From IMG/VR virus record IMGVR_UViG_3300033568_000036, positions 1-41,532 of that record: 41,532 nt of DNA. One strand, written 5' to 3'. A program made the position numbers and the translations under genes. How positions within the stretch are numbered: the stretch's first letter is position 1; each line of letters begins with the position of its first letter. Of the stretch, positions 1-41,532 are shown one piece after another. Below the pieces are notes generated by a model. It was given only the letters and a program-made list of their open reading frames with translations, was not told where the DNA came from and did not search any database. The stretch is from a virus (taxonomy: Duplodnaviria; Caudoviricetes).

Positions 1-346
1 GGACGCTCTGGGCGAACTGGTCCGCCAGGGTCTTCTTGTAGTTGCCGTTGTGCGCGTAGCCCATGATCTCTTCGCCGTTCCAGCGGATCGGGGAGTACTT
101 GGACTTCGTGATGGACATGTCCGTGTACGAGATGGTCTGATCGCCATCGTCCACGGGGTACTGGCCGGGGGTGATGTCACCCGTGGTGGCCGCAGGGGTC
201 ACCGGGACGCGGATCGTCTGGTTCAGAGCCGCGCTCTGGGCGCTGGCGTTGATGTCGACCGCCGGGATGAAACCCACCATTTCGCGGGCGACGATGTCCA
301 GGCCCTCGTAGAGGACGGGGATGAGGTTGGTCAGGGTGTTGCTCAT
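1..346 (-). CDS. Major capsid protein, N-terminal part (P22-coat-like family), runs off the window start
   Basis: My translation from ATG 346 with AGGAG RBS: MSNTLTNLIPVLYEGLDIVAREMVGFIPAV...SPIRWNGEE...DQFAQSV. It follows the scaffold gene and is absent from the ORF track because it has no stop. Confidence 0.85.
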   Translation of the reverse strand, partial: MSNTLTNLIPVLYEGLDIVAREMVGFIPAVDINASAQSAALNQTIRVPVTPAATTGDITPGQYPVDDGDQTISYTDMSITKSKYSPIRWNGEEIMGYAHNGNYKKTLADQFAQSV

Positions 347-358
347 GTTGGGTGTCTC

Positions 359-994
359 CTAGTCGACGACCGAGCCGCCGGACTTGATGTGGGAACGCTG
401 TTTTTCGGGATGGAATGCATCGAACTCAGCCCGGGTCACCGAGCTGCCTCTCGTGTTGGCGCTTCCGTTCGTAGGTAGCGCCCCGCCGCCGCTCACACCC
501 GCGCCATCGAAGAAGCGGCCATAGGCCGGATCCTTCTTGAGCGCTTCGATGTGCATGACGGGGGTCTTGCTGTCGCCGCCCTTGGTGATCACGCGGTGCG
601 CGCCGTCCGGGCTAACCACGGCCTCGAACTCGCCTTCCACGAGCTTCATCAACAGCGGGTCGCCCTTGGCAGCCGCAATCGCTGCGGTCACTTCGGCTTT
701 GATCAGGTGCTGCTTGAAGCTGTACTGTGCATCGTCCAACTGCTTCGCGAGTGCGGCCTTCTCCGCTTCCACGGTGGCCTTGAGCTTTTCCCATTCGCCC
801 TTGCGCTCCAGCTCCGCTTTCTCGGCGGTGGCCTTCGCCTCGGCTTCAGACTGCTCTTTCGCCTTCATCTGGCGTTCCAGGTCCTTGCGGGCCTGGCGCT
901 CCTGGTCGAGAGCTTTCTTCAGGGCAGAGTTATCCTCCGACGCGGGCTTCTCACCAGGCGCGGGGGCTTCGGGGGGCTTGATTTCGTCGCTCAT
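359..994 (-). CDS. Capsid scaffolding protein
   Basis: Coiled coil (LKKALDQERQARKDLE), GxSGGGA motif and C-terminal TRAEFDA...GGSVVD. Lies directly upstream of the capsid gene. GGAG RBS before ATG 994. Confidence 0.8.
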   Translation of the reverse strand: MSDEIKPPEAPAPGEKPASEDNSALKKALDQERQARKDLERQMKAKEQSEAEAKATAEKAELERKGEWEKLKATVEAEKAALAKQLDDAQYSFKQHLIKAEVTAAIAAAKGDPLLMKLVEGEFEAVVSPDGAHRVITKGGDSKTPVMHIEALKKDPAYGRFFDGAGVSGGGALPTNGSANTRGSSVTRAEFDAFHPEKQRSHIKSGGSVVD

Positions 995-1066
995 GTGGGG
1001 CTCCATGGGGCGGCGTCACGCCGCGATAGGCTTCGCGCCTACCTGCCCCAAGGCTCAGCCCCGCTG

Positions 1067-1085
1067 TGTGACCTCTGCCGTCACA
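1067..1085. promoter_or_regulatory. Inverted repeat TGTGAC-N7-GTCACA (site B), candidate late-regulator site upstream of scaffold/capsid
   Basis: tgtgac ctctgcc gtcaca. Same arms and spacing as the site at 7877-7895. Confidence 0.6.
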
Positions 1086-2172
1086 TAGAACGCCTGCGGA
1101 TCAGCGCCGCCAGTTCCTCCAGCGTCAACTCATGGCCAGCCTGATTCGTCAGGTCCGTCAGGCTCAGCTTGCCCTTCGCCCAGAGCCGGTAGCGCGCCGG
1201 GCCCAGCACCTGGCGCTGGAAGGCTTCGTCCTTGCCCTTCAGCCAGGTCTCGTAGGTCAGGGACTGGCTCACTTGGCCGTCCATGCTGGCCCGGGTGCCC
1301 TCCGGGATGGCGTCCAGTGCCTTGGCCGCCTCGGAATCCCCGCCGGCAGCCTTCGCCAGATCCTCCCAGGAGTGCAGGACCGGGATCTGGGTGGACCGGC
1401 AGCCCCAGTGCGCCGTGGGCCCGGGGAACTGCTTGGTATGGCCGTCCGGGACCAGCGTCCCCTCTGCACTGTAGGTCCACCGCAGCCCGTCCAGGGCCTG
1501 GCAGATCGGGGTCGTCCGGGCGTCCAAGGTGGACACCCATGCCATGCCCTTCACCAGATCGAGGTTCGCCTCGAAGACCGCATGGTGGGCCGCGTTGTTC
1601 ACGGAGAGGACGGACGTTCTCACCAACGTCTGGGCATTCCGGGTGCTGATGCCCATGAGGTCCCGGACCTCCCGGGCGATCTGGTCCGGGGTCAGGTTCT
1701 GGCTCATTCCGGCGCGGACGGCATTGGTGAACTTCTGCAGGATCTCCGTCTCCTGGAGCGCCCACCACTCCGCAGACGGCGCGCCCTCGATCAATAGATC
1801 AGAGGTGATGGCCGCCAGCTGCTCGGGGGTGACCACGCCGGTCGCCAGGCCCACGCCCACCGCGCCATTCAGCAGGCTGTAGGCCGAGTCCACCTTCAGG
1901 GCGGCAAAGGCCCGCAGTTCCCCGGCCATGAGATCCGCGGCCGCGCCCGTCCGGTCCGCGATGGCCGCCTTGGCTTCCTTTAGCAGCAGCTTGAAGATCC
2001 GATCACTGACCACGCCCGGATGGCCCTCCAGGAAGGCCAGGGCCGCCACGAGGTCGCGTTCGAGCCCCCGGTAGTGCGCGGCCACGCGACCAGACAGGCC
2101 GGCCTCGTACCGCAGGGTTTCGATCACGTCCAGGATGGCCCGGTCGTGGAAGTAGTCAGGAAGGGCGGACAC
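1081..2172 (-). CDS. Minor head/head morphogenesis protein (SPP1 gp7/Mu gpF-like)
   Basis: WVSTLDARTTPICQALDG, PTAHWGCRST and RASMDGQV motifs. Directly after the portal gene. Confidence 0.9.
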   Translation of the reverse strand: MSALPDYFHDRAILDVIETLRYEAGLSGRVAAHYRGLERDLVAALAFLEGHPGVVSDRIFKLLLKEAKAAIADRTGAAADLMAGELRAFAALKVDSAYSLLNGAVGVGLATGVVTPEQLAAITSDLLIEGAPSAEWWALQETEILQKFTNAVRAGMSQNLTPDQIAREVRDLMGISTRNAQTLVRTSVLSVNNAAHHAVFEANLDLVKGMAWVSTLDARTTPICQALDGLRWTYSAEGTLVPDGHTKQFPGPTAHWGCRSTQIPVLHSWEDLAKAAGGDSEAAKALDAIPEGTRASMDGQVSQSLTYETWLKGKDEAFQRQVLGPARYRLWAKGKLSLTDLTNQAGHELTLEELAALIRRRSM

Positions 2173-3558
2173 TTAGGCCGCCGGGGCAGGCTTGGGCACC
2201 CTCGGGGGGACTTCCGTGACCACCGGCGCCTGGGTGCTCAGCCTGTCCATCTCCTCCTGAACATCGAACCCGTTGGGCAGGACTTCCGCATCCTGGAGGA
2301 TCTGAAGGTAGGTCTCCTTGCTGAGAAGGCCGCCAATCGTGGCATTTCTAATCTCCGTGAGCATCTGGGCGTCCGGCTTGGCGGTGTCCACGTCCGTGTT
2401 GACGCGCACCTTGCCCACATCGCGCCCCGCCCACTTGCCGCTGAACTCCATGGCGAGGTCCAAAGCATGCTGGAGCCCCAGCGCCCAGGCTTGGATACGC
2501 GACATCGCCTGGGTGGACTCCACGCCGCTTTCCGTGGCGGTCTTCATCACCTTCTCGTTCAGGATCTTCCCGGCCATGCGCTGCATCTGGTCCAGCAGGT
2601 CCAGGAGATCCGTCCGCCCTGCCTCGATGGCCTTGCCGCCGTGCTCCACATAGGCCAGGGTGGACCCGCTGGGGCCCAGAATGGCGGAGTTGGGGCTGGC
2701 GGCCAGGGAGGAGTCCGAGTCGAAGCCGGACCCGAAGAGCAGCGGCACCCGGGCCACATGCAGGATGTGCCGCTGGTCGCTGGCGCTCTGCCAGTGCTCC
2801 ACATTCTTCCAGGCGAGGTCCAGCAGGGGCGGCAGGCCCTCCATGAACCCCGTCCGGCCCGTGTAGATGGGCACCACCGGGATCTCCGTGAGGGTGGACG
2901 CACCGCCAGCCGTGGGATCGATCACCCAATTGCCCTTGCCCTCGGGATCGATGTAGACGGTGACCATGCCGGGCTCCATGACCCGGATCCGCTCGATGGT
3001 CTTCGTGCCGAACATGCCATCGTTGACGGTGGCGGTCTCCTTGTACCGGAACTGCGTGAGCACCACGCGCCCATTGACGCTCTGCGTCCGCCAGCCCAGC
3101 ACATGGGCCGCAGGCACCAGCACCCAATAGGGGCGGACGCCCAGGTCGCGCTCAATCTTCAGGGTCGCGCCCTTGGGGACGGTCGGGAAGTCCACCACGA
3201 TGAAGGAGATTCCGTCCGTGGCCGCATGCTCGAAGGCCGTGCGGGTGAACTGCGTGGCGTCCTGGCCGATCATGTCCACATTAGAGAGCCACTTCTGCAC
3301 ATCCTCAGAGGCGTCCACCTGGACCGGCTTGCGGAAGATCAGGCCGGACGCGAGGTTGATGGCGTCCTTGAAGGCCGTGGTCAGCACGGAGGCCTTCTTA
3401 CGGGAGGTCCAGGCGTCCAGTTCTTCCAGCGGGTGGCGCGGAAGGTACTCCGTCCCCGCGTCCCGCATCGCCTCCGTGCCCTCCATCAACAGGCGGGGCA
3501 GCTTGCGCTTCTTTTCGGCGCTCTCTTGGGCGGCAATGGGCTTAGCTACTTCGTTCAC
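2173..3558 (-). CDS. Portal protein (DUF4055/SPP1-like)
   Basis: 461 aa with YLPRHPLE, PPLLDLAWKNVEHWQSASDQRHILH and KTATE motifs. Position before the minor head gene. Confidence 0.9.
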   Translation of the reverse strand: MNEVAKPIAAQESAEKKRKLPRLLMEGTEAMRDAGTEYLPRHPLEELDAWTSRKKASVLTTAFKDAINLASGLIFRKPVQVDASEDVQKWLSNVDMIGQDATQFTRTAFEHAATDGISFIVVDFPTVPKGATLKIERDLGVRPYWVLVPAAHVLGWRTQSVNGRVVLTQFRYKETATVNDGMFGTKTIERIRVMEPGMVTVYIDPEGKGNWVIDPTAGGASTLTEIPVVPIYTGRTGFMEGLPPLLDLAWKNVEHWQSASDQRHILHVARVPLLFGSGFDSDSSLAASPNSAILGPSGSTLAYVEHGGKAIEAGRTDLLDLLDQMQRMAGKILNEKVMKTATESGVESTQAMSRIQAWALGLQHALDLAMEFSGKWAGRDVGKVRVNTDVDTAKPDAQMLTEIRNATIGGLLSKETYLQILQDAEVLPNGFDVQEEMDRLSTQAPVVTEVPPRVPKPAPAA

Positions 3559-3794
3559 GGGACCTCCACGTATTCAATGGCTTCCTGCTTGATGCCCCTG
3601 GCATGGATCAGGTAGGAGCCCGGAGGGAGAGCCAGCCAGCCGCGCGGGGGAAGGTCCGGCGTGATTGGATTACCCATTCCGTCCGTGATCCAGACCTCCG
3701 TGGCCCCAGGGGCGTACCACGCGACTGCATGGCCGTAGACGAAGATCCGCAGGTCTAGGCGGGGAATGGGGGCGGGGGCGACGAGGATAATCAT
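3555..3794 (-). CDS. Hypothetical protein (79 aa)
   Basis: ATG 3794 overlaps the upstream stop (TGATG). Its stop overlaps the portal GTG. Confidence 0.55.
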   Translation of the reverse strand: MIILVAPAPIPRLDLRIFVYGHAVAWYAPGATEVWITDGMGNPITPDLPPRGWLALPPGSYLIHARGIKQEAIEYVEVP

Positions 3795-4102
3795 CAGGTG
3801 TCCGTGGCGGTGTCGTCGAGAAGCGTGGGGTTCTCCGCGAGGTGCTTCAGCCCCCCGCCGAGTAGGAGGCGGATGAGGGCGCTGCACTCACGGGTGAGGC
3901 GCTTGACCTGCGCTGTGTTCTGGGCCGTGCTGGGGCTGGCCAGGGCGAGGTAGGTCTGGTTCGCGGTGAGGGCGGCTAGGCCCTTGGCGCGGAGGTCGTC
4001 GGCGACCCATTCGGCGGTGATGTCAACGAGATAATCGGGGCCAATCTCAACAGGCTGGCCATTCTCCCATCGTACATTTTTTGAGAGTCGCGTTTTAGTC
4101 AT
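3794..4102 (-). CDS. Small fibre-associated protein, possible chaperone
   Basis: TAATG-coupled to the collagen-like gene. MTKTRLSK...ANQTYLALASP...AQVKRLTR. Confidence 0.6.
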   Translation of the reverse strand: MTKTRLSKNVRWENGQPVEIGPDYLVDITAEWVADDLRAKGLAALTANQTYLALASPSTAQNTAQVKRLTRECSALIRLLLGGGLKHLAENPTLLDDTATDT

Positions 4103-5460
4103 TAGGACACCCGCATTAGAAGTAGGGGGGCGACATTGGCGGTTGCAACAGGCGTATAGGTCGAGCCCCAGGACGAAGGCATCGCACCACTGACGCCGGT
4201 TTGGGAATAGGCCACCCCCATCGCGCCGGACCCGTATGGGCTCAACACTCCAATCAAGGGGTGATACGCAGATACCCCAACCCTCTGGACACTCGGCGCG
4301 ACAGACTGCCCAACCCCCGCAATCCAAACGAGGCCTGAAAGCGTTTGCGAAATTGTATAGGTGATGTCCCCGCCGGAATCCATTGCGATCTGGCCGGAAT
4401 CCAAAATGAGCGAATCTGGCCTACCGTTGTTGTCCGTGTATAGCCCCACTCGCATCTTCGAGGAAGCCACCCCGATATTTACGATTAAGATTCTGTCGAA
4501 ACCTGTGGACGGACCCACGAAAAAGGGCATGGCGTAGAGGGTGTCGAGAGTGATGGTCCCGTTCGACCCGATGGTCCGATAGCCGCCGTTGTAGTATCTC
4601 GTGCCCCCGGTGATGTGGCCGGTGATCTCTGACGCACCTTGGTAGCCCTGGGTCCCTTGAGTGCCCTGACTCCCCTGTGTTCCCTGGTTCCCCTGGGCTC
4701 CCTGGTAACCCTGATTCCCCTGGCTCCCGGCGGTCCCCTGGGCGCCCTGGAACCCCTGGTTCCCCTGGTAGCCCTGCGTCCCCTGATTGCCCTGGCTCCC
4801 TTGCGAACCCTGAGCCCCAGTAGCGCCCTGCGCCCCGCCTGCACCCTGGTAGCCCTGCGCACCCTGCGACCCAGTGGCTCCAGCCGCGCCCTGCGCCCCC
4901 GCGTCACCCTGGAAGCCCTGGGCACCGTCCGCGCCGGTTGCGCCCTGGAACCCCTGAGCGCCTTGCGAACCAGTAGAACCCTGAGAACCAGTAGCACCCT
5001 GAGTCCCATCCGCGCCCACCAGCCCCATCGTCCAGGAGTTCTGCACCCCCGAGCCGCGATGACTGATATACGCCACCGTCAAAGTGGTCCCTGAGTACGA
5101 GGTGACTGAGCCGGTGTAGTGCAATGGCCCAGATAGGTCCACGCCGTAGATGGCCTGCACCCGGTCGCCCGCACGGTACGCGAGGCCCGCGTCCACCGTG
5201 AAGGCCACAGAGAGTGGAAGGTCGGAATAGTCCACAGAGGTCGAACTGGTGGTGAGGTAGCCCGCGCCCTGCGCGCCTGTGTCGCCCTGCGCCCCCTGCG
5301 ACCCTGCGCCCTGAACACCCTGCGCGCCCTGGTACCCCTGGGCACCCTGAGAACCTGCCCCTTGCACCCCCTGCGCGCCTTGAACACCTTGCACACCCTG
5401 AGCCGACAGTCCCACCACCCGCACCACGGGGACGCTCTTCACTACCGTCTTGTCGCTCAT
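4102..5460 (-). CDS. Collagen-like fibre protein (Gly-X-Gln repeats, globular middle and C-terminal domains)
   Basis: Two Gly-X-Y blocks and a beta-rich C-terminal domain. Confidence 0.85.
   Translation of the reverse strand: MSDKTVVKSVPVVRVVGLSAQGVQGVQGAQGVQGAGSQGAQGYQGAQGVQGAGSQGAQGDTGAQGAGYLTTSSTSVDYSDLPLSVAFTVDAGLAYRAGDRVQAIYGVDLSGPLHYTGSVTSYSGTTLTVAYISHRGSGVQNSWTMGLVGADGTQGATGSQGSTGSQGAQGFQGATGADGAQGFQGDAGAQGAAGATGSQGAQGYQGAGGAQGATGAQGSQGSQGNQGTQGYQGNQGFQGAQGTAGSQGNQGYQGAQGNQGTQGSQGTQGTQGYQGASEITGHITGGTRYYNGGYRTIGSNGTITLDTLYAMPFFVGPSTGFDRILIVNIGVASSKMRVGLYTDNNGRPDSLILDSGQIAMDSGGDITYTISQTLSGLVWIAGVGQSVAPSVQRVGVSAYHPLIGVLSPYGSGAMGVAYSQTGVSGAMPSSWGSTYTPVATANVAPLLLMRVS
4630..5016 (-). repeat. 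43 uninterrupted Gly-X-Y codon triplets (9-nt periodicity)
   Basis: GAD GTQ GAT GSQ ... GTQ GYQ GAS, counted from the translation. A shorter interrupted block lies at about 5260-5397. Confidence 0.9.
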
Positions 5461-6116
5461 CGCGTCGTCCCCAGGTCGAAGCAGACCTGACCCTGCAGGA
5501 CGCGCGTGACAGCGCTTCCCACCACGATCTCCAGGTCGAAGTAGGCCAGGGGCCCATAGCCGCGAATGACCGTCCCGTCCGGCAGTTCCTCTTCGAGCCA
5601 GCCATAGGGTGCGGTGATGCTGGACAGGTCCAGAGTGCTTTCCGTGAGTTGGGTCGAGGTCAGGGCTGCGGTGATAACCCCGGTCGCCCCAGTAATCGTC
5701 AGGCCTGCAGCCGGGGAGCTCGTGAGGGAAAGAATTGAAGACGACGCAGAGGGCGTAGCCCTGATCTGCATCCGGGCCTCATAGGTGCTCAAGTCCACCG
5801 GGGACAGCCGGGAGATCACGGCGGCGGCCAGCGCCAGCGGGAAGCCCACGCCATCCAGGACGATGGAGCCAGAGGCCCCGTTTGCAATGGTCGCGCCCGT
5901 GGCGACGGTGTAGACGGCCAGGTCGCCCAGGAAGGAGAGGAAGTCCCCGGCGGTGAAGGTCACGCTGGAGCCGCTGGCATTCGCCACGGTGACCGTGATT
6001 TCGCCCTGGGGTGCGGTGGCGGTGATGCCCGTCAGCACCGTGGGCGCCTGGAGATAGGTAATCGTCCGGGTCCAGGAGGTCCCGGTGGGAATGACGAGGT
6101 TGGATCGGCCAGTCAT
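5457..6116 (-). CDS. Virion structural protein, probable fibre adaptor
   Basis: Thr-rich beta protein with PVDLSTYEARMQIR and YFDLEIV...VTRVLQG motifs of the type seen in phage structural adaptors. ATGA-coupled. Confidence 0.6.
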   Translation of the reverse strand: MTGRSNLVIPTGTSWTRTITYLQAPTVLTGITATAPQGEITVTVANASGSSVTFTAGDFLSFLGDLAVYTVATGATIANGASGSIVLDGVGFPLALAAAVISRLSPVDLSTYEARMQIRATPSASSSILSLTSSPAAGLTITGATGVITAALTSTQLTESTLDLSSITAPYGWLEEELPDGTVIRGYGPLAYFDLEIVVGSAVTRVLQGQVCFDLGTTR

Positions 6117-6412
6117 CGGCGCACCCGGCCTTCGATCAAACGGTCCAGCTTGTCCTTGATGTCCTTGAGCTCTTCCCGGAGCTCAGACCGCTCGCTCTTC
6201 CGCTGTTCATCTGCAGCCTTGAGTGATTCCGTGGTCACGCGGATTTTGTCGTCCTGGCGCTCGATCCGGCTTTCCATGCGGAACCAGCCGGCGACCAGGA
6301 CGCCCAGCATCCCAATCATTTTGAGCATGTCGGAGACGGTGACCTTGGGGGTCTTCTTTGGCTCGTCCTGCCTCCAGAGGCTAGGGTTGGCAGGGCATTC
6401 CTCGGGCGTCAT
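6113..6412 (-). CDS. Single-TM coiled-coil protein, lysis-associated
   Basis: MIGMLGVLVAGWF transmembrane segment, then coiled coil ending LKDIKDKLDRLIE. ATGA-coupled. Confidence 0.6.
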   Translation of the reverse strand: MTPEECPANPSLWRQDEPKKTPKVTVSDMLKMIGMLGVLVAGWFRMESRIERQDDKIRVTTESLKAADEQRKSERSELREELKDIKDKLDRLIEGRVRR

Positions 6413-6693
6413 GGCTGACCTCCAGGGCGCGGGATCGTGGTGGGCGGGGTGGCGGTGCGGTACCCGTTCAACAGCGCCAGCGCTTCCGCCAGCCGGGCCT
6501 TGAGGATGTAGAGGGATGCGAGGTACGCCTGGGCGACCGCACCTCCCGGGGTGCCCGGCTGGATGGACTCCACCGGAAGGGGCGGCCATGTGAGGACGGG
6601 GGGCTCAGGACAGGGCACCGCGACTGGAGCGGGCACAACCTGCACGGGGCGATGACACCCGACCAGAAAGGCAAGAGCCATCAGCCGCTTCAT
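6409..6693 (-). CDS. o-spanin (Rz1-like lipoprotein)
   Basis: MKRLMALAFLVG-C lipobox, Pro-rich region with a second Cys. Follows the i-spanin. Confidence 0.8.
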   Translation of the reverse strand: MKRLMALAFLVGCHRPVQVVPAPVAVPCPEPPVLTWPPLPVESIQPGTPGGAVAQAYLASLYILKARLAEALALLNGYRTATPPTTIPRPGGQP

Positions 6694-7034
6694 TTCTGGG
6701 CCTGCTCTCTCAGGTATTCGATGGGATCGCCCGCCACAGGCGGGACCGCAAAGGCTCGCGACTCGATCTCCGCGCGAAGCTGGGCCGCCTCAAGCTGGGC
6801 AGCGTTCACCCGAGCAGCCTGGGCGTTCGCCTTGGCCCTCCACTCGGTGACCTGTCGCCCCATTTCGAGCAACTGGTCCAGGGCGGCCTCGCGCTCCCTG
6901 ATCGCTTCCGCCCTAGCCTGGTCCGCGGCACCCGCCCGCCGCTTCCACACGGAAAGCCGGACCAACACGGCGACGAGAATCGCCGTGTAGCCCAGCATTT
7001 TCCAGGTGAGGATGGCGAGGATGCCCGCAAGCAT
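6690..7034 (-). CDS. i-spanin (Rz-like)
   Basis: N-terminal hydrophobic segment and Ala-rich coiled coil. Between holin and o-spanin. Confidence 0.7.
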   Translation of the reverse strand: MLAGILAILTWKMLGYTAILVAVLVRLSVWKRRAGAADQARAEAIREREAALDQLLEMGRQVTEWRAKANAQAARVNAAQLEAAQLRAEIESRAFAVPPVAGDPIEYLREQAQK

Positions 7035-7038
7035 GGTG

Positions 7039-7233
7039 CTACTTGGAGGGGCTGATGCGGTCGTACAGGCCGATGGTCGCCAGGAGGCCCGAGAGAAGCT
7101 GGACGACCAGCAAGGCGGTGGCATTGGCCGGCGCGAGGGTCTTCACGCCTTCAGACACGAGCGCGACGAAGGCGCCCCAAAAGGTCTTGGACTTGAGAAG
7201 GTCGCCCCAGGTGATGTTCTTGAACATGGTCAT
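7039..7233 (-). CDS. Holin (64 aa, two predicted TM segments)
   Basis: LLKSKTFWGAFVALV...LLSGLLATIGLYDRI. ATGA overlap with the endolysin stop. Confidence 0.75.
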   Translation of the reverse strand: MTMFKNITWGDLLKSKTFWGAFVALVSEGVKTLAPANATALLVVQLLSGLLATIGLYDRISPSK

Positions 7234-7769
7234 TCTCCGGTTTCGGGCGGGTTGGGTGATGCGCTGGCAGAGAGCGCCCGAACCGCTGCCAGGAATGTTT
7301 GGAGCCCATTGGTCCCGCCGTTGACGGCCTTGCGGACCCGGATCCACTCGCCAGCCGCAGCCAGCCGAGGAATCTTGCGGCGCCTGAAGTAGAGGGCCAG
7401 CACACCAGCGGCCACGCCTTCGCCCAGCGCGTCCTCGGGGCTGTCCTCCAGCCCGAACTCGCGGTAGTTGGCCCGGCCCGTGATCTGGATGTAGCCCCGC
7501 CCGCAGTACCGCGCACCGTCACCCGGCTCCGTGTTGCCCAGGTCCTGCCGGCCCTCGTACATCCGGGTGAAGTAGTTGTTCGACCCCAACTCCCGGATCG
7601 GCTGCCAGCGCTTGCCGACCTCAACCTGGATGGTTGCAGCCGCGGCGATCTGAGCGGGGAGGGTGTTGATGCCCTGCTGGTCGAGGGCCTGCAACACCAG
7701 CGGCCACGCCACGGCGACTCCCGCAGGGTCTGCGGGGAGCGCATGGCAGATGGTTTCGACTGTGAGCAA
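7230..7769 (-). CDS. Endolysin, glycoside hydrolase family 19-like
   Basis: YEGRQDLGNTEPGDGARYCGRGYIQITGRANY and VNGGTNG. TTG start. Confidence 0.9.
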   Translation of the reverse strand: MLTVETICHALPADPAGVAVAWPLVLQALDQQGINTLPAQIAAAATIQVEVGKRWQPIRELGSNNYFTRMYEGRQDLGNTEPGDGARYCGRGYIQITGRANYREFGLEDSPEDALGEGVAAGVLALYFRRRKIPRLAAAGEWIRVRKAVNGGTNGLQTFLAAVRALSASASPNPPETGE

Positions 7770-7876
7770 GGGACCCCAACTGAGAAGCGGGGGCCCTTAG
7801 GTTTCGCGGTTGGCGTGTGCCGAATAGGGATCGGCCATGGGGTAGTGGGCCCCCAGGGCTAGGGTCGGGCGGGCTA

Positions 7877-7895
7877 TGTGACGGGGGCCGTCACA
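7877..7895. promoter_or_regulatory. Inverted repeat TGTGAC-N7-GTCACA (site A), upstream of the lysis/fibre/portal genes
   Basis: atgtgacgg ggg ccgtcacat in the 143-nt gap after the HTH gene. Confidence 0.6.
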
Positions 7896-7912
7896 TCAGC
7901 CCCCCTCCGTGG

Positions 7913-8212
7913 CTAGGCTGCTGAGTTCCTCTTCCTCAGCATCTCCGCCCGGTACTCCCGATGCGCGGTCTCCCGGGCGATCCCCATCCGGTCCGCGATG
8001 GTCTGCATGGTCAGCCCCTGGCACCGGAGCTCATACACCCGGATCTGGCGCAAGAACCGGCCCAGGGGCGCGCCGGCCCGGACCAGATCCTCGATCACGA
8101 AGTCCAGCCGCAGGTCCGCCTCGTGTGCGGCTTCCTCTGGGGTGTGCCCGCCGCGAATCAGGCTGCAGGCGATGTGCACGGCGAGAACCTGCTTGGCGTC
8201 GAGGCGGCTCAT
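7913..8212 (-). CDS. HTH protein, candidate late transcription regulator
   Basis: C-terminal GLTMQTIADRMGIARETAHR helix-turn-helix. ATGA-coupled to terL. Confidence 0.7.
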   Translation of the reverse strand: MSRLDAKQVLAVHIACSLIRGGHTPEEAAHEADLRLDFVIEDLVRAGAPLGRFLRQIRVYELRCQGLTMQTIADRMGIARETAHREYRAEMLRKRNSAA

Positions 8213-9441
8213 AGGCGGAATCCGTGGACGGTGGCGGTGCGTTTGATGATGGGGAAGAGGGAATGGACCTTGTAGCCATAGCCGTCAGGCATGTGGTCAA
8301 TACCGAGGGACTTGTCGGGCTCCGAGGTGCCTTCCTTGTAGGTGAGCCCTTCCAGGCCCTTGATGAGGGACTTGCACCGCGGGTTGATGAATCCGCGGAC
8401 CTCCCCGCCGGCGTTCCGCATGACGGCATTCACCTCGTTGATCCGGTCCACCACGAGGGGCGCCTTCTCAGGGGCAATCACCTTGAAGCCTGCAGCCCTG
8501 AGGATGCTGAAGTCGGTCTGCCCCACGGGTGCGGAGGTCTTCCGGGAGTTACCCGACGGGTCCGGGTAGACGATCACCCGGCGGCCAGGGAAGCGCCGGA
8601 GCAGTTCCGCCACCATGAGGTCCGTGTTCCCGTTGGGGATCTCGATCTCCCGGAAGGTGTGAAGCTGGCCACCGGGCGCGACCGAGCAGCATGCGCTCAT
8701 AGGGTTCACGTTAAAATCCATCCCCACCTGCAGGGGCAACTCCAGGATGTCTTCGATGTCGGCCCGGACGTTCTGCGCCCGCTCGAAGTTCTGGTAGCAG
8801 CGGCCACTCAGGGTCTCAAAACTGGCGTGAAACTCCTGGCGGTAGGTCCGCTCGTCCAGTTCTGCTTGGGCAGCTGCCAGTTCCTCGGGGGGCACGTTCC
8901 CACCATCGGCCGTGGTGAACTGCCAGGCCTCCCAGCCGGGGGCATCCTGCGCCTTCGTCCAGAGCTCGTGAAAGTGGTTGAACCCCTTGGGCGTCCCGAT
9001 GAACAGGGCCCAGCCTGCCTTGTCGGCCAGGGCCGCGCGAATCACTTCGAACCAGGCGTCCGGGTCCATGTCCGCGAACTCATCCAGCACCACGCCATCG
9101 AGGCCCACACCACGGAGGCTGTCAAAGTTGTCCGCGCCGCGGAGGGCGATGACGCAGCCGTTCTTGAACTCCACGGACAGGTCCGTCTCGTTCACCGCGG
9201 CGACCCAACTCATCGGGATCATCCGCTTCAGTTGCTTCCAGGCGATCTGCTTGGCCTGGCGGTAGGTGGGCGCGATGTACCAGAAGGTCTGGTCCCGCGC
9301 AGCCCGGAGCAGGGCGGCAGCCAGGAGGAGCGCCAGCGCCAGGAAGGTCTTGCCGAACCGGCGGCCGGCGACAACGACCTTGAACCGCGCCTTGCTATGA
9401 AAAACGCGACCCTGCGGCTTTGTCAGGGTCACGGTCGGCAT
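8209..9441 (-). CDS. terL: Terminase large subunit
   Basis: Walker A VAGRRFGKT, Walker B VVLDE, GTPKG, nuclease motifs GMDFN and DHMPD. Confidence 0.95.
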   Translation of the reverse strand: MPTVTLTKPQGRVFHSKARFKVVVAGRRFGKTFLALALLLAAALLRAARDQTFWYIAPTYRQAKQIAWKQLKRMIPMSWVAAVNETDLSVEFKNGCVIALRGADNFDSLRGVGLDGVVLDEFADMDPDAWFEVIRAALADKAGWALFIGTPKGFNHFHELWTKAQDAPGWEAWQFTTADGGNVPPEELAAAQAELDERTYRQEFHASFETLSGRCYQNFERAQNVRADIEDILELPLQVGMDFNVNPMSACCSVAPGGQLHTFREIEIPNGNTDLMVAELLRRFPGRRVIVYPDPSGNSRKTSAPVGQTDFSILRAAGFKVIAPEKAPLVVDRINEVNAVMRNAGGEVRGFINPRCKSLIKGLEGLTYKEGTSEPDKSLGIDHMPDGYGYKVHSLFPIIKRTATVHGFRL

Positions 9442-9713
9442 TACTTCGGCTCCGCGGGGACGATGAGGACGAAGGGATCACCGTTGGCGTCGCCGACGTT
9501 CAGGGTGCTGGGCAGAACCTTCCCGAGCAGGGTCATGAAGGCCACGGGGTTGACTCGCATCTGCTCTTCAAGCCACTTCTGGCCGCCGGCCTCAGAGAGC
9601 GCGCCGAGGATCATGTCCTTCAGGGCCTTTGTGTTCTTGTTGGGGCAGCCCTTGCGGGAACCGCCACTGTTTGGCACTTTGTGAATTCCCTTAGGGGGGC
9701 CCGGCTTTTTCAT
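9441..9713 (-). CDS. terS: Terminase small subunit
   Basis: GGSRKGCPNKNTKALKDMILGAL...AFMTLLGKVLP. TAATG-coupled to terL. Confidence 0.75.
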   Translation of the reverse strand: MKKPGPPKGIHKVPNSGGSRKGCPNKNTKALKDMILGALSEAGGQKWLEEQMRVNPVAFMTLLGKVLPSTLNVGDANGDPFVLIVPAEPK

Positions 9714-9925
9714 CCCCTCACCTCCACATGAAACGCCCGGCACACCGGGCACAGGACGACCGTGACGCAGCCTTCGCGCATGTCCTGGACGACCCGACAG
9801 GCCTCGACCCAGGTGAAGGGCGGGGACGTACACGGGCCCTCCTGGAAGGCCCCACAGATCCGGCAGACCCGGGCCTCGGTCATCGCGTCCACGCGGAGCG
9901 CCCAGAGGTGGCGGCAGGTGGTCAT
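9710..9925 (-). CDS. Small Cys-rich hypothetical protein
   Basis: CRHxW, CRIC and CPVC motifs. ATGA overlaps at both ends. Confidence 0.6.
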   Translation of the reverse strand: MTTCRHLWALRVDAMTEARVCRICGAFQEGPCTSPPFTWVEACRVVQDMREGCVTVVLCPVCRAFHVEVRG

Positions 9926-10113
9926 GCCACACCCAAAACAGGCGGGTCCACCGGCCAGTCGCAATCGGGGCACCTATACACCGCTGGCAGCGGACAGTCC
10001 TCCTTCAGGCAGACCCGCACCAGCGCATAGGCGCCCGTGGAGGGCTGTCCTGGGGCCGGCGGGGGGAAGGGTGGGCGGAGGGGCTGGCGAGGGGGGGTTC
10101 GCTTCTGGCTCAT
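9922..10113 (-). CDS. Small Pro/Cys-rich hypothetical protein
   Basis: MSQKRTPP...CPDC. ATGA overlap with the methyltransferase stop. Confidence 0.55.
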   Translation of the reverse strand: MSQKRTPPRQPLRPPFPPPAPGQPSTGAYALVRVCLKEDCPLPAVYRCPDCDWPVDPPVLGVA

Positions 10114-11036
10114 ATCAGGCGGCTCCAGAGTGTTTGCCATGCGAGCGCAGCGCACTGAGGCACCTGGCCGTTACCAATGGCTTTAAGTCGGTCCACCCGA
10201 TGGGCCACCCCATGAGCCACTCGACCCAGTTGGGGTTCAGTGAGCCACCAAAAACCTCCTCCGGGCCAAGTAGTGCCAGCATCTTCTTCCGACTGCCCGA
10301 TCCACCCCACTTGCTGAGATCGCGGCCCGTGGAAGGCGTGGCATATTTCGGGTGTGCATGAGGATTCCCCACCACCTCCGAGAGCGGCTGTGCCCGTTCC
10401 ACTGCCCGTTCCACTGCCCGTTCCACTGCCCCTGGCTGCTTCCAGTCGCGGGCTGTGGGGGTTCGCCACGACCTCACCGCAAACCCCAGCGAGGTCCCGC
10501 CCTGGGCGTAGTTGGTCGTCCGGTCCCCGTCCGCTACGGGTGTGGGCCAATATCCAGATCCGTTCCCTCTTGTGCGGCGCTCCGGCGTCGCAAGCGCCCA
10601 GCACACACCATTCCGCATCGTACCCCAGCGCGGCCAGGTCCCCAAGAACACGGTCGAGGCCTCGGCTAGTAAGGTTGGGGCTGTTCTCCACGAACGCGAA
10701 TCGGGGTCGAACCTCGCCAATGATTCGCGCGAACTCAGACCAGAGGCCAGACCGGGCTCCGGTGATTCCAGCGCCCTTTCCGGCTGAGGAAATGTCTTGG
10801 CAGGGGAATCCCCCGCAGACGACATCGACGTGGCCGCGCCAATCTCTTCCGTCGAAGGTGCAGACATCATCCCAGACGGGGAACCAGGGGAGCAGGCCGT
10901 CCCGCTGTCGCTGGAGCAGGACAGCCCGAGGGTACGCTTCCAGCTCGACGGCGCAGACTGGCACATGGCCGCAAAGGAGTCCGCCGAGAATGCCGCCGCC
11001 GGCTCCGGCGAAGAGATGGAGCTCGCGTAGTGCCAT
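10110..11036 (-). CDS. DNA cytosine-5 methyltransferase, alpha-type polypeptide (motifs I-VIII and X)
   Basis: LFAGAGG (I), GGFPCQDIS (IV), VENS (VI), PHKRERIW (VIII), RLKAIGNGQVP (X). No motif IX in this frame. Confidence 0.92.
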   Translation of the reverse strand: MALRELHLFAGAGGGILGGLLCGHVPVCAVELEAYPRAVLLQRQRDGLLPWFPVWDDVCTFDGRDWRGHVDVVCGGFPCQDISSAGKGAGITGARSGLWSEFARIIGEVRPRFAFVENSPNLTSRGLDRVLGDLAALGYDAEWCVLGACDAGAPHKRERIWILAHTRSGRGPDDQLRPGRDLAGVCGEVVANPHSPRLEAARGSGTGSGTGSGTGTAALGGGGESSCTPEICHAFHGPRSQQVGWIGQSEEDAGTTWPGGGFWWLTEPQLGRVAHGVAHRVDRLKAIGNGQVPQCAALAWQTLWSRLI

Positions 11037-11041
11037 GTCAC
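10115..11041 (-). CDS. Overlapping-frame methyltransferase beta-type polypeptide (xxTP repeats and motif IX-like segment)
   Basis: 308 open codons in a second frame with WPTP/WRTP/YATP units and LNPNWVEWLMGWPIGWTD. GTG overlaps the VRR-NUC stop, though the true start may be internal. Confidence 0.72.
   Translation of the reverse strand: MTWHYASSISSPEPAAAFSADSFAAMCQSAPSSWKRTLGLSCSSDSGTACSPGSPSGMMSAPSTEEIGAATSMSSAGDSPAKTFPQPERALESPEPGLASGLSSRESLARFDPDSRSWRTAPTLLAEASTVFLGTWPRWGTMRNGVCWALATPERRTRGNGSGYWPTPVADGDRTTNYAQGGTSLGFAVRSWRTPTARDWKQPGAVERAVERAVERAQPLSEVVGNPHAHPKYATPSTGRDLSKWGGSGSRKKMLALLGPEEVFGGSLNPNWVEWLMGWPIGWTDLKPLVTARCLSALRSHGKHSGAA
10391..10431. repeat. 12-bp tandem repeat TGCCCGTTCCAC, about 3.4 copies
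   Basis: Read directly. Encodes GSGT repeats in the alpha frame and AVER repeats in the beta frame. Confidence 0.95.
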
Positions 11042-11493
11042 GCCGCCCTCCCGATGGCCACCCGGAACGCCTCCAAAGCCTCCTCGACGGAGCGCGCCGA
11101 GAAGGCGATGTGGCCCGAAGCCCTCGCCCCCTCCAAAAACGCCTTCTGCCCCTCCCGGAACCGCCCGCCGGGCTTCTTGACCTCGATGAAGAGGAACTGC
11201 CCGTCCCCCACCCTCCCCATCAGATCCGGAAACCCCGGGGGGATGCCCACCCAGAGCTCCAAGCCGAAGGGCAGCGGGGGGAGCTCGGGGAAGAGGCCGG
11301 GGGGCATCAGCCGGACGCCCTTCTGGCCTACCCCTCCCGCGTCCATCTTGGCCAGGTGAATGTCGTGGGTTCGCAGAAACGCCTGCTGGATGGCCTGCTC
11401 AATGCCCTTCTCGGTTACGGAGAGGGAGCGCTTCCTCGCCCTCGCCTTCCGGTCCATGTTGGCGGACACCTTGGCCCAGGATTGGAGGGTCAT
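11038..11493 (-). CDS. VRR-NUC domain nuclease/resolvase
   Basis: E..I at the N-terminus, GFPDL, FIEVKKPGG and Q..FL, a PD-(D/E)XK signature. Confidence 0.88.
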   Translation of the reverse strand: MTLQSWAKVSANMDRKARARKRSLSVTEKGIEQAIQQAFLRTHDIHLAKMDAGGVGQKGVRLMPPGLFPELPPLPFGLELWVGIPPGFPDLMGRVGDGQFLFIEVKKPGGRFREGQKAFLEGARASGHIAFSARSVEEALEAFRVAIGRAA

Positions 11494-11509
11494 GGGGCAC
11501 TCCTAGCAC

Positions 11510-11746
11510 TTCCACGACCTAGGTCGTGGAAACTGGTCGAGGTCGTGGAAGCTGGAACCCGCGCCACTGTTACATTTCCACTACCTCCACGACCTCCACG
11601 ACCTTCTCTATATAGAGGGGTTAAAATAAAAGTGGCGGAGACTTTAGGGAAATGGGGTCCAGAGTCGTGGAGGTCGTGGAAAGCTAGTCCTACGGCCCAT
11701 CTAGGTCGTGGAACTAGGTCGTGGAAAGGTCGTGGAGGTCGTGGAA
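11510..11746. other. Putative replication origin: about 12 GGTCGTGGA iterons around an AT-rich core
   Basis: Iterons in both orientations, a 22-bp palindrome at 11510-11531 and an AT-rich core at 11604-11631. Directly downstream of the primase-helicase gene. Confidence 0.8.
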
Positions 11747-11752
11747 GTGGCC

Positions 11753-13831
11753 TCATGTCGGCACCCAGACCCGCTGGGTCCGCCCGTCCAACTTGGGGAA
11801 CGCCAGCCTCCAGCCCTTCTTCTTCAGGATCTCCGCCAGCTTCATCGTGGTGCCCCGGTTCTGCTGGTTCACCAGGATGCCCATCTGGGACAGGATCTCG
11901 GCAGCCCGCACGCCGTCGCTCAGCCCACCCTGGCGGGTCATGCGGGCGGCGGCGATGGCGGTCAAGGCGGTGTCAACCTGGTCCTCCCAGGGGTCCTCAG
12001 CCTCGAATGCCTCGCTCTGGATCTCCCGCTCGGCTTCCAGACTGGCGTCCAGCCAGTGCGGGTCGCCGGCCAGGTGCAGGTGCAGGGCCTCCGCCCAGAG
12101 TTGGTCCCGCCACTGGGCCAGGAGGGGCAGGTTGATGGTCCCGGGGACAGAGATGGACCAGAAGCGCCGGCTGCCGGTCGGGTCCGTGTGGTACTGATCC
12201 CGGTTGGTGGTGCCGACGATGATGGAGGTCCGGGGGAAGACGCCCACGGTCCGGCCGTAGGGCGGACGATAGGTGTCCTCGGAACTGCTGATGAAGGCCT
12301 TGATCCGTTCGGCCGCCCGGGTATTCGTCAGGTGGTCGATCTCGGGGAGCTCATAGATCCAGCGCCGGTTCAGCACCTGATAGGCGTCCTTGTTCTCCAG
12401 GTCCAGGGGGGTGTCCCCGAACCACTGCTCCCCGGCCAGGGTCCGCCAGAAGGAGGACTTGCCGATGCCCTGGGCGCCCCCGAGGACCATGACCGTGTGC
12501 AGCTGGCAGGCCGGCACGAAGACCCGGCGCACGGCGGCGATCATGGTGCGGGTGAAGTAGACGGGCTCCATGTGGGGTTCGAGGATGCCCAGCACCTCCT
12601 GGGGCACCGCGGACAGCCGGGGAACGCTGTCCCAGTCCGGCAGGGAGAGCAGCCAGGAGCGCACGGGGTGGAAGGGGTGGCACTCGGCAACGGCCCGGAT
12701 CTTGGCCGCCACGTCCTCGCGCCCCCAGCGCAGTCCGCCGAACTGGTCCTCAAGCTTCTCCTGGACGTGATCCACGAAGCTATCGCCGACCAGCTGGCCC
12801 TCAAAGAAGATGTCTTGGCTCATGGTGTTGAGCGCCAGGGCCGGCCCCCATGTGGGGTCGTGGCGGAGGATCTTCATGAGGTTGCCCGGGGTGGGCTTGA
12901 TGTGGCCCTTGGAGTCCTTGTGGAGCCGTTCGCTCCAGGTTCCAGCGCCGCCCTCGTCCACGCTGACCTCGGAGGCCGGGATGGGCTGGGGACGCCAGAC
13001 GTTGTCCAGCACGGGCAGCTGGGTCAGCAGGTAGCCCATCGGCTCCGTGCCGGACTTCAGGGCGCTGCGCAGCTTGCCGGCCAGATCCTTCTCTGACCAG
13101 GGGGGGGAGCAGCGGGTGTTCCAGCCCTGCAGGTGCGCCAGCGCCTGCTCTTCCGTGAGGGCGAACCCGCGAATCAGCTTGCAGGCCACGCGATAGGTGT
13201 GGGCGTCCCCGCCCTGCCCTTCAATGGCCGGTGGCGTGGAGTCCATGTAGCGGGCCACGCGCCGGTCGAGGTCCGTGGTGCCCGAGAAGGCCAGCACCTT
13301 GGGCAGCTGGATCGGCTTGGCCTTGACGCCAATCCACGCCGGCTCGAAGACGGGCAGGACTGTCGGGTCCCAGGCCCCGTCTTCCTGGTAGAGCGCGCCG
13401 CTGGGATGGATGGACCCCGGGGCCACGACATAGCCGCCGTCCCCCCGCACGTCCAGGGGCATGCCCAGGAGCCTCGTGCCGTTGCGCACGTCCGTCCCGG
13501 GGTGCCGGAAGAAGTAGTGCCGGCCATTGCCGGTCTTGGTGCGCATGGGGCTGGGATGGTTGCTGGACAGCCAGGCCACGGCCTCGGGGCTGTCCGCGTC
13601 CACCACCACCACTTTGGAAATGGCACCCGTGACGATGCCGACGTTCAGGTCGGCACGGGCGAACCAGGTGCGGATCTCCTGCTCCGTGGCCAGGCGCTGC
13701 TGGTAGGGCATCCATGAGGGGATGGCGGGCTTTTTGTCCCGGGCCCGGATGGGAATGACGGACAGCCCCAGGGCCAGCAGGCGCAGGGCCGTATCCAGGG
13801 GATTCGGGCGGGCGTTGGGGGCCGGCATCAT
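11753..13831 (-). CDS. Bifunctional primase-polymerase / PriCT-like / VapE-type helicase
   Basis: VVVDAD, GRHYFF and DVRGDGGYVVAPGSIH (prim-pol). GAQGIGKS Walker A and GTTN..DPTGSRRFW (VapE). Confidence 0.92.
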   Translation of the reverse strand: MMPAPNARPNPLDTALRLLALGLSVIPIRARDKKPAIPSWMPYQQRLATEQEIRTWFARADLNVGIVTGAISKVVVVDADSPEAVAWLSSNHPSPMRTKTGNGRHYFFRHPGTDVRNGTRLLGMPLDVRGDGGYVVAPGSIHPSGALYQEDGAWDPTVLPVFEPAWIGVKAKPIQLPKVLAFSGTTDLDRRVARYMDSTPPAIEGQGGDAHTYRVACKLIRGFALTEEQALAHLQGWNTRCSPPWSEKDLAGKLRSALKSGTEPMGYLLTQLPVLDNVWRPQPIPASEVSVDEGGAGTWSERLHKDSKGHIKPTPGNLMKILRHDPTWGPALALNTMSQDIFFEGQLVGDSFVDHVQEKLEDQFGGLRWGREDVAAKIRAVAECHPFHPVRSWLLSLPDWDSVPRLSAVPQEVLGILEPHMEPVYFTRTMIAAVRRVFVPACQLHTVMVLGGAQGIGKSSFWRTLAGEQWFGDTPLDLENKDAYQVLNRRWIYELPEIDHLTNTRAAERIKAFISSSEDTYRPPYGRTVGVFPRTSIIVGTTNRDQYHTDPTGSRRFWSISVPGTINLPLLAQWRDQLWAEALHLHLAGDPHWLDASLEAEREIQSEAFEAEDPWEDQVDTALTAIAAARMTRQGGLSDGVRAAEILSQMGILVNQQNRGTTMKLAEILKKKGWRLAFPKLDGRTQRVWVPT

Positions 13832-13959
13832 GCCGCTTCCCTGCTGGCCCGCAGCCAAGCCGTGTAGAGGATGACGGACAGGGAGGTTCGCTTGGCCTCG
13901 GCTTCCTTGCTGATCGCGTCCCAGGCATCGTCCGGGAGGATGATGGTCATGGGGGTCAT
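13828..13959 (-). CDS. Small ribbon-helix-helix-like protein
   Basis: MTIILPDDAWDAISKEAEAKRTSLSVIL. Stop is ATGA-coupled to the primase start. Confidence 0.6.
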   Translation of the reverse strand: MTPMTIILPDDAWDAISKEAEAKRTSLSVILYTAWLRASREAA

Positions 13960-13985
13960 GTTGGTGATGGGGGCGAGCTGGTGTC

Positions 13986-14132
13986 TCACTTCAGCCGCCA
14001 CAGCACAAAGGCGATGACACTGCAGGCGCCCAGGAAGAAGCCGCTTCCAATGGTGGCGAAGAGCCAAGCGACGGACGGCGGGGCCGTGGGCTTGTAGGGG
14101 CGTCTCGGGCGGTGCTGTTGGCCTCGGGGCAT
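13986..14132 (-). CDS. 48-aa membrane peptide (not in ORF track)
   Basis: My translation: MPRGQQHRPRRPYKPTAPPSVAWLFATIGSGFFLGACSVIAFVLWRLK. TAATG-coupled to the rlpA-like gene. Confidence 0.6.
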   Translation of the reverse strand: MPRGQQHRPRRPYKPTAPPSVAWLFATIGSGFFLGACSVIAFVLWRLK

Positions 14133-14503
14133 TAGGACACCACTTCGACATCAACGATGAAGACGCCGGCATCCACCATGCCGAGCACGGCAGCGGCGCC
14201 CCTGCTCAGGTCGAGGTCGCGGCCGGGAATCGTCGGCCCCCGATCCGTGATCCGCACCACCACGGACTGGCCGCCCAGGGAACAGCGGAGCCGGGTGCCG
14301 AAGGGCAGATAGGGGTGGGCTGCGGTCATGGCGTTCATGTCGAAGACCTCACCGCTTGCGGTCTTCCGCCCGTGGTAGGGATGGCCGTACCAGGAGGTCA
14401 CCATCCGGTTCAGCTTCACGGGCGTCTCCCGTGTCGGCTGGGGCGGCACCTTGCCGGGGTAGGAGGTCAACTGGAAGATGAAGGCTAGGAGCCAGTTGTT
14501 CAT
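14132..14503 (-). CDS. RlpA-family (double-psi beta-barrel) lytic transglycosylase-like protein
   Basis: SWYG..YHGRKTASGEVFDMNAMTAAH..LPFGT...VRITDRGP...RDLDLS..AA..LG. Confidence 0.9.
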   Translation of the reverse strand: MNNWLLAFIFQLTSYPGKVPPQPTRETPVKLNRMVTSWYGHPYHGRKTASGEVFDMNAMTAAHPYLPFGTRLRCSLGGQSVVVRITDRGPTIPGRDLDLSRGAAAVLGMVDAGVFIVDVEVVS

Positions 14504-14664
14504 GCGTCCTCCCCATCCCGCAGGGCGACATCAGACACCAGCCGGCAGGACGCGCAGAAGTGCTTGCCATCCTTCATTTGGTAGCTCAGGAGGTGGCCGC
14601 AGGCCTTCTGCTCGGGGGTGGCGTTGGGGTTGAAGAGGGCACGGAGGAAAGAGGGCGCGTTCAC
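14500..14664 (-). CDS. Small hypothetical protein (CxH...CxxC)
   Basis: GTGA and ATGA overlaps with both neighbours. Confidence 0.55.
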   Translation of the reverse strand: MNAPSFLRALFNPNATPEQKACGHLLSYQMKDGKHFCASCRLVSDVALRDGEDA

Positions 14665-15128
14665 TGAGCACCCCCGCAATGCCCACCAATGCCGTCCAGC
14701 GTGGCCCGCAGCCGGAAGAGGTCGGGCTGAAGCGCCGCACACTCCCGCGCGTCCAACCGGCCGTCCTCAAGCGCCTGGATCAGTTGCTGGACCAGCTTGC
14801 CCGCTTGGGCACTCAGGGAGCCTGTGAGGGCGGGAAGCGCTGGGATCGTCACCACGGGCTCCGCCGGCGCCAACTGGTGGCCGCAGTGGCGCGCCAGATA
14901 GGCCAACACCTCCGAGCCCACCTCGCGCCGCCAGATGGGGAGCATCCAGGCCGGCATGGCCTCGTGATGCTCATCGGAGAGCCACCGGCAGATGGTCGCG
15001 GGGTCCACGCCCGCCTCGATGGCGAGGCACTTCTGAGGTGTCCCGCTGGCGGCCAGTTCGGCGCGCATCTGGTGCTTCAAGGCAAGGGACAGCCTATGGC
15101 CTTGCGTGTTGATGGGAGAGATACTCAT
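14661..15128 (-). CDS. CII-like transcriptional regulator
   Basis: HTH QKCLAIEAGVDPATICRWL and C-terminal ALEDGRLD..E motif. Downstream of cro. GGAG RBS. Confidence 0.75.
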   Translation of the reverse strand: MSISPINTQGHRLSLALKHQMRAELAASGTPQKCLAIEAGVDPATICRWLSDEHHEAMPAWMLPIWRREVGSEVLAYLARHCGHQLAPAEPVVTIPALPALTGSLSAQAGKLVQQLIQALEDGRLDARECAALQPDLFRLRATLDGIGGHCGGAQ

Positions 15129-15170
15129 GGTGGGAGGCTCCATGCGGTCAACGGGAGGACAGAGAAAGGG

Positions 15171-15574
15171 TCAGCACGGGCCGGCGGCCTCCCAGACGCC
15201 CCTCAGGAGAGGTGCCCGTGCTGAGGAATGCCCAGGAGAAGGCGCATGCGCTGGGCGCAGAGGCGTCCTGGGGCGTGAGTTGAATCACGCGCTCAGCCCG
15301 GAGGTGTGTTCCGGCACAACCCCTGGGGTCCAAACGCGCGAAGAGTTCCCCGCCCGCCAGCGCCAGGGCTGGCCGTGCCGTCCGGCTCACCGCCTTCGCG
15401 CGGGAGACCGTGCCCGTCGCCACGCGGGCTCGGGGGCGGGGGAAATAGAAAGACCCCGCAGCGTGCCCAAGGGCAGCGGCGTGCGGGGTCTGGGTCATGC
15501 AGAAGGGTGTATGTGTCCGGGTATTCGGCCCAGAGCACACCAGCTGTTTGCGAATCTCGCAGGCCCGAACACCC
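15171..15574 (-). ncRNA. Candidate structured RNA (tandem multibranch stems) in the cro-cII interval
   Basis: Perfect or near-perfect 7-11 bp inverted repeats: 15171-15181/15214-15224, 15231-15237/15266-15272, 15335-15343/15394-15402, 15451-15460/15482-15491 and 15519-15528/15565-15574. Strand inferred from the operon. Confidence 0.45.
15443..15491 (-). terminator. Intrinsic terminator candidate after cro (tR1-like position)
   Basis: Minus strand AGACCCCGCA...TGCGGGGTCT followed by TTCTATTT. Confidence 0.6.
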
Positions 15575-15767
15575 ACGAAACCGTCACTGGCTGCGTCCCC
15601 ATGCGGGGCACATACGTGGAAGATTGTATCAGCGCTCACTCCGGGGCGGGGGAAGGTGCGCCCATCCAACCCCTCATTCCCCTGCCGGTGCTGGTCGCGC
15701 TGGTGTCGCGCGGTCTGCTGGCTGAGGCCCTGAGGGTGGACGAGGATGAGGAGGACGAGGGGTGAGG

Positions 15768-15983
15768 TCATGCGGCGTCCTGCCCCTCGGTCGGCGGCTC
15801 CCAGATGTCCGGGCGCAGTTCCCAGCGCTTGATCGCGCCGTCCGTGGCGGACTCGATCCGCTTGGCGAGGATGTGCCCCGGGCGCGTATCGCCACGGAGA
15901 ACCGCATGAATATGCGAATAGTCCGCGCTCAGCGCGTTTGCCAGAGCTTGGATATTGGGGATCCTGCCCCTGAAGTCGGCCAT
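15768..15983 (-). CDS. cro: Cro/YdaS-like repressor
   Basis: HTH plus IESATDGAIKRWELRPD signature. Divergent from cI. Confidence 0.85.
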   Translation of the reverse strand: MADFRGRIPNIQALANALSADYSHIHAVLRGDTRPGHILAKRIESATDGAIKRWELRPDIWEPPTEGQDAA

Positions 15984-16018
15984 GGGCAAAGTATGGGATC
16001 AACGCCCATAGGATGCAA
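15984..16018 (-). promoter_or_regulatory. pR-like promoter (TTGCAT-N17-CATACT) containing operator TATGGG-N7-CCCATA
   Basis: -35 at 16018-16013, -10 at 15995-15990, 6 nt to the cro ATG. Operator at 15992-16010. Confidence 0.75.
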
Positions 16019-16064
16019 GGGGTTCCCAGATGTGTTTTTTGTGGGTACCCACCATGATTCACAC

Positions 16065-16472
16065 ATGGACTCGTGGGCTCATAGGCAGGCGTTCAAAGTC
16101 GCCGTGGCGGACTACCGGAAGTCCTCCGGGAAGCTGCTGAGGGAAATTGCCGTCCTCTTGGGCCTAAAGGAATCCACACTGAAGGATTACCTCTACCGGA
16201 CGGATGTGAAGCCATCCCTTGAGGTGCTCCAGCGGGCCTCCGCCCTGTTTCAGCGGTCCATCTTGGATTTCTTGGACGATCCTGGCGGCCAGATCCCGGG
16301 TCTTGACCAAGACAACATGTCCAACCTGAGTTCCGCCAAACGAGCGGTCATGAACATGCTTTTCCAGCGGGTGAAGCCCGAGGATGTGACGGACGAGGAG
16401 GCCCTGGAATACCTGAAGGCCCTCGATTATTTGGTTAGCCGGGGCAAGATCCGGAAGCCTCGATTCGATTGA
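16065..16472 (+). CDS. CI/ImmR-like XRE-family repressor
   Basis: LREIAVLLGLKESTLKDYL...KPSLEVLQR HTH with no S24 peptidase domain. Followed by immA. Confidence 0.85.
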   Translation: MDSWAHRQAFKVAVADYRKSSGKLLREIAVLLGLKESTLKDYLYRTDVKPSLEVLQRASALFQRSILDFLDDPGGQIPGLDQDNMSNLSSAKRAVMNMLFQRVKPEDVTDEEALEYLKALDYLVSRGKIRKPRFD

Positions 16473-16530
16473 CGACACCCATGGGCAGCGGGATCATGGC
16501 CGCCCCATAGAACGTCACCCCGGAGTCCGA

Positions 16531-16980
16531 ATGCAGCCCGCGTGGTATGGCCGACGATACCCGACGCTTGATGATTTGGAGCAGCTGGCACTCGACCTCG
16601 GCACTCCCGTGAGTTGGGGCAGATACAAGGCCCCAGCCTGCCTCTGGGACCTGGACGGCCCGCTGGTGATCTTCGTCCCGGCCTACACCGGCACCCTGGC
16701 CCGGGCCTGGGGCCTGGCGCACGAGCTGGGGCACCTCTGCCTGCACCACGGGCCCATCCACTACATGGCTGACAAACATGAGGCGGAGGCCGACACCTGG
16801 GCCGCCAGGGCGCTGATCCCTGATGATCGGGTCCGGCACCACGCCAATGCCAGCGTGGGCACCCTTATGGCCGCCCTCTGGCGCCACTATGAGGAGTTCC
16901 CCCCGGCGGACTGCCCTAAGCGCAGACTCGCGGGTAGGATTGCCAGAACAAGGCTTGGTTGCCTGGAGGCTACGGGATGA
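16531..16980 (+). CDS. ImmA/IrrE-family metallopeptidase (anti-repressor)
   Basis: LAHELGH and downstream HEAEADTWAARALIP. Confidence 0.88.
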   Translation: MQPAWYGRRYPTLDDLEQLALDLGTPVSWGRYKAPACLWDLDGPLVIFVPAYTGTLARAWGLAHELGHLCLHHGPIHYMADKHEAEADTWAARALIPDDRVRHHANASVGTLMAALWRHYEEFPPADCPKRRLAGRIARTRLGCLEATG

Positions 16981-17555
16981 ACGGACGTACACCGGTCCTG
17001 ATCTTCATCGGCTCGATCATGGTGGGGCTCGTCGGCGTCGGCCTAGTCGTCAAGAAGGTGGGCCCAGATCCCAAGCGCCGGCCCGAGGTGAAGGACCTGG
17101 GTGTCACCTATGCGGCCAAGCCTGCGGAGGCTGCCTCACCCTGGGAATACGACCAAGCCGAAGACCCCATGGGCCGGGGCACCAGGAAAAGCGCGATCAG
17201 CCGGAGCCTCAACACGGTGGAACTGGACTTCCCATACCGTGGCCCCCAGCACGCCAGCCTTGTCCTGCGCCGGGATCACCAGGGGCTGAACATCATGGTG
17301 GAGATTGAGCGCGGCCAGATCCTGTTCGGCTACGATGGCACCCATGTGAACGTCCGGTTCGACCAGGGGAAGACCGCCATCTACTCCGTCAGCCGCCCGT
17401 CTGACCACTCCACCACCGTGATGTTCATCAGCTCAGAGGCAGCATTCATGGAAAGGCTCAGGCAGGCCAAGACCCTTCAGGTCGAGGTGCCCACTTTCCG
17501 GAACGGGAGTCCGGTGTTCACTTTTGACGTGGCGGGGCTGAAGACCGACTTCTAA
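16977..17555 (+). CDS. Membrane-anchored exported protein, candidate lysogenic conversion or exclusion factor
   Basis: N-terminal TM helix, then a beta-rich domain. Last gene of the cI operon. Confidence 0.65.
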   Translation: MNGRTPVLIFIGSIMVGLVGVGLVVKKVGPDPKRRPEVKDLGVTYAAKPAEAASPWEYDQAEDPMGRGTRKSAISRSLNTVELDFPYRGPQHASLVLRRDHQGLNIMVEIERGQILFGYDGTHVNVRFDQGKTAIYSVSRPSDHSTTVMFISSEAAFMERLRQAKTLQVEVPTFRNGSPVFTFDVAGLKTDF

Positions 17556-17580
17556 CAAGCCCTACTCCACCCTTTTCCAC

Positions 17581-17607
17581 GCCCCGGACCCCCGGGGCCT
17601 TTTTTTT
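17581..17607 (+). terminator. Intrinsic terminator ending the cI-immA operon
   Basis: GCCCCGG accc CCGGGGC c T8. Confidence 0.88.
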
Positions 17608-17619
17608 CGACACTTCCCC

Positions 17620-17647
17620 TTGACTATGGGAACAGCACCCATAGAAT
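17620..17647 (+). promoter_or_regulatory. pL-like promoter (TTGACT-N16-TAGAAT) with operator TATGGG-N7-CCCATA
   Basis: Near-consensus sigma70 hexamers. The operator at 17625-17643 matches the one at 15992-16010. Confidence 0.82.
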
Positions 17648-17690
17648 GTAATTCAAGCCCCAACACAGGGCGCCCCCAAGGACCCCACCC

Positions 17691-17870
17691 ATGCCCCTCA
17701 CCCCCCATATCCTGCGCCACCAGATCCGCGTTGATGGGCAACTGGTGAACGCTTTCTACGCCACAAAGGAAACCGCGCTCGGCCGAGTGGACATCGCGCG
17801 GCGTTGTGGCCGCGAGGCTGAGTACGCGGGCACCGTCACCCTCGCCACCCCGTTCCAGTCCAAGCCTTAG
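17691..17870 (+). CDS. 59-aa first gene of the pL operon (not in ORF track)
   Basis: AAGGA RBS. MPLTPHILRHQIRVDGQLVNAFYATKETALGRVDIARRCGREAEYAG... Confidence 0.6.
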   Translation: MPLTPHILRHQIRVDGQLVNAFYATKETALGRVDIARRCGREAEYAGTVTLATPFQSKP

Positions 17871-17944
17871 GCCTGCCCCCCAACATCCCTCCTACACCCC
17901 GCGCCACCCGGCGCCCCAGCCGCGGCCTGTCCGCTGGAGAGCAA

Positions 17945-18322
17945 ATGTCCTATGAAACGCCCCATCCCACTCCGCCCCCTGCCGCCCCCTCCGCCACCGG
18001 CAGTGCCTGCGAGGAAGGCAGCGTGAAGAACCTCCGCACCCCCCGCGCCCGCGACACCGAAACCATCGCCCTGGAACTTGTCACCGGCAACCACGCGCAG
18101 ATCATGGACATGCTGGGCCGCGACCCGCAGGGCGCCCCGGACGATGCGTGGGAGAGAGCGGCCACGCTCCTGCTGGAGTCCATGCACGGCTGCGTCACGG
18201 TGCTGACGGCTCGGAGGAATCGTTCGGAAGCCAACACCCTCCGGCCGCTGGTGAGCGCCACCATTCGCCCGGAGGAAACGCTGGCGCAGTATGCGGCGCG
18301 GGCTTTTGGGTATCCGGCATGA
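17945..18322 (+). CDS. Hypothetical protein
   Basis: GGAG RBS. ATGA-coupled to the next gene. Confidence 0.6.
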   Translation: MSYETPHPTPPPAAPSATGSACEEGSVKNLRTPRARDTETIALELVTGNHAQIMDMLGRDPQGAPDDAWERAATLLLESMHGCVTVLTARRNRSEANTLRPLVSATIRPEETLAQYAARAFGYPA

Positions 18323-18621
18323 GCGCGGCTCCCAACTTCATCCAAGCCGAGCGGTACATGATGACCGACGCCGGGCGCTGTGTTGGCGGCGACATTGGCG
18401 TGGCCCTCGCGCTCCAGGTCGCCTCCGTCATGCGCCACCGCTACGGGCTCAATGAGGCCGACTGGCTGCGCTACGCCAAGCCGTGGAACGCGGCGGGTGG
18501 ATCGCCCTTCACGCTCGACGGCCTGCGGGACATCTACAACAACGCGCCCCCCCCCATCAAATACAAGCGGAAGCCCAGGTTGGACCCTGGCCCTGCGCTG
18601 CCATTTGAAGAGTCCGCATGA
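18319..18621 (+). CDS. Stand-alone PriCT-like helical domain protein
   Basis: Aligns by eye to the helical domain of this phage's own primase (RYM, VA, L-x-E, WN, P-aromatic). Confidence 0.6.
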   Translation: MSAAPNFIQAERYMMTDAGRCVGGDIGVALALQVASVMRHRYGLNEADWLRYAKPWNAAGGSPFTLDGLRDIYNNAPPPIKYKRKPRLDPGPALPFEESA

Positions 18622-18788
18622 CCATCCCCACCCTCCAAGCCTTCGCCGCCAAGGGCGACCCCTACTGGCGCTGGCGCCTGATGGTGGCGCTCACACAAGG
18701 CCCCATCACCATCCTGCCCGTCCCGCACAGCCCCGGCGATGTCGGCCGGCGCGGCTGGCCCTGGCGGCCTGGGAATGTCGTTGGCTGA
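18618..18788 (+). CDS. 56-aa hypothetical protein (not in ORF track)
   Basis: ATGA-coupled. MTIPTLQAFAAKGDPYWRWRL... Confidence 0.45.
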   Translation: MTIPTLQAFAAKGDPYWRWRLMVALTQGPITILPVPHSPGDVGRRGWPWRPGNVVG

Positions 18789-18839
18789 CTTTCAAACCGT
18801 TTCAAACGCCGATTTTCAAACCGTACAAGGAGACCTCCC

Positions 18840-19946
18840 ATGAACATCCAATTCAAGAAGGCCACGCGCACCAAGATCGCCCTGAAGCTGGGCATCAGTG
18901 GCCCGTCTGGCAGCGGCAAGACCACCGCCGCGCTGCACCTCGCCCGGGGCCTCGTGGGACCCGAAGGCAAGATCGCCTTCCTCGACACGGAGAACGGCAG
19001 CGCCTCCGCCTACTCCAACCTCACGGACTTCGATGTCCTGGACATGAACCCGCCCTACCTCGTGGCGAAGTTCCTGGCCGCCCTGGAGGCTGCGGAACAG
19101 GCCGGCTACCAGGCGCTCGTGATCGACAGCGCCTCGCATGCCTGGACGGAGCTCCTGGCCAAGAAGGAGGCCCTGGACGCCCGGGGCGGAAATAGCTACG
19201 CCAACTGGGGCAGCATCACGAAGGAGTGGGAGCAGTTCCTGGCGGCCATCCGCAACGCCCGGCTCCATGTGATCTGCTGCCTGCGGTCCAAGCAGGACCA
19301 TGTGCAGGACAAGGACGCCAACGGTAAGACCACGATCCGCAAGGTCGGCTTCGCGCCGGTCGCGCGGGACGGCTTCGAGTACGAGCTGTTCACGGTCTTC
19401 GAACTGGCCATGGACCACCACGCGAAGGCGTCCAAGGACCGCACCGGGCTCTTTGAGGGCCGGCTGGAGACGATCACGGCGGCCACCGGTAAGGAACTGG
19501 CCGCATGGCTGGCCGGCGGCGGGGAGCCCGTGGCGGAGGAAGTGGCGCCTCCGGTGTTTGCTGCCCGCACCCCCCCCATCCCCGACAAGGACTACCAGAA
19601 GGCCGCCGCCCAGGAGTTCCAGAGACTCCAGGAGGAAGTGACGGCGGCGAAGGCCGCCCCCGGTGAAGAGGCCAGCGCCTTCGTGGACAGCCTGGAGCCG
19701 GAAACCTCCAGCCGCATCACCCTCGCGGAGTTCGCGGAAATGACGGACCTGTGCATCAAGAACAAGGTGCCCATCGACAAGCTCCAGCAGTACTGCCTCG
19801 CGCACAACTACCTGGAGGGCGTGACGATGAACACCCTCCTCCGCGCCAAGCTCGGCCCCCTCACCACGCTCATTTCGGACGCGACCAAGCGCCGCGCCTT
19901 GATGGCGGCGTTGGACAACCTCGCCACTTCCACCACTGCGGCCTAG
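18840..19946 (+). CDS. AAA_24/Sak4-like ATPase (recombination)
   Basis: GPSGSGKT, LDTENGS, VIDSASHAW, GFEYE and ASKDRT. AAGGAG RBS. Confidence 0.88.
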   Translation: MNIQFKKATRTKIALKLGISGPSGSGKTTAALHLARGLVGPEGKIAFLDTENGSASAYSNLTDFDVLDMNPPYLVAKFLAALEAAEQAGYQALVIDSASHAWTELLAKKEALDARGGNSYANWGSITKEWEQFLAAIRNARLHVICCLRSKQDHVQDKDANGKTTIRKVGFAPVARDGFEYELFTVFELAMDHHAKASKDRTGLFEGRLETITAATGKELAAWLAGGGEPVAEEVAPPVFAARTPPIPDKDYQKAAAQEFQRLQEEVTAAKAAPGEEASAFVDSLEPETSSRITLAEFAEMTDLCIKNKVPIDKLQQYCLAHNYLEGVTMNTLLRAKLGPLTTLISDATKRRALMAALDNLATSTTAA

Positions 19947-19973
19947 ACCGCCCAACCCCTTTTGGAGACCACC

Positions 19974-20378
19974 ATGTTCAACCTCCCCGGCAGCACCGCC
20001 CCCGAGTCCACCACCCCCCTCCCCGAGGGCACCCACAAGGTGCGCCTGACGGGGATCAAGATGGTCCAGTCCAACGGCAAGATCGTGGTGAACTACGCCG
20101 ATGCCAGCGGCCAGACCTTCGATGACTGGCTCGGCTTCAACACCGAAGGCCAGGCCAAGCGCTCCTACGCCTACCTGTGCCGCCTGCACGAGATCGCCGG
20201 CCTGCCCGTGCCGAAGGGCCAGGTGGATGATCAGGCCCTCCTGGCGGCCCTCGCCGAGGTGGACCTCTGGCTGAAGCTGGAGACCAACGATCGCGGCTAC
20301 CTCAACCTCGCGGACTTCCCGGTGGCTGTGGGCAACGCTCATGCGGCGGCTGTGGCTGGCGGGGAACCGCTGTTCTAG
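19974..20378 (+). CDS. Putative ssDNA-binding protein (DUF669-like)
   Basis: PLPEGTHKVRL at the N-terminus, C-terminal EPLF tip, position after Sak4. Confidence 0.65.
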   Translation: MFNLPGSTAPESTTPLPEGTHKVRLTGIKMVQSNGKIVVNYADASGQTFDDWLGFNTEGQAKRSYAYLCRLHEIAGLPVPKGQVDDQALLAALAEVDLWLKLETNDRGYLNLADFPVAVGNAHAAAVAGGEPLF

Positions 20379-20387
20379 GAGACGACG

Positions 20388-21185
20388 ATGCGACTTCAAG
20401 ACCTGGGCACCCGGAAAGACCTCTACATGATCGCCCCGGAGATCATTCACGAGGAAGAAGGATGGAATGTCCGGGCCGAGGGTGAGGATCTGGAGCAACA
20501 CATACAAACCCTCGCGGCTTCAATCCGTGAGATCGGCGTTCAAGAACCGCTCACGGTCTATCTTCGGGACGAGGAAGTGGTCCTGACCAACGGCCATTGC
20601 CGGCTGGCCGCCGTGAAGCGGCTCCTGGCGGAAGGGGTGGAGATCAAGGCGGTCCCGGTGCGTGTCGAGGCGAAGACCGCCAACGACGCGGACCGGGTGC
20701 TGTCCATGATCACCCGCAACAGCGGGCGACCCCTGAGCCCCATGGAACTGGCCGCCGTCTGCAAGCGCCTCGTGGCCTTCAATTGGACGCCCGCCACCAT
20801 CGCCGCGAAGACGGGCTATTCCGCTGGCTACATCAATCAGCTGCTCGGTCTGTCCGCAGCCCCTGCGGAGGTTCAGAGCATGGTGGCCGCTGGCCGCGTC
20901 TCAGCTTCATTAGCGGCCAAGGTGGTGCGCCAACATGGCAAGAACGCGCCGGAGACGCTCAAGAACGCGCTGGCCAAGGCAAACAAGCGCGGCAAGGCGA
21001 AGGCCACCGCCCAGGATCTGCCGAAAGCAGAGCTGGCCGGGGACACGCCGTTTGAGCAGTGGTTCGAGAGATACTGTGAGGTGAACGGCATTGCTTCAGA
21101 TGGGCAGTTTGCCGAGGAACTTCACGACCCCATGCGCGACGCCTTCCTGGCCGGCGTGGAGTCCACGGCGTGTGTGGCGGCGTAA
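20388..21185 (+). CDS. ParB-like N-terminal domain plus HTH protein
   Basis: LAASIREIGVQEPL, NGHCRLAA, N..RPLSPME and IAAKTGYS HTH. Confidence 0.85.
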   Translation: MRLQDLGTRKDLYMIAPEIIHEEEGWNVRAEGEDLEQHIQTLAASIREIGVQEPLTVYLRDEEVVLTNGHCRLAAVKRLLAEGVEIKAVPVRVEAKTANDADRVLSMITRNSGRPLSPMELAAVCKRLVAFNWTPATIAAKTGYSAGYINQLLGLSAAPAEVQSMVAAGRVSASLAAKVVRQHGKNAPETLKNALAKANKRGKAKATAQDLPKAELAGDTPFEQWFERYCEVNGIASDGQFAEELHDPMRDAFLAGVESTACVAA

Positions 21186-21562
21186 TGTCCCACCAAAACA
21201 CCACCCGCGCCTACCACCGGCAAAGACGGCGAGCGGCCAAGGCCGCAGGCCTCTGCATGGTCTGCCAGCGCACCCCCGCAGTGGAAGGCCTAACGAGCTG
21301 CCAGCCCTGCCGTGAGCGCGTGAATGCGCTCCAGCGGGCTCGGCAGGCCCGGCTCCGCTCGATCCATCGCCGCCTGGGCGTCTGCCTGGGCTGCAACACC
21401 CGCCAGGCCATGCCCGGCATGACCATCTGCGGCTACTGCTCGGAACAGCGGCAGGAGCTGCGGGAGGCGCATCGGGCGAAGGGCCTCTGCGTGGACTGCT
21501 CGCGGGAGGCCGTTGAGGGAATCACGCGGTGCGCGGTGCATCGGGGGCGGAGGGCGGCATGA
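21185..21562 (+). CDS. Basic protein with three GxCxxC...CxxC/H zinc-finger-like repeats
   Basis: GLCMVC..CQPC, GVCLGC..CGYC, GLCVDC..CAVH. Confidence 0.75.
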   Translation: MSHQNTTRAYHRQRRRAAKAAGLCMVCQRTPAVEGLTSCQPCRERVNALQRARQARLRSIHRRLGVCLGCNTRQAMPGMTICGYCSEQRQELREAHRAKGLCVDCSREAVEGITRCAVHRGRRAA

Positions 21563-22122
21563 GCAACCAAAGGAGAGAAGGGATGAAAGTCAGCAACGAT
21601 ACCCGAGACAGACTGCGCCAGGCTTGCTACTCATACACGCGCCAGTGCGGTGTTGAGCCCGCGCTTATTAGCTGGGTGATGACCGTGACAGAGATCCTCG
21701 CCGCCCCATCCGGTGACGAGGTGACCTACGCTTCACTGAAGGACGATGCCCCCCACGCCCTGAATTGCGAGTGCTTCTCGTGCGATGTGGAACGGGCGGG
21801 GGTTGACGCCGAACTAAACTCTCCGGAAATCCCGGATAGTTGCGGCATCCCCCCCGCCGCCTCGCTCGCCGAACACGACCGGAAGGTACTGGAAGAGGCG
21901 TGGGAGAGGTTCAAAGCATCCTTGGGCACCACTGACGGAAGGCCCAATGAGTTGCGGCTTGTTTTCAGGCCCGGCCTTAAAAACGGCTATGACTACCCGC
22001 AGACGCTTTACGCGGACATTCCCGTGGAGTTCTTCAAGCCCGCCATCCTCAACCAAGATACCGAAGGGAGTACCGCCCCCGAAGCCGACACGATCGGGGA
22101 GGCTAACAATGATGCCCGATGA
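21559..22122 (+). CDS. Hypothetical protein
   Basis: ATGA-coupled, lower GC, HxxxCxCxxC motif. Confidence 0.6.
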   Translation: MSNQRREGMKVSNDTRDRLRQACYSYTRQCGVEPALISWVMTVTEILAAPSGDEVTYASLKDDAPHALNCECFSCDVERAGVDAELNSPEIPDSCGIPPAASLAEHDRKVLEEAWERFKASLGTTDGRPNELRLVFRPGLKNGYDYPQTLYADIPVEFFKPAILNQDTEGSTAPEADTIGEANNDAR

Positions 22123-22405
22123 ATACCCCGTGAATCTTCGGAACGAGCTAAACCAGCGCAGAATCCTGCGAGAACTTGAAGCAGAACGAATCCGTCAGGA
22201 TGCGAAGTGGGGCGGCCCTGGACACGATGACGCGCATGACCCGCGCTTTTTCATCCAACTGATCGAGGACTACGCCGGTTGGTCCCGCGTGATGTTCGGC
22301 ATGGGAAGCGCGGACAAGGGGCGCAGGCGCTTGCTCCAGGTGGCTGCGTTGGCCGTGGCTGCCATTGAGTCCCTGGATCGCACGGCGCAGAAAGGCGGGG
22401 AGTGA
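22109..22405 (+). CDS. MazG-like all-alpha fold protein, possibly degenerate
   Basis: ERIRQDAKWG...LLQVAALAVAAIESLDR. GGAGG RBS. Confidence 0.6.
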   Translation: MMPDEYPVNLRNELNQRRILRELEAERIRQDAKWGGPGHDDAHDPRFFIQLIEDYAGWSRVMFGMGSADKGRRRLLQVAALAVAAIESLDRTAQKGGE

Positions 22406-22743
22406 TGCCCTGTAATTGCGGAGGACGCGACCCCAATTGCCCCGAGTGCATGCCGGGGTACAACCCTAATCCGTGGGATTCCATTGAATCACTGAAGGAG
22501 AAGGACGCCACCATCACCGCCCTCCGCGCCCAACTAGAGGACGCCGACGCCCAGATCAGCAAGCAAGACGCGCTGCTCAAGGAGTGGGCTAGCGGGAAGC
22601 GTGTTACCGCCCTCCGCGCTGCGCTGAGGATGACGAGGGGTGCGCTGGTAAGGGGCTACCGAACCGACTGCAACGGGCGCAACTGCGGGGAGTGCTCCCA
22701 TTGCGCCATCACCGCAGCCAACGTGCTGCTGGATAAGGAGTAG
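22402..22743 (+). CDS. Mosaic accessory protein (coiled coil plus Cys clusters)
   Basis: ITALRA and VTALRA units. C-terminal CxxxxCxxCxxC. Confidence 0.6.
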   Translation: MMPCNCGGRDPNCPECMPGYNPNPWDSIESLKEKDATITALRAQLEDADAQISKQDALLKEWASGKRVTALRAALRMTRGALVRGYRTDCNGRNCGECSHCAITAANVLLDKE

Positions 22744-22745
22744 AA

Positions 22746-23018
22746 ATGAGTGAACCCGATTTTAAATACGATCCGCCCCCAATGCCCATCGTGCGGGACA
22801 TGGTTTGCATCAGCAGGATTGAATACAACAAGCTCCGCGCCCTGGCGAACACGCTGGGGGAGCAGTTGGAATCCGCGATGTACAGGCATGTTGACCGAGG
22901 GCAAGAAACGAGGGGGTGCAACTGGTGCGAAATGCGGAATGGGGAGCATTGGAATAGTTGTCCCTATGGAACCACCCTCGCCGCGTTCGAGGCGGCGAAG
23001 AAGGAGGGGATTCTGTGA
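22746..23018 (+). CDS. Mosaic accessory protein
   Basis: AAGGAG RBS. LRALANTLGE plus CxxC...HxxxC. Confidence 0.65.
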   Translation: MSEPDFKYDPPPMPIVRDMVCISRIEYNKLRALANTLGEQLESAMYRHVDRGQETRGCNWCEMRNGEHWNSCPYGTTLAAFEAAKKEGIL

Positions 23019-23329
23019 CCCGCTTCGATGAAGAACCCGAGGACCTGCACGGCGAGTGCCGCGCCGAGATAGCGCGTCTGCGAGAGGAGCTAACTGCGTG
23101 GGAAGAACGAGAGGCATCGGTATGCCCCGAGGATGTAGGGTTCGTGGAATACATCGGGAGACTCACCGCCCAGCGTGACGCCGTGCTTGCGCGATCAATA
23201 AAACTGGAAGAACTGATTATCTGGATGAGTGGGAGCAGCGACTTTAGCCCCGGCGGTCAAGCGCACGAGGGTTGGTTAAAAGCGCAGTACCTCCTATCCA
23301 CCACCTGTGATGAAGGGACAAAGCCATGA
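23015..23329 (+). CDS. Hypothetical coiled-coil protein
   Basis: GTGA-coupled with AAGGAGG RBS. Confidence 0.6.
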   Translation: MTRFDEEPEDLHGECRAEIARLREELTAWEEREASVCPEDVGFVEYIGRLTAQRDAVLARSIKLEELIIWMSGSSDFSPGGQAHEGWLKAQYLLSTTCDEGTKP

Positions 23330-23820
23330 CTGATTTCAAGCGCGAAGCCAGATATCTAGTTCTGAAATGGAAGGATGCCGAGATGTACCTTTCTTCGGAA
23401 GAGACGGAAACCCTGCTGGCGTTGAGTTCAAAACTCAACAGGTGCCGCGATGCGGATGGTAGGGTGCCGTTTAATTCGGTTGTGGTGGAGCAAGATTGGC
23501 CCGAGTTTGAGCCAACTTGGGCTGCTATCGAGGCGAGAATGTCTGGTATGCCTTCTCCGCTCGACATTCTCCGCGCTCTCGCCTGCCGCTGGTACAAGGC
23601 GGACGGTTCCTTTGAGGTGCTGCCCGCCGAGGAGGTCATCGCCAAGCGCAAAGCTGCCGCAGTAGAGATCACCGCCCTCCGCGCCCTGGCGAACACGCTG
23701 GGGGAGGCGCTGAAGGAGGGTGAATGCCGCTGTGACAAGCATTCGGTGAACTATGGCCGCTACGGAGAGCGTTGCCGCCGTTGCACCGCCCTCGCCGCCC
23801 TGGACCGGGAGGGGACGTGA
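23326..23820 (+). CDS. Mosaic accessory protein
   Basis: FKREARYLVLKWKD...VVVEQDWPEFEPTWAAIEARM N-terminal domain, then ITALRALANTLGE and CxC...CxxC. Confidence 0.7.
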   Translation: MTDFKREARYLVLKWKDAEMYLSSEETETLLALSSKLNRCRDADGRVPFNSVVVEQDWPEFEPTWAAIEARMSGMPSPLDILRALACRWYKADGSFEVLPAEEVIAKRKAAAVEITALRALANTLGEALKEGECRCDKHSVNYGRYGERCRRCTALAALDREGT

Positions 23821-24062
23821 CCCTCCTAACCCAGCAGCAGCTGCGGAAGCGATTCCGTGAAGAGACCGGCCGCCCCCTCAGCCACGCGGCCATCATCCGG
23901 GCGCTGCAGCAGGAGCCACCCATGCCGTCTGTGACCGTGGGCAAGCGCAAGTTCTACGAGTGGTCCCGCGTCGCCGTCTGGCTTGGCCTCGCGGCCCCGG
24001 TGCCTGCGCTGCAGGTGGCGCGGGATCGGGAGTTTTTGAAAGCTGTGCGAAAATCGGCGTGA
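23817..24062 (+). CDS. xis: Excisionase-like winged-helix protein
   Basis: LLTQQQL...MPSVTVGKRKFYEWSRVAVWL. Directly upstream of int. GTGA-coupled. Confidence 0.7.
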   Translation: MTLLTQQQLRKRFREETGRPLSHAAIIRALQQEPPMPSVTVGKRKFYEWSRVAVWLGLAAPVPALQVARDREFLKAVRKSA

Positions 24063-24063
24063 T

Positions 24064-25086
24064 ATGACCCTCACCAAACGCGGCCCCTGGTGGCACTACC
24101 GCTTCCAAGTAGGCGGCCAGGACCACCGTGGCTCCACGAGGGTGAGAGACAAGGCCACCGCCCAGCTCATCGAGGACCAACTCCGCAAGGACGCCATCCT
24201 CCAGCCGCTGGGCCTGGGCCCTGCGCCCTCCCTGGCGGCCACCGTCACCGCATGGCTGGAGTGCCACGCGAGGACGGCCAGTGCGTCCCACCTGCGGGCG
24301 GCTGGCCATGCCAGGACCGCCCTCACCTCACTCCTGAAGCTGCCCCTGACGGCCCTGACGACGAGCCGCGTGGAGGCGTGGCGGTCCGACTACCTGGAAA
24401 CACATTCCCCAGCCGCCGCCAACGCCGCCCTGCGCTACCTCAGGCTCTTCGTGAATTGGGCCCGGCGCCTGGGCCACCTGAGGGCGGAGGGCTTCCAGGT
24501 CAAGCCCCTGAAGGTCCAGCGAAGACCGCGCCCCGTGGTGGGCGTTGGGGACCTGGCGGCCTTCCTCGCTGCCGTTGACACGGGGCCCCCCTCCGTCCAG
24601 GCGGCCATCCGGGTCGCGCTGTTCATGGGGCTAAGGGAAGGGGAGATCCTAACGATGCGCTGGGACTGGCTCCAGGGGTCCACCTATTTCGTGGGACTCG
24701 ACAAGGGGCGGAAGGGCCGCTCGGTCCAGGTGCCACCCTTCGTCCTGCCCTACCTGGAGGCCATCAAGGGGGAGGGCCCCATCTTCCCCGGCCACGCCCA
24801 GGGCTGGCTCCGCAAGGCCATCGCCCGGGGCTGCAAGGCCGCCGGCCTGCCCGTCATGGGCATCCACCGGCTCCGGGCCTCCTGTGCCACCCTGCTGAGC
24901 GCCACGGGGACGCCGCTGCCCGTGATCCAGGAGCTGCTGGGGCATGCGGACATCCGGACCACCCGGGGGTATGTGGAGGTTGCGGCTGGGGCGCAGGCGG
25001 AGGCGCAGGGACGGCTTGCCATGGCCGCCGGTTTCGCCAATTCTTCCGCCCAAAATCCACCCAGCGACCCCAGGGACCAGCGCTAG
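24064..25086 (+). CDS. int: Tyrosine integrase
   Basis: GLREGE (R), HRLR (HxxR), LLGH (H), TTRGY (Y). N-terminal KRG.WWHYRF arm-binding domain. Confidence 0.93.
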   Translation: MTLTKRGPWWHYRFQVGGQDHRGSTRVRDKATAQLIEDQLRKDAILQPLGLGPAPSLAATVTAWLECHARTASASHLRAAGHARTALTSLLKLPLTALTTSRVEAWRSDYLETHSPAAANAALRYLRLFVNWARRLGHLRAEGFQVKPLKVQRRPRPVVGVGDLAAFLAAVDTGPPSVQAAIRVALFMGLREGEILTMRWDWLQGSTYFVGLDKGRKGRSVQVPPFVLPYLEAIKGEGPIFPGHAQGWLRKAIARGCKAAGLPVMGIHRLRASCATLLSATGTPLPVIQELLGHADIRTTRGYVEVAAGAQAEAQGRLAMAAGFANSSAQNPPSDPRDQR

Positions 25087-25091
25087 GCCCC

Positions 25092-25170
25092 GCCAGTGTT
25101 GAGCCCTGGCAGGTAGAACGCTCGATTCGTAATCAGCAGGTCGGGGGTTCAAATCCCTCCGCCGGCTCCA
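25092..25170 (+). pseudogene. attP core: intact 3' half of tRNA-Thr(CGT) with a degenerate 5' half
   Basis: GA TTCGTAA TCAGC AGGTC GGGGG TTCAAAT CCCTC CGCCGGC T CCA. The 5' part has an acceptor mismatch and no proper D stem. Confidence 0.85.
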
Positions 25171-25173
25171 GTG

Positions 25174-25208
25174 AAAAGGCCCGTGGATGCTGAGTCTACG
25201 GGCCTTTT
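25174..25208. terminator. Bidirectional intrinsic terminator after the attP tRNA segment
   Basis: AAAAGGCCCGTGGA tgctgag TCTACGGGCCTTTT. Confidence 0.85.
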
Positions 25209-25536
25209 GGCGTCTGGGCGGAGGGGCCGAAAAGCGCGAAAGTTTCTGGAATTTTCACCGTAAATCCTGGAGTTTCCGCACAAAATCCGCACATTGGCTC
25301 CCGGCAATCACCGCATGTGCTGAGGCGATTACCCAGGTATTACCCATTACCCGGGTAATGGGCGTCCATTCGGGATTCATGAATCAGGAATGGCTTTCCC
25401 GCTCGCGCGTATTCCCGCCCCACGGGGCGCCGTCGCCGTCAAACTTTCCCGCTCGGGGCGTTCACTTCCTACGCCCGTTCACGGAGCGTGAACAACCTAC
25501 TAATTTGGTACTAGTTGCTACTAGTTTTAGTAGTTG

Positions 25537-25761
25537 CTACCTCTTGTCCGCAGCCCTGGTGCGCTTCGCCTTCTTTGGCGTTTCCGGCACCACAAACATC
25601 CCGCCGTTGACCAGCTCGTGGGTCTGCATGGCGTCCATGAGTGCCTTGGCGGCCACGAAGTTCTTGGCCCCGTATTGAACCTTTCCCACGCCATCGGCGC
25701 CGGTCAGCACGATGTGGTAGGCGAACTCCCCACCCTCGCTTTCCACGATCCCCCATCCCAT
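25537..25761 (-). CDS. 74-aa hypothetical protein, last gene of the late arm
   Basis: GAGGGG RBS, 9 nt after the phosphoesterase stop. Confidence 0.6.
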   Translation of the reverse strand: MGWGIVESEGGEFAYHIVLTGADGVGKVQYGAKNFVAAKALMDAMQTHELVNGGMFVVPETPKKAKRTRAADKR

Positions 25762-25770
25762 GGCCGCCCC

Positions 25771-26982
25771 TCACGCTGACTTCCGGATGGAGACCCAGGG
25801 AACCGAGGCGGCCACCTTGGCCACCGGCTCGACATTCACCGGCATCTGGAAGGTGATGCCGTGCTGCGGATGGGTGATCCAAAGGGCCTGGCGCGGGGCC
25901 TCGAAGCCGAAGTTGCCGGCGTGGGCGTACTCGTCATAGCCTTTCAAACTGCCGTTGACGATCAGCCGTTGCATCTGAATGAGCTGGTGCCAGTGGCCCA
26001 GGATGAGGGTGTCGTAGTCCTGGCCGATCTGACCGTTCCTGGACCGCTTCTTATGGTCGCCCCGGATGATGGGCCCCAGCGCGCCGATCATTCCGTCGCC
26101 ACCACGGAATTGATCCCCGTGCGTCAGGAGATAGGTGTGGCCATAGATCCTAAAGGTCTGGTCCGGCCCATCGGAAATGGCGAAGGTGACGCGGGAGTCC
26201 TCCTCAAAATGCACCTGGAGCATCCGGTAGAGCAGCCAGTCATAGTTCAGATAGACGCGCTGCTTGGCGTGCATCTTGTGGGTCGTGCGGCCATGGTTGC
26301 CCGTGACACAGGGGAGGAAGACCTCGCCGAACTCGTCCGCGAGGGTGCGGATGCAGGTAATGAGCACGCCGAAGAGGTCCAGGACGGCCGGCATGATGGG
26401 CGTCTCGTTGGTCTGGGAGAGCTCGTCGTGAATGTCCCCGCTCACCATGTCCCCGCCCAGGACGAACACGATCCCGGGATAGTTCGGGTTCACCATGTGG
26501 CACTTCAGGAGGTCCACGGCATTTGAAATCAGGGCGCGCGCCCTTCTGTGGGCCACCTTCAAGCTGTACTCATTCACGCCCCCGATCTCCTGGGGATTCA
26601 CCACCTCCCCCCAGTGCCAGTCGGACGCGAAGAGGGTGGGGACGCCGGGGGAGTTCTTCGCGCCCTTCCCGGCTTCCAGTGTCCACCTCGGGGGCTCCGG
26701 TGTGGCCTTCGCCAGCTTGAAAATTTCCTCGCGGACAACTGCCGTGTCCAGGGCCAGCTTCTTCAGCCGTTGGACCTCCAGATTGAGCAGCCTTAGCCGC
26801 TCTTCCATGGCGGGGTCGGACTCGTAGACCTTCACCACTTCCCCGAGCTTTGGATTCTTCGCCCGCCTCTCCGCCTTCTCCCGCGCCTTCCTTTTCTTCT
26901 CCGCCCGCTCCGCCCAGGTCAGGCCGTCCGGCCCGATGAGGAGGCCATTCCTTCGTTTTCCGGACTGGCGGGGTGGGCTCAT
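25771..26982 (-). CDS. Calcineurin-like metallophosphoesterase with basic coiled-coil N-terminus
   Basis: All five motifs present: SDWH, GGDMV, GNHG, THGD, GHWH. Confidence 0.88.
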   Translation of the reverse strand: MSPPRQSGKRRNGLLIGPDGLTWAERAEKKRKAREKAERRAKNPKLGEVVKVYESDPAMEERLRLLNLEVQRLKKLALDTAVVREEIFKLAKATPEPPRWTLEAGKGAKNSPGVPTLFASDWHWGEVVNPQEIGGVNEYSLKVAHRRARALISNAVDLLKCHMVNPNYPGIVFVLGGDMVSGDIHDELSQTNETPIMPAVLDLFGVLITCIRTLADEFGEVFLPCVTGNHGRTTHKMHAKQRVYLNYDWLLYRMLQVHFEEDSRVTFAISDGPDQTFRIYGHTYLLTHGDQFRGGDGMIGALGPIIRGDHKKRSRNGQIGQDYDTLILGHWHQLIQMQRLIVNGSLKGYDEYAHAGNFGFEAPRQALWITHPQHGITFQMPVNVEPVAKVAASVPWVSIRKSA

Positions 26983-26991
26983 GTGCTTCTC

Positions 26992-29900
26992 CTACCAGAC
27001 AATCGAAATGTACCCGCCTGCCCCCGCCCCACCCGCGGAGGTCGCCCCGCCCGTGGTCTTGTACGCGCCGCCGCCACCGCCCGAACCATAGCCCGTGCCC
27101 GCAGATCCCGCCGTGGGCGTGGTGTGCTGGCCGCCATTGCCGCCCGCGCCAAAGCCCGAAGCCGCACCGCCACCACCCCAGCTGCCGGCCCCGGTGCCCG
27201 CGCTGCTGGTGCCGCCCAAGTAGAGGTCGCAGGCCCCGCCGTCACCAGAAGCCAAGGAAGTGCCGAGGGCCGTACCACCGCCCGCCCCCGGGATGAGCCA
27301 GCCGACCTCAAAGCGCTCTTGCTGGGCCCCAATGGAGCCTTCCGCCACCGCCCCCGTGACTGTGGGAGAGCCGCCGGAGCCCACAGCATCGGCCCCGGCC
27401 CCGCCCGTGCCGCCCACGAGCCCCTTCTTGCCGCCCTTGCCGGTGTGGCTGCCAAAGGTGGTGTCCGCGCCGTCCACGCCATTGGCGCCGGCAGCCCCGC
27501 CAGTCCCGGCGGCTCCGACAGAGTAGGAATAACCCGTGCCGGGCACCACCGTGATGGTCCGCTCAATACAGGCACCCGCACCGCCACCGCCGCCCCCGAA
27601 GCCAGTGGAACCGCCGCCCCCGCCGCCACCCGCGCCAATGAGGCGAAGTCTTACCTTCGTCACGCCCGCCGGACAGGTCCAGGTACGGGAGCCGCGGGTG
27701 TAGGTGGTTGAATTCCCCTTGATCTTGTTGATGACCCCGCCGACATACTCCCCGCCCAGCAGGGCCGCGGAGCCGATCTCCATCTGGATCGAACGGCTGG
27801 TGCCATCGTAGTCGGTCACGGAGAAGGCGGTGCCGGACACCTTGAAGCCCGTGCCGATGACGCCCGTGGAGCCCGCGGAATAGTTGGTGGACCGGATCAC
27901 GTTCACCAGGGCCAGGTCCGCTTCCAGGGTGTTGGCGGTGACCACGCCGTCCTGGATCGTGACGGAGCCGATGCCGAGGTTGATGCCCCACACCCGCACG
28001 TCTCCGGGCCGGGTGCCCGCGTCGCCCAGGATGAGGCCGGCGTACCCGCTCTGCTGGCCCTGGTAGGTTGCGCCAATGGCTGTGTCCGAATAGGTGGCGA
28101 CCTCCGCCCCGTCCAGCTTCAGCACCAGGCGCCGGGTGTCGCTGGTCCCGGAGGTGCCCGAATAGATGGCAGTGAGCTTGCCGGTCCCGGCGGTGCTGAC
28201 GGTGGTGCTGCCAGTGGTGGGCGTGAGTGCCGCGGAGTAGGTTCTCCCAGCCGCACCCGACACCTTATGGACTGTGAGGGATGTGCCGGTGTGCAGGACC
28301 CGCAGGCCGGTGGTCACACTGCCGAAGGCCGTGTTCATGTTGAAGAGGAAGCCGCGGGCCTGGGTACCGGAGAAGTGCGCCTCGAAGGTCTTGGTCTTGG
28401 CCGCCGGGTAGATGCGCTGGTCGTCCATGTAGGTCGCCGCGTCCCCGGTGTTTTCCACGAAGCCCGTGTCGTTGTTGGCCGCGAAGGTGCCGTCATTCTT
28501 CAGCATCAGGGGCGTACCGCCGGCATTGGCGATGAACTGGTAATTCGGGCCCACGCTGATGTGGTAGGTGCGGACCGCGCCGGCCAGGATGTTGTTGGCC
28601 TGGACCCCCCCGTCCACGATGAGCGGGGAGGCGGCCATCTGGCGCAGGTACATGTCATCGAAGTACGCCGTGCCCCCGCCCTGCAGCCGGGCGATCATAT
28701 AGACGGCGGACGCCGGGACCGTGGATTGCAGAACGCTCTGCTCGGTCCAGACGCCGCCGCTCTTGGCCGTGCCGGTGTGCGTGGCGATTACGGTGGTCTG
28801 ATCCGCCGCGTAGTAGACGAGCTTCACCGTGGAGCTGCTGGAGGCCTTGACGTAGCTGGTGAAGAGATACTGGTCGCCAACGGCCACCGGGATGAACGGG
28901 GTGATGGTGGTGGTGGTGGAACTGACGAGTCTCGACTTCGATCCGGTGCGGCTGTCCGCGCTGCTGATGGCGATGCCTTCCCAGCCGCCGGAGGGCATGG
29001 AGGTCAGGTCCAGTTCGCTGTTCGGATTGGGGATCAGGTTGTCGAAGTTCGCCACGACCAGCTGCTTGGCGAAGATGGCGTTGGCGGCGACCAAATTGGA
29101 GGTGACCGCGCCGTCCGTGATCTTCGTGCCGATGATCTTGCCGGCGCTCGTGAAGTCCGCCAGCTGCATGGCCGTGGTGGCGGCCTGGGCGACGGCGAGA
29201 TCGTAATCCGCCTTGGAGCCGGCGCCGTAGGTCCCCACGGCCACCCAGTCCACGTCGATGTTCCCGGCGCTGCTGATGAGTTCCAACTGGATCTGATCAA
29301 TGCGAGTGTTGTTGATGTAGTCCGTGGTCGAGTCATTCAGGGAGGCCATGTCCCACGCCACGTCCGTCCAGGTGCCGACGGGCGGGGTGGTGATCTGGTT
29401 CCACTTGTTGGCCGTGCTGACGGTGATGGCCGGGGAGACGCCCTTGAAATGGCACTTGCCCACCCAGGTCCCGGAATTGAGCCGCACCCTGGCGATGACC
29501 ACCCGCGCCTGCTTGCCCGTGAAGGCCGAACTGCTGAAGTCCGGGGAGAGGGCGTAGAGTGTGCCGCTGCTCCATGTGAGCTTCCGGGAGGCCTTGGCAT
29601 AGGGACTGGACGAGTCGGCCGCGGAGCCGCCGGTGTAGCTAAAGGACGCATCGCTCCCATCCCCCAGGTCCCAGAAGATCGCCGGCCGGAAGGTGTCGGT
29701 GGGCGTGAAGGGGGTCCCCGTGGCCGCCAGGATGGCGGAAATCAGTGCATCCCGGGCCTCCCAGACATCCTGGAACTTGCCGTAGAGGGCGACGCCCGTG
29801 GTCGCAGGCGTGGCGTTCCCCAGGTAGTAGTCCGCCGTGTAGAGCGCCCAGTCCGACCCGCTCCAGCCCTGGGCGCCCGTGAGGGTGTCGAGGTAGGCTT

Positions 29901-32610
29901 CCAGGTCCGTGATCGCCGTGTCGTAGGTGGTTGACGAGACGGACACTGCGGCCGCCCGCGCGTCGAGGTCCGCCTGTCCGGCCACAATGGCGTCCCTTTC
30001 AGCCTTCCACCCGCGCTTTTCCGTGGGCGTCACATAGTCGTCCAGTGCATTCACGGCGATGGTCAGCTTCGTGGGATTGGTGGATTCATTCCCGCTCGTG
30101 TCCACCGCCTTGATCCAGTAGTCATAGGAGCCCGTGGCGGGCCTCACGAGGGCCACGGCGGTCACGCTCAGGTTCTCGCAGCCGGTGACGGCGGTGCCGG
30201 CGGTCCACTTGATGGCGTCCGTCGCACCCGCCCCCGGCACCTTGATGATGTAGTGGTCCAGATCCAGGTCGCCAACCGCGTCCCAGGTGGCGGCCAGGAC
30301 ATCGCCCTGGACCGTGGCGACGAAGCCCGTCACGTCCTCCGGCGGGACCGCCTTGCCCAGCACTGTGTAGCTGTCCAGCGTCTCCGGGCTCTGGCCGTTG
30401 GGATAAAGCGCGATCACCCGGACGCGGTAGGGGCCGAGGTCCACATTCTGGAGCTCCGCCGTGGTGGCGTTGACCGTCATCGGAATCCAGGGCCCGTAGG
30501 ACCGCGAGGCCTCCGCGATGTAGCCGATGGGATTGGGACTCCCTGTGGCCACTACCGGGGGAAGCCAGTTGGCCGTCAGCACCACGATGATCTTGTCAGA
30601 TTGGATGCGCAGGGTTTCTGACGCGGCCAGGGCGGTCACGGGCTTGAAGGCCAGGGCCGTGGGCGACCCGGCATCCACCACCGCCGCGCCGTTGTCCACC
30701 AGGGCGTACTTGGTGGGATCGTGGTAGAGCGCCGTCACCTCGTATTCGAGGGGCCCGGACTCGCGGACGGACAGGACGCGGTACAGGACTTCTGTGGCGC
30801 CGTCCTGGATGATCCAGACATCCTGGGGGACAGCGGAGAACGCCGAGCCCACGGTGATGACCGTCGCCGCGCCCGCCCCGTTGGTGACGGTCCGGCTCTC
30901 CAGGGTGCCGTCCGGCATCTGGCATTTGAGGTAGTAGGTCCCGCCGCCCAGGGTGACGGAGGAATCAATGGTCACGGCGGTGGTGGTGGCGGACACGATG
31001 CGGCCACCGAAGCGGGAGAGGCCCGCCCGGTGCGGGTCCATGATTTGGATCACATCTCCTGCACGGGACACGGCTCCGGACATGCCGGCGGTGAACATGA
31101 CCGTCTCGGGGGCCATGAGGTCGCTCAGGATCGTCCACAGGCCGAACCGCTGAGCCAGCCCCTGGGAGGAAATGCCGAAGCCCGCCACCTTCGCCACGTT
31201 GAGGCCGTACCGGGCGATGCCGGTGGAGCTTTCCACGTATTCCGTGGCCTGGCGATACCCGGCGGCCGGGTCGTTCCAGGTGACCATGGCCGCCGTGTGA
31301 CGCGCCTTCCGCCCGGAGCCCTGGTAGGTGAACTTGCCGTCCTTGACGTTGGCCGCCGTGTAGAGGGTCACGGGGTCGCTGTCCTGGTCCATCACGGCGG
31401 TGATCTTCCCGCCGGCCCAGTAGAGCATCCCCCGGAAGGCGGACGCGAAGTTGTCCAGCACCTTGATGGCCTCTTCCTGGCTCTGGATGTAGATGTCGCA
31501 GAAGTACCGCGGCTCCGTCCCGCCCAGCCCATCGTCCACGAACTCATCGCACAGCACAGACAGGGCGTAGAGGGTGTCCACGTCGATGTCCGACTGGCTC
31601 AGGTAGGTCCCGCCGCCGTAGCGTGTGTTGGTCGCCAGATCCAGGAACTGCCACGCGGGGTTCCGGGTGAAGCGGGGCGTGAACGTGCCGTCCCAGATGC
31701 CCCCGGTGGTGCCGGCCCCGGTGGTGGCGTAGACAGCCGCTGTCCAGACGCCCGTGTCGGGATCTTGCGTGGCGGGGGTGTAGTTGGCGGGGACGCTTAC
31801 GATCTTCAGATCCATGAGGGTGGAAACCTGGGGCAGATTCTGGAACTGCTTGGCGTCCACCATGACCGCCAGGGCCGCCGTATTCGGGTATTTCAGCCGG
31901 GCGTCCGTGAGCTCCGTGTAGGAGTCCCACCACGTTTCATTCAAGGTGTAGGCGTCCGGAGCCGCAGCGGTGAGTCGCGTCACGCGGATGGTCCAGGAGC
32001 CCGTGCCGGTGGCCGGCAGTTCGATCCGGAAGGCCTTGGTGTACTTCGACCCGAACTTGCCGTAGATGATGCCATCCTGGTCCAGCAGGACTTCCTCATA
32101 GGCCCCGCCGTTGTAGCCGGTGCGCTGACGCTCGATCTTGAACTGGACGGAGGTTCCGCTTTCCTTGCCGTCCGTGCTGCTGATCACCTTCAGCTGCGGG
32201 ACCGCCATGCGGACGCGGACGGCGGAGAGGCCGGTGGTGGCGATGGTCCTGGTCACGGGGGTGCCGTACTCGACCTCCACATTCACGGAGACTTCGGACT
32301 CCACATCCGGAAAGCCGGGGATCACCGCCTGGTCATTCGTCCCGGCGACCAGGGCCACGGACACGGCGTTGATGTTGAAGGTGTCGTCCGCATTTTGAAT
32401 GGCCGTGTCGTTGAGGTAGACGCTCTTCAGCCCGTCCACAAGGCCCTGGATCTGGCCTTCAGACACGGCAAGCAGCATGCGGCCAAATTCGATGTTCTTG
32501 GCGTCATAGGTGCCGACCCCGCCGCCCCCGCCTGCCCCTGCGCCTGTGCCGGTGCCGCTTCCACCTGTTCCGGAGCCGTACCCGCCGTCATCAATCGGCC
32601 AGTTGATCAT
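26992..32610 (-). CDS. Central tail fibre/host-specificity protein (lambda gpJ-like) with long mosaic C-terminus
   Basis: AVSEGQIQG, YPNTA, NPAW, SAFRGMLYW and GDVIQIMDP. FN3-like, carbohydrate-binding-like and Gly-rich C-terminal modules. Confidence 0.92.
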   Translation of the reverse strand: MINWPIDDGGYGSGTGGSGTGTGAGAGGGGGVGTYDAKNIEFGRMLLAVSEGQIQGLVDGLKSVYLNDTAIQNADDTFNINAVSVALVAGTNDQAVIPGFPDVESEVSVNVEVEYGTPVTRTIATTGLSAVRVRMAVPQLKVISSTDGKESGTSVQFKIERQRTGYNGGAYEEVLLDQDGIIYGKFGSKYTKAFRIELPATGTGSWTIRVTRLTAAAPDAYTLNETWWDSYTELTDARLKYPNTAALAVMVDAKQFQNLPQVSTLMDLKIVSVPANYTPATQDPDTGVWTAAVYATTGAGTTGGIWDGTFTPRFTRNPAWQFLDLATNTRYGGGTYLSQSDIDVDTLYALSVLCDEFVDDGLGGTEPRYFCDIYIQSQEEAIKVLDNFASAFRGMLYWAGGKITAVMDQDSDPVTLYTAANVKDGKFTYQGSGRKARHTAAMVTWNDPAAGYRQATEYVESSTGIARYGLNVAKVAGFGISSQGLAQRFGLWTILSDLMAPETVMFTAGMSGAVSRAGDVIQIMDPHRAGLSRFGGRIVSATTTAVTIDSSVTLGGGTYYLKCQMPDGTLESRTVTNGAGAATVITVGSAFSAVPQDVWIIQDGATEVLYRVLSVRESGPLEYEVTALYHDPTKYALVDNGAAVVDAGSPTALAFKPVTALAASETLRIQSDKIIVVLTANWLPPVVATGSPNPIGYIAEASRSYGPWIPMTVNATTAELQNVDLGPYRVRVIALYPNGQSPETLDSYTVLGKAVPPEDVTGFVATVQGDVLAATWDAVGDLDLDHYIIKVPGAGATDAIKWTAGTAVTGCENLSVTAVALVRPATGSYDYWIKAVDTSGNESTNPTKLTIAVNALDDYVTPTEKRGWKAERDAIVAGQADLDARAAAVSVSSTTYDTAITDLEAYLDTLTGAQGWSGSDWALYTADYYLGNATPATTGVALYGKFQDVWEARDALISAILAATGTPFTPTDTFRPAIFWDLGDGSDASFSYTGGSAADSSSPYAKASRKLTWSSGTLYALSPDFSSSAFTGKQARVVIARVRLNSGTWVGKCHFKGVSPAITVSTANKWNQITTPPVGTWTDVAWDMASLNDSTTDYINNTRIDQIQLELISSAGNIDVDWVAVGTYGAGSKADYDLAVAQAATTAMQLADFTSAGKIIGTKITDGAVTSNLVAANAIFAKQLVVANFDNLIPNPNSELDLTSMPSGGWEGIAISSADSRTGSKSRLVSSTTTTITPFIPVAVGDQYLFTSYVKASSSSTVKLVYYAADQTTVIATHTGTAKSGGVWTEQSVLQSTVPASAVYMIARLQGGGTAYFDDMYLRQMAASPLIVDGGVQANNILAGAVRTYHISVGPNYQFIANAGGTPLMLKNDGTFAANNDTGFVENTGDAATYMDDQRIYPAAKTKTFEAHFSGTQARGFLFNMNTAFGSVTTGLRVLHTGTSLTVHKVSGAAGRTYSAALTPTTGSTTVSTAGTGKLTAIYSGTSGTSDTRRLVLKLDGAEVATYSDTAIGATYQGQQSGYAGLILGDAGTRPGDVRVWGINLGIGSVTIQDGVVTANTLEADLALVNVIRSTNYSAGSTGVIGTGFKVSGTAFSVTDYDGTSRSIQMEIGSAALLGGEYVGGVINKIKGNSTTYTRGSRTWTCPAGVTKVRLRLIGAGGGGGGGSTGFGGGGGGAGACIERTITVVPGTGYSYSVGAAGTGGAAGANGVDGADTTFGSHTGKGGKKGLVGGTGGAGADAVGSGGSPTVTGAVAEGSIGAQQERFEVGWLIPGAGGGTALGTSLASGDGGACDLYLGGTSSAGTGAGSWGGGGAASGFGAGGNGGQHTTPTAGSAGTGYGSGGGGGAYKTTGGATSAGGAGAGGYISIVW

Positions 32611-32613
32611 GCG

Positions 32614-33264
32614 TCACCCCGCCACGGGCGCGACGGCCCAGATCCATGCGGAGGTGTCACCGTCCCCCCCGCGGGTGCCCACCTCATCGGGCGCTTGCCC
32701 GCCCAGCCCGTTCTTCGTCCAAGTCTCCGGGCAGATGCCCACGGAGACGAGGGCGCCGCCGACCCTGCAGCGGCCATAGCCGAGCGGGACGCAGTTGCCC
32801 TGGCCCGTGGTCATGTGCGGACCGGCGAAGGCGTAGGAGGGGGTGTCTGCGGGGCCTTTGTCGAGGGCGGATGGGTTGAAGCTAGGCGCCTTGGTGAGCA
32901 TGCCAGCGACGCCGCCGACCACCATTCCGATGCCCAAGTTCATGAGCCACGGCTGCGCAAAGTACGCGCCGGCCACGATCAAAATCGCGCCCACGATGAC
33001 TCTCAACCCATTGGATGCAGCCACCACCGCCGGAACCAGCGTCACCACCTTCCCCGCCGCCGGGTGGCCCAGCTCGTCCTCGCCAATGTCCTGCTTCCCC
33101 ACGAGAACGTGGAAGCCGGGCTCGGAGTGGTCCTCCAGGTACTTGCGGAAGCCCGGCAGCCTGACGACCAAGGCGTGGATGGCCTGGGCCGGGGTGTTGA
33201 CGGCCAGACGAAATTCCTTGCCGAACCGGGCGCGCGCCGCGCCTGCGAGCTTGAGCCGAATCAT
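32614..33264 (-). CDS. Tail tip assembly protein I (lambda gpI-like)
   Basis: L.G.....FG..F.LAV, SYAFAG...QGNCVPLGYGR..VGG. Confidence 0.9.
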   Translation of the reverse strand: MIRLKLAGAARARFGKEFRLAVNTPAQAIHALVVRLPGFRKYLEDHSEPGFHVLVGKQDIGEDELGHPAAGKVVTLVPAVVAASNGLRVIVGAILIVAGAYFAQPWLMNLGIGMVVGGVAGMLTKAPSFNPSALDKGPADTPSYAFAGPHMTTGQGNCVPLGYGRCRVGGALVSVGICPETWTKNGLGGQAPDEVGTRGGDGDTSAWIWAVAPVAG

Positions 33265-33956
33265 GAGGGACTCCCGTGTCTGACCACCGCCGCCAACCGC
33301 TTCATCCACTTCCGGTCCAGCAGTTCACGCCGGGACAGGTGGCCTTCTGCGTGGTGCAGCATCCAGCCGCCGCCCAGGTACACCGCGCAATGGGTGATCG
33401 TCTTGGCGGCCATGCGGAAGAGCAGCGCGTCCCCTTCCCGGAGCGAGTCGAAGGCCACCGGCACGAAGCCCGCCGCCTCCATGTGTGCCAGGTGCGGCTC
33501 GAAGCCGCTCTCCCAGAAGTGCGGCTCCCGCACGAAGTCCGGCAGGGCCAGGGCCCGGTTCTGGGCGTACCAGTTCCGGACGATGCTCCAGCAGTCGTCC
33601 ACCCCGAAGGCGTACTGGCGGCCCAAGAGGGGGCGAGAGGAAGGGTCCAGCCGCCGCCACCGGCCCGCCGGGTTGACGATCCACCACGGCAGTTGCGTGG
33701 CCTGGCAGTTGGACAGGTCCGTCCCGGACGGCTCCGTGCTGCCGGAGTGGCTGTGGACGTAGCCCAGCAGCCGTCCGGCGTCCTCAGCCGCCGCCAGGGA
33801 GACGGGGGCGAAGTTGACGTGAGCGTTCCCAGCAGCGAGATTTTGGCAGGGCCAGTAGCAGGGGGCGCCCGCGATCTCCACGAGGACAGCCGCGGCTTCC
33901 CGGGGGGTGCAGAGCCGGGCGTCGGCCACTGCCGTGGCCAGAAGTTCCGGCGTCAC
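33261..33956 (-). CDS. Tail tip assembly protein K (JAB plus NlpC/P60)
   Basis: PRE, VHSHS..PSGTD, GVDDCW, HCAVYLG and MLHH. Confidence 0.93.
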   Translation of the reverse strand: MTPELLATAVADARLCTPREAAAVLVEIAGAPCYWPCQNLAAGNAHVNFAPVSLAAAEDAGRLLGYVHSHSGSTEPSGTDLSNCQATQLPWWIVNPAGRWRRLDPSSRPLLGRQYAFGVDDCWSIVRNWYAQNRALALPDFVREPHFWESGFEPHLAHMEAAGFVPVAFDSLREGDALLFRMAAKTITHCAVYLGGGWMLHHAEGHLSRRELLDRKWMKRLAAVVRHGSPS

Positions 33957-34594
33957 CGAATCCGTCCCGCGCCAGGGAACCCGCCGAACGGGAGGTCCGC
34001 GTCCGCGCCCCAGTGGAACTTGCAGCCCGCCGCGCCTTCAATGGTCTTGTCGCAGACCCCGCCCACGGAATAGGTGCAGATCGCCGCGTCATTCCAGGTG
34101 CAGACCGTGGCCTGGATCAGCCGGGCCGGAAGACGCAGCCCATGCACGTCCATGGCGGAGGCCAACTCGAAGACGATTTGTTCCTTGTCCTCGGAAACCT
34201 TCCGCTCCACGAGGTAGACATCATCCTCGAACTCCTGGGTGGGATCGGCGCCGGGCATGCCGTCCAGGTACTGGATCAGGGTCCGCTTGCGGGTGACGAT
34301 GGCACCGACCAAATCCTCCAGGTCCCGGACCAGGAGGCCGATCACACCGCCGATGTTGGAGATCGTGAGGGTGGGCCGGGGTAGCGTCCCCTTGCTGGTG
34401 ATCTCAAACCCTTCCGCCTTGACCGGGAACGCCGTGTAGGTGTTGCCCTGCCAGACGACATCACCGCCAGCCCCGTCCGTCCCCGCGTAGAAGCGCGACA
34501 CGGCGCCGCCGGCGATGCCTGTGGCGTCCAGCACGAAGCCAGTCCAGATCCCGCCTGGGGTCAGGCTTTGAATATCTGAGGTTGGAGCGGGCAT
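33953..34594 (-). CDS. Minor tail protein L (lambda gpL-like)
   Basis: VWQGNTY...P....FE....GTLPRPTL.ISN, FELAS, four Cys and LPFGGFPG. Confidence 0.93.
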   Translation of the reverse strand: MPAPTSDIQSLTPGGIWTGFVLDATGIAGGAVSRFYAGTDGAGGDVVWQGNTYTAFPVKAEGFEITSKGTLPRPTLTISNIGGVIGLLVRDLEDLVGAIVTRKRTLIQYLDGMPGADPTQEFEDDVYLVERKVSEDKEQIVFELASAMDVHGLRLPARLIQATVCTWNDAAICTYSVGGVCDKTIEGAAGCKFHWGADADLPFGGFPGAGRIR

Positions 34595-34612
34595 GGTGGC
34601 TCACTTGAAGGG

Positions 34613-34960
34613 TTAGAACGCTTCTCGGAGGGTGAAGGTCAGGGTTTCGACGTTGTAGGAGAGCCAGCGCCGGTCCCACTTCTCAGGGACGCGCCAGCGC
34701 TTGGCCGCAGCGCCCGTGGTGGGTGCGGTCCAGGCCAGCCGGTCCCCGGTGCTCTGTGCGCTCACCAGGGAGGCCACGAGGGTGTTCATCGCCGTGTGGG
34801 TCATCGGCGGCGTGGTGATCTCCCAGATCTCCACCACGTTGTTGATGCCGTCCGGCGCGTCCTGGGAGTAGCCGTCCCCGAACTGGCAGGACAGCTGCCT
34901 AGCTTCAAACCGATTGGAAGAGCGCTCATCCACAGAAACGGTCAGGGTCACGTCAGCCAT
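34613..34960 (-). CDS. Distal tail protein (lambda gpM-like)
   Basis: QFGDGYSQ..PDGINN, W..P and TFTLREAF. Confidence 0.88.
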   Translation of the reverse strand: MADVTLTVSVDERSSNRFEARQLSCQFGDGYSQDAPDGINNVVEIWEITTPPMTHTAMNTLVASLVSAQSTGDRLAWTAPTTGAAAKRWRVPEKWDRRWLSYNVETLTFTLREAF

Positions 34961-37239
34961 CACGCCCTCCCGGGGTTCAGGAGGCCGTTGGGCCGCATTT
35001 CATCCATGAGGACCCCGCGCACCTTGGCGTCAATCAGGCGACCAAGATCCACGCCGCCCTTCCCGGAGGTCTGCGTGTCTGACTTGGCGGTGCCTTCCTG
35101 GACGTTGACGGTGATCGTGGTGGAGATCTGCGGGGCCTCTTGGGTGGAGCCGGGGGCTAGGCCGTAGCCCGTGCCGCCGCTCATACCGGAGCCGTCGCCG
35201 TTGAAGGGGCCTGTGCCCGAGCCGGTCTGGCTGCCTGCGCCTGCCCCGCCGAGGGAATTGCCACCGGCGGAGAAGAACGCACCGAGGCCGATCTCCAGCA
35301 GTTGGGCGAAGGCCTTCTGAGCGTAGAGCCGGGCCAGCTCAGCCAGGATGGACGACACCAGCTCCTTAAACTGCATCTTGCCGGTGGTGACGAAGTTGCT
35401 GAAGGCCTGACCCATGCGGTCCGTGACGGTCTGCATGACCAGGGCGATGTTTTCCAGGGAGCCGCCGGCGGAGCGCTGCAGTTCAATCCAGCGGCGCCGG
35501 TAGGCTTCCAGGGTGGGGATGGCACCGGTGTTGAGCATGTCGTCTAGGTGCTTGAGGCCCCTCGCAGTCCTTTCCTCCGGCGTCTCCGTGTCGAGGCCGA
35601 GGTTGCGGGCGTCGTCCAGTGTGCGCTGCTGGGAGGGGAGCAGTTCGGGGCGCTCAGGCCGGAGGTCGATGTATTCCTGGGCCTTCTCGAACATCTGCTG
35701 GCGGAGGTCCACCTGCTTCTTGATGGCCGCAGACTCAGCTTCCAGGGCGTTGCGCTCGTTCTGGGTGGCGACGATGAAGTCGAGCGTGGCCTGGTTCGCG
35801 CCCATCTTCTGGGCCTTCAGGCGCTCCACTACATCGGCGCTCATGCCGATATTCGCCCGCTCTTCCCGGTACCGTTCCACTAGTTTGACCAAGGCATCCG
35901 CGTGGCGCTTGGCCTCCGCAGAAGCCTCAGCATGGGCGCCGGCCTCCTTCTTCACGTTGTCCGTCACGACCTTGACCTTCGGGATGACGCCCGCCGTCTC
36001 CAGGCTCTGCATGAGCTTTTCCCAGCGGCTGCTGACCACATCGGCCTGCTCAGACCCGAACAGGTCCAGCCCCGTCGCGGCTGCGTCCAGCTTGCGGATC
36101 TTGCCCGCGCCGATGTTGAACAGGAGATCCGTCTGGGTCAGCTTCGCCATGCGCCGAAGGCTGTTTTCCGCTTCGATGAACGGCGTGGTGAAGTTCTTGA
36201 TGGTCCAGGCCGTGAACTGGGCGAACGTGCCCGCGACCGCGCGGACCGTCGCATCTAGACCGTTCAAAATGATTGCCACCATCTGGAGGGTCCGGGCGAA
36301 AAACCCGCTCTCCACGCCAGCTTCTCCGGTGGCGGTGGCGACCAGTCCAATGTCCTTCACGAGATCGCCCGCAGCCCGGGCCGCGATGGTGATGGAATCC
36401 ACGAACTCGCGCACGGAGCCTTCGTTCTTCCCTGCCCACTCCGAGAGCCCTTCGCTGACATCCTTGATCCCCTTGGACAGATCGAAAACCAGCGCCGTGA
36501 GCGCGGGCTGGAAGAGGGTGCCGAACTTGACCTGGAGGTCTTCCACGTACCGCTTCATGGACTGCATCTGCTTTCCAGCGGTCCCCATGGAGGCCTCGTA
36601 GGCCCCCGACTTCTTGGCGGCATCGTCCAGGACGATCTGCTGACGGAGCAGGGCCTTTTCCTGGGCCGTGAGGGTGTCCACCGTCTTGCCGATGGTGGGC
36701 GCCAGGCGCTTGTACCCGTCCTCCCAGGACACCATGATCCCCATCGTTTTGAGGATTTCGAGCTCACCCGATTGGATGCCCCGCGTCATGCGCTGGAAAG
36801 CCTCCGAGGAATTGATGCCTGCGATGACCGCCGCGTCTTGGGCCGCCCGGGCGAGCTGGGAGGCCTTGCCCAGGTCAAGCTGGGCCGCCGCCATCATGTT
36901 CAGGGAGTCCCGGGCAGCGATCATGCTGATGCCGGTGTCCTGGAGGGTCTTCTGAAACTCGTCCATTTGGGCCCGCGTGTAGCCTGCGTTGTTGCCCAGG
37001 ACGCCCATCACCACGCCCAGGGTTTCGTACCGGGCGGCCAGCATGATCGAGCTTTCCACGGCCTTCGTCACCCCGAGGACCGCGAGGACCCCCGCGAGCG
37101 CGCCAAAGGCCCCGGACAGCGCGCCGGCACTCTTCTCTGCCTTCGCCCCCGCCGCCGTCATCTTGTCCAGCTCGCGCGTGGCATTGGACGCCTCAATGGC
37201 GTCCACTCGGATCTTCAGGTTTGCGAGGTCGGCAGCCAC
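34960..37239 (-). CDS. Tape measure protein
   Basis: 759 aa, Ala-rich and helical. Lambda-like C-terminus (FVTTGK..FKELV.SIL.EL, EMRPNGLL). Confidence 0.93.
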   Translation of the reverse strand: MAADLANLKIRVDAIEASNATRELDKMTAAGAKAEKSAGALSGAFGALAGVLAVLGVTKAVESSIMLAARYETLGVVMGVLGNNAGYTRAQMDEFQKTLQDTGISMIAARDSLNMMAAAQLDLGKASQLARAAQDAAVIAGINSSEAFQRMTRGIQSGELEILKTMGIMVSWEDGYKRLAPTIGKTVDTLTAQEKALLRQQIVLDDAAKKSGAYEASMGTAGKQMQSMKRYVEDLQVKFGTLFQPALTALVFDLSKGIKDVSEGLSEWAGKNEGSVREFVDSITIAARAAGDLVKDIGLVATATGEAGVESGFFARTLQMVAIILNGLDATVRAVAGTFAQFTAWTIKNFTTPFIEAENSLRRMAKLTQTDLLFNIGAGKIRKLDAAATGLDLFGSEQADVVSSRWEKLMQSLETAGVIPKVKVVTDNVKKEAGAHAEASAEAKRHADALVKLVERYREERANIGMSADVVERLKAQKMGANQATLDFIVATQNERNALEAESAAIKKQVDLRQQMFEKAQEYIDLRPERPELLPSQQRTLDDARNLGLDTETPEERTARGLKHLDDMLNTGAIPTLEAYRRRWIELQRSAGGSLENIALVMQTVTDRMGQAFSNFVTTGKMQFKELVSSILAELARLYAQKAFAQLLEIGLGAFFSAGGNSLGGAGAGSQTGSGTGPFNGDGSGMSGGTGYGLAPGSTQEAPQISTTITVNVQEGTAKSDTQTSGKGGVDLGRLIDAKVRGVLMDEMRPNGLLNPGRA

Positions 37240-37240
37240 G

Positions 37241-37588
37241 TCATGACCCCTTTTCGTTCATCACCCGCAGAAACGTCATGTCGAAGGCCTTCAGCATTCG
37301 GACCTCTTCGGGCCACATGACCGTGCCCGTCAGGTCGCAATAGGCCTTGATGTCTGAGAAGGCCAGCCCCTTGTTTCCGCCCCGGCCCGTGCTGCACTCC
37401 ATGAACCAGCCGAAGACGTGCGCGGCCTCATCCGGCATGGGCGGACCGTCCAGCCCTGCGGGGCGGATGCCCGTGGCCTTCTCGACCTGCAGCAGATGCG
37501 ACCGCGGGGAGCCGGCCTTCCCAGGCCGGTCCAGGCGGAACACATGCTCAGCAGCGGCCACGGCGGCCTCCGTCAGTGCGCGAAAAAA
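37241..37588 (-). CDS. Tail assembly chaperone frameshift extension (gpT-like)
   Basis: The -1 frame is open from the slippery site to 37241, with HVFGWF and LAFSDIKAY motifs. Confidence 0.8.
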   Translation of the reverse strand, partial: FFRALTEAAVAAAEHVFRLDRPGKAGSPRSHLLQVEKATGIRPAGLDGPPMPDEAAHVFGWFMECSTGRGGNKGLAFSDIKAYCDLTGTVMWPEEVRMLKAFDMTFLRVMNEKGS

Positions 37589-37962
37589 CGGGCGTTGTCC
37601 CGGAGCGCGGCGTCCACCTGGTCACGGAGCCAGCGCAGTTCGGGGTCGAGGTAGATTTCCACGGCCTTGTCCCGGCTGAAGGGGATCTCCGCATCCCCGT
37701 CCGTCATGCCCTTCCAGCCCAGGGTCCGGGCGGCCAGGGCGTTTGCCATGTCCCGCTCGATCCCGGTGCTGGACAGCCCCTGAAAGGCCTTGTCGCCCTT
37801 CTTGAGCTGCTTGTCCAGGGCCTCCCGGCCAGCCTTGAGCGTCTCGGGATGGGACGGGCCGGCGAGGGTGATGGACGCGCCCAAGGGCTCCCCGGTGGAG
37901 GGGTGCTCCAGGTCGAGGGTGATGGTGTCCCTGGGCGCGATGGATCGCAGATCGAATGCCAT
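37573..37962 (-). CDS. Tail assembly chaperone (gpG-like)
   Basis: LEHPSTGEPLG, LGWKG and WLRDQVD...RFF. Between tail tube and tape measure genes. Confidence 0.88.
   Translation of the reverse strand: MAFDLRSIAPRDTITLDLEHPSTGEPLGASITLAGPSHPETLKAGREALDKQLKKGDKAFQGLSSTGIERDMANALAARTLGWKGMTDGDAEIPFSRDKAVEIYLDPELRWLRDQVDAALRDNARFFAH
37582..37588 (-). other. -1 programmed ribosomal frameshift site T TTT TTC
   Basis: CGT TTT TTC GCG CAC TGA. A -1 shift gives RFFRALTEAAVAAAEHVF, in frame with the 37241 ORF. Confidence 0.85.
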
Positions 37963-37985
37963 GTGGCTTCTCCGAAAGGGTTAGA

Positions 37986-38888
37986 TCAGGTGTTGTCCCG
38001 CGTGATCTTCAAAGCCGTATCCGTCGCGTGGTACAGCGCGACAAACGGCATATCCACGACCAGCAGGCCTTCCTTGTTCACGTCCACCTTGCCGCCCGTG
38101 TACTTGATGTTGGCGAAACTGAAGGTGAGGGACTTCGTGCCGGCGGCGGCCTGGACCGTGAGGCTCGAAGCCGTCTCGTCCAGGAACTTGTTCATCAGCG
38201 TGGCGTTCTCGAAGAACGCCGAGAGGGTGCCGGTCACCTTGGCGCGCTGTGGGCTGAGGTCGTACAAGCTGGCGGAGCCGATGACCTTGGCCTCTTCCAG
38301 CTGGTTGTCCACCGTGAAGTCCAGCGCGGTCACGATGCCGATGGAGCCGCCGCCCTCCGTGATGGTGCCGGTGAAGGTGTCGTAGGGCGTCCCGGTGGCC
38401 GCCGCCGTGGTGGAGCTCCAGGCCGTGGTGCCCGCGATGTCGCAATCCTGGGCCTTGAAGCTGAATTTGCCGGTGACGATCTCGCCGGGCTTGAAACTGA
38501 CGGAGAACTTGTCCACCACCGCGCCCGTGAACAGCACGTACTGGGCGATCCCGGTGTGACCCACCTCCAGGGTGAAGCTCTTCCGAGTGGAGCCGATCTT
38601 CAGGACATCCGTGGCCCAGGCTCCGAACATGCCGGATTCCAGGAAATCGTCGTAGGCCGCGTTGGAGTGCTCCACGTCCACATCGCCCACACCCATGAGG
38701 ATGCCGTGGCGGAGATCGGAGGTCTGACGGTCGGACCGGATCTCCTTGGACTCGAAGATGTCCTTGGACGGGTTGAGGGTCAGGCCCGTGTACCGGGTGA
38801 GGATGCCGGTGGGCGTGGCGGGCGTGGTGCCCCAGGTGACTTCGGTGATGCGACCAAGTTGCGTGGCGGAACCGACTCCGATGGTCAT
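37986..38888 (-). CDS. Major tail tube protein
   Basis: EVTWGTTP, SKEIRSDRQ, RKSFTLE and VTGTLSAFF. Confidence 0.9.
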   Translation of the reverse strand: MTIGVGSATQLGRITEVTWGTTPATPTGILTRYTGLTLNPSKDIFESKEIRSDRQTSDLRHGILMGVGDVDVEHSNAAYDDFLESGMFGAWATDVLKIGSTRKSFTLEVGHTGIAQYVLFTGAVVDKFSVSFKPGEIVTGKFSFKAQDCDIAGTTAWSSTTAAATGTPYDTFTGTITEGGGSIGIVTALDFTVDNQLEEAKVIGSASLYDLSPQRAKVTGTLSAFFENATLMNKFLDETASSLTVQAAAGTKSLTFSFANIKYTGGKVDVNKEGLLVVDMPFVALYHATDTALKITRDNT

Positions 38889-38897
38889 GGCGAACTC

Positions 38898-39302
38898 CTA
38901 GACGGTGACGAAAAAGGGGACGGAGACGGGCACGGAAACCCAGTCGGCTTCATAAATGACGGGCCCCAGTTGCGGGACCTCGCACTGCACGGCCACTGCG
39001 CCTTCCGTGAGGCGCTGGCGGCTGAAGTGGTTGGCAACGGCGTCCGCCTTGGTCAGCAGGGCGCCCACCCCTTTGCCGGAGGGATAGACCACGGACAACT
39101 GGTAGATGCCCCGGTGGCGCGTGGTTCCGTCCTCGCCGATGGAGGCCATGTCGGACCCGGCGGCCAGGAGGGCGGTGCGCAGATGGGGGGTGTTGGCCGT
39201 GGGCTGGTAGGCCACGCCGGGACGCGCCACAGGTAGCGCCGGCTTGAGCGTGTCCGTGCGCTTTTCGAGCGCGACGGCAGAGAGGGTCCATGGAGCGGTC
39301 AC
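38898..39302 (-). CDS. Tail terminator-like protein
   Basis: GIYQLSVVYPSGKG...ADAVANHF. Position before the tail tube gene. GTGA-coupled. Confidence 0.75.
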   Translation of the reverse strand: MTAPWTLSAVALEKRTDTLKPALPVARPGVAYQPTANTPHLRTALLAAGSDMASIGEDGTTRHRGIYQLSVVYPSGKGVGALLTKADAVANHFSRQRLTEGAVAVQCEVPQLGPVIYEADWVSVPVSVPFFVTV

Positions 39303-39694
39303 TGGACGCTCCGGACGGCCTTGTCCACCACGGCCTGCCACTTCGCCACGGCGATGCGGGCCATGCCGGCGGGGGCCTGCTTGGAAGAGCCGTACTCAAG
39401 CTGCGTGATGTACGGCGCGTTGTTCGCCAGATAGGCCACCTTGCCGGCGCCGAACTGCTGGACCGTGGGCAGAGCCGCGGCGATGGTCGAGCCGCCGGAC
39501 TTGTCCGTGCCCTGGATCTCACCCGTGGGCGCAACGGAAATGCCGATCTGCCAGTTCGCGCGGGCGTGGCCGGTGTCCACGGGGGTCGCCAGGATGATGT
39601 CCCGGTTCAACTCGAAGACCACCTTGCGGCAGACGAGATCCATCTTCAGCCCGGTCTTTCGCCGGAAGGATGCGAGGTCAGAGGCGAAGCTCAT
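39299..39694 (-). CDS. Neck/tail completion protein (HK97 gp10-like)
   Basis: TPVDTGHARANW, NNAPY..LEYGSSKQAPAGM. Confidence 0.88.
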   Translation of the reverse strand: MSFASDLASFRRKTGLKMDLVCRKVVFELNRDIILATPVDTGHARANWQIGISVAPTGEIQGTDKSGGSTIAAALPTVQQFGAGKVAYLANNAPYITQLEYGSSKQAPAGMARIAVAKWQAVVDKAVRSVQ

Positions 39695-39873
39695 GATTGG
39701 GCCTCGTTCTCTGCCTTCTGCAGGCTCAGGACTTCGCTTTGGTAGGCCCCATTGGTGACATCCACGATCCACTTCTGGGCAAGGAGGTCAGCCGGGATGC
39801 CGTAGTAATCCGCAACCCGGTCCAGGCGCTCTCGCACCGGATCGGGGAGGTTGATCAGAAGTGCTCCCCTCAT
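39691..39873 (-). CDS. Small ribbon-helix-helix-like protein
   Basis: LLINLPDPVRERLDRVADYYGIP. ATGA overlaps at both ends. Confidence 0.6.
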   Translation of the reverse strand: MRGALLINLPDPVRERLDRVADYYGIPADLLAQKWIVDVTNGAYQSEVLSLQKAENEAQS

Positions 39874-40253
39874 CGCCGCACCAGCACTTCCAACAGCACA
39901 GGGTTGGGCCCGGCAGGCGTCGCCCGCACAGCCTTCACCGTCCAGACCGTGCCGTCCGAGGTCGTCAGGGTGTCCCCGGCGTCCGGGATGAAGGGCAGGC
40001 CCTGAGCGGAGAGGGTGGCTATGGCGTCCGACTCGCGGACCATGGACTCCCCGAACTTGGAGCCGAGGGTTTGAAGGCTGGAGGACTCCAGGAAGGCATC
40101 CACGGCGGCGGTCAAAACCGTCCCCGCCCCCGTGCTGAGGCTGCTGCTGTCGTACTCGCCGGGGGTGGTGCGGGCAAGGACTGAGGACACGGCGTTGCCG
40201 TAGCCCCGCAGGACATTCGCCGCCGTGGCCGCCAGGGAGCCGTAGAAACTCAT
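39870..40253 (-). CDS. Head closure/head-tail joining protein
   Basis: FY..LAATA...L..YG, PDAGDTL and WTVKAV. Position in the neck module. Confidence 0.75.
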   Translation of the reverse strand: MSFYGSLAATAANVLRGYGNAVSSVLARTTPGEYDSSSLSTGAGTVLTAAVDAFLESSSLQTLGSKFGESMVRESDAIATLSAQGLPFIPDAGDTLTTSDGTVWTVKAVRATPAGPNPVLLEVLVRR

Positions 40254-40735
40254 CCGCGCACCAGCGGGACGATCACGCCGGGGACAGAGCGCAGATAGGG
40301 GCGGACCAGGGCCAGGACAGCGGAGGGTAGCTTCTTGTGAGTCTCCCCCTCGACCTCCAGGCTCCCAACCTTCACGCGCCGCGCGTAGGTCGGGCCCTGG
40401 CCTTGCGTCCAGTCGTTGCTGACCAGTTGAAAGGCCATCTCCGCCTGAGCGCGCTTGAGCCAGGTGGGAATGGCGGTGGTGCTGATGGCATAGCCATCAC
40501 GGTCCTCCACTGCCGCGCGAGGCCAGGCCAGAGCCTGAGTCTTAGCGGTGCGGGCGCCGCGCCAGTCCATGGTGTCCAGCACCACAGCTGCCCAGCGGAG
40601 GTAGTTGTCCATGGTGTCGGAAGTCAACGCCGTCCAGGTGGTGGCCGTGGTCCGGATGGCGAGGTAGGCCGTGGCCTCCGCCTGGCTGGCGTAGCTGTCC
40701 GCGCTCGCGCTTCCGGAGGTGGTCACCAGGGCCAT
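40250..40735 (-). CDS. Head-tail adaptor (family often mis-annotated as DnaT-like)
   Basis: ADSYAS..EA..Y, WRG.R....QALAWPR, IP..LK.AQ.E.A and KVGSLEVE. Confidence 0.82.
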   Translation of the reverse strand: MALVTTSGSASADSYASQAEATAYLAIRTTATTWTALTSDTMDNYLRWAAVVLDTMDWRGARTAKTQALAWPRAAVEDRDGYAISTTAIPTWLKRAQAEMAFQLVSNDWTQGQGPTYARRVKVGSLEVEGETHKKLPSAVLALVRPYLRSVPGVIVPLVRG

Positions 40736-40738
40736 GGA

Positions 40739-40897
40739 TCACTCCGGCTTTGACCAGCCCGCGCCTTCGTGTGCCTTGACACACGAGGGGTGGACCAGGA
40801 TGGTTTCGCCTGCTTTCTCCAGTTCGATGAACTCAACCGCCCCCGGCTCACCCTGAGGCGAGACGGGAGCCGTTGAGATCTTCCGAGGCCGGCCCAC
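40739..40897 (-). CDS. 52-aa protein after the capsid gene (not in ORF track)
   Basis: GTG start. MGRPRK...ETILVHPSCVKAHEGAGW. Fills the gap between capsid and adaptor genes. Confidence 0.6.
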   Translation of the reverse strand: MGRPRKISTAPVSPQGEPGAVEFIELEKAGETILVHPSCVKAHEGAGWSKPE

Positions 40898-40900
40898 TGG

Positions 40901-41532
40901 TTAACCCAGCAGGGTGGCGATGAACTCGGTCTTGAGCGCCTTGACGCCCCAAGCCAGACCGACCTCGTACTTCACGCGACGATAGAGGCGGTACATGGCG
41001 ATCTGGAAGGTCAGGCCAGAGACGGGATCGGTGATGTAGATGACATCGTCGGCATCGTCGCCGCCTTCGGGCATGGCCGGGGACCGCGCGAGAAGCTTGA
41101 TCGCGTTGCGCTCGAAGACCATGTTGCCGGTGTAGGTGTTGCCGACCGTGAGCGCGTTGGCGGTGGCGATGGTGACCAGCGCGCCGGGCTTGTTGAGGCT
41201 GATCGTGCCAGGGGCGGCCACGCCGGTCCCGACCACGTACTTGTTGGTGGAATCCGCGGCGAAGGTCACCACGTCACCCGCGAGTACGGTGCCGGTGCCA
41301 GTCACCAGCGCGATGTCAGACACACCGGCGGCAGTCGAGCCGGAGGTGACGTAGGAAGCGCCCGTGCCCTTGGTGTGGGTGGTCACGGCAGCGGAGACGC
41401 CGACATTGAAGCCCTCCAGCATGCCGATGGTGCCCTGGCGCAGCAGGGAGTCGGTGCCCGCCTCATTCGCGCGGAACAGGCCAGCCTGGATGCCCCGCAG
41501 GTTGGCGGCGGCGGTGGTGCCCAGGATCATGT
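40901..41532 (-). CDS. Major capsid protein, C-terminal part (enters from the window end)
   Basis: NEAGTDSLLRQG, GDVVTFA and ITDPVSGLTFQIAMY..YRRVKYEVGLAWGVK..LLG. Confidence 0.9.
   Translation of the reverse strand, partial: MILGTTAAANLRGIQAGLFRANEAGTDSLLRQGTIGMLEGFNVGVSAAVTTHTKGTGASYVTSGSTAAGVSDIALVTGTGTVLAGDVVTFAADSTNKYVVGTGVAAPGTISLNKPGALVTIATANALTVGNTYTGNMVFERNAIKLLARSPAMPEGGDDADDVIYITDPVSGLTFQIAMYRLYRRVKYEVGLAWGVKALKTEFIATLLG

Follow-up and report, generated by a model that had tools for sequence, protein, structure and literature searches.

Two fully overlapping reading frames of a temperate phage are conserved together and probably encode the two chains of one C5-cytosine methyltransferase

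A single stretch of minus-strand DNA in a tailed temperate phage holds two ORFs of 308 codons each, alpha (10110-11036, starting with ATG) and beta (10115-11041, starting with GTG). They overlap from end to end, with starts 5 nt apart and stops 5 nt apart, beta being the +1 frame of alpha; the coordinates agree with the original prediction, which had been made from the letters alone. The locus is a case of real, conserved dual coding, kept in nearly all of the related phage genes that we examined, and its sequence features suggest that the two chains probably assemble into one orphan C5-cytosine methyltransferase. The window, i.e. the whole stretch of 41,532 nucleotides that was analysed, is an entire 41.5-kb virus record with integrase, CII-like, ImmA-like, terminase, portal and tail genes.

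Alpha consists of a large domain (residues 1-170) with motifs I-VIII, a disordered linker (about 178-262), a conserved segment (263-287) and motif X (288-293, at 10158-10175 on the minus strand). It matched PF00145 over residues 6-167 only (103.7 bits, cut-off 22) and phrog_363 over residues 1-301, and its score against TIGR00675 was 75.6, under the cut-off of 100.65. Motifs I-VIII align with those of M.HhaI, and the catalytic Pro-Cys (Pro78-Cys79 of motif IV, 10788-10814), Glu-Asn and Arg-x-Arg are all present and invariant in 44 of 44 representative loci; motif VI has Ser where Val is usual. Motif IX, whose absence from alpha had been pointed out, is found only in the +1 frame. In the AlphaFold model of alpha, pLDDT is mostly at least 90 at residues 1-170 and 290-308 and below 50 at 178-289, and Foldseek placed the model on M.HhaI with an rmsd of 2.2 A over 168 columns. 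Alpha alone is predicted to fold as the large domain without the small domain, residues 178-289 being unstructured in the model. By its motifs alpha is classed as a C5-cytosine methyltransferase, and not as the monomeric form, in which motifs IX and X stand in the same chain.

Beta matched phrog_1008 (E 1.7e-27) and no Pfam family. It is composed of a Ser-rich extension (residues 1-107), a conserved segment (108-145; 10607-10720, minus strand) lying under alpha motifs VI-VII with two predicted beta-hairpins, three Thr-Pro units, and a motif IX-like segment (268-286; 10184-10240). The latter is conserved in both frames, can be aligned with the motif IX of its EcoHK31I-type counterpart and is separated by 47 nt from alpha's motif X downstream, a distance that is fixed in relatives. 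The frame had been described as Ser-rich filler where alpha is catalytic, which is mostly, not wholly, right: Ser makes up 25% of residues 1-107 against 7% of the remainder, but beta is conserved from about residue 108, and a few slowly changing sites, such as the one under beta Thr83, also lie under beta 6-107. A sequence search of the PDB with the beta profile returned one chance match (E 2) and no solved relative, a search of the ESM Atlas gave no usable match, and the AlphaFold model of beta alone had a mean pLDDT of 53, too poor for a fold search. The lack of a Pfam or solved-structure match would suit a beta that is real and has a separate role, as a regulator or inhibitor of alpha or something unrelated, with alpha working alone. 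Yet beta carries the one motif missing from alpha, at a constant distance of 47 nt to motif X, and in some relatives motif X itself shifts into beta, so a separate role is very unlikely.

If the two frames form one enzyme, both should stay open across relatives, and this was found in both directions. The 80 IMG/VR loci chosen by alpha alone all have a +1 frame free of stops from motif I (or from where the contig starts) to motif X, and 77 have the layout of the window; in the others motif X lies in beta (L051), or the locus is cut (L066) or frameshifted (L071). With these three, 8 duplicates and 4 loci cut near the start dropped, 66 loci were kept and reduced to 44 representatives (below 75% identity). 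Their beta frame has no stop where synonymous recoding of alpha predicts about 315 (63 in motifs I-IV, 114 in IV-VIII, then 81 and 57 in the two following parts, with none observed in any), a summed expectation that overstates the significance since the relatives are not independent; the third frame of the same representatives has 709 stops against 687 expected. In the window by itself, 1.3% of trials of synonymous recoding of alpha yield a +1 frame free of stops. Of 80 GTDB loci selected with the alpha alignment, 79 likewise have an open +1 frame, and the remaining one (L119) has one TGA. No stop was seen in the motif IX part of beta.

The reciprocal set comprised 80 loci chosen by beta alone, with 11 dropped (6 failures of the motif pattern, 3 without motif IV in frame and 2 duplicates). 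Alpha is open from motif IV to motif X in 64 of the 67 loci with motif X in alpha, and the alpha variable region of 66 loci contains 2 stops against 348 expected (third frame, 316). When motif X sits in beta, the alpha linker takes stops, with seven in the variable region of L264 and a similar picture in L196, which suggests that the linker has to stay open only where it leads to motif X. Single stops occur in beta in L119, L219 and L246 and in alpha in L094, L222, L243 and L254, and L071 carries a frameshift; loci of this kind are decayed copies or assembly errors. That the second frame is open by chance, or is an assembly artefact, could be thought of in a window of 66% GC with many long shadow ORFs. 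It is refuted by the stop tests and by the recurrence of the two-frame layout in isolate genomes, in cultured phages and in relatives whose GC is 43-65%, and we give it practically no credence.

Selection specific to one frame, which the original prediction had proposed to measure, was seen on a tree of 182 sequences. Under motif IX, fourfold sites of alpha changed 8 times on average, against 47 under beta 6-107 and 45 under motif X. The third bases of alpha Ala135 and Gly138, which fix beta Pro137 and Gly140, did not change in the 182 sequences, and those of alpha Val116 and Asn118, which fix beta Trp118 and Thr120, changed 7 times each. Both frames, the beta start codon and the selected beta residues are under purifying selection.

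The two chains probably start from a shared initiation region (11034-11052, minus strand), recognised from the sequence and from paired starts in relatives. A Shine-Dalgarno-like GGAGG (11047-11051) is followed 5 nt later by the beta GTG and 10 nt later by the alpha ATG, and the region is less structured than 197 of 200 shuffles, a weak signal. The terminal TGA of the upstream VRR-NUC nuclease ORF (11038-11493, minus strand) overlaps the beta GTG, 1 nt before the alpha ATG. Coupling of the starts to this stop, part of the original prediction, is not conserved, as tblastn of VRR-NUC against all fetched loci matched only the window's own locus, and the gene was rejected as a conserved partner and is regarded as context. 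Relatives typically start with ATGAATG, alpha first and beta 4 nt further on. This beta start is present in 42 of the 44 alpha-picked representatives, against a background of 52% for the base that creates it, and the two without it, one of them the window, use another upstream beta start. The usual beta start is found in 184 of 198 distinct loci, a set that is partly beta-picked and thus biased; of the other 14 loci, 13 have an upstream beta start, 12 of these within 7 nt of an alpha start (counted by eye, several loci being related). In 28 of the 198 loci the alpha start is shifted with the beta start unmoved, some with a Shine-Dalgarno-like site of their own, so that one shared initiation site is not universal. 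Among 156 canonical start pairs, an upstream ORF ends on the ATGA of alpha in 51 and on that of beta in 45. We infer that both chains initiate independently, usually from one site; on the evidence of conservation, beta has its own start codon, as in enzymes of the M.EcoHK31I type.

The original prediction had offered a double-frameshift single chain as its alternative. Ribosomes would then read alpha motifs I-VIII, shift +1 into the beta units and motif IX, and shift -1 back for motif X. Such a product would have the canonical motif order, and the order in the DNA is colinear with monomeric enzymes. However, two frameshifts could do without open reading in beta 1-160 and in alpha 170-285, and both are kept free of stops; an open 5' half of beta and an open alpha linker are expected of two separate chains. 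The conserved beta start codon and the selection on beta 108-145 would also be left unexplained, the sole slippery heptamer, at 10486, falls within unit 1, and M.EcoHK31I works from two separate genes, according to the available part of its published description. A doubly frameshifted single chain is strongly disfavoured on these grounds, and we consider it highly improbable.

In the available parts of PMC2836561 and PMC3404938, M.EcoHK31I is an E. coli two-chain C5 methyltransferase of YGGCCR. For comparison we used the EcoHK31I-type locus L190 of E. coli AR_0017, whose sequence agrees with the primer and Met17/Met26 given in the available text of PMC2836561; the primer matched 81 of 5,426 E. 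coli genomes, and a search of plasmids with it gave no match. This chromosomal cassette (L190, 3514-5380) encodes a 309-aa alpha beside a NotI-family endonuclease, with alpha alone annotated. A 176-aa beta begins at alpha codon 104 in its +1 frame, which has stops further upstream; motif IX precedes motif X by 53 nt. The window shares with M.EcoHK31I an alpha with motifs I-VIII plus X, together with a +1-frame beta with motif IX just upstream of X, at a spacing of 47 nt instead of 53 nt. EcoHK31I-type beta 31-65 corresponds to window beta 130-164, which is in register with it and includes part of the conserved segment 108-145, although the match between the two betas is weak (hhalign probability 5%, HMM E 1e-4) and partly forced by alpha. 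This is the region where published deletions weaken association: as far as the available text of PMC2836561 goes, N-terminal deletions of 41-50 residues of EcoHK31I beta progressively weaken association and abolish in vitro activity at 1 uM, and zinc-finger fusions are active with beta deletions up to about 65-67. By this comparison and by the frozen or nearly frozen third positions of alpha, residues 108-145 of the window's beta seem likely to contact alpha.

The window also differs from M.EcoHK31I in several respects. The EcoHK31I-type beta has an internal start, whereas the beta of the window does not begin inside alpha near motif VI; it runs end to end with alpha for 308 aa from a paired start and has a 99-residue extension relative to its EcoHK31I-type counterpart. 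M.EcoHK31I stands beside a NotI-family endonuclease, whereas the window enzyme is an orphan in a temperate phage, and M.EcoHK31I is without an array of Thr-Pro units, of which the window's beta has three. New relative to M.EcoHK31I are the end-to-end overlap with paired starts and the 1-6 shuffled Thr-Pro units in beta. Together, the reciprocal stop tests, the conservation of the starts, the frame-specific selection and the comparison with L190 support the two-chain, EcoHK31I-like organisation that the original prediction had favoured.

The xxTP repeats noticed in beta turned out to be three Thr-Pro units, each an aromatic residue and Thr-Pro at the start of a segment, which occur 1-6 per beta between motifs VIII and IX. 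We counted 457 units in 192 betas, with a median length of 35 aa and two betas without any. Unit 1 (165-191; 10469-10549) is a mobile module, with copies of 81-96% identity at differing array positions in betas whose cores are mostly 38-59% identical; the betas compared were chosen for their resemblance to that of the window, which inflates the frequency of this unit. Unit 2 (192-232; 10346-10468) contains a 12-nt tandem repeat of 3.4 copies (10391-10431), one copy more than in relatives from contig sets, four of which were searched and contained relatives only; the repeat is read as a predicted helix in the beta frame and as Gly-Ser-Gly-Thr in the alpha frame, where it forms the low-complexity run noted at the outset. 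Unit 3 spans residues 233-267 (10241-10345).

Pro-Thr-Pro was matched 232 times in beta and not once in alpha over 206 loci. Pro-Thr-(Ile/Leu/Val/Met) gave 25 matches, 15 of them above the 50% twin threshold; 8 of these 15 are true full-length twins of Pro-Thr-Pro units, seen both with Pro and with Leu/Ile/Met/Val after Thr, and the rest are short end-of-array matches. The TL consensus that the available text of PMC2413257 gives for target-recognition domains (TRDs) has the Pro-Thr-(Ile/Leu/Val/Met) form at its core. Most units have Pro where this consensus has Ile/Leu/Val, and the upstream part of the published consensus is unmatched; since the twin units match the TL core, the units are likely recognition modules, and since they interconvert with the canonical motif, the enzyme may be multispecific. 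For each individual Thr-Pro unit, a role as a target-recognition module is somewhat more probable than not.

It could instead be that there are two chains with recognition lying in alpha or being nearly absent (relaxed specificity), the Thr-Pro units being only structural. The TRD of M.EcoHK31I has been placed in alpha, by prediction, in the available part of the literature; a Thr-Leu dipeptide is present within the variable region of EcoHK31I-type alpha, and strict Pro-Thr-Pro is absent in 55 of the 206 loci. On the other hand, selection within the window's variable region acts on beta: among 66 distinct changes in unit 1, 41 leave the beta protein unaltered and 8 the alpha protein (from five distinct relatives, with one 6-nt deletion inflating the non-silent counts). 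Moreover, the alpha variable region is unconserved, predicted disordered and acquires stops where motif X has moved out of alpha. In the EcoHK31I-type beta, too, a Pro-Thr-Leu stands about 12 residues ahead of motif IX, and part of the TRD of that enzyme may hence be in beta as well. We therefore regard this reading as unlikely and favour beta as the likely specificity chain.

The multispecific methyltransferases of Bacillus temperate phages, including SPR and phi3T, are single chains with TRDs of about 40 residues. As described in the available parts of PMC12707154 and PMC2413257, they are orphan enzymes with tandem TL-type modules between motifs VIII and IX. The window locus resembles them as an orphan phage enzyme with several tandem candidate modules in this position, and differs in that its units, whose role is proposed here from sequence, stand on a second chain in another frame and mostly have Pro at the second TL position. 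M.AquI (CYCGRG) is likewise a two-chain C5 methyltransferase, with motifs IX and X on its small chain in the available text of PMC3404938. Motif IX is on the smaller chain of M.AquI and on the window's beta, whereas motif X is in the small subunit of M.AquI and in alpha of the window. Some relatives of the window locus show an AquI-like split with the frames still overlapping, as motif X has moved into beta in L051, L082, L107, L196, L264, P0104 and P0121-P0125. Beta forms with an internal start were found in mycobacteriophage-type loci (L165-L169 and L179-L182).

Insertions were also seen within this family. In L051, where alpha ends past motif VIII, an ORF that we labelled HNH-like by eye (Cys-x-x-Cys pairs and His motifs; 2444-2869) lies in the third frame inside beta, and P0125 has a similar insertion. 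The beta of P0126 has an in-frame insertion of about 150 aa, which we take to resemble a LAGLIDADG homing-endonuclease segment. Long single-chain forms with in-frame units numbered six proteins, all of beta type, five with motif X fused and none with catalytic motifs; P0090, in which alpha motifs I-V are joined to beta without VI-VIII, was set aside as probably a frameshifted read.

A profile of the 44 representative betas matched 25,214 protein clusters at E <= 1e-10. Beta matched 181 phage records; among the 40 matches listed, 10 have two methylase genes, 2 a methylase and a hypothetical gene, 27 one feature and 1 none. Of four records inspected, three annotate alpha only and one annotates a beta with a late start. 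In Mycobacterium phage Commander (L082, 1354-2100), gp76 is annotated from 1516, past the conserved beta segment, and the frame is open from 1354. Both frames of the window are members of PHROG families labelled DNA methyltransferase (363 for alpha and 1008 for beta), which PHROG keeps separate, their relation as two frames of one stretch being unrecorded. The original prediction that gene callers would miss beta was thus too strong, as beta is already PHROG 1008, with tens of thousands of clusters, and callers often report one frame and rarely both; what annotation usually misses is that both frames are genes. In its available part, PMC11855218 regards phage methylases of this sort as single ORFs that conceal an HNH, and we found no account of a two-frame phage methyltransferase family in the open literature, a weak negative given that subscription journals and REBASE were outside its scope.

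The locus lies between a primase-helicase and the VRR-NUC nuclease gene on one side and the terminase genes on the other. None of the nine ORFs scanned against PADLOC matched a restriction-enzyme model, in keeping with the orphan state proposed earlier as far as it was tested. Third-position GC is 0.58-0.72 in alpha against 0.85-0.92 in three neighbouring genes. A small Cys- and Pro-rich ORF without a family match (9922-10155) lies 3' of the methyltransferase, and contig relatives of this region span 9913-10105; next to it is a likely terminase small subunit (9441-9932; phrog_11043 over residues 86-149), with an internal ATG as the probable true start. At the 3' end of the primase-helicase, direct repeats of 9-13 nt in both orientations flank an AT-rich patch (11500-11760; tandem-repeat rows from TRF at 11577-11604 and 11701-11745), an arrangement resembling a replication origin. 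Among the early genes is one for an RlpA-like double-psi barrel protein (14132-14503), and a collagen-repeat protein (4102-5460) is encoded between terminase and portal. Over the window (1-41532), CTAG (0.46) and ACGT (0.50) are under-represented, and CTCGAG, ACGCGT and CACGTG are absent where 13.6, 8.8 and 6.8 are expected; host restriction pressure is a possible cause of this shortage, and the counts identify no target for the methyltransferase. The closest alpha among the GTDB loci (71%; L088, 1238-2603) is in a Holophagaceae MAG and has a GTG/ATG start pair as in the window, unit 2 and five units in total. The phage primase, used as a query, was not found in this MAG, which is only a hint to the phage host.

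Under the proposed mechanism, two start codons behind one ribosome-binding site would yield two chains from one stretch, alpha being the large domain and beta the small domain, with motif IX and the Thr-Pro units. Beta would grip alpha by its residues 108-145 and by its motif IX helix. Its residues 1-107 may serve mainly as a spacer whose frame stays open to let the chains start together and be produced in similar amounts, and alpha 178-262 would be a passive linker, kept open only for motif X. Units swapped by recombination could change or add target sites, as in the Bacillus enzymes; by this analogy it is reasonably likely that the recognition modules are exchanged in the same way and that the enzyme shields newly replicated phage DNA from host restriction. 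We more tentatively envisage, at somewhat less than an even chance for the whole, a large phage family in which the two frames are catalytic and specificity subunits, one start site fixes their ratio and targets are reprogrammed by shuffling cassettes in the hidden frame. This same tentative picture would have the visible frame tolerate any cassette as a disordered loop, and motif X move between frames, linking the EcoHK31I-type and AquI-type splits.

A design proven for one E. coli enzyme now appears common among phage cytosine methyltransferases, with a same-strand overlap of 0.75-1.3 kb. If the two-chain reading is true, anyone who clones, recodes or codon-optimises the annotated gene loses the second chain, and many phage "methylases" would test falsely inactive, and specificity would have to be read from the unannotated frame. 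The cassette arrays would then be a natural library for decoding C5 target recognition, and the family would offer thousands of independent loci in which to study the upkeep of full-length overlaps and paired start codons.
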